A stretch of DNA of 64,000 bases from Squalus acanthias. Its lineage: Eukaryota. The position numbers and the translations under genes were made by a program. Shown here in pieces: positions 1 to 64,000 of the stretch (its first letter is position 1; every line of letters begins with the position of its first letter). A model generated the notes under the pieces. The model was not told the DNA's origin. It made no database searches and saw nothing but the letters and a program-made list of their open reading frames with translations. The DNA lies in contig JASTWF010000033.1 of NCBI GenBank assembly GCA_030390025.1, positions 994,001 to 1,058,000 on the forward strand, written 5' to 3'.

Positions 1-125
1 AATGTGAATAGATTTTGTCTGGGTTTAAATTGTGAATTCTGGGAGATTCTCTCATTGCTAACTTACCTGACGAAGGAGCGACAGCTCCGAAAGCTTGTAA
101 AATTAAATAAATCTGTTGGACTGTA
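1..125 (+). mobile_element. Penelope-like element terminal fragment, copy 1 (cut by the window edge)
   Basis: 1-120 is identical to 521-640. Contains CTGACGAAGGAGCGACAGCTCCGAAAGCTT followed by AATAAA..CTGTTGGAC, resembling PLE terminal repeats. Confidence 0.65.
67..96 (+). ncRNA. Minimal type-I hammerhead ribozyme core motif
   Basis: CTGACGA, stem II (GGAGC-GACA-GCTCC), GAAA, then palindromic AAGCTT as stem III. Confidence 0.6.
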
Positions 126-412
126 ATTAGAGATAGAGGACAGGGTAATTTAGGGGAACACAGTAACTGTAATTAGAGATAGAAGAAGGGGTAATTTAGG
201 GTAACACAGTAACTGTGTAATTAGAGATAGAGGACAGGGTCATTTAGGGGAACACAGTAACTTTGTAATTAGAGATAGAGGACAGGGTAATGTAGGGGAA
301 CACAGTAACTCTAATTAGAGATAGAGGACAGGGTAATTTAGGGGAACACAGTAACTGTGTAATTAGAGCTAGAGGGCAGGGTAATTTAGGGGAACACGGT
401 AACTGTAATTAG

Positions 413-645
413 AACACAAGAACACAAATTGACAGGATATGCAGCCAGCAGGTGGTTTGACACGTTGGACCCCCTGGGACACATCTCATTGTCTTGGCTG
501 TGCTCTTTGTTGTAGCGAATAATGTGAATAGATTTTGTCTGGGTTTAAATTGTGAATTCTGGGAGATTCTCTCATTGCTAACTTACCTGACGAAGGAGCG
601 ACAGCTCCGAAAGCTTGTAAAATTAAATAAATCTGTTGGACTGTA
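413..645 (+). mobile_element. Penelope-like element terminal fragment, copy 2, embedded in the satellite
   Basis: ~230-bp non-satellite block. Its end (CTGTTGGACTGTAA) runs directly into the satellite phase CTGTAATTAGAG. Confidence 0.65.
587..616 (+). ncRNA. Minimal type-I hammerhead ribozyme core motif (second copy)
   Basis: Identical to 67-96, offset +520. Confidence 0.6.
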
Positions 646-3600
646 ATTAGAGATAGAGGACAGGGTAATTTAGGGGAACACTGTAACTGTGTAATTAGAG
701 AAAGAGGACAGGGTAATTTAGGGGAACACAGTAACTGTGTAATTAGAGATAGAGGACAGGGTAATTTAGGGGAACACAGTAACTGTAATTAGAGATATAG
801 GACAGGGAAATTTAAGGGAACACAGTAACTGTAATTAGACATAGATGACAAGGTCATTGAGGGGAGCACAGTAACGGTGTAATTAGAGATAGAGGACAGA
901 ATAATTTAGGGGAACACAGTAACTGTGTAATTAGAGATAGAGGTCAGGGTAATTTAGGGAAACACAATAACTGTGTAATTATAGATAGAGGACAGGGTCA
1001 TTTAGGGGAACACTGTAATTGTGTAATTAGAGATAGAGGGGAGGGTAATTTAGGGGAACAAAATAACTGTGTAATTGGAGATAGAGGACAAGGTAATTTA
1101 GAGGAACACAGTAACTGTGTCATTGGAGATAGAGGACAGGGCAATTTAGGGGAACACAGTAACTTTGTAATGAGAGATAGAGGACAGGATAATTTAGAGG
1201 AACACAGTAACTGTGTAATTAGAGATAGAGGGCTGGGTAATTTAGGGGAACACATTAACAGTAATTAGAGATAGAAGAAAAGATAATTTAGGGGAACACA
1301 GTAACTGTGTAGTTAGAGATAGAGGACAGGGTAATTTAGGGGAACACAGTAACTGTTTAGTTAGAGATAGAGGACAGGGTAATTTCGGGGAACACAGTAA
1401 CTTTGTAATTAGAGATAGAGGACAGGGTAATTTAGGGGAACAGAGTAACTGTAATTAGAGATACAGGACAGGGTAATTTAGGGGAATACAGTAACTGTAA
1501 TTAGAGATAGAGGACAGGCTAATTTAGGGGAACACAGTAACTGTAATTAGACATAGTGCACAGGGTAATTTAGGGGAACACAGTAACTGTGTAATTAGAG
1601 ATAGAGGACAGGGTAAATTAGGGGAAAACAGTAACTGTGTAATTAGAGATAGAGGACAGGGTAATTTAGGGGAACACAGTAACTGTAATTAGAGATAGAA
1701 GAAAGGATAATTTAGGAGAACACAGTAACTGTGTAATTAGAGATAGAGGACAGGGTAATTTAGGGGAACACAGTAACTTTGTAATTAGAGATAGAGGACA
1801 GGGTAATTTAGGGGAACACAGTAACTTTGTAATTAGAGATACAGGACAGGGTAATTTAGGGGAACACAGTAACTTTGTAATTAGAGATACAGGACAGGGT
1901 AATTTAGGGGAACACAGTAACTGTAATTAGAGATAGAGGACAGGGTAATTTAGGGGAACACAGTAACTGTAATTAGAAATAGAGGACAGGGTAATTTAGG
2001 GGAACACAGTAACTTTGTAATTAGAGATAGAGGACAGGGTAATTTAGGGGAACACATTAACTGTAACTAGAGATAGATGACAGGGTCATTGAGGGGAACA
2101 CAGTAACTGTGTAATTAGAGATAGAGGACAGGATAATTTAGGGGAATACAAGAACTGTAATTAGAGATGGACAGCAGGTTAATTTAGGGGAACACAGCAA
2201 TAGTGTAATTAGAGAAAGAGGAGAGGGTAATTTAGGGGAACACATTAACTTTGTAATTAGAGCTAGAGGACAGGGTAATTTAGGGTAACACGGTAACTGA
2301 AATTAGAGATGGAGGACAGGGTAATTTAGGGGAACACTGTAACTGTGTAATTAGAGATAGAGGACAGGGTAATTTAGGGGAACACAATAACTGTGTAATT
2401 AGAGATAGAGGACAGGGTAATTTAGGGGAACAGAGTAACTGTGTAATTAGAGATAGAGGACAGGGTAATTTAGGGGAACACAGTAACTGTGTAATTAGAG
2501 ATAGAGGACAGGGTAATTTAGGGGAACACAGTAACTGTAATTAGAGATATATGACAGGGAAATTTAAGGGAACACAGTAAATGTAATTGGAGATAGATGA
2601 CAAGGTCATTGAGGGGAGCACAGTAACTGTGTAATTAGAGATAGAGGACAGGGCAATTTAGTGGAACACAGTAACTTTGTAATCAGAGATAGAGGACAGG
2701 ATAATTTAGGGGAACACAGTAACTGTGTAATTAGAGATAGAGGACAGGGTAATTTAGGGGAACACAGTAACTTTGTAATTAGAGATAGAGGACAGGGTAA
2801 TTTAGGGGAACACAGTAACTGTAATTAGAGATGGAGGACAGGGTAATTTAGGGGAACACAGTAACTGTAATTAGAAATAGAGGACAGGGTAATTTAGGGG
2901 AACACAGTAACTTTGTAATTAGAGAGAGAGGACAGGGTAATTTAGGGGAACACAGTAACTTTGTAATTAGAGATAGAGGACAGGGTAATTTAGGGGAACA
3001 CATTAACTGTAATTAGAGATAGATGACAGGGTCATTGAGGGGAACACATTAACTGTGTAATTAGAGATAGAGGACAGGATAATTTCGGGGAATACAAGAA
3101 CTGTAATTAGAGATAGACAGCAGGGTAATTTAGGGACAAACAGTAACTGTGTAATTAGAGATAGATGACAGTGTAATTTAGGGGAACACAGTAACTGTGT
3201 AATTAGAGATAGAGGACCGGTTAATTTAGGGGAACACAGCAACTGTGTAATTAGAGAAAGAGGACAGGGTAATTTAGGGGAACACATTAACTTTGTAATT
3301 AGAACTAGAGGACAGGGTAATTTAGGGTAACACGGTAACTGTAATTAGAGATGGAGGACAGGGTAATTTAGGGGAACACTGTAACTGTGTAATTAGAGAT
3401 AGAGGGGAGGGTAATTTAGGGGAACACAATAATTGTGTAATTAGAGATAGAGGACAGTGTAATTTAGGGGAACACAGTAACTGTGTAATTATAGATAGAG
3501 GACAGGGTAATTTCGGGGAACACAGTATCTGTGTAATTAGAGATGGAGTACAGGGTAATTTAATGGAACACAGTAACTGTAATTAGAGATGGAGGACAGG

Positions 3601-4377
3601 GAAATTTAGGGGAACACAGTAACTGTAATTAGAGATAGAGGACAGGGTAATTTAGGGGAACACAGTAACTGTGTAATTAGTGATAGAGGACAGGTTAATT
3701 TAGGGGAACACAGTAACTGTGTAATTAGAGATAGAGGTCAGGGTAATTTAGGGAAACACAATAACTGTGTAATTATAGATAGAGGACAGGGTCATTTAGG
3801 GGAACACATTAACTGTGTAATTAGAGATAGAGGTCAGTGTAATTTAGGGAAACACAATAACTGTGTAATTAGAGATAGAGGACAGTGTAATTTAGGGGAA
3901 CACAGTAACTGTGTAATTAGAGATAGAGGACAGGGTAATTTAGGGGAACACAGTAACTGTGTAATTAGAGATAGAGATCAGGGTAATTTAGGGAAACACA
4001 GTAACTGTAATTAGAGATAGAGGACAGGGTAATTTAGGGGAACACATTAACTGTGTAATTTGAGATAGAGGTCAGGGTAATTTAGGGAAACACAATAACT
4101 GTGTAATTAGAGATAGAGGACAGGGTAATTTAGGGTACACAGTAACTGTATAATTAGAGATAGAGGGCAGGGGAAGTAAGGGGAACATGGTAACTTTTTA
4201 GTTAGAAATAGAGGACAGGAGAATTATTGGGAATGCTGTAACTCTTTAATTATAAATGGGGACCAGCGGGAAACATAAACCATTTATTTAGAAGTAGGGG
4301 ACAAGGAAATATATTAACCGTTAAATAACAAATAGAGGGCACAGGAATGCCAGGAGAACACAACAACTGTTCAATAA

Positions 4378-4515
4378 GAAAAGCAAAATAGAGCGGATGC
4401 TGGAAATCTTAAATAACAGCAGAAAATGCTGGAAACACTCAGCAGGTCAGGCCGCATCGAGGAGAGAGAAACCGAGTCAACGTTTTGGATCGTACCCTTC
4501 GTCAGAATTGGAAAA
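4378..4515 (-). mobile_element. Second Penelope-like terminal fragment with degenerate hammerhead
   Basis: Minus strand reads CTGACGAAGGG-TACGATCC-AAAACGTTGAC (GAAA box mutated to AAAA), followed by ..GATGCGGCCTGACCTGCTGAGTGTTTCCAGCATTTTCTG. Confidence 0.5.
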
Positions 4516-4986
4516 GTATAGGGAAGAGAGATTTTTAAGTAGTGGCTGTTGATTTAGAAACGAGGGCGAGAATCACAACCATATGGGATGGAATTTGACA
4601 CGGTAATGTAATAGTTTACTTTGCTTGCTATTTTACTTTATGATTTTGGATGATGTGGTTCATTACAAATCGACTTCTCACGATTGTAGCTGGGTGCAGA
4701 TGCATCGCATCTGAGTCTGATGGAGTGAAAACCTCTGCCTGAAGCCTGACTGGTGCCTTAAGTACTGTTGGTCGTCTGACTCCAGTTAAATGAGAATGTG
4801 CCTGTTACACAGAATTACTCCAAACTCATAATCACTGCCCCAGAAGCTGGACGGCAGCCGGATTGGCAAAGCCTGGGCTCCACGGAGTCTTGAAACCAAG
4901 TGGAGTTTGGCTTTTACAGACGCTCAGGTTCAAGTGGAAATTTGAAGAGTGACGGGTAAAGAGGGCAGTTAATCACAATTAATAAA

Positions 4987-6725
4987 TACATAGATACATA
5001 GATACATAGAAGATAGGAGCAGGAGTAGGCCATCCGGCCCTTCGAGCCTGCTCCGCCATTTAATGAGATCATGGCTGATCCTTCAATTCAGTATCCCGTC
5101 CCCGCCTTCTCTCCGTAACCCTTAACCCCTTTTGCCTGTAGAAATATATCTAATTCCCTCTTAAATATATTTAATGAGCTGGCGTACACTGCCCTCTGTG
5201 GCAATGAGTTCCACAGGTTCACCACTCTCTGAGTGAAGAAATTCCCCCTCATTTCTGTCCTAAATGGTTTAGCCCTTATCCTTAAATTATGTCCTCTAGT
5301 TCTGTTCTCACCCGCCAAGGGAAACATTCCTTCTGCATCTAATCTGTCTAGACCTGTCAGAATTTTATACACTTCTATGAGGTCCCCTCTCAATCTTCTA
5401 AACTCCAGTGTGTACATCCCTAAACTACATAGTCTCTCCTCATAGGTCAATCCCGCCATTCCTGGTATCAGCCTGGTGAATCGCCGCTGCACCCCCTCCA
5501 TGGCAAGAACATCTTTCCTCAGATGAGGCGACCAAAACTGTACACAGTACTCGAGGTGTGGTCTCACCAGTGCCCTGTACAGCTGCAGCAAGGTATCCCT
5601 GTTCCTGTATTCCAACCCTTTTGCTATGAAGGCCAGCATACCGTTTGCCTTCTTGACCGCCTGTTGCACCTGCATGCTCGCCTTCAGTGACTGGTGTACA
5701 AGAACACCCAGGTCTCTCTGTACTTCCCCCTCTCCCAATTTATTGCCATTTAAATAATAATTTGCCCTCCCGTTCCTGCACCCAAGGTGGATAACTTCGC
5801 ACTTGTCCACATTATAGTGCATCTGCCATTTATCCGCCCAATCACCCAGTCTGTCCAAATCGCTCTGGAGCTTCCTGGTCTCCTCCTCTGAGCCCACCCC
5901 CCCTCCTAGTTTAGTGTCGTCTGCAAATTTGGAAATGCTGCATTCGACTCCCTGATCCAGGTCATTAATATAAATTGTGAACAGCTGGGGACCCAGGACA
6001 GATCCCTGTGGTACCCCACTTGTTACTGCCTGCCATTCAGAAAATGAGCCGTTTATTCCAACTCTCTGTTTTCTATCTGACAGCCAGTTCTCTATCCACG
6101 TCAATACTTTCCCCTTTATCCCATGAGCTTCAATTTTCCATGCTAATCTTTTATGTGGGACCTTATCGAAGGCCTTTTGGAAGTCCAGGTACACCACATC
6201 TACTGGCTCTCCCCCATCTATTTTACCAGTTACTCCCTCAAAAAATTCCAATAGATTAGTCAAGCACGATTTACCCTTTGTAAATCCATGTTGACTCTGT
6301 CCTATCCTGTCCCCATTTGCTAAGTGCTCGGCTATTTCATCCTTAATGATGGACTCCAGCATTTTGCCCACAACTGATGTAAGGCTTACAGGTCTGTAAT
6401 TACCTGCTTTTTCCCTACCCCCCTTTTTGAATAGTGGGGTAACGTTAGCTACCCTCCAATCCATGGGCACTGTTCCCGAGTCTAATGAATTCTGAAAAAT
6501 CATGCTTAGTGCATCCGCTATCTCTAGGGCCACCTCCTTCAGTACCCTAGGATGCATGTTATCAGGCCCTGGGGATTTGTCCGCCTTCAATCCCTTTAGC
6601 TTCCTTAACACCATATCCTTAGAGATATTGATTTGCGTCAGTTCCTCCTTTGCCAATGTCCCTATTTTTCCCGATATCCCAGGGAGGTTTTTTGTGTCTT
6701 CCTTCGTAAAGACTGTCCCAAAGCT
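4987..6725 (-). mobile_element. Young 5'-truncated CR1-clade LINE
   Basis: Short tandem 3' tail (ACATAGAT)n at ~4987-5010, a CR1-type 3'UTR, and an uninterrupted RT frame. Confidence 0.95.
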
Positions 6726-6728
6726 CAT
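5088..6728 (-). CDS. CR1 ORF2 fragment: reverse transcriptase and C-terminal domain (no endonuclease, no native start)
   Basis: 546-aa ORF with [42 protein letters not shown] and YRALVRPHLEYC. Confidence 0.9.
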   Translation of the reverse strand: MSFGTVFTKEDTKNLPGISGKIGTLAKEELTQINISKDMVLRKLKGLKADKSPGPDNMHPRVLKEVALEIADALSMIFQNSLDSGTVPMDWRVANVTPLFKKGGREKAGNYRPVSLTSVVGKMLESIIKDEIAEHLANGDRIGQSQHGFTKGKSCLTNLLEFFEGVTGKIDGGEPVDVVYLDFQKAFDKVPHKRLAWKIEAHGIKGKVLTWIENWLSDRKQRVGINGSFSEWQAVTSGVPQGSVLGPQLFTIYINDLDQGVECSISKFADDTKLGGGVGSEEETRKLQSDLDRLGDWADKWQMHYNVDKCEVIHLGCRNGRANYYLNGNKLGEGEVQRDLGVLVHQSLKASMQVQQAVKKANGMLAFIAKGLEYRNRDTLLQLYRALVRPHLEYCVQFWSPHLRKDVLAMEGVQRRFTRLIPGMAGLTYEERLCSLGMYTLEFRRLRGDLIEVYKILTGLDRLDAEGMFPLAGENRTRGHNLRIRAKPFRTEMRGNFFTQRVVNLWNSLPQRAVYASSLNIFKRELDIFLQAKGVKGYGEKAGTGY

Positions 6729-7221
6729 TCACAAAGTACCGAAGCTATTGTTGGCGAAAGGTTTTCAATCAGGTTCTTGAACATTGAAGTAAGGTGGCAT
6801 AGGTATTTTAAGCACACAGTATATGCAATAGTAATTAAACATACAATTAAAGGTACTAACTACAATCACATCTGCTGATTTTTGGTTGGGGATTCAAACG
6901 TGTTGTAGTTCTGAACTCAGTATCTTGGACCATTGCGAATGCTCATTCCAAACTGTCACATTGCCACTGCCTCTTCGTATCAATCCTAACAATTTTGCAT
7001 TATCTATTCATATAGAAGTGAAAATACAACTCCATAAAAGGAAAATTTAATGGACTCATCTTTTTATCATAAATGATAGTTTCCTTTACTTAAAGAGGAC
7101 ATTTTCCTTTGGGCTGACCCGTATAATTACCTTAGTTCGTTATATTACCAATAATTGCACTATTGTTCCTTTTTGCAATTCAACCAAGTGAATACTTTAA
7201 TTATAAATCTGCCTTTATTTC

Positions 7222-7573
7222 TGCACCATTTGTATCAATTAACTCGCCCAGGCTCCTTCGGCAGCAGCTTCCAAATCCGCGAGCTTTTCCACCTAGAAGG
7301 ACAAGCCCAGCATGCGCAGGGGAACACCACCACCTCCTAGTTCCCCTCCAAATCACATACCATCCTGACTTGAAAGTATATCGCCGTTCCTTCATCATCG
7401 CTGGCTCAAAATCCTGGAACTCCCTCCCTAACAGCACTGTAGGAGTAGCTTCACCACAGGGACTGCAGCGGTTCAAGAGGGCAGCTCACCAGCACCTTCT
7501 CAAGGGCAATTAGGGACGGGCAAAAAATGCTGGCCTTGCCAGCGCCGCCCACATCCCACGAACGTATAAAAAA
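7222..7573 (+). mobile_element. 3' end of a CR1/L2-group LINE (second family)
   Basis: Translates as ..SFIIAGSKSWNSLP..LQRFKRAAHQHL*, then a short 3'UTR and A-tail. Same family as 12530-14833 and 23380-23730. Confidence 0.8.
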
Positions 7574-9322
7574 ATGATGATGTCAGTCGAGATGGTTTAT
7601 TTTACATAATTAACAGATTTCCAACACTGTTATCAAATGATTGAAGATCTCTGAAATGTATGAATCAGTTTACAATGACATGTCTTCAATTACATTTCTT
7701 CTTACTGCAACCTGAATCTGACCATTGCTGCAGGGTGAGCCCTCGCTCATCAGCTCAGTGCTTCTATAAATTAACTGCTTAACAGGCAAAGGCTAAAGGT
7801 TAACATTTCTACAATATTAAGATAATCCAATAGAGTAAAACATTATCAAACTTCAGGAGCGTCTGATTCTCCCTTCCCGGACAGTGTCCTCTGTCTTAGC
7901 ATTAGAGTATTTAATGTCAGCATTAAACTATATCTCATCAGCAACTTATATCTATCGCGGTCTATTCTTTTGTGCAGATCTCTACCCACTGGTTTCACAC
8001 ATTAAACTCTCCAGAGCCACATTAACCTTTTCAATTACCGTTGTTTTGAACTTCATTGACCGTGTCTTGGACCTGTTCGCCATGCAATCTTCATCATGCA
8101 TATTGCAGGCTAGTTGCTTCTTGCACAACACGTCACTTCTGCACACACAGCGATAATCCAAGATCATGCAGCGCAATACATCCGACACAAAACATTTCTG
8201 CCCTTTCTGTCAATCTATCGAAGGATCGGCGGGTGGGGCGGGGGTGCGGATTCTGTAGATGTTAGATTTCAAGCTATCAATTACATACTTCTCGTTATTC
8301 AGTTTAAGCAAGAACACAAGCATCTCCAACGGAAAGCTATCAATTAACCATCTTAACTAACATTTCTTGACGTTCACGAGATTGTGCATTGATTCCAGAC
8401 ATTTTTTTACGAGTCGTGCCAAGGTGACTAAAGTTAAGAAGGGACATGACAGCATAGATAGAAGAAGACAGCTTCCATTAGTTGAGGATCAAGAACTAAT
8501 TGCAACAGATAAATCAATAAATGGAAGAGATTTAGAACTGAGAGTAGGATAACCCTCTTTACATGGAGAGTTGTGAGGCTGTGGAATTCACAGAGGGAGA
8601 AATGATGTCCATTTCAAGTTTCAATTGGATATATCAATGAATAAAAATAGGTTGATGGGATGTTGAGATAAGGCGGGTAAAGTGAATGGAACTATTTTCT
8701 CGGCTGCAGTGTAAACGCGGACACGGACTGGTTGGGTAAAATGATCGGTTCCCCTGTTACAAATTCTACAAAAATTTGATGACCAGTATGGGATTTAAGT
8801 AAATATCTGCGAACAAAGATGTCTAATATCACATTTACGAGTCAAGTTCCTACTGTCTCCATCATCAGACACTGATCAGGAGACAGGGCCCCGTTCTTTT
8901 GGTCCAGGAGGCAATGCGGGGCGGAGTCTGATGGGGAGACCAGCGCCTGCAACATTCACACCCAGATTACAGAATTACAGATAACCACCATTGTAAAACG
9001 TTGTTTCTACACTATAGAAGACTTTATCTGCTAATTAAACTGGGGCATCTCATTCCAGTGCCTGCGGTGTGAGGCAGTTAACGCTGATGCCCACGTGTTC
9101 TACTCCGCTGCTGAAGCTCAATCATGACTGTTCTCTTTGAATCTTGAGCGGGAAATGCGCTGTTTTGCGGATTTCGATTCTGTTCACCCGAGGAAAGCAG
9201 CAGACATCAAACACACGGCACAAAGTGGGAGATATATTTTCTGATACTTTTTTATTTTCACAACAGCAAACCATAGTAATCGAACTCTAGTTTGGACAAG
9301 AATCTTTGTATTATTTTTTCAA

Positions 9323-11034
9323 TTATTTGCAAATAAATGTCCAAGGAATTTTCATCACGTGCTTCAGCTCTTCCCTGAATTTAGTTTGAGTAGCTGCATA
9401 AATACATGTGTTTGTACAGGAACTCAAATACACGAGCATATATCCGGTTTCTGTGGCAATATAGGCAGGGGCTGCATAATCGCCTCGGTAATGCACGGTG
9501 CTTGTCATTCTGGTAGTTTAATTACTAACGATAGTTGTCAGCCACAGCAGTATAAAACTGCCCGATACACTGAACAGTAAAATGATGGATTTCCTTCGGT
9601 TCTCCATCTCTGGTTCGCTCTGATTCTCACTGCTGTGACTCCGAAGTCCCCTGCGGGCTATGTTGGCCACTAAAATACGTCTGGCTGTTAAACAATTAAA
9701 CAGTAATATCAAAGCAAACATAAGCCAAGAAAAACAAATGCGACGTAACCAGGAAAACGCCACTCCTACAGGCGATGAAGAAAACTCCACTCTGGAGCGG
9801 CAACGCCAGGGAACATTGTTAATTTTTCGCTCAGGTTCAAATGCAAACCAAAACACGAGGCTCTGTAAACAGATCAGGACAGAGACCGTTGTTATAACCG
9901 CGGCCGCAGTTCTCACTGTGCAATACTTTGTTTTAAACCTTTTACAACATATAGCTACAAATCGGTCAAATGTGAACGAGACTGTAAACCACACCGACAA
10001 ATACAGGGCGACACATTTCAGGTATATAATGATCTTACAAACGACAGTGTAGGACAGGAAGGAATGTGGAAAGTGATAACGTAAAATGTGGTTCACTAAT
10101 ATATTGAGGATCATGAGCAGTAGATCTGCTGTTGCCATGGCCACCATGTACACAGAGATACAATTGGAAAGGCCGCAGTTTCCTCTGGAGAGAATCACGA
10201 TTGTCAGTAGGTTCGCTGTGAGAAGGAGGGAGAAGAGTTCAATAATGGGGTCATTGAGATAAATCTCACAGATTATTGTGGGGAAATGATCAGATGTGTT
10301 CCTATTCAGCGTTATGCGGACGGGTTTTTTCATTAATTCAGGCGATGGTGAAGACACTTTATTTAAAGGAATGAAATCACTGAACATTCAATATCGAGGG
10401 ACTGAAAATCCGCCTTCCGTCCAGGAAACTTCAATCAAGTATTAAATATAATTCCACAGCAATTAAAGGAAAGATTAATTCAAATAAAACATTCAACTCC
10501 GACAAAAAAAACTTTCAAATTATACTCAAACGCTGCCGAGAGGAGGGGAGCACCTTCCTGAGTGGAAATTATTTCGTAAAATACCTTTCAAACTCCACTG
10601 TTTGGTGGAGATTTCTGCAGTCCAAGTCATTATCTACTTAATGTAGAAAGGGAAGAACGGCACAAATGATGTGATTGCTATGGGCACTGAGCAGCACATT
10701 CTTTAGTGAGCTATGTGTTGTTGGAGGGTCCGGGGAATCAGCCTCGCCCTCCCTCAGTATGGGGAGGAACATTGAGCGCCCGGTGCCCGCGATCTAGCGA
10801 CCAGAACAGCGCCTCAGCGGTCGCGCGGACGACTAGGATTGCCGCTAATATTCACCGACAGATCCCGGTGAATAAATGACTCTGCAATGTGGACATTCTC
10901 GGAATCTCTTACATTAACACTGAGATAGTCAACAGGTATTAGGCAACAGGATACATTGACTTACCGGGAATGACAAATGCTGCGAGGATATGATAGTAAA
11001 TGTCCCGTATCTGTAGAATTATTGGCCGTACCAT
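9323..11034 (-). pseudogene. GPR139/GPR142-like class A GPCR, paralog 1: exon 1 11034-10965, exon 2 10215-9323, in-frame stop at 9518-9520
   Basis: Exon 1 MVRPIILQIRDIYYHILAAFVIP with GTAAG donor, CACAG acceptor, then ANLLTIVIL..YMVAMATADLL..FTFDRFVAIC..NRRKSIILL..IVSN*TTRMTS..TNTCIYAA. Confidence 0.85.
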
Positions 11035-11467
11035 TGTTCTGAAGATTTGTGTGAATTCTGCGCTGCTTTACGATTCCGAGTAGAGTGTTTCTGAGATCCG
11101 TAAATGCTCCCCCTTTATCGGACAATCGGTGGCCCGGTGAGATAATCAGGTTGCACAATAATTGACGTTAGTTACAATCACTTAACAAACAAGGGGCGAA
11201 TGTCAACTTCAGATCGCCCGGGGCGCCAATGGGGAAATTGAACATCTTAGTCCATGAAACACCGTCCTTTACAATCAATGAACGGAAAGTAATCGCAGAG
11301 GAAATGGACTCTGCGCGTGTCCAGTAAACCTTGAAGGATAAAGCAAACATCCCCCCGGAAACTGCGTTGATTTATTGGAGCCTCATCTTAATTTGGTGAA
11401 ATCGTCACTCATCCATTGCATAATTAAAATTTGTTTTTTACTGTGATGATGAATAATTTGAATCGGC

Positions 11468-12525
11468 TCTAACATTACTGGTGGTGACGCTACTCTAACA
11501 TTACTGGTGGTGACCCTACTCTAACATTAATGGTGGTGACTCTACTCTAACATTACTGGTGGTGACCCTACTCTAACATTACTGGTGGTGACTCTACTCT
11601 AACATTACTGGTGGTGACCCTACTCTAACATTACTGGTGGTGACCCTACTCTAACATTACTGGTGGTGACTCTACTCTAACATTACTGGTGGTGACCCTA
11701 CTCTAACATTACTGGCGGTGACCCTACTCTAACATTACTGGTGGTGACTCTACTCAAACATTACTGGTGGTGACGCTACTCCAACTATACTGCTGGTGAT
11801 TCTGCTCTAGCATTACTGGTGCTGACCCTACTCTAACATTATTGGTGGTGACACTACTCTAACATTATTGGTGGTGACCCTACACTAACATTACTGGTGG
11901 CGACTCTACTCTAACTACACTGGTGGTGACGCTACTCTAACATTACTGTTGGTGACCCTTCTCTAACATTATTGATGGTGACCCTACACTATCATTACTG
12001 GTGGTGATTCTACTCTACCATTACTGGTGGTGACTCTACTCTAACATTACTGATGGTGGCTCCACGCTAACTTTACTGGTGGTGATTCTACTCTAACCTT
12101 ATTGGTGTTCACTCTACTCTTACATTACTGGTGGTGAACCTGCTCTAACATTACTGGTGTTGCCCCTATTCTAACAAACTGGTGATGACCCTACTCTAAC
12201 ATTACTGCTCGTGCCTGGACACTAACATGACTGGGGGTGACACTACTCAAACATTACTGGTGGTGAGCCTACTTTTACATGACTGGGGGTGACCCTACTC
12301 TAACATTAATGGCTTTGGTCCTACTGTTACATTACTTCTGGTGACTCTACGACCATATTACTGGTGCTCACATAGCTCTAATATTACTGTAGGTGACCCT
12401 AATCTAACATTATTCGTGGTGATCCGTCTCTAATATTGCTGGTAGTGACTGTTCCCAAAAGTTACTGCTGGTAACAATACTCTAAGTTAATGGGTGGTAA
12501 CTTCTCTCCAACATTACTGCTGTTG
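11468..12525. repeat. 26-bp minisatellite (CTCTAACATTACTGGTGGTGACCCTA)
   Basis: Near-perfect units at 11470-11760, decaying rightward. Confidence 0.95.
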
Positions 12526-12529
12526 ACAT

Positions 12530-14833
12530 GTTTTTTTATTTGTTCATGGCATGTTGTTGTCGCTGTCAAGGCCAGCCTTTATTGCCCATCCCTTATTGCC
12601 CTTGAGAATTTGGTGGTGAGCCGCCTTCTTAAACCACTGCAGTCCATTTGTTGAAAGTCATCCCACAGTGCTGTAGGGGAGGGATTTCCATGATTTTGAC
12701 TGAACGACGACGAAGGAACGGTGATATATTTCGAAGTCTGGATGGTGTGTAACTTGGAGGGGAACTTGCAGGTGGTCGTTTTCCCAATAAGCCTGCTGCC
12801 CTTGTTCTTCCAGGCGGCAGAGGTTGCATGTTTGGGAGGTGCTTTCGAAGAAACTTGGCGAGTTGCTGCATTACATCTTGTAGATGGTACATACTGCAGT
12901 CACAATGCACCGGTGGTGGACGGAGTGAATGGTTAAAGTGGTGGATCGGTGCCAATCAAGCGGACGGCTTTGTCCTGGATGGTGTTTAGCTTCTTGAGTG
13001 TTGTTGGAGCTGCACTCATCCAGGCAAGTGGCGAGTATTCCATCACACTCCTGAATTGTGCCTTGTAGATGGGAGAAAGGATCTGGGGAGTCAGCAGAGG
13101 GGATACTCGCCGCAGAATACCCGATCTCTGATCTGGTCTTGCAGCCATATTATTTATGTGGCTCATACTGTTAGGATTCTGGTCATTGGTGTCCCCTACG
13201 ATGTTTGTGGTGGGAGTTTCGATGATGGTAATTTCGTTGAATGTCAAGGGGAGGTGATAGCACTCTCTCTTTATGGAGTTTGTCATTTCCCGGCACATGT
13301 CTGTCAGCAATGGTTTCAGCCCAAGCCTGCAAGTTGTCCTGGTCTCGCTGCATGTGGGCTTCATTGTCCCAGGAACTGCGAATAGAACGGAACACTCTGC
13401 AAACAGCCACGAACATCCTGACTCTTCTGTTCTTATGATGGCCGGAACTTCAATGATGAAGCTGCTGAAGATGGTTGGGTCTCGGACACTGCCCTGAGGA
13501 AATCCTTCAGCGATGTTCTGGGGCTGATATGACTGACCTGCAACAATCTTCCTTTTTTTTAGGTATGACTCCAGCCAGTGAAGTCCTTTCCACCTGAACC
13601 CCATTTACATCAATTTTCCCAGTGCTGCTGGATGTCACACTCGGTCAAATGCTTGTTGATGTCCGGGGCAATCTCTGTTTCCTCACCTCTGGAGTTCTGA
13701 TCCTTTCTCCATTTTAGTACAAAGCTGTAATGAAAACTGGAGCCATGTGATCCTGGCTGAACAAAACTGAGCATCGGTTAGCAGGTTATTGATCAGCAAG
13801 GGTCGCTTGATAGAAATGACGACGACACCTTCCATCACTTTGTTGATAATTGAGAGTAAGGTGATGAGACGGTAATTGGCCGAATTTGATTTCTCCTGCT
13901 TTTTGTGGACAGGACATTCCGGGGTAATTGTTCACTATGTCGGTACATGCCAGTGATATAGTTGCACTGAAGCAGCTTGGCTAGAAGAGCAGCTAGATCT
14001 GGAGCAGAAATCTGCAGCACCACAGCCCGGAGGCTGTCGGGCCAATGCCTTTGCCGTATCCAGCGCGCTCAGTCGTTTTTTGATGTCACGTGGGGAGAAT
14101 CGAATTGGCTGAAACTGACATTGTCATGGTGGCGACCTCAGGAGCAGGCCGAGATAGATCATCCACTCGGCAATAATGGCTGAAGATGGTTGCGAGCGCT
14201 TCAGCCTTGTCTTTTACACTCCCATGCTTGGCTCCGTCATCATTAAGGATGGGGATATTAATGGACCCTCCTCCTCCTATTATTTGTTTAATTATTCACC
14301 ACCATTAACGACTGGATGTGGCAGGACTGCAGAACTTTATCTGATGCGTTAGGTGTGGGATCGCTGAGCTCTGTCTATAGCAGGGTGCTTCCATTGTTTA
14401 GCATGCATGTTGTCCTGTGTTTCAGCTTCCCCAGGTTGGAAGCTCATTTTTAAGATACGCCTGGTGCTGCTCCTGGCATGCTCTTCTACACTCTTCATTG
14501 AACCAGGGTTAGTCCCCTGGCTTGATGGCAACAGTAGACTGAGGGATATGCCGGACCATGAGGTTACATATTCAGTTGGAATGCAATTCTGCTGCTGCTG
14601 ATGGCCCACGCGCCTCACGGAGCCCGGCTTTGAGCTGCTAGATCTTTCCTGAATCTATCCCATTTAGCACGGGATTCCATTTCCACAAGGACTGTGCCCT
14701 TTCACTGCTAGCAATGCTGTCATGGTCAGATGCATCTGCAACAGGTAGATGGCGAGGACGAGGTCAAGTAGTTTTTACCCTCGTGATTGTTCTCTCACCA
14801 ACTGTCAAAAGCCCAGTCCGGCAGCCAACGTCC
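12530..14833 (-). mobile_element. Degraded CR1/L2-group LINE ORF2 (end of endonuclease through RT to 3' tail)
   Basis: ORF remnants FPQGSVRDPTIF and IYKAQFRSVMEYSPLAW; T-run tail at ~12530. Confidence 0.85.
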
Positions 14834-14834
14834 A

Positions 14835-15511
14835 AGGTTCCTCCATCACTATCTCTGGATATGTGCTGTCCCACCACCAGGACAGACCTCCAAGAGGTGC
14901 CAGCACAGTGGTATACAGTCGTGAAGGTGTGGTACTGTGAGTATTCTACATTTACTTCGGAGCTCATGAAGTCTCATGCCATCAGGTCATACATGGGCAA
15001 GGGAACCTCATGCTGATTATCACCTACCGACCTCCGTCAGTGAGGAAGAAGTACTCTTTCATGTTGAACACCACTTGGAAGAAGCACTGATGTTAGCAAT
15101 GACACAGAATGTTCTCTGGGAGGCGGACTCAAATGCCCAAAACTGTCTCAGTAGCCCCACTACTGAACGAGTTGGCCGACTCCAGAAGGACATCGCTGCC
15201 AGACTGGGCTTGGGGAAGGTGGTGAGAGAAACAACAACGGGGGAAAACCTACTTGACTTCGTCCTCAACAATCTACCTGTCGCAAAGGCATCTGTCCATG
15301 GCAGTATATTTAGGAGTGACCACCGCACAGTTCTTGTTGAGACGAAGTGACGTCTATACACTGCGGAGAACCTCCAACGTGTTGTGTGGCACTACCACCT
15401 TGCTCAATGATTCAGAACAGATTTAGCAGCTCAAAACTTAGCATCTACGAGGCGTTGTGGGCCATCAGCAGCAACAAAATTGTATGCCACCACAATCTGT
15501 AAAGTCATGGT
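14835..15511 (+). mobile_element. Same-family LINE, APE endonuclease segment (5' part of a split copy)
   Basis: ORF 14976..15350 contains GENLLDFVL..SDHRTVLV. Inverted homology to ~14600-14833. Confidence 0.75.
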
Positions 15512-15579
15512 GCAAGAATATCATGCATTAATTGGATTTTAGAATATTGTTATAATATCTTATAATAATGAATATCTGT

Positions 15580-16585
15580 AATCATAGAATCATAGAATGG
15601 TTACAGCACAGAAGGAGGCCATTCGGCCCATCGAGCCCGTGCTGGCTCTATGCAAGCACACTTCAGCTAGTTCCACTCGTCCGCCCTTTCCCCGTAGGCC
15701 AGCAATTTTTTCCTTCAGGTACTTTTCCAATTCCATTTTGAAAGGCCCGATTGAATCTGCCTTTCAGGCAGTGCATTCCATATCCTAACCACTCGCTGCA
15801 TAAAAAAGTTATTTCTCATATCGCTTTTCGTTGTTTTGCCAATCACCTTAAATCCGTGTCTTCTGGTTCTCGAAGCTTTTGCCAATGGGAACAGTTTCTC
15901 TCTATCTACTCTGTCTAGACCCCTCATGATTTTCAATATATCTATCAAATCTCCTTTCAACCTTCTCTGCTCTAAGGAGAACAACCTCAGCTTTTCTAGT
16001 CTATCCACGTAAATGAAGTTCCTCGTCACTGGAATCATGCTTGGAAATCTGTTCTGCATCGTCTCTAAGGCCTGCACATCCTTGCTAAAGTGCGGCGCCC
16101 AGAATTTGACACAATACTCCAGTTCATGCCGAACCAATGTTTTATAAAGGTTCATTATTACTTCCTTGCTTTTGTACTCTATGCCTCTATTTATGAAGCC
16201 CAGTATCCCGTATGTTATTTTAACCGCTTTCTCAACCTGCCCTGCCACCTTCAACGATTTGTGCACATATACCCTCAGGTCTCTCTATTCATGCCCTCAC
16301 TTTCGAATTGTACCCTTTAGTTTATATTGCATCTGCTCGTTCTTCTTACCAAAATGTATCACTTCGCACTTTTCTGCGTTAAATTTCATCTGCCACGTGT
16401 CCGCCCATTTCACCAGCCTGTCTATGTCTGTTTGAAGTCCAGCACTATCCTCCTCACTGTTCAGTAAACTTGCAGGTTTTGTGTCATCTGCAAATTTTAA
16501 AATTGTTCCCTGTATACCCAAGTCCAAGTCATTAATATATATCAGGAAAAGCAGTGGTCCTAGTACCGACTTCTGGGGAATACAT
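15580..16585 (-). mobile_element. CR1 LINE 3' fragment
   Basis: (ATCATAGA)n tail; ORF remnants SVLGPLLFLIYINDL, FADD and LYKTLVRHELEYC. Confidence 0.9.
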
Positions 16586-19500
16586 ATAATCATAGAAAGT
16601 CACAGCATGGAAGGAGGACATTTCTGCCCATCGTGTCCACGCCGGCCAACAAAGAGCTCACCAGATTAATCCCACTTCCTAGCTCTTGGTCCGTAGCCCT
16701 ACAGTTTAAGGCATCCCAAGTGCACATTCAAGTACTTTTTAAATGCCGTTATGGTTTTTGCCTCTACCACCTTTTCAGGCGGTGAGTTCCAGACCCCCAC
16801 AAACCACTGGGTGAATAAATTCCCCCTCAAATCCTCTCTAAACCTTCCACCAATTACCTTTCTATCCACTTTATCAAGGCCCCTCTTAATTGTATACACT
16901 TCAATAAGGTCTCCCCTCAGCCTCCTCTGTTCCAAGGAAAACAAACCCAGCCCATCCAATCTTTTCTCATAGCTAAGATTCTCTACTCCCGGCAACATCC
17001 TTGTAAATCTCCTCTGTACCCTCTCCAGTGCAATCACATATTTCCTGTAATGTGGTGACCAGAACTACACGCATAACTCTAGCTGAGGCCTAACTAGTGT
17101 TTTATACAGATGAAGCATAACCCCCCTGCTCTTGTATTCTATGCCACGGCGAATAAAGGCAATCATACCGTATGCCTTCTTAACCACCTTTTCTACTTGG
17201 CCTGCTACCTTCAGGGATCTGTGGACATGCACTCCAAGGTCCCTTTGTTCCACTACACTACTCAGTGTCCTTCCATTTAATGTGCATTCACTTTCCTTGT
17301 TCGCCCTCCCCAAATGCATAACCTCACATTTCTACGGATTAAATTCCATTTGCCATTGTTCTGCCCACCTGAACAATTGATTGATATCTTCCTGCAGTCT
17401 ACAGCTTCCTTCTTCAGTATCAACCACACAGCCGATTTTAGATCCTTCTGCAAACTTCTTAATCATACCCCCTATATTCAAGTCTAGATCATTGATATAT
17501 ACCACAAAAACAAGGGACCTATGACTGAGCCCTGTGGAACCCCACTGGAAACTGCCTTCTAGTCACAAAAACACCCATCAACCATTACCCTCTGCTTCCT
17601 GCATCCGTGCTAGTTTTGAATCCAACTTGACATTTCGCCCTGGATCCCATGGGCTTTTAACTTTGTGACCAGTCTGCCATGTGGAACCTTATCAAAAGCA
17701 TTGCTAAAATCCATATACAATACATCCAACGCACTACTCTCATCTACCCACCTTGTTATTTCCTCAAAAAATGCAATCAAGTTTGTCAGACACGACCTCC
17801 CCTTAACAAATCCGTGCCGACTATCCTTGATTAATCCGTGTCTTTCTAAATGAAGATTTATCCTGCCCTTCAGAATTCCTTCCAATAATTTTCCCACCAC
17901 CGAGGTTAGGCTGACTGGCCTGTAATTACTCGGTATATCTTTTTCTCCGTTTTTAAGCACAGGTACCACATTAGCAGTCCTCCGGCATCACACCTGAATC
18001 CAGAGAGGGTTGGAAAATGATGGTCAGGGCCTCTGCTATTTCCTCTTTTGCTTCGCTTAACAGCCTGGGATACATTTCATGCGGGACTGGGGATTTATCC
18101 ATTTTAAAACCTGCTAAACCCCTTAATACTTCCTCTGTCACAATGTATATTTCATCTATTATTCCGCACTCCTCCCCCCTGATAGCAATGTCTGCTTCAC
18201 CTCTCTCCTTTGTGAAAACAGGCGCAAAGTATTCATTCAGAACCCTACTGACGTCTCCCGCCTCTACACACAGATTACCCTCATTATCTCTAATAGGCCC
18301 TACCCTTTATTTAGTCATGCTCTTACTCTTAGTATATTTATAAAACATCTTTTCGTTTTCCTTCATTTTAATGGCCAAGAATTTTTCATGCTCTCTCTTT
18401 GCTTTCCTAATATCGTTTGTATTGCAACCTGCACTTTCTGTACTCCTCTAAAGATTCTGGAGTATTTAGCACTCGTTATCTGTCATAGCCTCCCTTATTT
18501 TCTTTATCCTACCCTGTATGTCCCTAGACATCCAGGAGGCTCTAGATTTGTTAGCCCCACCTTTTTTCTTTAAGGGCACAGATTTGGTCTGAACCCTCCG
18601 GATCTCATCCTTGAATGCCTCCCACTGCTCTGACACTGATTTACCTTCACGTAGCTCTTTCCAGTCCACTATGGCTAAATCCCCTCTGAGCGTAGCAAAA
18701 TTTGCTTTTTCCCAATTGGGAATTTTTATTCCTGATCTATATATGTCGTTTTCCATAACTACCTTAAATCTAACAGAACTATGGTCACTAGCACCAAAAT
18801 GCTCCCCCATTGATACGCCTTCTAACTGTCGGGCTTCATTCCCTAAAACTAAGTCCAGAACCGCCCCCTCCTGGCTAAAAAAAGTTCTCCTGGATGCATT
18901 TTAGGAATTCCGCAACCTCTATACCCTTCACACTAATGTTATTCCAATTAATACTGGGTTAGTTTAAATCCCCCTCTATTACAGCCCTTTAGTTTTTGCA
19001 TTTCTCAGAAATGCGTCTACATATGTTTTCTTCTATCTCCCTCTCACTCTTTGGGGGTCTGTAGTACACTCCCAGCTGTGTGATTGCCCATTTTTTCTTT
19101 TCCAATTCAATTATGGCCTCGTTTGATGATCCCGGCAACATATCATCGCTCCTCACAGCTGTAGTAGTTTCTTCAATCAATAACACGTCCGCCCATCCCA
19201 ATTTTCCTCCCTCTCTATCCTGTCTGAAAATCCTGTAACCAGGAATGTTGAGCTGCCATACCTGTCCCTCTTTCAGCCACGTCTCTGTAATAGCTATAAT
19301 ATCATAGTCCTAAGTATCTACCTGTGCCCTCAGCTCATCTGCCTTGTTCACTATACTCCTTGCATTGAAGTATAAACAATTTAGTACAGGCAAACCTCCT
19401 TGTTGACTACTATCTAGCCCTTGATTCCTCTGTCCTTCCAATTTACTTTCTAGGTTTATGTTTTCATATTCCAGTTCTTCTTCCCTCCCTCCTGACTCTA

Positions 19501-20620
19501 TTCTTAGGTTCCCAGCCACCTGCCAAGCTAGATTAATCCCTCCCCAACAGCACTAGCAAACCCATCCACGCGGATATTGGTCCCGTACTCGTTGAGGTGC
19601 ATCCCGTCTGACTTGTAGAGGTTCCAACTCCCCTAGAAACGGTCCCAATTCCTCAGGAATCTAAATCCCTCCCTCCTACACCATCTCTCCAGCCACACAT
19701 TAATCTGCTCTATATTCCGATTTCTGTATTACTAGCACGTGGCACTGGTAGTAATCCAGAGATTAATACCTTTGAGGTCCTGCTTTATAACCACTTTCCA
19801 ACTCCCTAAACTTTGCCTGCAGGACCTCATCCCTCTTCCTACCTATGTCGTTGGTACCGATATGGACCACGACCTCTGGCTGTTCACCTTCCCCCCTCAG
19901 AATGCCTTGCAGACTTTCAGTGACATCCTTGACCCTGGAACCAGAGAGGCAACATACCATCCTGGATTCACGTCTGTGGCCGCAGAAACGCCTGTCTGCT
20001 CCCCTAACTATTGAATCCCCTATCACTATTGCTCTCCCTCTCCTCTTCGCTCCCCCCCCACCCCCCGCGTGCAGCTGAGCCTTTCTTGGTGCTGTGGACT
20101 TGGCTGTGGCTGCAATCCCCAGAGAAAGCAAACACCCTCACCAGTACCAGCACCGAATACTGGTTGTTGAGCAAGATGGGCTCAGGGGACTCCTGCACTA
20201 CCTGCCTGGTCCTCCTCTTCTGTCTGACAGTCAACCATTCCTTCTCTGCCTGTACACTCTTAAGCTGCGGGGTGACCACCTCCCGAAACGTGTTATCCAC
20301 ATAGCTCTCGGCCTCGCGGATGCACAACAGTGACTGCAGCCGCCGCTCCAGCTCGAGCTGCTGTAGCTGGCGACACTTCCCGCACATGTGGTCGTCCAGA
20401 CCGCGGGAGGTGTCAGGACTTCCCACATGGCACAGGATGTGCATTCCACGGGTGTCAGCTGCCTGCCATACCTCTAATTAACATACTATTTACTAACCTA
20501 GCTGGAATAAACTTAAAAGATTTCAGAAAGCCAAGTATAAATACTTATCAGATACTCATCAATCAGCTCTCACCCCTTGTGCCGACGTAACTTTTGAATT
20601 CTGACATCACGCTTTGAAAA
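16586..20620 (-). mobile_element. Near-full-length degraded CR1 LINE: ORF1 (Zn-finger plus SGNH esterase) and ORF2 (APE-RT)
   Basis: ORF1 remnants CTSCAMWEV..CGKC, IVIGDSIVRG and VVHIGTND. ORF2 remnants [31 protein letters not shown] and YMDFSNAFD. Confidence 0.92.
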
Positions 20621-20639
20621 TTCTGCCGGTGCTGAGTTG

Positions 20640-20968
20640 GTACGGCCGCTGCCGCCTCGCCGCTCCTCCCAGGTCTGCACTGCCGCTGCTGCTGCTGTGG
20701 GGCCTACCTGCGCTTTGGGCTCACGTTATACCACCGCTGCCGCCTCGCCGCTCATCCCAGGTCCGCACTGCCGCCGCTGCTGCGGCTGTGGGGCCTACCT
20801 GTGGCTCAGGCTTACTTTATACAGCCACTGCCGCCACGCCGCTCCTCCCAGGTGCGCACTGCAGCCGCTGCTGCGGATGTGGGCCCTACCTGTGGCTCAG
20901 GCTTACTTTATACAGCCACTGCCGCCACGCCGCTCCTCCCAGGTGCGCACTGCAGCCGCTGCTGCTGC
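20640..20968. repeat. GC-rich ~91-bp tandem repeat (~3.5 copies)
   Basis: ACAGCCACTGCCGCCACGCC recurs at 20821 and 20912, with more diverged copies upstream. Confidence 0.85.
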
Positions 20969-21546
20969 ATAAGTTATACACCACTGTATAACTTCCTCCA
21001 GTCCAAATCATCTGTAATGATTTTACAATCGTGTGTAAGAATTAAATGTAGGCAGCTGTTATCATCAATTTTATGCAATGGTAACCTAAATTATATATGA
21101 TATGTACTCCTTTTGCTTATAATTAAAACTCTGTGATTTAGCTGTAACCTGACAGCCTGGGTGAGAAAGAGGATTGCTATAGCCGAATAGGGAGGCTGTG
21201 GGTGCAAGGTGGATATTAGCCACAGTAAGGATGAGACATAGAGAGCAGCTGGCCTGGGAAGCAAGGTCAGGTGTAGCTGCCACTGTGCTGGGATGTTATG
21301 ATGTCTGCGGTGAAATTAAAACATAAACCTTTCACAGAAACAGCAAGGACCCCATATCTCTTCCCCCTGGAGACATGTTCCGTTGTGTTGCCATAACTAC
21401 CCCAAATATGAGTCTTGATGGTCAAAAACAGATGATGTGTTCATAATATTAGAACCTGCGTAAGCCAAGTTGCTGCGAACGTGGCATTTCTGTGATTGGA
21501 TTTGGGGGTTTGGATGTCAGCCAAAGATTGGTTCAGTAAAACTCCA

Positions 21547-21732
21547 TGGACAAGAATTCGTCTCGGACGGTGGCGAGAAACGGGCGCGATCGGATCGGTG
21601 GCCAGTTATACGCAGCGCCTGATATTCAGTTCTATTGCTGTCAATGGATCTGAATATCGGGCGCTGCTGATAACGGGCGGCCGATCCGATACAGCCTTTT
21701 TTTCGTCACTGCCCGAGACGAATATCTAGCCA
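21547..21732. mobile_element. Palindromic MITE-like element
   Basis: The two arms are reverse-complementary over ~90 bp (ATTCGTCTCGG/CCGAGACGAAT, ATCGGATCGG/CCGATCCGAT, GATATTCAG/CTGAATATC). Confidence 0.8.
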
Positions 21733-22049
21733 AAAAGGTTTTGAATAAGAGTATGGGTATATCAAGGGGATCTTAACAGCCACAAATTTTAGACGATTTC
21801 AGGAATATTCCAAGAGAAACCTGGGAGACAAAGAGAGAAGAGAGACCAGAGACACAGGGTGCAGCTTCATCACGGTTGCGCTTCTGCCCATAGGATACGG
21901 GGTAATATAAGTCTCAAGTGTCCTCTGTAAACTGCTGCTCGAATACTGTAATGTATAAAGTCTTGTTTGTGCTGCATAAAGATAAATTACTGTCCACAGT
22001 ACGGTTCATCCTCGAATCATTTGTAACCAGGGTCGCTCTGCGAACTTAT

Positions 22050-22920
22050 CGGCATATCAATCACTCTGCCAGGGGAACATCCCTGGTTCAATGAAGAGTG
22101 TAGAAGAGCAGGCAAGGAACATCACCAGACGTACCTAAAATGTGATGCCAATCTGGTGAATTTAAAACACAGGACTACATGCATGCTAAATAGCGATGCA
22201 ACATGCTACAGAGTGAGCTAAGCGACCCCACAACCAATGGATCAGATCAAAGCTCTGCAGTCCTGCTACATCCAGTCATGAATGATGGTGCACCATTAAA
22301 CAACTAATCGGAGTAGGAGGCTCCATGAACATCCCCATCCTCAATGATGGCAGAGCCCAGCACGTGAGTGCAAAAGACAATGCTGAAGAGTTTGCAACCA
22401 TCTTCAGACAGAAATGCCGTGCGGATGATCCATCTCGGCCTCCTCCTTAGGTCCCCAGCATTACAAAGTCAGTTTTCAGCAAATTAGATTCACTCCTCGT
22501 GATATCAAGCAAGGGCTCAGCACACTGGATAAATTATAGTCTATGGGCACCGACAACAACCCGGCTGTAGTTCTGAAGACTTGTGATCCAGAACTAGCTA
22601 CGCCTCTAGCCAAGCTGTTCCAGTGCAGCTACAACAACAGCATATACTCGACAAAGTGGAAACTTGTCCAGGTATGCTCTGTCCACAAAAAGCAGGACAA
22701 ATCCTACTCGCCCCTTCAGTCTACTCTCAATCATCAGCAGAATGATGGAAGGTGTCGCCGACAGTGCGATCAAGCAGTGCTTACTCACCAATAAGCTGCT
22801 CACCAATGCTCAGTTTGGGATCCGCCAGGTCCATTCGGCTCTAGACCTCATTACAGCCTTGGACCAAACATGAAAAAAGACCTGAATTCAATAGATGAGG
22901 TGAGAGTGCATGCCCTTGGC
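22050..22920 (+). mobile_element. CR1/L2-group LINE, continuation of the copy broken at 15511
   Basis: Resumes at CGGCATATC..CCAGGGGA..CCCTGGTTCAATGAAGAGTG. ORF remnants PELATPLAKLFQCSY and SLLSIISRMMEGV. Confidence 0.75.
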
Positions 22921-23379
22921 AGCGTTTATCAGCCCAGGTCTGAATCTTGTTCACTCTTCCCCCTATCCAAAACCATGTGAGTTCTTGTGAGAGAAGATTA
23001 CCCATATAGAAACCCAGACCAATTTGGGGAGAAAATTCCTCTCCAACCAATCTAGGCGATTGAAACTAATCCAGGTGATCCCTCCGATCCTGGATTTGGC
23101 ACAACCTCCCTTTTGTAAACCCCAGACAGAAACAGGTCCAGGTCTCTCGAGGAAAATCAGAGAGTCGCCGTCCACCACAGGAGAGAGTAGCCTGTTCGAG
23201 AGGTCCTCTATTCTCTGGGGAAATAAATACTTCCACAAGGATCTGGACAAGGCAAGGATCAGCTCAAATGCCAAATCTGCGACTTGCTAAAATCAAACAA
23301 TGAACTTCTACCTCACCGGTGGTAATGAAATAACATGGGTACAAATAGCAAGATTTACACCGATTTTAAAGTTAATGCT

Positions 23380-23735
23380 TCAGATGTGGCCGTCGCTGCG
23401 AAGGCCAGTAATGATCGTCCTTTCATAGTTGCCCTTGAGAAGGTGCTGCGAGCTGTCTTCTTGAACTACTGGTGAAGGTGCTCTCTCAGTGTTGTTAAGT
23501 ACGGATTTCCATGATTTTGATCCAGTAACGGTGATAGATGTCCAAGTCACTATATTGTGTTCTTGAAGGGGAACCTGGACGTGATAGTGTTCCCATGCTG
23601 TATGCTGTCCTTCTACTGGGCAGTAATGATCGCGGGTTTCGGAGATGCTTTGCAAGAAGACTTGGCGAGTTGAAGCAATTCCTTCTGGAATTAGTCCACA
23701 ATGCGGAGACGGTGCGCCAGTGATGGAGGGTGTGG
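23380..23735 (-). mobile_element. 3' fragment of the same LINE family
   Basis: Reverse-complement homology to 7222-7560 (TGSKSWKSV..QHLLKGN). Confidence 0.75.
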
Positions 23736-23742
23736 CTCTTTA

Positions 23743-26700
23743 ACATAGAACCATAGCAACAGGAGCAGACCATTCAGCCCCTTCACTGCTCCACCATTCA
23801 ATTACAGCAGGGCTGATCGGTACCCTAACCATATCTACCCGCTCCCGCTCGATATACTTGGATACCCTTGGCTAGCAAAATACCTATCGATCTCTGATTT
23901 AAACTTATTGGCCCAGAATTTTCAATCAGTGGCGAAGTGAAGGCATTCACCGCTGGCCCGGAAATAAGGTTCCCACAACGACCTTACGATCTCTAGGTGG
24001 AGAAGTTCGGGTTTTCCAACATTATATTCAATCAGCGGAGAATAGCGGGGATCCCTTGTGCAAGCCGCTTTGACGGCAACAGGCTGTCTAAGCAGCCAAT
24101 CAAAACACAGAATTCTCACAGACAGCGATCATGGAAGTGGGTAAGCTCTTAAAATTCTAAATTTTTAAAAATGTTAGATAGAGTAAAACAATGATTGGGG
24201 CGCTCACATTGGGAAAAGGCAAACCTGAAATGAAGATGAACAAACTGTGAAAAATATTGTTTCAAAAAATTCTCTATAAATTTATTTTTTACTGAAGCAG
24301 ATAAATTTCACACTGCCAAAATTAAATTTAGTTTTTCAGACTCGTAACCTTTGTTTAGCAGTCAATACGGTTTCAAAAACCCCAGTTGCAACTAATCCAT
24401 TTGGGGTAAAATTTTAGTGGGGAATTTAACAGCGTAATTACTCCGGTCGAGCCGAAGCTTTCGTCAGTTTCGCTGATTTGAGTGATTACACTGACTGATG
24501 GCTATGGCGGGGTGGGGAGGGGGAAGTGTAGCCGTGGGGAGTGGGTTGCGGGGTGGGTGAACAGCGCAACATGTGTCGGAGCAGTGAATGACAGACCTCA
24601 AATTCAGGATTTGCACATACGCCTGCACATACGTCAATTCACGAATTTGCGGTGAGTTTCAAAGGTGGATTGACGGCGAATGCTGCCAGTTACCTGTCAT
24701 CCGTACCACAAATTCTGGGCCATTAATTGCGCCAGCATGTACTGCATTTTGTGGGAGAGAGTTCCACACTTCCACTACTCTTTATTGAAGAATGATTTCA
24801 TACCTTCTCTCTTAAAATGTCTAGCTCTGATTGAAAGGTTATGTCCCCTATCCTAGAATCGCCCAACAGTGGAAAATGTTTCTCTCTACTCTGTCAATTC
24901 CTTCCAAAACCTCAAAATCCTCAATATATTTCACCCGCTAACCTTCTATATTCCATGGAATAGAGGCCTAGTTTATGTAATCTCTCCTCATAATCCAACC
25001 CTTGGAGCCCCAGTAAAATTCTGGTGAATCTGCTCTGCAATCATTCATCGGTCAATATATCCTTTCTAAGGTGCGGTTCCCCACGTTGTACACAGTTCTT
25101 CAGATGTGGTCTAACCAGGGCTTTGTATAGCTGTAGCAAAACATCTTACCATTTATATTATAGCCCTCCAGTTGCAAATTGCTGTCATTCCATTAGCCAT
25201 TTTGATTATCTTTTATCTGACTATTACATTTTAGTAATCTGTGCACATGGACCCCTAAATCTCTTAGGACCTCCACTCTTCCAATATTTTCCAAATATTC
25301 AGATCTATCCTGTTTTGGTACAAAATGTATACTCACACACTTAGGTTTATTGAAATCCATCTGCCACAGTTTAGCTCCTCACTCAATCTATCAAGATGTC
25401 TTCGTAATTTTAAGCTCCGACTACATTACTTACTGTGCTACCCATCTTTGTTTCATCGACAAACTTGCATATGTGGGTCTTGATATTGTTATAAGTCATT
25501 AATAAATAATGTGAATAGTTGAAGGCCCAGCACACATCCTTGTGGATCACCACTAGTCACTTCCTTCCAATTAGAGTACATACTCATTATTCCTACTCTC
25601 TTCTGCCGCCTAACCACTGTCCTAACCAGGACAATAATTTACCTTCAATTCCATGAACTTTAATTTGAGCGAACAGTCGCTTTGGTGGAACCTTCTCGAA
25701 TATATTCTGGAATTCCATATAAACTACATCCATATACATTTCCCTCTCGATCACTTTAGTTACTTCCTCAAAAAAATCAATTAGTATCGTTATACCTGAC
25801 ATACTATTTACGAATCCATGTTGGCTCTCTCTAGTCAGCTCGATATTGACTAAGTGCTCAGTCACTCTGCCCTTAATTATAGATTCCAATAACTTCCCTG
25901 TAACACAAGTTAACTAAAAGGTCCATAATTTCCTGGTTTCTTTCTCACAACTTTCTAAAATATTAGAGTTACAGTTGTAAGTTTCCAATCTAAAATGATA
26001 ATTCCCGAATCGCGATTGCTTTGGAAGATTATGGCCAACGCATCTGCAATTTGCTCATGTAATTCCTTTAAAACTCTGGCTGGAAACCTTCAGGTCCTGA
26101 GGACATCTTAGACTTTAGTGCGATTATTTTTTTCTAATACAGTTTTCTTGCTTACGTTAACATTAGTGAGTTCCAGTACTTGATTCATTACTAGTTTCAG
26201 TGGAATGTTAGGCACATTATCGCCTTCACCTACTGTGAAGACAGACAAACATTAATAATTCAACAAGTCTGCCATTTTCGTATTTGAATTTGCGATATTA
26301 CCTACATATGTTTCTAAATAAAACTCATTGCCCGTGACTATGTATTTTTCTTCTGATATCTTTGTAAAACACGTTTCGTGTTAATCTTGGTTACTCTCAC
26401 AAGCTTCTTTTATACTCATTTTTGCAACTCTTACTTTCATTTTTTGTCTTGCTTTGTTGTTATTTATGTTTATTCCAATCCTCTGGATCTACACTGTTCT
26501 TTGCACTTTTGCACGCTATTTCCTATCGTTTTATGTTATCTCTCAACTCTATGTCGACCATGTCTGTTTTAATTGGTAAGTAGAGCTCTTGCCCTTTAGG
26601 GGTATATACTGGTCTTGTATTAAACTAAAATACATTCTGAATACCTGCCGCTGTTCATCTGTGCTCTTACTCGATAACAATTTTGACCAGATTGCAGTCG

Positions 26701-26800
26701 TCAGTCTCTGTTTCTTCCAGTTAAAGTTACCAAAATGTACAATCTTAAAATTATGTTACGTTTCTGCTTTAAAACCGAACATTGTATTTGATCATATTAT
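23743..26800 (-). mobile_element. Degraded CR1 LINE interrupted by a MITE
   Basis: 3' tail ACATAGAACCATAG; remnants ESQHGFV, DVVYMEFQ and HGIEGKLLSWL. Confidence 0.8.
23910..24721. mobile_element. Non-autonomous DNA transposon (PIF/Harbinger-like MITE)
   Basis: TIR GGCCCAGAATTT...AAATTCTGGGCC; 3-bp TSD ATT (23907-23909 and 24722-24724); the flanking CR1 sequence rejoins across it. Confidence 0.8.
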
Positions 26801-27259
26801 GCCTACTGTTAGATAATAGTTATCATACTGTTATATTATTAACTAAGACTGGATCATTGTTCATTACTAAATCAACTAAATGTTGTTGGTTCTTCAACAT
26901 ATTTCTCCAGAAAACTATCTTGAATTATCTCAATATATTCACTACTTTCCCGACTTGAGCTACTCTGCTCTTCCCATGTTAGCTGAAAATTAAAGTCTCC
27001 AATTTACACAACCCTGCTTTTGCTACAATCCTCTTTAATCTCTGATTTAACACATGCTGTATCTGCATTGCTGCTATCGGGAAGCCTGTAGATAACTCCC
27101 GTTAAAGCTTTAAGTAGTTGCTTATTCCTAAATTCCCAACACAGACTCTCAGCTGATTACTTTACCTTACCTATATCCTCTCTCACTAATGCTGTAATAT
27201 GCGATTCATCATTTAGGCTGTCCCTCCTCCTCTTACAGTTTATCTATCCTTTCTACAGA

Positions 27260-28885
27260 ACACTATCACTAAGGAAAAAGTACTAAGCACACTAATGAGA
27301 CTAAAGTTTGTAAAAGTCACCTGTACCTGAAGGACTACCTCCTAGGGTCTTAAAAGAAGTGGCTGTAGAGATAGTGGATAAATTGGTTGTAATCTACCAA
27401 AATTCCCTGGATTATGGAGAGGTCCCAGCCTACTGAAAAACCGCAAATGTAAAGCCCCTATTCAAGAAAGGAGGGAGACAGAACGCAGGAAACTATAGAC
27501 CAGTTAGCCTAACATCTGTCATTGGGAAAATGCTGGAGTCCATTATTAAGAAAGTAGCAGCAGGACATTTAGAAAATCATAATACAATCAAACAGACTCA
27601 GCAGGGGTGTATGAAAGTGAAATCATGTTTTACATATTTGCTAGAGTTCTTTGAGGATGTAACGAGCAGGGTGGATAAAGGGGAACTAGTAGACGTAGAG
27701 TATTTGGATTTCCAGAAGGCATTCGATAAGGTGCCACATAAAAGGTTACTGCACAAGATAAGAGCTCACGGGGTTGAGGGTAATATATTAGCATAGTTAG
27801 AGGTTTGGCTAACCAACAGAGAACAGAAAAGTCGGGATAAATGGGTCATTTTAAAGTTGGCAAACTTTAACTAGTGAGATGCCACAGGAATCATTGCTGG
27901 GGCCTCAACTATTTACAATCAATATTATTGACTTGGATGTAGGGACCGAGTGTAATGTAGCGAAATTTGCTGATGATAAAAAGATAGGTGGGAAAGAAGG
28001 ACACAAAGAATCTGAAAAGGGATACAGATTGTTTAAGTGAGTGGTAAAAAAATTGGCAGATGGAGTAAAATGTGAGAAAATGTGAGGTTATCCACTTTGG
28101 TCGGAAAAATAAAGGAAAGCAAATTATTATTTAAATGGAGGGAAACTGCAAAATGTAAAGAGGGATCTGGGGGTCCTTGTACATGGAACACAAAAAGTTA
28201 GCATGCAGGTAAAGCAAGTAATTGGGAAGGCAAATGTAATGTTGGCCTTTATTGCAAGGGGGACGAAGTATAAATGTAGGGAAGTCTTGCTACAACTGTA
28301 CAGGGCGTTGGTGAGACCACACCTGGAGTACTGCGAACAGTTTTGGTCTGCTTATTTAAGGAGAGATATACTTGCATTAGAGGCAGTTCATAGAAGGTTC
28401 ACTAGGTTGATTCCTGAGATGAGGGGGTTGTCTTATGAAGAGAGGTTTAGCAGGTTGGGCCTTTACTCATTGGAGTTTTGAAGAATGAGAGATGGTGTTA
28501 TTGAAATATATAAGATTCTGAGGGGACTTGACAGGGTAGATACAGAGAGGATGGTACCCCTCGTGGGGGAATCTCGAACTAGGGGGCATAGTTTCAAAAT
28601 AAGGCAACGTCCATTTAAAACGGAGATGAGGAGATATTTCTTCTCTCAGAAGGTCGTGAATCTTTGGAATTCTAGACCCCACAGAGCGGTGGAGGCTGTG
28701 TCATTGAATATATTTAAGGTGGATTAGACAGCTTTTTCAACTATAGGGTAGTCAAGGGTTATGGGGAGCGGGCAGGGAAGTGGAGTTGAGGCCAAGATCA
28801 GATCAGTCATGATCTTATTGATGTCAGAGCAGGATCGAGGGGCCAAATGGCCTACTCCTGCTGTTATTTCTTATATTCTTATGTT
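27260..28885 (+). mobile_element. Degraded CR1 LINE (RT to 3' tail)
   Basis: Remnants YLDFQKAFDKVPHKRL and YRALVRPHLEYC; CR1 3'UTR. Confidence 0.9.
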
Positions 28886-28979
28886 CATATAACCAGGAAT
28901 ATTTAACTCCCGATAATGACCAGATTACACCATGTCCCAGTAATGGCCACCATATCGTACCCTCTAAGCTGCATTGAAA

Positions 28980-29870
28980 AACATAAGCAATAGGAGCAGG
29001 ATTAGTCCATTCGGCCCTTAGAGCCGACTCCGCCATTCAATAAGATCGTAGCTGATCTGTTGCCTCAACTCCACTTTCCCGCACTTTCCCCATACCCTTT
29101 AATTCCCTACGTTGTCAAATATTTATCGATGTCTGTCTTGAATATACTCACGACTGAGCCTCCACAGCCCTGTGGTGTAGAGTTTTCCAAAGATTCACCG
29201 CCCTCTGATTGAAGAATTTTCTACTCATCTCAGTCGGAAATGTAAGACCTCTCATTCTGTGACTGTGTCCCCTGGTTTTAGACTCCCCAGCCCGGGAAAA
29301 CCCCCTCCCAGCATCTACATGTTTCAATTAAATCACCTCAATTCTTCTAAATTCTAGAGAATATAATCCTCGTCTATACAATCAACCTCATAGGACAATC
29401 CCCTCGTCCCAAGCAATCAGTCTGATGGACATTCGTTGCACTCCCTCTATGGCAAGTTTATCCTTCCTCAAATAAGAAGACTGATACTTTACACAGTACG
29501 TCACGACTGGTCTTACCAAGGACTTATATAATTGCACTAAGACATATTTACTCTTATACTCCAATCCTTTTTTAATAAAGGCTAACGTACCATTTGCTTT
29601 CCTAATTGCTTGCTGCACCTGCATGCTGACTTGCAGTGTACAAGGGCACCCAGTTCCCTCTGAATCCCAACATGCCGCAATATCTCATCATTTAAAAAAT
29701 ACTGTTTTTCTATATTTCCTACCAAAGTGGATAACTTCAGATTTCTCCATATTATATTCCATCTGCCATGTTCTTTCCCACTCACTTAACCTGTCTATAT
29801 CGCTTTGCATCATCTTTGCATCCTGCTCACAACTTACTTTGCCACCTAGCTTTGTAGTTTCAGCAAACTC
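28980..29870 (-). mobile_element. Degraded CR1 3' fragment, tail-to-tail with the previous copy
   Basis: MQVQQAIRKANGTLAFIKKGLEYK. Confidence 0.85.
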
Positions 29871-30099
29871 GGTTCCATTTGAGACATTTGAACCTCTAAT
29901 ACACTAAATTTATTTGTTATAGCCCTACTTTAGTATATAATACTCTTATTTGGGAAAGAGACCATAACCTGACCTTTTCACCTGATGCTGTATTAATTAC
30001 ACCATTTAACTTAACATACATCTGATCTGTCACTTCTGCTGTAAATATTGTAATGAGTTTAGTGTTCTGTTCATTTGGAGTATCACATTGGGGACCATT

Positions 30100-30485
30100 C
30101 AAGTCCTCAGGACTTCGTAACGTGCCTTACAGTTAACAAAGTAATTTTAAAGTGAAGTCATTGCAGTAATGTCAGGAAATGCGAAAGTCAAATTGCGCAG
30201 AGCAAGGTCCCACAAACACTAATACGATAAATGACCAGATGTGCCAAAATTGGGCATGGGCGGAGGGACACGAAACGACCGGTATCTCATCATCGCCTCT
30301 TATACGCTGGGCCCGATATTCACTTACATTGATTTCACTAGAAATGAATATCGTGCTTGTCGTATAATGGTCGGCAAATGTGATTCGCCTGTTTGCGATC
30401 CCTTCCGTGTCCAACTGCACCCCCAATGAGCTGTTGTAATTCTGTTTGTTCAGCAATAATTACTGACCAGGACACCGGAAGAATA
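30100..30485 (-). mobile_element. DeuSINE/SacSINE1-like remnant interrupted by a palindromic MITE
   Basis: AAATTGCGCAGAGCAAGGTCCCACAAAC..AATGACCAGAT, then the insert, then ..TGACCAGGACACCGG, matching the DeuSINE consensus as recalled. Confidence 0.6.
30241..30424. mobile_element. Palindromic MITE-like element related to 21547-21732
   Basis: Core TTATACG-N7-CGATATTCA...TGAATATCG-N7-CGTATAA, with outer arms CGGAGGGA/TCCCTTCCG. Confidence 0.65.
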
Positions 30486-32040
30486 GAGATGCCATGCAAG
30501 GCCGATTCGTGTAAAAATTTGAAACTCTTTAGCAAACCCCGAGCTCAGTTACTGTTTTACTTGTGGAGCCGAGCCCATTAGAGACAGGCAACTAGAGCTC
30601 TAACCTGAACGACGACCGCCTCACCCCTCCCCTTGTGTTCAGGTCAGGAAGTTCCCGCACTGGGCGCAAAACAACGCCATCAGGAGTAGTAAAGACACCC
30701 GGCAGAAGATTGACAGCGCACAAACCGGCTGTGAAAAAACCCCACATTGAAGACAATAAATGTTGAAGAAAATTTCAACCAACAGAGCAACCAACATATG
30801 CGATGCCCATCAATGACAGAAGGCAAGTAAAGATGGACTGGACACTGCACTGGCTGTATTCTATGTGTGTCCGGGTATATTGAAGAGAAGAGTGGAAGCA
30901 GTCGGAACATTGCCTCTGCTGATTTTACACATCCTGCAGTGTGAATGGTGGAATTTACCAATGCCAGGGGCAGCCCCTCCTCGACATCTTTCAATCTACA
31001 AACCACACTCTGCAGATTAAATGCTAAAACAGTTTTATCTGAAGCAGAACAGGAGGGCAGACACAATGTTAGTTACTTGTTTCAAGTATTCAGCTGATGT
31101 CTTTCCAGCGAGCAACGGTCGCAAACCCAGATCCCCCGCGGTGTCACACGCAGCTCCGGATACACAGTCTTGCACTGGGGACACCGGTTCAACACCAGTT
31201 CGTAAACGGCAGCAGGTATTATATGTTACTGTCTGTGCACCAACACAGACAGAGGATTGTTCCAGCTCAATACCTGATTATTACATTGCGCAGATCGTTG
31301 AATTAACTTCCCCCATTATTTAGCCCATTATAAATCTTATACAGCTTTACCTGTTTACCCCTGTCGCTACTTCAGATTAACAGCAGTCAAATTCCCTATG
31401 ACAAATTTAGCAATAACAAACAACAACTTTATTTTAATTTTGCTGGACAGCCTTCTACCTACTTCTCAATAATAGAGACGTCAGAAAAAAGAGGTAAAAC
31501 GAGGCAACGCCAGTTAATATTCAAAGAGATGGTGTAACGTCACGACACTGCGAACGAGACAGCGGCACCGCTCCTTATGCCCAGGAAACGGGATGAAGTA
31601 GTCGGAACAGCTGCAATCAGTCCAAGCAACATTTTCATCAAACCTGATAGAAAAAATAAGGTCACCAGGAGTTCTAAACCACCGAATCTTATCCTAAATC
31701 TGGCGGATATTCCTGTCAATTACACGGTAGAATTAAATTACAGTCCTCGCTCTGTCAGATATTAAACCGTTGATCAAATATTCTATTCCATTATTAAACT
31801 TCATTCATCACTGACACTTTTCGTACTAAAGCCGGAATGTCCTTATTGGACAGGAGTCATCAGTTAATGAACTGTGCAATCTCAAGGTCAATGTTGGGTT
31901 AAACGCAACAAGGAGCACAGATATAGTGACGTACTTCGGAGATTTTACAAGAACCATCTTCGTGAAGCTGTAAGGATTGCGAACCCTAGTCTAATCTGGA
32001 GTAGGAGCTAAAAGTGAATTGTGATGTTCCAAAAGGAGCT

Positions 32041-33472
32041 CTAGCTCGTATTTCTTTTATTTTTAACAAATCTTAGAATCAGTGTCCAGGGAGATTTCAG
32101 CACCTTCTTCAGCTCTTCTCTGAATTTCCTCTGGCTCGCTGCATAAATACACGGGTTAAAACAGGAACTCAAAAGCTTCAGCATGGCTCCGGTTTCAGTG
32201 GCGATATAGGCTGGATTTGTGCAGTCGCCTCGGTAATAATTGGGGTTTGTCAGTCCGGCAGTTGCAAAACTAACGACAAATGTCAACACAACAGTATAAA
32301 ACTGCCCGAAATAGTGAAGAGTAAAATGATGGATTTCCTTCGGTTCTCCATCTCTGGATCGCTCTGATTCTCACTCCGGTGAGCCCGGAGTCCACTCCGG
32401 GCTCTGCTGGCCACTAAAATGCGTCTGTTTGTCAAATAATTACACAAGGCGATTAAAGTAAAAGGAAGCCAAGCTACCCAGACGTTGTGAAACCAGCAGT
32501 ACGCTGCACCTGGAGTTGAGGAAAAGAAAGCTACACTTGACCGGCAGCCCCACTGCACCTTGTTAATTATTTGCTGAGGTTCATATGCAAACATAAAGGT
32601 AATGTTCTTTAACAAGATCAGAACAGAGAACGTTGTTACAACCGCGACCGCTTTTCTCGCGGTGCAATACTTTACTTTAATGTTCTGGCAGCAGATAACT
32701 ACACATCGATCAAATGTGGAGGAGACGGTGAACCAAACAGACAAATCGAGGTTGACAGCAGTGATGTATAGAATCAACTTACACACGGGAGTGTGGGACA
32801 GGAATGAAAGTGGAAAGTGATAACTGAAAATATAATACACCATTACACTGAAGATCATGACCAGTAGATCTACTGTTGCCATGGCCACCATGTAGACAGA
32901 GATACACTTGGAAAGGCCGCAGTTTCCTCGGGAGAGAATCACAATTGTCACCAAGTTCGCTGTAAGAAAGAGAGAGGAGAGAAATAATGTTCCAGTGTCT
33001 GATTGAAATATATATGGAGATCCCTGTGGAGAGTGTTTCACTCCATTCAGTGTGATTATCCACACGGAGCAGTGTGAGAACAGGATTAGTTTTGGAGCCA
33101 TTACCTGGGAAACCCAACCACACATTTTAATGAGCTGCTGCAGCGCTCACTCTGCACGGGGTGACAAGGCGGTCCGGAAATCCGCTAAAATCCTTGTATT
33201 GGAGCTTCAAAGAACTTTGTAACATCATTAACTTGTTCATATTAAGGGAACACGGAAGTGTGGACCCGCGGTTCACTAGTAGGTCCAGTCACTGCTGACT
33301 GTGTAATGCTGACATCGGAGAACGCGTTACCTTAACCAACAGGCAGTAAGAAGAAGGACACAGTTAACGCCGATTAACAATAAACAGGTTACAATGGCTC
33401 ACCGGGGAAAGCGACAGCTGCGAGAGTCGGGTAGTAAATATCTTTGATCAGCAGAATAGTTGGTTGCCCCAT
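32041..33472 (-). pseudogene. GPR139/GPR142-like GPCR, paralog 2: exon 1 33472-33403, exon 2 32959-32041, 1-nt frameshift at ~32286
   Basis: Exon 1 MGQPTILLIKDIYYPTLAAVAFP with GTGAG donor, TTACAG acceptor, then ANLVTIVIL..TFDRCVVIC..SGSFILL. Expected TGG-TTG reads TGTTG; the downstream frame gives LTFVVSF..FNPCIYAA. Confidence 0.85.
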
Positions 33473-34484
33473 TTCCTGAGAAAGGATGAATTCTGTCGGA
33501 GCTGAAGGGCTCTGACTGGCGCACGGCTGAGGCAATGGAAGGGAACCTACAATTATCCACACATCAATCCTTCAGCGAGTAAATCAGGGTAAATCATAAT
33601 TAACATTAGTTACAGTCATTTAACAAATAGGCTCAGGCAAATAGTTTTTTTTTTGTCTGATACGTCAGATTAAGAGAAATGTTTGAAATTGTTATTGGAA
33701 ATTTTCAAAAAACACTCTTTGCAAGTAAAAAGTGTAATCTCGCAATATTGGTGCTGACCCTCTTCCCCTGGAGTAGTGAAGACAGCTCCCCATGCACTTC
33801 GCACCCTGACCCTGCGCTTGACTCAATCCTAGTGCTCCAACTCATCCAGAACAGGCGGTGAACCAAATCTTGCAATGTTGGTGATGACCCCAATCCGGCA
33901 GCATTAAAAGTAACGGTGTTCCTCCTGTAGTTGTAGCACACCTACACTTAGGGTGATCGTGCTACTCCTGTACTAGTGGAGCCCTACACTTACACTAGTG
34001 GAGAAAGTGCACCTTCGGTGCTAGTGGCAATCTACATTTACAGGAAGGTGACCGTCCTCCTCCAGCACTAGTGGTGGCCCTGCACTTAAACTAGTGGTGA
34101 ACCTGTTCGTTCGGTACTGGTCGTTCCATAAACTTACACCAGTGGAGATCTTGCTTCTAATATACTAGTGGTGCCCCTCCACTAAACGAGATGTGACCCT
34201 GCTCCTCCAGTAATAGGGTGTGTACAGTTATGCCAGAGGTAACAATGCTCTTCCACTGCTATAGCTGATTATATTCCTGTTCGAGGCTCCATGCTTGTTG
34301 CACTGACTGTGATCCAACTACTGCACTTATGGCGGTTACTCTAATTTTAAAGCACGGGTGGAACACCTACTGCTGGGACACAAGTACTGACCAGTTTTGC
34401 AGCAATGGTGGTATAGGTACTGCTTGGACAGAATTAATGATCAGTTTTGCAGTACTGTTGGTATATGCACTGGGGGACACAAGT

Positions 34485-36635
34485 AAGAACATAAGCAATA
34501 GGAGCAGGGGTAGGCCCATCGGCTCTTGGAGCCTGCTCCGCCATTCAATAAGATCATGACTGATCTTCTACCTGAGCTCCAGCTTCCCGCCCGATCCCCA
34601 TATACCTTGACTCAATAGTATCCAAAAATCTATCGATCGCTGACTTGAATATGCTCAACGACTGAACATCCACAGCCCTCTGGGGTGGAAAATTTGAAAG
34701 ATTCGCCACACTTTGAGTGAAGAAATGTCTCCTGCTCTCATTTCTATAGGGGCAACACGGTGGCATAGTGGTTAGCACTGTTGCCTCACAGGACCAGGGA
34801 CCCGGGTTCCAATCCGGCCTCGGGTGACTGTCTGTGTGGAGTTTGCGCAATCTCCCCGTGTCTGCGTGCGTTTCATCCGGGTGCTCCGGTTTCCTCCCAC
34901 AGTCCAAAGATGTGCGGGTTAGGTTGATTTTGGCTATGATAAATTGACCCTTAGTGTTAGGGGGGATTAAATACGTGGGGTTACAGGGATAGGGTGGGAT
35001 ATGTTAGGGGAGATTAAATACGTGGGGTTACGGGGATAGGGTGGGATATGTGTCGGTGCAGGCTCGATGGGCCGAAATGGCCTCTATCTGCACTGTGGTG
35101 ATACTGTGATTCTATATGGGCGATCACTTATTTTGAGACAGTGACGCCTAATGCTATACTTACCAGACAGGGGATTCATCCTCCCAGCATCTTTTCTGTC
35201 AAGCTCTTTCTAAACTCTAGGAAATATAGGCCTTGGTCTACTCAATATCTCCTCATAGGACATCCCAGGATTCAGTCTATTAAATCTTCGTTGCACTCCC
35301 TCCAAGTTAAGTATATCATTCTTTAGATAAGGAGGCCAAAACTGTGCACAGTACTCCAGGTGTGGTCTCACCAGGGCCCTATATAATTGCAGTAAGACTT
35401 CTCCAATCTAATACTCCAAACCTTTTTTAATAAATGCTGATATACCATTTGCTTTCATAATTGCTTGCTGTACCTGCATGTAAACTTTCAGTGATTTGTG
35501 TACAAGGACACACGAATCTCTCTGAACACCAACATTTCCCAATCTCTCGCCATTTAAAAATATTCTGCTTTTCTATTTTTCCTGCCAAACTGGTTAACTT
35601 CACATTTCTCCACGTTATATTTCATCTGCCATGGTCTTGACCACTCACTTAACATGTCTATGTCCCTTTGCAGCCTCTGTGCCTCATCCTCACAACTTAC
35701 TTTCCAACCTAAAGTTGTAACGTCAGCAAACTTGGATAATTTATATTCCGTCCCCTCATCTAAGTCCTTAATATAGATTGTAAAAATCTGAGGCCCAAGC
35801 ACTGATCCTTGCGGTACCACACTAGTTACAGCCAGCAATCCCGATAATGAACCATTTATTCCTAATCTCTGTTTGCTGTACTTTTACAAATCCTCAATCC
35901 ACGCTAACATAATACCCCCAACCCATAAGACCAAATATTTTGTAATAACCTCTTGTGTGGCATCTTATCGAATGCTTTCCCTTTATCTACCCTGTTAGTT
36001 ACAACCTCAAAACAACTCTATTAGATTTGTCAAACAAGTTTTCCCTTCAAATTAATCCATGTTGACTCTGCCCAAATATATTATGATTTTATAAGTTGCC
36101 ACGCCCCTAATAAAAGATTTTACCATTTTCACAACTAATTATGTCAGGCTAACTGGCCTACAGTTCACTGTTTTCACTCTCCAAGCTTTCTTGAATGGCC
36201 GGGTTACCTGTGATACCTTGCAATCTGCGGGGTTCATTTTAGAATCTAGGGAATTTTGGAAGATCACAACCAATGCATTCACTATATCTTCAGACACCAC
36301 TTTGAAAATCCTAGGATGCAGGCCATCAGGTCCAGGGGATTGTTCGGCTTTTAGTTCCATCACTATCTCAATTATTATTTATTTACGAACACTAATTTCT
36401 TTGAATTCATCATTCTCACGAGACCCCTGGTTTCCCATTATTTCGGAATGTTGTTTTTCTCTTCTTCCATGAAAACAGATAGAAAGTATTTGTTTAATGT
36501 CGCTGCCATTTCCTTATTCCCCATGATAATTTCTCCTGTATCTGCCTGTCAGGGACGCGCGTTTACATTCGCTAATCTCTTTAATTTACATACCTATATA
36601 ATGTTTACAATGTCATTCATGTTTTTGCCAGTTTA
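34485..36635 (-). mobile_element. Degraded CR1 LINE with a SINE insertion
   Basis: Remnants [16 protein letters not shown] and SPGPDGLHPR. Confidence 0.85.
34749..35109 (+). mobile_element. tRNA-derived V-SINE (HE1-like)
   Basis: A box TGGCATAGTGG, B box GGTTCCAATCC, V-domain TGTGTGGAGTTTG..GGGTGCTCCGGTTTCCTCCCAC, CR1-like tail, TSD TTCTATA (34742-34748 and 35110-35116), and an internal ~46-bp duplication. Confidence 0.9.
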
Positions 36636-36839
36636 ATTCTGCACGTGAATACACGTAGCATAAGATATAATTTAGAAGCACTAATTCAGTTTAAAGCTAT
36701 GATGTATTAGCCATTGCTGAGACATTGTTACAAACTGTGAGCTTAACATTCCAGCTTACAGGATCTTTAGAAAGGACAGGAAACGTAAACAAAATTACAG
36801 CAGCAGAATGAAACAGTTTCAGTAAAGGATGATCAAGAA

Positions 36840-39790
36840 GTGGAAGCACTATTCATAGAGTTAAGGAACAGGAAAGCATGCAAGACTCTGATATGAGTTG
36901 TCTGCAAAGCTCCTGATAATAGTGATGTCATGGGATGTATAAGCGGGGAGTTCAGGGAAGCATGTAGCCAAAGCAATGAGGTTACAAAGGGAGATTTTAA
37001 TTTTCACGCAGATTGGGAGAAACAGAACAGCTAAAGTTGAAAAATAATAATTTAATCATATGCATTCAGGACAGTTTTGAAGAATAGGATATCTGTGTAT
37101 CAACGCGGGAGCAGGTCAATTTGACGACAAGGGATCTTCTTGAAAATAGCATCCATAACTTGATTGCAAACAAAATTAGATTTGAGAGATAGAAGGCCGT
37201 GTCTTTAATCAGTGGCTACATTTAATACAGGCAAACTTCTAATCAATTGGAATCTAATTGGCCACAGGAAACTTAACTTCACACTTAATGGGTAAAACTG
37301 AAGAAAAACAGATACAACTATTAAAATAAGTATTTGCTACGATACAAAAAGCAGCACCTGCCCGTAAAAGGTAAATATCCATCTTTGTGGTTAAGTAACC
37401 ACGGCCACAAAATGAGGCAACAGAGAGTGTCAAGCTGAAAAATTCACTTTCACAAATGGAGTGAGGAGTGAAAATGCAGAATTCTGTGAAAGCTATTAAA
37501 AGCAACAAAGTGATGTAAAAATGTAATAAGAGGTGAAAAAACGGAAAATGGAATATCAAATATAACAACAAAATATTTCTATGTATATATTCACAGAAAA
37601 AGTGTGGTAAAGGTGAAAGTGGGCTGTTAAAGACAGATGCAAGCGAGATTATAATACATAATGAGAAATAGCATACTTGATAAATGAGTATTCAGTATCC
37701 AATTTACAGTGGAAGAAACAGCAAAATACCAGCTATACGAAGGAACCTAAAATAACTCATGGGGAGGAACATAGTTGATTTAATAGAAGAAAATTGGTAA
37801 CGAAGAACATAATGTAATTTAAGATACACAAATCTGCAGGTGCTGATGGTTTCCATCCCATAGTATTAAAACAAATAGGTGGGGAAATTGCAGTTGTGTT
37901 ACATACATTTCCAAAGCTCCTAGATTTCGGGACTGTGCCTTTGGTTTTGGAAATTGCAAATGGTGCTCCAATATCGAAGATCGGAGGGAAGGAAAAGGCA
38001 GGAAAATACAGACTGGTCAGTATAACGTTATTTGTGGGAAATTTAGTTGAATCGGTTACCAGAGAAGAGTGAGTGAACACTTAGACAAGCTCAAATAGAG
38101 GCAGCATGAATGGGCGACGGACAGGTCATGTCTGACTAATCTAGCTGATTTTATTGACGTGGCCACTTGCATGTTGGACAGTGAAGTGTCCATGGAAGAT
38201 ATCTATATGGACATTCAGAAGACAGTTAATAACGTTCCACAAAAGAGATTATTAACAATAAACAGAATGAATGGACTGGGAGTTAATCTTGTAACATGGA
38301 TTGGTAATTGTTTGACATGGAAACATAGAAACATAGAACATAGGAGCAGGAGTAGGCCATTTGGCCCCTCGAGCCTGCTCCGCCATTCGATGAGATCATG
38401 GCTGATCATCCAAACTCAGTACCCTGTACCTGCCTTCTCCCCATATCCCTTGATACCGTTAGCTTTAAGAAATATATTTAACTCATTCTTGAATATATTT
38501 AATGACTTGGCCTCAACTACCTTCTGTGGTAGAGGATTCCACAGGTTCACCACTCTCTGGGTTAAGAAGTTCCTCCTCATTTCTGTCCTAAATGGCTTAC
38601 CCCTTATCCTTAGATTATGACCCCTGGTTCTGGACTCTCCGAACATCGGGAACAGTCTTCCTGCATCCAGTCTGTCCAGACCTATCAGAATGTTATATGT
38701 TTCGATGAGATCCCCTCTCATTCTTCTATACTCCAGCGAGTATAAGCCCAATCGACACAATCTCTCCTCATATGTCATTCCTGCCATCCCAGGTATCAGC
38801 CTTGTGAATCTTCGCTGAACTCCTTCCATGGCAAGAACATCCTTCCTCAGATAAGGCGACCAAAACAGCACACATTGCTCAAGGTGTGGTCTCACCAAGG
38901 CCCTGTATGGGAGACAGAGATTAAAGATACACGGAATGTTCTCTGTTTTGACAAGTGGTTTTCTCTAGGGATCTGTATTACGGCCTCAGTTTTTAACCAT
39001 ATATGTTAATGGCTTCGATTAAGGAATAGAGAGTTGCATATCAAAGTTTGCATGACACTAAGTTAGGAAGTAAAGTACGTTCATTATATGGGTGTAGGAA
39101 ATTACAAAGGCACATAAACTGCATAGACTGGGAAAATCTATAGCAGATGGAGTTGATTGTGATGAAATGTGACACCATCCACTTCGGATCCGAGAAAAAA
39201 CAAACCGAAATTTAATTCAAAATGAGGACTCGATGCTTCCGTTTTACGTAACCTTGGTCAGACCCCATCTCGAGCATTACCTTCAGTTTTGGGCACCGAA
39301 TATCAAGTACAGTGCTTATTCACCAGAATTATACCAGTGCTTGCAGTGTTCAATTATGAGGACAGTTTGCATATGCCTGGTTTGTATTTCCATGAGTTTA
39401 AACGGTTGAGGGTTGATCATATGTAAAAATTTAAAGTCATACATGGATTCCATAGAGTAGACACAGACAAACTATTTGCTCTAATGGGGAAATGCAGAAT
39501 AAGAGGGCATCATCTTTGAATTAGAGTTAGGCCATTTAGGAATGAGATCCGGAAGCACTATTTCACACAAAGGTTATTGGAAATCTGGAACTCGCCTCCT
39601 CAAAAGGTTGAGGATGCTGGACAATATAAATTGTGAAGACTTAATTAGAGAGATGTTTCTTTAGGTAATGATATCAGAGGATGTGGAACAAAGATGTCTA
39701 AGTGGATTTAAGGTGCAGATTAGTCATGATATGATTGAATGGCGGAACAGACTCGAGCTATCGAATGACCGAATCGTCTTCTTTCGTTTC
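36840..39790 (+). mobile_element. Old, heavily degraded CR1 LINE
   Basis: Remnants of endonuclease (GGAGATTTTAAT, GDFN), IYMDIQK and a 3'UTR. Confidence 0.75.
38322..38908 (-). mobile_element. Young CR1 3' fragment nested in the older CR1
   Basis: (AACATAGA)n tail; 160-aa open frame ending GYGEKAGTGY, like ORF 5088..6728. Confidence 0.92.
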
Positions 39791-40569
39791 TATGCAAATA
39801 AAATAGGACACAGTCAGACTAGTAGATGGGCTGTAAATATGTTAGTTGAAATTTAGTGGGAAATGTTCTGTCTCTGAGCTCACAGCTCGCGCACCACAGA
39901 ATTAGGAGAATTGCACAGCAGTGCAAAACCTCAGCTATTGTATCCAGTTCTGGGCGCCCTACATTGGAAAGGATGTGAAGGCCATGGAGACGGTGCAAAA
40001 TAAATTCAGTAAGATCATATCAGGGATGAGAGGTTGTGGTTATGAGAAGAAAGAAGGCTTGTGAACTAAGAAAGTGAAGTGAAATTCGGAAAGACGTGTT
40101 GAAAAATACTCAGGTTCAGCTGGTTGAGTTGGTAAGAAAAGGATATAAATTTCATCTCGCCAGCAAAAAATAACTTAGAGTTTGGTTGATGTTTGTTTTA
40201 GGATGGGATCCTGTTAGAACCGAGAATGCCTTCCCGGAAACAATGATGCAAGCAGAATTCATTAAAAAAATTATGCGAAGTGAAGAAATAATTAAAATTC
40301 AAAAAATGAGCAGGAGGAAGGGGTGGGGGTTGGGGAACGGATCTAAATATGCATCTCTTTCAGAGAGCCGGCGTTGGTATGATGGGCCGAATGTCTTCCT
40401 TCTAGGCAGTAAAAGTCAGTGATCGTTCAATTCATGAATCTGTAGCCTGGAACCGTACGGCGTAACATGTGATTCTCCTTCGCAGCTCAACCGATTCACT
40501 ACAGCTATGTCTGATCCTCATTTTCACACTGCAAATGCGACATTCACGCACCCCAATATTACAGTCCTA

Positions 40570-41015
40570 ATCATGTGAATGCCCCAGTTTGAAAGATTAA
40601 TGCAGCCCCATATAACAGATTTATTCATAAGAATGTTCCAGTTTGAACGATGGATGCAGCCACTGTTACATTGCTATTGAGGAGAATGCCCCAGTGTGAA
40701 CGATTGATGCAGCCTCTGTTACAGTGCTATTGAGGAGAATGCTCCATTGTGAACGATTGATGCAGCCAATGTTACAGTGCTATTGAGGAGAATGCCCCAG
40801 TGTTAACGATTGATGCAGCCACTGTTACATTGCTATTGCGGAGAATGCCCCAGTGTGAACAATTGATGCAGCCACTGTTACGGTGCTATTGAGGAGAATG
40901 CTCCATTGTGAACGATTTATGCAGCCATTGTTACAGTGCTATTGCGGAGAATGCTCCAGTGTGAAAGATTGATGCTGCCTCTGTTACTGTGCTATTCGTG
41001 GAAATGCTCGTGTTT
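40570..41015. repeat. 53-bp minisatellite (GAATGCCCCAGTGTGAACGATTGATGCAGCCACTGTTACAGTGCTATTGAGGA); resumes at ~41833-41940
   Basis: Period 53 (40684, 40737). The array is split by the L2 fragment. Confidence 0.9.
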
Positions 41016-41016
41016 C

Positions 41017-41832
41017 AACAACCGAAAAAGCTTGCCTTTATGTAATAAAACAACCCAAGGCACTTCACGTTAGGGTTATCAAACAAATTTAGCACCGAGA
41101 CACAGAATGTGATTTTAGTATCGGCAACCAAAACCTTGCTTAAAGCGGTCGGTTTTAAGCAGCGTCTTCAAGGAGGAGAAAGAAGTCCAGAGGCGGAGCG
41201 GCTGATGGAGCGAATTCCAAATCATAGGTTCCAGGCTTGGGAATAGGTAAGAGGCCGGAATTGCAGGAGCGCAGATATCTCGGAGGGTTGTAACACTGGG
41301 GGAGGTTACAGAGATATAGAGGGACGAGGCATGTATTGATTAATAACAAGGATGAGAATTTTAAATCGTGGCATTACCGTAACGGAATCCAATGTAGGTC
41401 AGCGCGCATTGGGGCGATGGGTCAATAGAACTTGGTGCGAGTTAGGATACAATCCGTTGAGTTCTGGATGAATTCAAGTTGATGTAGGTTGGAAGATGGA
41501 AGGCAGGCCAGGAGAGCATTTGAATAGGCAAGTCCAGATGTAACAAAGGCACTGATGCGGATTTGAGCAGCAGATGAGCTGTGGCAGAGGCTGAGACGAG
41601 CGAGGTTACAGAGGTGGAAGTAAGCGTTCTTGGTGATGGAGCCGATATGTGGTTGGAAGTTCATCTCAATGTAAAATAGGCCGCCAAGTGTGAGAACGGT
41701 CTCCTTCACCCTCAGACAGTGACCAGGGAGAGGGGTGGAGTCGGTGGCTACGGGATGGAGTTTGTGGCGGGGAGCGATGACATAGGCTTCCATCTTCCGA
41801 ATATTTAGTTGGAGCAAATTTTTGCTCATCCA
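41017..41832 (-). mobile_element. L2-clade LINE 3' fragment
   Basis: WMSKNLLQLNIRKME..AYFHLCNL..AFVTSGLAYSNALL..LEFIQN, typical of the L2 ORF2 C-terminus. Confidence 0.85.
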
Positions 41833-42084
41833 GATTGATGCAGCCACTGTTACTGTTCTGTTCATGAGAAAGTTCCGGTTTGAATGATTGTTGCAGTCAT
41901 TGTTAGTGCTGTTTATGCAAATGTTCCAGTTTGAGTTAATGATCGCACCCTTGTTATTTACTTTGGTTCATGTGTGACATTTTTTCCGCATTATAATTCA
42001 ACACATTGCATCAATCGGCAATCTGTATGTATTCTCTGTTAGAGTCCCGCCATCTGCCTGTGGCCCAAACAACCCCATTCATTC

Positions 42085-45000
42085 TTAACGTCCTGTTCCA
42101 TGAATCGCTCTGTGTCGGACATATTCCTCCATACATCGCAAAGCTGTGTTGTCCACTTTATGATCAAACTTGTTGGCGAACAAGGGTTTCTGTTGGATGA
42201 TCCAATGGAGATCTCCAGACCCATACACACAGAGCTGATGGCTGTACCTTCCTGTACAAGGCGGATATAAGGCTCCTTTCGCTATATCACCAGCATTAAC
42301 AGACCACTTCATTGCTCGAGTAAGGACTCGTGCGTCACCCGTGTGGTGCCTGGGAGTGTATGGAATGGAGCCGGGTACCTTGGGCATTCTCTGCAGGGTG
42401 GCCCAGATGTGTTCATCGGGGCTGTAGGTGCCCTCCGACCACTTGAGAAAAGCCTGGATTTCCGGGTTCACAAATAAAATGCTCACAAATTCTCTGGTAA
42501 CCAGAATGTATGCGCTCCCCACAAACATAGGGCTGCGTATGGGTGGGGGGCTCTTCACTCGATCTGTTCTGAACACACTCTCGCGGATATCATGATGAAA
42601 TTTCCATCGTCTCTGAAAGTCAACACAAAGAATTATCGTTTGGCATTTAACACATTAATTCTCATTTTCTTGCCACACCACAACTAGCATCAGTAACGAT
42701 AAACTTTCATTGACTTTAAACATTATCTAATTTTTTTGCTTGTATAAATATTGCGTGGAAAATGTTGATACCTGGAGCGACTCAAAAGTGGAAGTGACGC
42801 AGAAATGACAAGGCGGTGGCTCACTGCACTGCTACTAATGGCCGAGTGAAGGACAATTATGCGGTAAATATATCGCCAGATTGGCTCAGATTGGATATTT
42901 AGAATTGTTCCGGTCACCGCAAGCATCGCATTTAGACATGTGACATAAAATAAGCCAATCAACAATCACACCTGTCAGGGCTTTGAAAACAATGTAGGAA
43001 ACAGCAAATGTTCATCTGCCACGCCTTCAGTTGCCAGGAAGAGAGCCCAATAAAGTAAGTATGATGTCATCCTTCTTTTCTCGTGCCCATACCAAGTGAT
43101 TTGAAAAATACGAAGACAGGCTTGAGGAAATCTAACTGGAAATTCAGATCATCACTTGACTGTCCAATGCAGTGAAGCGGGAGATGTGAGACCACCTGAG
43201 GGGACAGGTTCACAATTCTTGTGCTTCACGTGATGAGTAGTGTCACTACAGTCTGATGATGAGCATGTTTCTATCATCCAATCGTTCAAATATCTATCCA
43301 GTTACTTTACTTCATTTAACCTCAACAGCCACCTCCCAGGCGCGGCAGACCACGTGGTCACTACACTCTGTGTTTAACAAAGTACATGTATTGAGGAGGA
43401 CGCTACTGATCTACAAACATAGGCGACATTGATCAGGGAGCGATAACTATATTAGTGCGAGTAAAATGGACGGAAACAAAACTGGATGCTTTGAGTAAAT
43501 GAGCGAGTGGGAGGGAGGAAGGGTCGAGGAAACATACATACGAACATACGAATTAGGAGCAGGAGTAGGCCACTCGTCCTTCGAGCCTGCTCCGCCATTC
43601 AACAAGATCATGGCTGATCCGATTACTCACATTCCCGCCTACCCCCGATAACTTTTCACCCCCTTGCTTACCAAGAATCTATCTACCTCTGCCTTAAAAA
43701 TATTCAAAGACTGTTTCCACCGCCCTCTGAGGAAGAGTATTCCAAAGACTCACGACCCTCTGTGAGAAAAAAATTCTCCTCATCTCTGTCTTAAATGGGC
43801 GACCACTTATCTTTAAACAGTGACTCCTAGTTCTAGATTCTCCCACAAGAGGAAACATCCTCTCTACAGCCAACCTGTCCAGACCCCTCAGGATCTTATA
43901 TGTTTCAATCAAGTCACCTCTTATTCCTCTAAACTCCGACGGATACAAGTCTAGCCTGTCCAACCTTTCCTCTTAAGACAACCCGCTCATTCCAGGTATT
44001 AGTCTAGTAAACCTTCTCTGAACTGCTTCCAACGCATTTACATCCTTCCTTAAATAAGGAGACCAATACTGTACACAGTACTCCAGATGTGATCTCACCA
44101 ATGCCCTGTATAACTGACGCATAACCTCCCTACTTTTGTATTCAATTCCCCTCGCAATAAACGGTAACATTCTTTTAGCTTTCCTAATAACTTGCTGTAC
44201 CTGCGATTCATGCACTAGGACACCCAGATCCCTCTGCATCTCAGAGCTCTGCAATCTCTCACCATTTAGATAATATGCTTCTTTTTTATTCTTCCTGCTA
44301 AAATGGACAACTTCACATTTTCCCACATTATACTCCATTTGCCAGATCTGTGCCCACTCACTTAACTTATCATTATATTTTCGTAGCCTCCTTATGTCCT
44401 CTTCACAATTTACTTTCATACCGATCGTTGAGTCATCAGCAAATCCAGCAACCATACCTTCGGTCCCTTCAACCAAATCATTTATATAAATTGTAAAAAG
44501 TTGAGGCCCCAGCACTGATCCCTGTGGCTCAACACTCGTTACAACTTGCCAATCAGAAAATGACCCATTTATGCCTACTCTGTTTCCTGTTAGCTAGCCA
44601 ATCTTCTATCCATGCCAATATGTTAACCCCTACAACATGAGCTTTTATTTTCCGCAATAACCTTTGATGTGGCACCTTATCAAATGCCATCTGGAAATCT
44701 GAGTGCATTACATCGACCGGTTCCCTTTATCCACAGCACATGTTACTTCCTCAAAGAACTCCAATAAATTGGTTAAACATGCTTTCCCTTGCAGTAAACC
44801 ATGTTGACTCTGCCTGATTACTTTGAACTTTTCTAAATGCCCTGCTATAACGGCTTTAATAATAGCTTCTAACATCTTCCCTATGACAGATGTTAAGCTA
44901 ACTGGCCTGTAGTTTGCTGCTTTCTGTCTCCCTCCCTTTTTTTAATAAAGGAGATACTTTCGCTATTTTCCAATCTAATGAAACCTTCCCTGTTCCTAGG

Positions 45001-46687
45001 GAATTTTGGAAATTTAAAACCAACGCATCAACTATCTCACCAGCCACTTATTTTAAGACCCTACGATGAAATCCATCAGGACCCGGGGACTTGTCAGCCC
45101 GCAGCTCCAACAATTTGCTCAGTACCACTTCCCTGGTGATTATAATTTTCTTGAGTTCCTCCCTCGCTTCCATTTCCTGATTTACAGCTATTTCTGGGAT
45201 GCCATTTTCATCCTCTATAGTGAAGACCGATGCAAAATACCTGCTCAATTCAACTGCCATCTCCTTATTTAACATTATTAATTCCCCAGACTCACTTTTT
45301 ATAGGACCAACGATCTCTTTTCTTTTTAAAATATCTATGGAAACTCTTTTTATATTTCTAGTTAGCTTTCTCTCGTACTCTAATTTTTCTCTCCTTATTA
45401 ATCTTTTAGTCATTCTTTGCTGTTTTTTATATTCTGTCCAATCTTCTGACCTGCTGCCCATTTTTGCGCAATTATATGCTTTTTCTTTAAGCTTAATTCT
45501 ACCTTTAACTTTTTTAGTTACCCACGGATGGTGGGTCCTCCCCTTGGAATTTTTCTTTCTTATTGGAATGTAGATATTCTGTGTATTTTGAAATATCCCC
45601 TTAAATGGCTGCCACTGCAACTCTATTGACCTATCCCTTAACCTAATTTGGCAGTTCAGATGGTTGGGTGAAAGGATGGGTGGGTGGGTTGATGGGTGAA
45701 TGGTGGACGGATGGATGGATGGATGGACGGATGGATGGATGGAGGAATGGATGGATGTATGTAATGATGAATGGATGTATGTATGGATGATGGATCGATG
45801 GAAGAATGGATGGATGGATGGATCGATGGATGGAGGATGGATGGATGGATGGATGGATGGATGGAAAACCAGGATGAATTGATGGGCACCCAACATGAAG
45901 CTGGACCATTTACCTGTTTATATCCCGGTGGAGGGTCCGACTCTATAACATTTGAGCCGTTCATGGCCATAAGACTGTTGACTATCTCCCGGTTGTTTTT
46001 TATTGGATAGTCTTTTCCGCAAACATTAATGAGGTATCTCCACGGGACAGAGCTCCGCAGCAGCTCTTCCATACAGTTCAGATCAGCCTGAACTCTGGAC
46101 CATGAGGCGTACGTCACTGTCTCCGAATTTCCGACGACAAACACATTAGTGAAACAGGAAGTGATGGCCTGGACCGCCGAGTGAAACGACTTTGGAGACT
46201 TCCTGTCCACGTGGACACAGTAAACATTCTGAGGAGCGTAAATACCTCTCAGGTGCCTCACAAACATCTCGATGTTTTCATTGACCACCATAGAAGAGGC
46301 CAGAGGGAAATCGCGTTCCTCGGTACTTAAGGGGAAAGTGATGTATTTGCGGTTTTTCACAAGTGAATCACAGTTTCGTGTCATTTTTAAATAATCGATT
46401 TCTGTGAAGACCTTATATTTGTTTGCGATTGTGATCGAGTTCAAAAGAGCATTTTCAACGGCTTCCAGGTCACCCCTAATTATCTTCCAACAACTCGAGT
46501 TCTTCTCTGACAGTTCGAGGGATTCATATCGCGCATCGTAAACTGGTTTTCGTTTAACAGGTTTTAAATTATTTACGAATGTGTTTCCACTCGAGCCAAA
46601 ATATCTATAAATATATATCACAGAGAGTCCACACAGGATCGAGCTCACTACCACCCGCCTGGCACGACACCGAGCCAACATCCTCAT
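42085..46687 (-). CDS. Core-2/I-branching beta-1,6-N-acetylglucosaminyltransferase (GT14; GCNT3/GCNT1-like): coding exons 46687-45914 and 42612-42085, ~433 aa, apparently intact
   Basis: N-terminal [53 protein letters not shown]. Phase-0 intron (CAG|GTAAAT..TTTCAG|AGA) joins to [39 protein letters not shown]. Confidence 0.9.
43531..45655 (-). mobile_element. CR1 LINE fragment inside the GCNT intron
   Basis: Tail (AACATACG)n; [17 protein letters not shown] and KSPGPDG. Confidence 0.9.
45660..45865. repeat. (GGAT)n microsatellite
   Basis: Seen directly. Confidence 0.95.
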
Positions 46688-47309
46688 TGCTCTTCCACCG
46701 GTATTTGAAACGTAGTAATGTAATCGGATTTCCAGATTTAATCATATGTAGAAATACAAATAGAGGGATTATGCTCTTGAATGGCAGGCACTCTGTTCAG
46801 GCAATTTGGATAAATTGGGAGCCGAATTTTCAGTCACTGATAGCTTGAAATCGGATGCTCTGGGCTGAACACAGCAAGTGTGAATTTATCGGGGTTCAGC
46901 CGGCTATTCTGTTCGACAGGTCCCATCTGTTCCTGTGGACTTGTCCTCCCTTCTAGTCAGCCGTTGTTGTCCGTCAGACTTTACACCTTCCCTCACTCTC
47001 ACTCTCTCCCCTTTAGCGCGTCGGTGGCGCTCAGTTTCTCCTCGCAGAGATTCGATCTTTACTTCACAAAGGTCCTGGTAATTGGTTTCTCTCTCATGTA
47101 ACTGGTATCACTTGGATTACAGATTCCAAGTTCCCTATTTCCTCACATAACTTCCGCCTGCTGGTCAAAGTTTCCTCAAAGAAGGCAGGAGAATGCTCGG
47201 GTGGATCTTCTGAAAGATTCCAGATCCTAACAGATAAGGATGAGAAAAGCGACAACATGTTTAATAGAGTCTAGATGAAAGGAGCATAGGTTCAAACAGG
47301 GGCGAGACA

Positions 47310-47428
47310 AAAAAATTAACATTGAATTTATATAGCGCCTTTTGCTAACTCAACACGTCCCAAACGCTTTAAAGTCAATTAAGTAATTCCTAAGGGTGGG
47401 CACTCTAGTAATGCATGAAACGCAGCAG
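47310..47428 (-). mobile_element. DeuSINE/SacSINE1-like 3' tail remnant
   Basis: ATTTATATAGCGCCTTT..ACGTCCCAAACGCTTTA..GTAATGCATGAAACGCAGCAG. Confidence 0.6.
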
Positions 47429-49895
47429 TGCTCAGTACTGCCCCCACGGTCCCCTAGCACTCTCTCACTACGGCCCCTCCAACTGTGCAGCGCTACTTCA
47501 GCACTGACTCTTCGAAGGTACTGCACTCCATCAGTACTGCACCTCCGAAAGAGTAGAAATCCCTCAGACCTGCCCTTCCGACAGAGCAGCAATCCCTCTG
47601 TAATGCCCCTCACACAGTGCAGGACTCCCACAGTGCCGTTCCTCTGAAAGTGCAGCACACCATCAGTGATGCACCTCCGAAAGTGCAACACTCCCTCATG
47701 ACTGACCCTCAGACAGTGCAGCACACCCTCAGTATGAACACTCCAAACGTACTGCACTCCCGCAGTCTTGACATTCCCACGGTGCATCGCTCTCTCAGTG
47801 ATAGCACTTCGACAGTGCAGCCCTCCCTCAGGTACTAGCCTTCATAATGTGGCACAATTCCAAAGTTCTGACCAGCCGACAGTGCAGAACTTCCTCAGTA
47901 CTGCCCCTCCGAGAATGCAGCACTCCCTCAGTGCTGCCGCTCCGATAGTGCAGCGCCCCCTCAGTACTGACACTCCGACAGTTCAGTGCATCCTCAGTAC
48001 TGGCACTCCAAGAGGACAGCGCTCCCTCAGTACTGACACTCCGACAGTGCGGCGCACCCTCAGTACTGGCACTCCAAGAGCACAGCGCACCCTCAGTACT
48101 GCCGCTCTGAAAAAGCAGCGCTCCCTCAGCACTGCAGCTCCGACAGTGCAGCGCACCCTCAGTACTGACACTCCGACAGTGCAGCGCACCCTCAGTACTG
48201 ACACTCCAGCGCACCCTCAGTACTGACATTCCGAGAGGACAGCGAACACTCATTACTGCATCTCCGATAATACAGCGCTCCCACAGCACTGTCCCTCCGA
48301 CACAGCAGCGCTCCCTCAGTACTGCCGCTCTGACAGTGCAGCGGGCCTTCAGTACTGACACTCCGAGAAGACACCACACATTCAGTGCTGCCCTATATCA
48401 GCCCTGAAAAGATAACCCCGGTATTTAAAAAAGTAGGAAAAGAAAAAACGGGAAACTCAAGGCCAGTTATCTTGACATCAATAGCAGACAAAATGTTTGA
48501 GTCTATTATTACGGGCGTGGTAACAGGGCACTTAGAAAATCGCAATATAATTAGGCAGAGTCAACATGAATGAAAGGGAAATTGTGTTTAACAAATCTGT
48601 TTGAGTTTTTTGAAGATCTAACTAGTAGGATGGATAAAGAGGAACCATTGGATGTGGTTTATTTGGATTTTCAAAAAAAACATTCAATAAGGCGACACAC
48701 AAGAGTTTATTACACAAAATTAGGACTCATGGAATTAGGGGTAATATATTAGCATGGACGCGAATTTGTTAATTAACAGAAAACAGAGAGTAGGAATGAA
48801 TGGGACTTTTTTGGTTTAATTAGTGGGTTACCGCAAGAATCAGTGCTTGGGCCACAGCTATTTAAAATCTGTATCAATGACTTAGATGAAGGAACTGAGT
48901 GTAACGTATGCAAGTTTGATGATGATACAAAGTTAGTTGGAAAAGTAAGCTGCAAGGAGGAAGCAAAGAGGCTGCAGAGAGTATTGGCAGGTTGACTGAG
49001 TGAGCAAGAACATGGCAAATGGAATACAACGTGGGGACGCAAATCGTATGTTAGCATTTGTTACAAAGGGATCAGAGTATAAGAGTAAATAATTCTTACT
49101 ACAATTATACAGGACATTGGTGAGGCCACACCTGGAGTACTGTGTACAGTTCTGGTCTGCTTACCTAAGGAAAGACATAGTTGCCTTAGAGGGAGTGCAA
49201 CGAAGGTTCACCAGACTGGTTCCTGGGATGAGGAGATTGCCCTATGAGGATTGGTTGAGTAGACTAGACCTATATTCCCCAGAGTTTAGAACAGAGATCT
49301 AATTGAAACATAGACATTTCTTAAGGGGCTTGACAGGGTTAATGCTGAGAAAATGTTTCCCCTGACTGGGGAATCTAGAACACGGGGTCACAGTCTCAGA
49401 ATTAGGGGTCAGCCATTTCGGGCTGAGATGAATAGAAATGTCTTCACTGAAATGGTTGTGAATCTTTGGAACTCTCCAACGCAGAGAGCTGTGGTTGCTC
49501 AGTCACTGTGTATATTTAAGACAGAGGGAGATATATTTTTGGGAACTATGGGAATTAAGGGATATGGGGATAGTGCAGGAAGGTAGTGTTGAAGTAGAAA
49601 ATCATCCATGAACTTGTTGAATGGCGGAGCAGGCTCGAAGGGCCGAATGGCCTGCTCCTGCTCCTGTTTCTTATCTTCTTATGCTCACTCAGTACTGGCT
49701 CTCCGACAGTGCAACGCTCCCTCACTACTATCCCTCCGACAGTGCAGTATTCCCTAAGTACTGACTCTCCATAATGACTGCACTCAATCCGTACTGCCCT
49801 TCCGACAGTGCAGAGCTCCCTCAGTACTGAACTTCGAGAGTGCAGCACTCCATCAGTACAGCCCCTCCAACAGTGCAGGCTCCCTCAGTACTGAC
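47425..49895. repeat. 33-bp minisatellite (CTCCGACAGTGCAGCGCACCCTCAGTACTGACA), split by a CR1 insertion
   Basis: Arrays at ~47425-48395 and ~49686-49895. Confidence 0.9.
48405..49685 (+). mobile_element. Degraded CR1 LINE fragment
   Basis: CLTNLFEFFED, VVYLDFQK and VRPHLEYCVQFWS; CR1 3'UTR. Confidence 0.9.
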
Positions 49896-49899
49896 ACGG

Positions 49900-51343
49900 G
49901 TCTTGCACGATAACCACTGAACCAGAACTAAATAGACATCTCAATATCCCAGCCCTACACGAAAACGTCTTTGCGCCAACCCCAGACCGACTCGCAACTG
50001 AGACGGCCATTCACCGAAAACCCTGCGAACCAGATTTAATGCAGATACTCCACTGACCCGAAGCTACACCGACACACCAGTAACCCAGCAATATAGCGAC
50101 ACCAATCACCGAACCCTGCACCGTACCTCCACTAACACAGCCATATACCAAGACCCAACTGCTGAAACCCGACACCGAAACACAACTGACCCATAACTAC
50201 ACCGGTATACCTCATACCCTGTCCTGCGCTGACACACCATTCACTCAGACGCGATACCGAGACCCGACTGAAGCAGCCGTACACCGACACCCACTGACTC
50301 AGACCTACAACGAAACTCCACTGACCGAGTCCACACATACACATCCCTGACCCAGCATACCTCGAAACCACATTGAGCCATTGCTACACAGACAATACAT
50401 AGACTCTGCAATCAGCAAGACCTAGCCTGAGGCACCACTGACCCAGCCCTACACCAACAAACCACTGACACAGCCCTGACCGACACCGTAATAACACAGA
50501 CCTGTATTGACTCCCACTGACGCAGCACTAAACGGGAACACCACCGACAAAGTACAAGAGCCCACTGACACAGACCTAAAACGATAAACCACCGACCCAA
50601 TCCTAAACAGAAACCCCGAAGACACAGCCCCACACCAACACCCCAGTGACCCAGCCCCACACCCAACTGATCCAGCCCCACACCCCACTGAACCATAAAA
50701 GCACCTCACTGATCCAGCCTCACACGCCACTGACTCAGCCCCACATCCCACTGACCCAGCCCCACATCCCACTGACCCAGCCCCACACCCCAATGACCCA
50801 GCCTCACAATCCATTGATACAGACCCACACCCCACTGACCCAGCCCGACAACCCACTGACCCAGCCCCACACCCCACTGACCCAGCCCCACACCCACACT
50901 GACCCAGCCCCACACCCAGACCGACCAGGACCCACACCCCACTGACCCAGCCCCACACCCCACTGACCCAGGGCCACACCCCACTGACCCAACCCCACAC
51001 CCCTCTGACCCAGCCCCACACCACACTGACCCAGCCCCACACCCCTATGACCCAGCCCCACACCCCACTGACCCAGCCCCACACTCCACTGACCCAGCCT
51101 CGCAATCCATTGATCCAGCACTATAGCAACAGCCCTCTCTCCAAGCCCTTAACGACACCCATTGAACCAGCCCTACACAGAAACCCCACTGACACAGACC
51201 ACACATCCCACTGACACATGGCAACACCAAAGATCCACTGACCCAGACCTACACAGACACCCACTGATCCAGTTCGTACATTCCATGATACTTCCCAAAA
51301 CCGAAAACCAATGGGTCCAGCCTTACGCAGACATTTCACTGAC
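49900..51343. repeat. C/A-rich 21-bp minisatellite (CCCCACTGACCCAGCCCCACA)
   Basis: Homogeneous at ~50640-51110, degenerate on both sides. Confidence 0.9.
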
Positions 51344-52541
51344 TGTAAGGGGTATCGTAATGGGGTCAGCCTTCGCTTTCTGACACAGTGAGCGGTTCGA
51401 ATCGCTCCCACACCCCTCCGGTGCCTAGACTTTTGGCTTATTTAGGGGTTGTGAACAAAATTGCAGTAAACAGGTTCTGATGAAAGAATTTTACTTTATT
51501 AAAAGAAAAAGGTAACAAACTTGAAACACACTTATTATTTAAACACAGATTCGGGGAACACACGGTACAAGCGAGGGAAATGACAATATATCAAACAAAA
51601 CCTTATCCCTCCCAAAGATCCCACTATCTGGCTAGGTTTTTGGTTTCAGGAGATCAGGGATAATGCTCACCAACGAATCCTTGACAGGATATTAGAGTCT
51701 TTTGTTTAACAGGAGTCCGTATGGCCCTTGTTGCTGCGAGGTGTCCGATGGTCACTGAGGTAGTCGCTCTGGTTTCTTCTTGCGTGCTGGCCTTCTTCCA
51801 CGTGGCTTGTGGTAGGTTTTGCTGGAGCAGGGAGAGAGCTGTGTCCGCGTCGTCAGCCAGTCCGAAAGAGAGAGAAATTATGGCACAGGCTCTCAAATTA
51901 TACTGCTTCTTTTTCGCGCCCAAAAAACCCTTACTAAAACGAATTCCTTTTGATTATAAATGAGCCGTGCTTAGTCCAATTGTCTAGTTTTTGGCGAGCT
52001 TGCCAGTTCCGATGGTTTTTGCTTAGTGTTAAACATGACTTGCTCGTTTTCCGATTTAAACACAGCCTTATCTACGCGCCAAATCTCCACCCTATTGTCC
52101 TAGGTCTGTTGGCGGGCTTTTAAATCTGTTATGTGGATACCTGGTTGATTGTTTTTTTTGATGGGATAATGGCTATGAAACTGTGTCATCGACGTTTTAT
52201 TGCCATTGAATCGTTTTTAGATTTCCAGCATCTTGTTTGCCCCTGGGGATCCATTTTTGAATGTGTTTGTGAGTTTTTGCTTTGTCTCAAACAATTCCCA
52301 GACAGCTTGATCTGTTCACTGCCCGGCCACGCCCCTCGTAGCTTGTGTCTTTGAAAAGGTGTCTCTCCCAACAGTAAGATTCAAAAACATCAATTTCCTC
52401 AGGTTTTTGTTCCCTGATCTTTAGGTTTTTACATCAAATCACTTCACGTAGACCCCATCATCCCAAGTTTGTATGAAAAGTCCAAAAATCACTCCCTTTA
52501 GGGCTCTGTCCGAGTTTCTGGGGTATTTGGCGAAGCCTACA
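51344..52541 (-). repeat. 3' LTR (~1198 bp)
   Basis: Minus strand TGTAGG...CCCCTTACA; homologous to 58806-59927; AATAAA at 51495-51500 (minus). Confidence 0.92.
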
Positions 52542-52552
52542 TCCCCCACTTT
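52542..52552 (-). promoter_or_regulatory. Polypurine tract
   Basis: AAAGTGGGGGA directly precedes the TG of the 3' LTR on the minus strand. Confidence 0.85.
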
Positions 52553-52824
52553 GATACTAACACTGAATTAGTATCATTAACAGGTGAGCAAAATTTCCGA
52601 TCCCCGAAAACCAACCTTCCCCTGTATAACCTAAACTAAAAAACCAAACATTCATTCCCCTTTTGAAAGTGGTGTTTCAGGTACATACAGGTAAGAATCA
52701 ATCTTTATTTCACATCCAAGCACGGAGAGTGTCCGACACCCCTGCACAGCTTGGAAAAAACACATCATACACATCATAAAAATGACACAACACACATACA
52801 ATTTTTTTTAGTAAAAGACAAAAT

Positions 52825-55175
52825 TCAAGGTTCGATCCATCCCTGGCCATAGCCTTTATTTTGATGCACTTCCCACGTCCCTTCGTGTCTGGAGCGGAGC
52901 TCCCCGTCCCTTCCCCTGCACTTTGTACACAGCAGGTAGAGAACTATCCCGAGCTGGCAGACCACCAAAAGATGGGAAGCCATCCTGATCCAGGACGGTA
53001 CCGCTATATTCTCGAAAATATCCCACCAGAGTGGAACTACTATATCCAAAATCTCAGCGCCTATTTCAACTGTTTTCTGTTCCAGGGTGTAGAAATGTTT
53101 TTGTGAAATCTCTACAGCTTTAAGTAGGATGGTAAGATGTTCGGGTAGAGGGGGAATTTTATATCCAAAGTAAGTCACATACTTTTGCAGGTTGGTGATG
53201 TTTTCTGTTACAGTGAAGTGAACAGTGGAGGATTCAGGAATAGGGACCATCCGTTCCTGGGCCACTTGAACTTCTGCCTCGGGTTTAAAGCAGAAACTGC
53301 TGTCACTTACCGGACACCAGAAGTGTCCATGCTGGTAGTGGGACGCCCCTGTGGTGAAACAATATGTCCCACCCACCTATATATGCTACCTGTGGGGAAA
53401 AATGGCCGTGTGCCATCACCTCCATGGTACAATTGATAGGTCGTGCGCCAGCAGCTTTAAACCCGCACTGTGGTTTGGAATTGGCGTTCAAGTGCTGGGG
53501 ACACAGTATTATGTGTGAACCCCGGCTCCGGCACCCGGAGAGGTCAGTACCTGTCATGGCGTGCTCCCACTTTATGACATAAGGTGGCACCGCTGTAAAA
53601 CGGATGTGTGCACCCCCTTGAACGACTCCAATGTTCTCCACCCTGTATACCGGTAAGGGTCGGGCTGTCCCACTCATGATCGGTATTCTCACTACTGTCC
53701 CATGATAGTGTCATTTGAACGCCCACAATCTATTGGGACAGGGTAGGCTTCAGAGGCTAGACGAAATTGGCATGGGCTCAGCGAATTACTAAACGGGTGG
53801 AGGGCTGCAAGGTGCTTGTTGCTGATCCAGGAGGGGACTACACCTTGCTTTAAATCCTCAAGGTTGCTATGGCCCTCGCCCAGCAACCACGCCCCGTACA
53901 GCACACACACCTCATTCTGTGCAGCCTGATCCGATGCATTCCTTTCCTCCCGTATGAGTGCATTTACTGTTTTGGCATGCCTTTCCAATTCTGCAATGAT
54001 TTCCTTTAAATGAACCGTCATAGCTTGGTTCTCATGTACCTCTGAGCCTACCGCTGAGTTCTCATCCTTCAGGATCTTTCTTAACTGTGTTTTTAAACCA
54101 TTTATCTGTGTCTGTAATTCCATGTCATCCAGGCTAACTATTACAGAGGACCCTGTACTAAAGGCAGTGAAGACATCATATCATTCCAGGCTCCCCTTCT
54201 TTGTCTACCCGTGCCCATATGGTTCTCAGGGTGTATTCTTATAGCTCTACTTTGTCTATATTGGCAAAATCAAATTTGTAAAATTTCCTAAACATTTCTT
54301 TTAGCAGGGCCTGGTACAGCTGCTCCGGCTCCTTAGGACACCACTCAGGTAAGTATTAAGTTTTAATATTACTGAAGCTACTGCATAGTGTACCCCCTGG
54401 TATAGTACCTTTTCGGTTGGTACTAGGACTAACCCATTCCCTGGTCCCTTGGTGGTGGTAGGGCACTTTTCTCCAGGGTTTTCGGTACCCGGGTCGTGGG
54501 TAGGGGCATTCGGGTGTGTGCCACGAGTTCAGTGGCATTAACTGGGACCGGAATGTGTGGGACCACGCACCCATGCAGGCTAGAATCCCACCCTATCCCC
54601 TGCCTGGCATCCTGCCATTGGCTGGAGAAGATGATGGATACCCCTGTGGGACAGGCTTTCTCTGATCCCCACATACAAACATAGACTCCGTGTTCCGACC
54701 CCCACCACTTATCCCAACAAACACTAACTCCTCCTTGGGTCCCTGTGATTGTCCGGTGGGTGTCGTTCCCTAATCTTTCCCAATCGGCTGTATGGTCCCC
54801 TGCGTCCCTGCTCAGCTTCCTGAGCCACCACCGCCTATTCAGGGGAATTCGTCCCTTACAGGTAAGGCACACACGCTTCCCCTCGGTGACACTGACCCCT
54901 GTGGCAACGACCTGTATTCTGGGGCATGGGAGGGAGGCCTCCCCGTACATGAACTCGGGCTGGTTGAAGTATTTAGTAGAGTTGGACCCCAGCCACCCTG
55001 GCCACCTTCCCTCGTGGAAGTAGATGGCGAGCTCCTCCACTCCCCGCTCGCCACCCCCTGCGGTGACGACTGGTGCTCTCACTCCTGAGCACCCATAGAT
55101 GTGGGAGTCCTCCACGTCACCTCGGTCACCGATGCTCACCCCTACCAGGGCGAGCAGGAACAGAAACCTTGTCAT
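52825..55175 (-). pseudogene. env: env: signal peptide, Ig-like domain, then class-I F-type fusion protein (several frameshifts/stops)
   Basis: MTRFLFLLALVGVSIG; Ig motif; GLVLVPTEKVLYQGVHYAVASVILKL..EWCPKEPEQLYQALL; RQRR (54206-54195) then GAWNDVFTAFSTGSSVIVSL; heptad ELQTQINGLKTQLRKIL; Cys-rich DLSGC..LCP..QCG..NCTM..YCF..WCP..FCF; TM ending VVCQLGIVLYLLC. Confidence 0.85.
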
Positions 55176-55188
55176 TCCGAAGTCCTTT

Positions 55189-55210
55189 CTGTAGGGGAAC
55201 ACACAAAACA
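55189..55210 (-). promoter_or_regulatory. Candidate env splice acceptor
   Basis: TGTTTTGTGTGTTCCCCTACAG ends 13 nt upstream of the env ATG at 55175. Confidence 0.6.
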
Positions 55211-55377
55211 TATATCCATGTCCCAGAAAGGTTCTCTGGCTGGATGATTAATCAAGCCCTTAAACTTAAAAAAAACTCTACAAACAACTAAACTAATGAT
55301 AACCCATAACCACCAAAACTGCAATTAATTAAAACCGAAAATTCTGTACATTTGCCGCCAGTCTCCGGACGGCCAGG

Positions 55378-58300
55378 TTAAATCCGGTTTAGTCTCTGCC
55401 TTATGTGGCCTCTGGATGGCTTGTACACCTGGGTGTAGTGCGGCCTGTACCGCCGGACCCAGACGGCCTTCCTCAAAACCGCTGGGGGTATCTTATCATC
55501 CCAGCTGCGTCCTGTGCTGCAGCACACTACCCCCTTTGGTGTGGCTGCAGCGCCCTCGTTCATATCTGTGAGCTCCTCCCAGCCTGAGGCTGCAGGCGGG
55601 GGACCCTTCTCTCTCTTTCTTCTCCCAGTACTACCTCTCCTGTGAAACCCTCACTGTTGGAGGCTGTAGGCTGGGAATCCCCAACTTTAGAACGCTCCCT
55701 GCTCTTGGGCGCTCTTAATCGGGTTGTAACCCTCTTTGGGTGGGACCCTCTAAACAGATACACCTGTGGCCACAGTAGCCTTTGCTGTGGTGTGCGGGGA
55801 AACCTTCCAAGGGCTCTGGCCACTGGGGGTGTGCTTGAGTCCCACATAATCGGTGGAGTGACCTCTCCTGTGAGACAACACACTGTCCCTCCCGCTGCAG
55901 CTTGTGCGTCTCCCACAGCTGCGGCTGGCTGCGGATTTCTAACTTGCAGCCCATCCAGCTTTGCCGGCTGTTCCAATTTAGGTTTAAACAGTTTGCATTG
56001 GTTGATGTGAAACCACTTTGTACGGCGAGGTATCTTTATGGCATAGACCATGGGGCTTGCCTTGTCTATAATGTTGTAGGGCCCCATGCACAATGGTTCG
56101 AAAATCCCTACCCGGGCAAAATTTCTCACCATGACCTGATCTCCAACCTTCCACTCGTGGTGCTTGCGGGGTTCCAGCAGCAATCGGTAACCCCGATGCT
56201 GTTTTCCCATGTTACTCGCAGCCTGCCAGTGGACCTGTTTAAGGTGGTCCAACAGATTCCTGACGAATCTGTCCCGGTTCACCTCCCTGAGCTGCCCTTC
56301 CGTGAGCACCGGGGCTAGCACATGGGTGGGGGCCGCGTAACCCTGCCAGTCATGAGCTGGTGTGGGGAATACCCTGTGCTTTTTGAATGGCTGGCCCGGA
56401 TCCCCATTAGGACCAACGGTAAGGCTTCTACCCACTTTTTGGGCGAGTCTCCCATCTCCTTTCGCAGCCTTTCTTTGATGGTACAGTTTAAACGCTCCAC
56501 AATCCCTGATGACTGTGGGTTGTGGGCGACGTGCCATTTCCCTTCTATGCCGAGTACCCTGAGGGTCTCTTGCATGACCTGCCCAGTAAAGTGACTCACC
56601 TGGTCTGACTCCACATACTGTGGAAGCCCCCATCGTGAGAACACGTCCCTGACCAGGATCCTGGCTGTACCCAAAGCGGTAGCTGTTCGACATTTAAAAG
56701 CTTCCACCCTATTTGAGAACACATCCACCAGGACTAGGCATTATTTGCAGCCTCCCTGAGCGGTGGGTAGCGGCCCGATGTAGTCGACCTGAATCGACTG
56801 CCATGGTCCCTCTACCCTCCTGATGTGTCCCATAGATACCTTCTTTTTCTGGGGGTCAGGGTTGTTGGCAGCACAAACCAGACAGCCTGCACAGAACTCG
56901 CGGACATCCTCCCTCAGTCCTGGCCACCATCCTGCCTGTTCCAACCGCTGCCAGGTGGTTTCAGGCCCGGGCTGCCCTGCTCCTGGTCCCGCATGGGCCA
57001 GTTGGATGAATTCCCTTCGGTGCTGCTGCGGCACTACCCAATGTTCCCCCCTGAACAGCATTCCTTCTTTGTGGGTGATGGCTGCTGCGCCGTATGGGCC
57101 CTCGACCTTCTCCCCTTTAGCCAGCGTTTCCAGGACAGTTTTTAGGATGGGATCCTGTGCCTGGGCCGTCTTTAGGTCCGGGGTCAATGCTACCCCTGCA
57201 CTCCCTTGGGTCCCTCTTCTACCTCTGATTGCTGCTACCGGTTTTGATCCATATGGATCCCAAAACGTGCCTGGACTGGCGCCCTCTTTGGCCAGCATGT
57301 CGGCTTGGTGATTGCCCTCTGCGCGGGGCTCTACCTTGGAATGGGCCTTCACCTTTTGGTTGTAGACCCTACCTTCCTCCACTACTGCCCTCATGATTTT
57401 CTCCAACAGAGTCTTGATGGCCAGGGGTCTCCCATCAGCGGAGGTGTATCCACGACGGGACCAGATGGCCAGGTACTCTTTACACGAATTGCACGTGAAC
57501 ATGCTGTCGGAGCAAATCGTGTATGGGGTAGGGAATTCCTCGGGGTGTGTGACTACATACACCACCGCAGAAAGTTCAGCCTGCTGGGCACTCATGGTGC
57601 TGGGAAGCTTTATTTCCAGAGCAATGCCTGCCTCTGGGTCATAAATCCCACACCCTGTGAGTCGTTTTCCAGCTGATACTGTGCTCGAAACGTCCACATA
57701 GATTTCGCGGCCTGTGGGGTGTATCCCAGCTCGCAAACCAATGTTGACTTCCCATTCCCCTTCAACGGAACACCGGTGGGCTGTCCCTGAGTAAATCATG
57801 TTAGCTGCGAGCTTTGGCTCGCAGAGACCTTTTACCCTCAGATCCATTTGTGAGAGAAGCAGGGTCCATCGAGCAATGCGGGCACTGCTCACTGTCCCAT
57901 CTTTAATTCTCCCATCCAAGAGCATCTGGGTGGGCGTGTGGTGAGTGAGGAGTGTGATGCGAGAGGTGCCTGTGAAGATCAATGATCTTTTCACAGCCCA
58001 GTGAGTGGCTAGGAGGTGCCTCTCACAGTTGGAGTAGCTCCACTCCACATCAGTGGGTATTCTGGAGGAATAAACAACTGGTCTCAGCTTGCCATGCCTC
58101 TCTTGGAGCAGTACTGCACTCAGATTGTCCCCACTGGCTGCTACCTCCAGAGAAAAACTCTTCCCCTCCATCAATGTCCCCTAGAGCCGGAGCGGTCTGC
58201 AGATCTCTCTTGAGTTTCAGAAAGGCAGCCTCACAACCCTCATCCCAAACCCACTCCACTCCCTTTTGTAGGAGTCGGAGCAGAGGGGCTGCTGTGGCTG

Positions 58301-58750
58301 CGTAATCCTCAATGAAATCTCTGCAGTATGCAGTTAGCCCTAGAAAAGACATTACTCCTGTAACTGTGTTGGGGGCTGGTAACTCCTGAACTGCTTCCCT
58401 TCTAGCTTTGTCAATGGCCCTCTCCCCTGCTCGCACAGCCAGTCCCAGGAATTTGACTTCCTGCCGGCCAATCTGTGCCTTCTTGGGGTTTACTTTAAAG
58501 CCCTCTTGCCTGAGCAGTTCCAGCAGTTCTGCCAGAAGGGGGCCATGTTCCTCTCCCTCATCGGTAAAGAGGAGTAGGTCGTCCACATACTGGACCAGCT
58601 GATGGGGCCTGCTGAAGCCCTTCAAGCAATTCGCCATACATTGGTGAAAAATGCTTTGGCTGTTGTGGAAACCCTGGGGCAGACAGTTCCATGTGTACTG
58701 TTGGCCTTTAAATGTAAAGGCGAACTTGTACTGATCCTCTCTCCTCAAAA
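55378..58750 (-). pseudogene. pol: pol: 5'-truncated RT, tether, RNase H, integrase with GPY/F motif and a long C-terminal tail
   Basis: FAFTF..LPQGFHNS..QYVDDLLL; SAVLLQ..RPVVYSSR..RIARW; IYVD..SAQQAEL..SDS..KAH..GN..AD; CLVC, QVDYIGPLP, ESDQ, SSGIVERLN, GPYNI. Frameshifts near 58165 and 56330, stop at 56741. Confidence 0.92.
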
Positions 58751-58787
58751 CCAGCAGTTACTGCTTCACAACCCTTTCGCCAAAGTA

Positions 58788-58802
58788 CTGCTGCGGTCGC
58801 CA
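58788..58802 (-). promoter_or_regulatory. Primer binding site (possibly tRNA-Ser type)
   Basis: TGGCGACCGCAGCAG lies 3 nt inside the 5' LTR end (..TTACA TAA TGG). Confidence 0.7.
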
Positions 58803-58805
58803 TTA

Positions 58806-59927
58806 TGTAAGGGGTATCTTAAGTGAGCGGTTCGAATCGACCAACACCCCTCCGGTTCCTAGACTTTGGGCTTATTTAGAAGTTGTGAACAAAATTGCAG
58901 TAAACAGGTTCTGATGAAAGAATTTTACTTTATTAAAAGAAAAAGGTAACAAACTTGAAACACACTTATTATTTAAACACAGATTCGGGGAACACACGGT
59001 ACAAGCGAGGGAAATGACAATATATCAAACAAAACCTTATCCCTCCCAAAGATCCCACTATCTGGCTAGGTTTTTGGTTTCAGGAGATCAGGGATAATGC
59101 TCACCAACGAATCCTTGACAGGATCTTAGAGTCTTTTTGTTTAAAAGGACTCCGGAAGGCCCTTATGGTTTCTTCTTGTGTGCTGGTCTTCTTCCTGATG
59201 GCTTGTGGTAAGTTTTGCTGGAGCAGGGAGAGAGCTGTGTCCGCGTCGCCAGTCAGTCCAAAGAGAGAGATTATGGCACAGGCTTTCAAATTATACTGTT
59301 TCTTTTTTGCGCTCAAAAACCCCTTTCTAAGACGAATTCCTTTTTGAATGTAAATGAACCTTGCTTCGTCCAATTGTCCAGTCCCTGGCGGGCTTGCCAG
59401 CTCCGATGGTTTTTGCTTAGTGTTAATCGCTTTCCGATTTAAACACCGCCTTATCTACGTGCCAAATTTTCACTCCACTCTATTGTCCTTCTGTTGGCGG
59501 CCTTTTAAATCGGTTCTCTGGATACCTGGTTGATTGATTTTTTTGGATGGGATAATGGCTATGAAACTGTGTGATCAAAGTTGTATTGTCATTGAATCGG
59601 TTTTAGATTACCAGCATCTTGTTTGCCCCTGGGAATCCATATTTGAATGTGTTTGTGAGTTTTGCATTGACTCAAACAATTCAAAGATAGCTTGATCCGT
59701 TCACTGACCGGCCACGCCCCTCGCAGCTTGTCTGTGAAAAAAAACGTCTCTCCCAACAATAAGATTTAAAAAAAATCAGTTTCCTCAGGTTTTCTTCTTG
59801 TGATCTTTAGGTTTTTACATCAAATCACTTCACTGAGGTCCCATCATCCAAAGTTTGTATGAAAAGTCCAAAAATCACTCCCATTAGGGCTCTGTTCGAG
59901 TTTCTGGGGGATTTTGCGATGCCTACA
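58806..59927 (-). repeat. 5' LTR (~1122 bp)
   Basis: Homologous to 51344-52541, with TG..CA ends. Confidence 0.92.
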
Positions 59928-62900
59928 AGAGTCTGAGAGGGACAGTGTATGAGAGAGAGTCTGAGAGAGACAGTGTGTGAGAGAGTGAGACTGAGAGACA
60001 GTGTGAGAGAGTCTGAGAGGGACAGTGTATGAGAGAGACAGTGTGTGAGAGAGTGAGACTGAGAGACAGTGTGAGAGAGTGAGTCTGAGAGAGACAGTGT
60101 GTGAGAGAGTGAGTCTGAGAGAGAGAGTGTGTGAGAGAGAGTAGGTCTGAGGGAGAAAGTGTGTGAGAAAGTGACTCTGAGACAGACAGTGTATGAGAGA
60201 GAGTCTGAGAGAGACAGTGTGTGAGAAAGTGAGTCTGAGAGAAAGTGCATGAGAGAGTGAGTCTGAGAGAGACAGTGTGTGAGAGTGTGATTCTGAGAGA
60301 GACAGTGCGGGAGAGAGTGTGTCTGAGAGAGACAGTGCGTGAGAGAGTGAGTCTGAGAGAGACAGTGTGCGAGAGTGAGTCTGAGAGAGACAGTGTGAGA
60401 GAGTGAGTGAGAGAGACAGTGTGTGAGAGAGTGAGTCTGAGAGACAGTGTGTGAGAGAGTGAGTCTCATAGAGACTGTGAGAGATTGAGTCTCTGAGAGA
60501 TGTGTGTGAGAGAGTGAGTCTGAGAGAGAGTGTGTGAGAGAGTGAGTCTGAGAGACAATGTGTGAGAGAGTGAGTCTGAGAGAGACAGCGCGTGAGAGAG
60601 TGAGTCTGAGAGAGACAGTGTGTGAGAGAGTCTGAGAGAGACAGTGTGTGAGAGAGTGAGTCTGAGAGAGACAGTGTGTGAGAGAGTGAGTCTGAGAGAG
60701 ACAGTGTGTGAGAGAGTGAGTCTGAGAGAGACAGTGTTTGAGAGAGTGTCTGAGATAGACAGTGTGTGAGAGAGAGAGTCTGAGAGAGACATTGAGTGAG
60801 AGAGAGAGTCTGAGAGAGACAGTGTCTGAGAGAATGAGTCTGAGAGAAAGTGTGTGAGAGCGTGAGTGAGTCAGAGAGACAGTGTGTGAGAGAGAGAGTC
60901 CGAGAGAGTCAGCGTGTGAGAGAGTGAGTCTGAGAGAGACAGTCTGAGAGAGAGTGAGTCTAAGAGAGACAGTGTGTGAGAGAGTGAGTCTGAGAGAGAC
61001 AGTGTGTGAGAGAGTGAGTCAGAGAGACACAGTGTGTGAGAGAGTGAGTCTGAGAGAGACTGTGTGTGAGAGTGTGAGTCTGAGAGAGACAGTGTGAGAG
61101 AGAGAGTGAGTCTGAGCGAGACAGTGTGTGAGAAAGTGAGTCTGAGAGGGACAGTGTGTGAGAGAGTGAGTCTGAGAGAGATAGTGTGAGAGAGAGAGTG
61201 AGTCTGAGAGAGACAGTGTGTGAGAGATTGAGTCTGAGAGAGTGTGCTTGAGAGAGTGAGTCTGAGAGTGACAGTTTGTGAGAGAGTGAGTCTGAGAGAG
61301 ACAGTGTGTGAGAGTGAGTCTGAGAGAGACAGTGTGTGAGGGAGTGAGTCTGAGAGAGTGAGTGTGAGAGAGTGAGTGTGTGAGAGAGAGTGAGTCTGCG
61401 AGAGGCAGTGTGTGAGAGAGTGAGTCTGAGAGAGAGAGTGTGTGAGAGAGTGAGTCTGAGAGACAGTGCGTGAGAGAGTGAGTCTGAGAGAGACAGTGTG
61501 TGAGAGAGTCTGAGAGAGACAGTGTGTGAGAGAGTGAGTCTGAGAGTGACAGTGTGTGAGAGAGTGAGTCTGAGAGAGACAGTGTCTGAGAGAGTGAGTC
61601 TGAGAGAGAGTGTGTGAGAGAGAGTGAGTCTGAGAGAGACAGTGTGTGAGAGAGAGAGAGACTGAGAGAGACAGTGTGTGAGAGAGTGAGTCTGAGAGAG
61701 ACAGTCTGAGAGAGAGTGAGTCTGAGAGTGTGTGAGAGAGTGAGTTTTAGAGAGACGGTGTGTGAGAGAGCGAGTCTGAGAGAGATAGTGTATGAGAGAG
61801 TGAGTCTGAGAGAGTCGGTGTGTGAGAGAGTGAGTCTGAGAGAGTGTGTGAGACAGTGAGTTTGAGGGAGATCGTGTGTGAGAGAGTGAGTCTAAGAGAG
61901 ACAGTGTGTGAGAGAGTGAGTCTGCGAGAGACAGTGTGTGAGAGCGTGAGTCTGAGAGAGACAGTGAGTGAGAAAGTGAGTCTGAGAGAGACATATTGTG
62001 AGAGAGTGAGTCTGAGAACGACAGTGTGTGAGAGTGAGTCTGAGAGAATATGTGAGAGAGTGAGTCTGAGAGAGACAGTGTGTGAGAGTGAGTCTGAGAG
62101 AGAGACAGTGTGTGAGAGAGTGAGTCTGAGAGAGACAGCGTGTGAGAGAGTGAGTCTGCGAGAGACAGTGTGTGAGAGCGTGAGTCTGAGACTGACGTTG
62201 TGTGTGAGAGAGAGAGTCTGAGAGAGACAGTGTGTGAGAGACTGAGTCTGAGAGAGACAGTGTGTGAGAGAGTGAGTCTGAGAGAGTGAGTGAGTGAGAG
62301 AGTGAGTCTGAGAGAGACAGTGTGTGAGAGACTGAGTCTGAGAGAGACAGTGTGTGAGAGAGTGAGTCTGAGAGAGTGAGTGAGTGAGAGAGTGAGTCTG
62401 AGAGAGACAGTGTGTGAGCGAGTGAGTCTGAGAGTGTGTGAGAGAGTGAGTTTAGAGAGACGGTGTGTGAGAGAGCGAGTCTGAGAGAGACAGTGTATGA
62501 GAGAGTGAGTCTGAGAGAGACGGTGTGTGAGAGAGTGAGTCTGAGAGAGTGTGTGAGACAGTGAGTTTGAGAGAGACAGTGTGTGAGAGAGTGAGTCTGA
62601 GAGAAAGTGCATGAGAGAGTGAGTCTGAGAGAGACAGTGTGTGAGAGTGTGATTCTGAGAGAGACAGTGCGGGAGAGAGTGTGTCTGAGAGAGACAGTGC
62701 GTGAGAGAGTGAGTCTGAGAGAGACAGTGTGCGAGAGTGAGTCTGAGAGAGACAGTGTGAGAGAGTGAGTGAGAGAGACAGTGTGTGAGAGAGTGAGTCT
62801 GAGAGACAGTGTGTGAGAGAGTGAGTCTCATAGAGACTGTGAGAGATTGAGTCTCTGAGAGATGTGTGTGAGAGAGTGAGTCTGAGAGAGAGTGTGTGAG

Positions 62901-64000
62901 AGAGTGAGTCTGAGAGACAATGTGTGAGAGAGTGAGTCTGAGAGAGACAGCGCGTGAGAGAGTGAGTCTGAGAGAGACAGTGTGTGAGAGAGTCTGAGAG
63001 AGACAGTGTGTGAGAGAGTGAGTCTGAGAGAGACAGTGTGTGAGAGAGTGAGTCTGAGAGAGACAGTGTGTGAGAGAGTGAGTCTGAGAGAGACAGTGTT
63101 TGAGAGAGTGTCTGAGATAGACAGTGTGTGAGAGAGAGAGTCTGAGAGAGACATTGTGTGAGAGAGAGAGTCTGAGAGAGACAGTGTCTGAGAGAATGAG
63201 TCTGAGAGAAAGTGTGTGAGAGCGTGAGTGAGTCAGAGAGATAGTGTGTGAGAGAGAGAGTCCGAGAGAGACAGCGTGTGAGAGAGTGAGTCTGAGAGAG
63301 ACAGTCTGAGAGAGAGTGAGTCTAAGAGAGACAGTGTGGGAGAGAGGGAGTCTGAGAGAGACAGTGTGTGAGAGAGTGAGTCTGAGAGAGACAGTGTGTG
63401 AGAGAGTGAGTCTGAGAGACACAGTGTGTGAGAGAGTGAGTCTGAGAGAGACTGTGTGAGAGAGTGAGTCTGAGAGAGACAGTGTGAGAGAGAGAGTGAG
63501 TCTGAGCGAGACAGTGTGTGTGATAGTGAGTCTGAGAGGGACAGTGTGTGAGAGAGTGAGTCTGAGAGAGATAGTGTGAGAGAGAGAGTGAGTCTGAGAG
63601 AGACAGTGTGTGAGAGATTGAGTCTGAGAGAGTGTGCTTGAGAGAGTGAGTCTGAGAGTGACAGTTTGTGAGAGAGTGAGTCTGAGAGAGACAGTGTGTG
63701 AGAGTGAGTCTGAGAGAGACAGTGTGTGAGGGAGTGAGTCTGAGAGAGTGAGTGTGAGAGAGTGAGTGTGTGAGAGAGAGTGAGTCTGCGAGAGGCAGTG
63801 TGTGAGAGAGTGAGTCTGAGAGAGAGAGTGTGTGAGAGAGTGAGTCTGAGAGACAGTGCGTGAGAGAGTGAGTCTGAGAGAGACAGTGTGTGAGAGAGTC
63901 TGAGAGAGACAGTGTGTGAGAGAGTGAGTCTGAGAGTGACAGTGTGTGAGAGAGTGAGTCTGAGAGAGACAGTGTCTGAGAGAATGAGTCTGAGAGAGAG
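59928..64000. repeat. GA-rich ~30-bp satellite (GAGAGAGTGAGTCTGAGAGAGACAGTGTGT) with a ~2.36-kb higher-order duplication
   Basis: Seen directly. ORFs 60466..60792 and 62828..63154 are identical (offset 2362). Confidence 0.95.

Follow-up and report, generated by a model that had tools for sequence, protein, structure and literature searches.

The evidence collected in the present study is, on balance, best explained by a built-in, Ig-like receptor-binding head on the F-type envelope protein (Env) of an endogenous retrovirus family of Squalus acanthias. The window, i.e., the whole stretch of 64,000 nucleotides that was analysed, contains a decayed provirus of this very abundant family, and the N-terminal domain encoded there is the start of env and not a gene apart. 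The intact Env would be a class I fusion glycoprotein of approximately 784 residues, with a disulfide-rich, glycosylated head of approximately 205 residues after the signal peptide, followed by a short Pro/Thr linker and an F2-like segment; beyond the furin site RQRR, the F1-like subunit would carry two heptad repeats and be anchored by a transmembrane (TM) segment.

The ORF that encodes the head lies on the minus strand of the window, with its methionine codon at 55175, its stop at 54429–54431 and a further in-frame methionine codon upstream at ~55211. A stretch judged by eye to be signal-peptide-like, MTRFLFLLALVGVSIG (55128..55175), is followed by the extra N-terminal domain (ORF residues 17–222; 54510..55127), which is intact in the window and was delimited in an alignment of 17 natural sequences. 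Its putative Ig-like core (ORF residues 85–185; 54621..54923) was placed by means of the Pfam Ig_3 family, a PDB profile, a shuffle test and the strands of an AlphaFold model. The Pro/Thr-rich linker (ORF residues ~223–245; 54441..54509), with the short stretch MPLPTTRVPKT at residues ~221–231, holds the first frame break according to both tblastn and the alignment. Within the domain, VSVTEGKRVCLTC occupies residues 94–106, the WW pair follows at 116–117, ten residues past C106, and EHGVYVC is found at 161–167. All eight Cys residues of the window domain (29, 84, 103, 106, 153, 167, 175 and 203) are kept across the 17 natural sequences; in addition, the window domain carries three N-x-S/T sites (65, 137 and 213) and 11 Trp residues. 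The putative strands are B (VCLTC), C (RWWLRK), F (GVYVC) and G (VSIIF), at positions taken from a low-confidence AlphaFold model. The signal peptide, the Ig-type motifs and the Pro/Thr linker described in the original prediction were all found in the ORF at 54429–55175, the motifs within a Cys/Trp-rich domain.

That the domain belongs to env was seen directly in an intact sibling (L021), whose Env (P0001) is a single uninterrupted ORF of 784 residues that runs through the fusion body as well as the N-terminal domain, in the order signal peptide, N-terminal domain, Pro/Thr linker, F2-like segment, RQRR, heptad repeats and TM. Open frames of 808 codons, with no stop within the match, were present in 7 of 150 scored sibling matches, and a sister subfamily gave open frames of 854 codons in 46 of 150 rows by our own count. 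In the window, the F2-like continuation lies in a different frame, and tblastn with the intact sibling protein placed the first break near 54470 and this continuation from ~54492 downward, in agreement with the original prediction; of the two interpretations then offered, one env ORF broken by a frameshift proved correct, given that a natural sibling reads through all 784 residues. The alignment identified this first break as a private one-base gap; the frame is lost in other copies too, within the same ~35-nt stretch but at other columns. The many 272-codon frames had raised the suspicion that one frameshift was inherited by a whole sublineage, and this candidate was rejected when the alignment revealed independent breaks.

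Downstream of the linker, the F2-like segment (54207..54440, minus strand), which starts with GPGNGLVLVPTEKVLYQGVHY and contains a further frame change near 54340, the furin-type cleavage site RQRR (54195..54206) and the F1-like subunit (52831..54194, with the TM at ~52927–52983 and then a short tail) were located by tblastn. The F1-like part comprises, in order, a fusion-peptide region, heptad repeat A, a Cys-rich body, heptad repeat B, an aromatic-rich stretch, the TM and the tail, and RQRR or a similar basic site is kept in siblings and relatives. As read from P0001 and its relatives, this is the architecture of a class I protein, from the signal peptide and small N-terminal subunit through the furin site to the TM. 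Together with this architecture, language-model features suggest that the Env body is of the F type: in Atlas, residues 236–740 of P0001 gave a top match of 0.91 to a PF00523 cluster, with 200 of 256 features, as a lead rather than proof, all ten of the best family-bearing matches had a family or clan in common, and Baculo_F clusters were among the nearest. HMMER returned no PF00523 match for P0001 (E up to 10), for 8 relatives (E up to 1) or for 28 relatives (E up to 10); a six-frame PF00523 search of the same genome, a stricter first look in which the controls were also undetected, returned none either, and a PDB profile search with the Env family found no F protein.

The provirus itself is read on the minus strand, and a satellite array from 59928 adjoins its 5′ LTR (58806..59927), the first bases of which are TGTAGG and the last CCCCTTACA, as read directly from the termini after self-BLAST. 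In self-BLAST, 58822–59927 pairs with 51387–52541 at 87–96% identity, and the 3′ LTR (51344..52541) was delimited from this comparison, the sequence and sibling L040, in which the same LTR lies upstream of pol with the same LTR-RT junction. A leader remnant with a PBS-like TGG... stretch, read from the sequence (58758..58805), joins the middle of RT directly, so gag, PR and the N-terminal part of RT are missing from the window copy, and the RT ORF begins at position 85 of 205 of the Pfam RVT_1 profile. The pol remnant (55560..58757), recognized in several frames from Pfam and the ORF list, retains the C-terminal part of RT, the tether (RT_RNaseH), RNase H and the zinc domain, core and C-terminal part of integrase (RVT_1, E = 3.2e-22; RNase_H, 6.5e-19; RT_RNaseH, 1.1e-17; Integrase_H2C2, 1.3e-16). 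The whole extent of env, established by tblastn of P0001 against the window, is 52831..55175, with approximately five frame changes (near 54470, 54340, 54170, 53700 and 53330) plus stops; these breaks are private to the window copy, which is 95% identical to L040 across 3229 nt of DNA. A polypurine tract, AAAGTGGGGGA (52542..52552), was read immediately before the 3′ LTR. Whereas the window retains LTRs, partial pol and env, the full retrovirus-type organization (LTRs, gag, a dual RNase H pol and env) is present in a sister-subfamily provirus (L042+L043), with LTRs of 1667 nt that are 99.28% identical, open gag, pol and env frames, and a pol containing RVP, RVT_1, RT_RNaseH, RNase_H, Integrase_H2C2 and rve according to Pfam.

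The core, approximately residues 85–185, likely adopts an Ig-like beta-sandwich fold. An Ig domain is expected to have a B-strand Cys, a C-strand Trp 10–14 residues later and D/E-x-G-x-Y-x-C 55–70 residues after the first Cys, and this spacing was found in the window domain (C103/C106, W116/W117, E161-HGVYV-C167) and is kept in all full-length members. When the mature domain was shuffled 20000 times with its composition preserved, the pattern C-x(8,16)-W-x(35,75)-[DE]xGxYxC, which was chosen post hoc, appeared in 11 of the shuffles; across the 17914 residues of all six-frame ORFs of 100 aa or more in the whole window, the same Cys-Trp-YxC pattern occurred once, in this ORF. Pfam Ig_3 (PF13927) matched the window domain with E = 0.036 and P0001 with E = 0.014 (profile positions 2–74 of 78). 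It was the sole family to recur among the 17 members, being found in 10 of them (E up to 1; best E 0.0011) and lacking in the other 7, while four other families appeared once each; no Ig family (Ig_3, V-set PF07686 or I-set) reached the Pfam cut-off (15–17 bits vs. 30). The sole match of the PDB profile search was the Ig V domain of CRTAM (E = 0.14), aligned end to end with the B-strand Cys and YxC matched, and when the window core was run against the PDB as a single sequence, the matches were non-significant (E = 0.13 or worse), three of six being of Ig type. AlphaFold modelling of the head reached a pLDDT of 32.7 and a pTM of 0.30 with 9 sequences, and 41.3 and 0.45 with 17 sequences; the latter model, though of low confidence, is all-beta, with strands at the expected A–G positions. 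Because both models are of low confidence, the fold searches were uninformative: Foldseek against the PDB with the better model gave a best E of 0.15 and a TM of 0.22 or less, in the noise range, and the Foldseek and wide VIA-align lists were dominated by Ig domains with scores within noise and nothing significant. With Atlas, the head scored 0.80–0.82, a level often reached by shuffles, with Ig families in 6 of the 10 rows shown, which is a lead only. The motif pattern of the predicted Ig domain was upheld; with Pfam scores below the cut-off and pLDDT values of 33 and 41, the fold itself is no more than probable.

Some distant relatives offer an Ig signal at the same place. The N-terminus of P0013 (Chiloscyllium, a shark), automatically named 'Ig-like domain-containing protein' in UniRef, matched an antibody VH in the PDB (E = 0.0057), with 47 of 47 among the matches listed being of Ig V type; that of P0019 (Pelodytes, a frog) gave VH in 26 of 26 matches (E = 0.0051), and P0034 matched the Pfam V-set (E = 0.045). 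The PDB is rich in antibodies, so such Ig-only match lists are not independent evidence. Pfam returned no Ig match for P0003, P0012, P0013, P0019, P0043 and P0024, and the P0043 N-terminus found nothing Ig-like in the PDB. Moreover, when the head alignment was compared by hhalign with six N-termini from distant relatives, nothing significant emerged (probabilities of 1% or less), so their Ig signal may not transfer to the window domain; a MAFFT alignment of four distant N-termini was poor and was left unused.

Four diverged subfamilies of this genome carry the N-terminal domain, which is under purifying selection. Identity to the window domain is 86–93% for window-type copies over the whole 248-residue ORF (89–94% for the mature domain, L002–L021), 81% for L033, 63–66% for L022–L032 and 55–58% for L034–L039, and the domain also occurs in gene models of Pristiophorus, Rhinoraja and others (shark, skate). 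Between L021 and L033, dN/dS was 0.20 for the N-terminal domain (dS 0.41) and 0.13 for its core, compared with 0.14 for F2 and 0.15 for F1, and the linker was relaxed relative to its flanks (0.4–0.53). In distant pairs, the head had a dN of 0.30, compared with 0.12 in F1. This distribution and selection disposed of the concern that the segment was a later insertion missing from sibling proviruses.

It is unlikely, if a serious contender, that a domain with the same position and role has a different fold, namely a non-Ig, disulfide-rich beta domain, for instance a sandwich of another kind or a novel Trp-rich fold, whose Ig motif is a chance resemblance. Every Ig match stayed below threshold, the AlphaFold models were of low confidence, Trp and Cys are unusually numerous, the putative core is flanked by conserved residues, approximately 68 before it and approximately 37 after it, and the conserved RWPGWLGSNST, RWWWLRKLS and VCWDKWW are, to our knowledge, not typical of Ig domains. 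Against this stand the recurrence in Pfam of Ig_3 alone, the end-to-end alignment with an Ig V domain as the sole PDB profile match, the VH-like N-termini at the same place in two distant relatives, and a Cys-Trp-Cys spacing that suits an Ig domain. Less likely again is a head that is Ig-like yet no receptor binder, serving instead as a shield of glycans, or capping the fusion body to keep it prefusion until it is triggered. The three N-glycosylation sites and a protein evolution approximately 2.5 times that of F1 would fit such a function, and some F proteins, e.g., in pneumoviruses, can carry out attachment even though they lack a dedicated head; however, the low dN/dS of the core and the conservation of the whole domain suit specific binding better than a passive shield, and the lokiretrovirus Envs available for comparison do without any such cap.

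The window ORF of 248 residues would very improbably be a gene of its own, encoding a secreted head-only protein, whether an accessory factor or a decoy that the host has co-opted to block the receptor, as with the truncated-env restriction factors. This ORF is indeed intact across the signal peptide and head, with its stop 12 codons past the frame break, and by our own count the same 272-codon frame, with no stop within the match, recurs in 11 of 150 rows (two more contain a stop). However, the breaks lie at different columns in the window, L002 and L008/L015, the broken copies share an ORF length because the new frame reaches the same stop, and the 272-codon copies head the match list because the query carried the shifted tail. 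In the window provirus, env is broken four more times and gag and PR are missing, which looks like ordinary decay, and intact siblings read through. The separate secreted Ig-like accessory protein, the second interpretation originally offered, was not supported. Recent capture of a host IgSF exon by this retrovirus lineage is also improbable, if somewhat less so. The Ig-like signature falls precisely in the interval from signal peptide to F2 start, where the published lokiretrovirus Envs compared are empty, and the mutual unalignability of the heads of different lineages would fit repeated captures. On the other hand, phmmer with the whole Env returned 48 matches among 1.84 billion representatives, all of them env-like or chimeric gene models with no host Ig protein and no non-ERV relative, and word-indexed homologue searches returned elasmobranch env fragments only, with neither a named F protein nor a host Ig gene. 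No donor was thus found for the captured host domain originally envisaged, and any capture must be old because the head is common to subfamilies with saturated synonymous sites and to shark and skate sequences. A possible, rather doubtful scenario is that an undescribed clade of F-type Envs, known from sharks, skates and frogs, acquired a receptor-binding head of Ig V-like type between the signal peptide and F2, perhaps by an old capture of a host IgSF exon. In this genome the clade is still very young, with near-identical copies bearing open gag, pol and env frames.

For the built-in Ig-like head, receptor binding seems a somewhat better than even proposition as its role. The virus has one glycoprotein gene and no separate attachment protein, so a receptor-binding module would be needed; the head may serve as this module, and it would remain on the F2-like subunit after furin cleavage, as SU does with TM in other retroviruses. 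The N-terminal region is also where lineages diverge from one another, which would be expected if it determined host range. If correct, a conserved head on F2 would offer a simple explanation of receptor recognition by a retrovirus whose sole env is of the F type, and the Env would represent a natural fusion machine equipped with an Ig-type targeting module.

Paramyxovirus-type F proteins normally have no N-terminal head or receptor-binding domain, and a separate attachment protein (HN, H or G) is usual. Like the paramyxovirus/pneumovirus F (PF00523), the Env of the window family has the layout of a class I protein that furin divides into a smaller N-terminal and a larger C-terminal part, with a TM and two heptad repeats; similarity at the HMMER level is lacking, and by Atlas features residues 236–740 are nearest to PF00523 and Baculo_F clusters (0.91). 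Gammaretroviral SU begins with a receptor-binding domain that has an Ig-like beta-sandwich core and is followed by a Pro-rich linker, and its partner is a gamma-type TM. The window family resembles it in having an N-terminal surface-subunit domain and a Pro-rich linker, but its body is apparently F-type and not a gamma-type TM, and no search that was run found sequence similarity between the head and gammaretroviral SU. The F-type Env of insect errantiviruses and baculoviruses is likewise a single F-like glycoprotein, in the case of errantiviruses within reverse-transcribing elements (PMC13524379 / bioRxiv 10.1101/2023.10.26.564294), and Baculo_F clusters were among the nearest Atlas matches of the window-family Env body; errantiviruses are, however, invertebrate Ty3/gypsy elements, and the accessible portions of that work mention no Ig-like N-terminal domain.

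A further close counterpart is the lokiretrovirus Env (Wang and Han, Mol Biol Evol 2020/21, PMC7947760), which has in common with the window family a signal peptide, a short F2-like part, a basic cleavage site, a fusion peptide, a coiled coil and a TM. By eye, the F2 start GPGNGLVL... resembles the lokiretrovirus PGPxxG(I/V)(V/M)L, the region after the cleavage site is alike too, and pol of L042+L043 has a dual RNase H arrangement as in lokiretroviruses. Lokiretrovirus Env matches PF00523 (E = 2.2e-7; PMC7947760), whereas that of the window family does not. As judged from their sequences, the extra N-terminal domain is absent from 20 of the 21 lokiretrovirus Env consensus proteins compared (out of 23 published; the 21st, Lch, is a fragment), in which F2 starts directly after the signal peptide, while approximately 225 residues of head and linker are interposed in the window family. 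Prior documentation of the domain in lokiretrovirus Env, which the original prediction had named as a ground for its refutation, was therefore not encountered in this set; literature searches joining lokiretroviruses and immunoglobulin returned nothing, and broader ones, one of them poorly framed, returned no Ig-like head in such an Env. In the parts available to us, the lokiretrovirus papers do not address receptor finding by a retrovirus with only an F-type env, and the survey lists no Chondrichthyes hosts, its row for Orectolobiformes giving three genomes screened and none positive (PMC7947760). Compared with that 2020 survey, negative in this one chondrichthyan row, the present family would widen the known range of F-type env to cartilaginous fishes.

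The minus-strand ORF at 54429-55175 (M at 55175, stop at 54429-54431, by sequence reading) is the start of env and not a separate gene. The same gene is uninterrupted in a natural sibling, L021, located elsewhere in the Squalus acanthias genome, which encodes a 784-residue protein (P0001) consisting of a signal peptide, the extra N-terminal domain (hereafter the head), the PLPTTQVPKTLEEKCPTSTK linker, GPGNGLVLVPTEKVLYQGVHY... and RQRR, followed by a long heptad-repeat region, a Cys-rich body, a second heptad region, an aromatic-rich stretch, a TM segment and a short tail. Comparison of P0001 with the window by tblastn placed the gene at 52831-55175, where the reading frame shifts about five times and is interrupted by several stops; the first break is a one-base gap within the linker. 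The original prediction had offered two readings of this region. A single env ORF broken by a frameshift is borne out by the sibling, which reads through all 784 residues, and a separate secreted Ig-like accessory protein is not supported, head and fusion body lying in one ORF of the intact copy. Thousands of related copies are present in the 3.7-Gb genome (6346 first-look candidates); the 150 that were scored are 86-93% identical to the whole 248-residue ORF of the window, and in seven of these rows the match lies, without an internal stop, in an 808-codon open frame. Other copies have a 272-codon frame with the gap at different columns of the same ~35-nt stretch and so represent independent decay events reaching the same stop; such frames are prominent among the scored copies because the query carried the shifted tail.

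The window ORF opens with the signal-peptide-like MTRFLFLLALVGVSIG, followed by a domain with eight Cys and eleven Trp; three N-glycosylation sites are found in the ORF, and a short Pro/Thr-rich stretch lies at its end. All of the Ig-type motifs originally quoted are present, namely VSVTEGKRVCLTC (residues 94-106), WW (116-117) and EHGVYVC (161-167). The hallmark expression C-x(8,16)-W-x(35,75)-[DE]xGxYxC was matched by 11 of 20000 shuffled versions of the mature domain and by none of the window's other long six-frame ORFs, a test that serves as a rough guide only, since the pattern was picked after the sequence had been seen. An RGD (DRGDVEDS) is located at the predicted mature N-terminus (55116-55124, minus strand; ORF residues 18-20) and recurs in the L022-type subfamily and in P0050; the position reads RGG in the L033 type, RGR or RGL in the L035/L036 types and RGR in skate sequences, so that RG is the sole conserved part.

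The head is a conserved part of Env under selection. It is carried by four subfamilies of the S. acanthias genome: the window type (L002-L021), with 89-94% identity to the window head over the mature domain, and the L033 type, L022-L032 and L034-L039, with 81%, 63-66% and 55-58% identity, respectively. Pristiophorus, Rhinoraja and other sources provide further gene models or fragments that contain it; in an alignment of 17 members, all eight Cys are kept, as are several Trp-rich motifs. Nei-Gojobori estimates for L021 vs L033 gave dN/dS values of 0.20 for the head (dS 0.41), 0.13 for the putative Ig core, 0.14 for F2 (the small subunit-like part before RQRR), 0.15 for the F1 ectodomain (F1 being the large part after it) and 0.53 for the linker. 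Pairs further apart are saturated in dS; in these, dN is 0.30 for the head and 0.12 for F1, a ratio of about 2.5.

The fold of the head is, in our judgment, quite probably Ig-like. The HMMER comparison sustained this in part: Pfam Ig_3 was the sole recurring family, found in 10 of the 17 aligned members (best E 0.0011; profile positions 2-74 of 78 in P0001) and unmatched in the other 7, but every score fell far below the Pfam cut-off for Ig families. A profile of the 17 sequences retrieved, among all PDB sequences, only the CRTAM Ig V domain (E 0.14-0.26), in an alignment that spans strands A' through G and in which the B-strand Cys and the YxC motif line up; the window core alone retrieved nothing significant from PDB. 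Two AlphaFold runs on the head gave pLDDT values of 32.7 and 41.3, below the level of a usable model. Distant Env relatives, P0013 (Chiloscyllium), P0019 (Pelodytes), P0043 (Mantella), and P0034 and P0012 (Mustelus), align with P0001 from the linker onward only, and each has its own N-terminal region of 140-185 residues. Those of P0013 and P0019 match antibody VH in PDB (E 0.0057 and 0.0051), with Ig V-type domains making up 47/47 and VH 26/26 of the matches listed, respectively, and P0013 bears the automatic UniRef name 'Ig-like domain-containing protein'. P0034 gave a Pfam V-set match (E 0.045), and IgSF proteins account for 8 of its 10 weak PDB matches; the region of P0043 matched nothing Ig-like in PDB. 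In hhalign comparisons, the present head showed no similarity to its counterparts in the distant relatives. In the two frog proteins, P0019 and P0043, a basic REKR/RNKR site upstream of the N-terminal region, which in P0019 comes after a hydrophobic signal-anchor-like stretch, hints at a possible extra cleavage of these Envs.

As to the origin of the head, 1.84 billion representatives were searched by phmmer with P0001, and the 48 matches obtained were all env-like or chimeric gene models; no host Ig protein was among them, and the proposed host donor of a captured Ig domain did not emerge. Recent capture from the host is unlikely, and an old capture is possible. Four shark gene models (P0002, P0004, P0011 and P0038), named ZFP2-like, Niban 1-like, cadherin-related 5-like and an fbxo15 isoform, fuse host genes with fragments of the present env and probably arose as artefacts where ERV insertions misled the annotation. 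Furin cleavage at RQRR would leave the head on the F2-like subunit, where it would act as the receptor-binding module. We infer this role because the element encodes a single glycoprotein and lacks a separate attachment protein, and because the region is wholly different between lineages and constrained within them, as is usual for receptor-binding domains.

The window provirus, on the minus strand, is bounded by LTRs of ~1.1-1.2 kb (5' LTR 58806-59927, 3' LTR 51344-52541), with a PBS-like stretch after the former and a polypurine tract adjoining the latter upstream. Mid-RT is reached ~60 nt past the 5' LTR; since the leader joins it directly, the provirus lacks gag, PR and the N-terminal portion of RT, and its pol retains domains for RT, tether, RNase H and integrase. 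The identical junction occurs in the sibling L040. A sister-subfamily provirus (L042, L043) has LTRs of 1667 nt that are 99.28% identical, open gag (627), pol (1498) and env (854) frames, and the pol order PR-RT-tether-RNase H-IN, so that the family is of retrovirus type and this sister subfamily looks very young. In this provirus, gag and pol share one frame with one stop between them. Among 150 scored rows of the sister subfamily in the S. acanthias genome, about 90 had equal score and 46 lay in 854-codon open env frames. Identity between the two window LTRs (51387-52541 vs 58822-59927) is uneven, at 96% over 344 nt and 87% over ~780 nt, and L040 is 95% identical to the window in env, yet its pol has no megablast-level match to that of the window; each finding is suggestive of recombination or gene conversion among subfamilies. 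From the base adjoining the 5' LTR onward lies a satellite of over 4 kb (59928-64000), which has a 30-nt unit and can also be read with a 14-nt period, and a 21-nt repeat array (50638-51099) lies ~250 nt beyond the 3' LTR.

The Env architecture is that of a predicted class I, furin-cleaved fusion protein. PF00523 was matched by HMMER neither in P0001 nor in 36 relatives, nor in the six-frame genome search, where the first look was stricter and controls also gave no match; a profile of the present Env family found no F protein in PDB. At the same time, an ESM Atlas feature search with P0001 residues 236-740 placed PF00523 and Baculo_F clusters nearest (score 0.91; 200/256 features shared), the 10 best family-bearing matches all sharing family or clan. 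Judged by architecture and these features, the Env appears F-type and loki-like in layout.

The claim that an Ig domain is undescribed in such elements agrees with the literature examined: no Ig-like or extra N-terminal domain is mentioned in the accessible main text and supplement of PMC7947760, nor in the accessible parts of PMC9040795, bioRxiv 10.1101/2023.10.26.564294 and PMC13709493, and no work joining lokiretrovirus with immunoglobulin was found in a search whose coverage excludes most subscription journals. The accessible main text of PMC7947760 gives five lokiretrovirus host classes, none cartilaginous, and its supplement has an entry 'Orectolobiformes Chondrichthyes 3 0'. Its Env consensus proteins, as accessible, come from teleosts, lampreys and the frogs Xla and Rca (21 proteins, of which Lch is a fragment, in a set of 23 entries). 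In 20 of these 21, PGPxxG(I/V)(V/M)L...PGLLIT follows the signal peptide within a few residues, and the head is missing. The present GPGNGLVLVPTEK... resembles the PGPxxG(I/V)(V/M)L motif by eye; compared with these accessible sequences, however, the F2 start motif comes ~225 residues later in the present Env.
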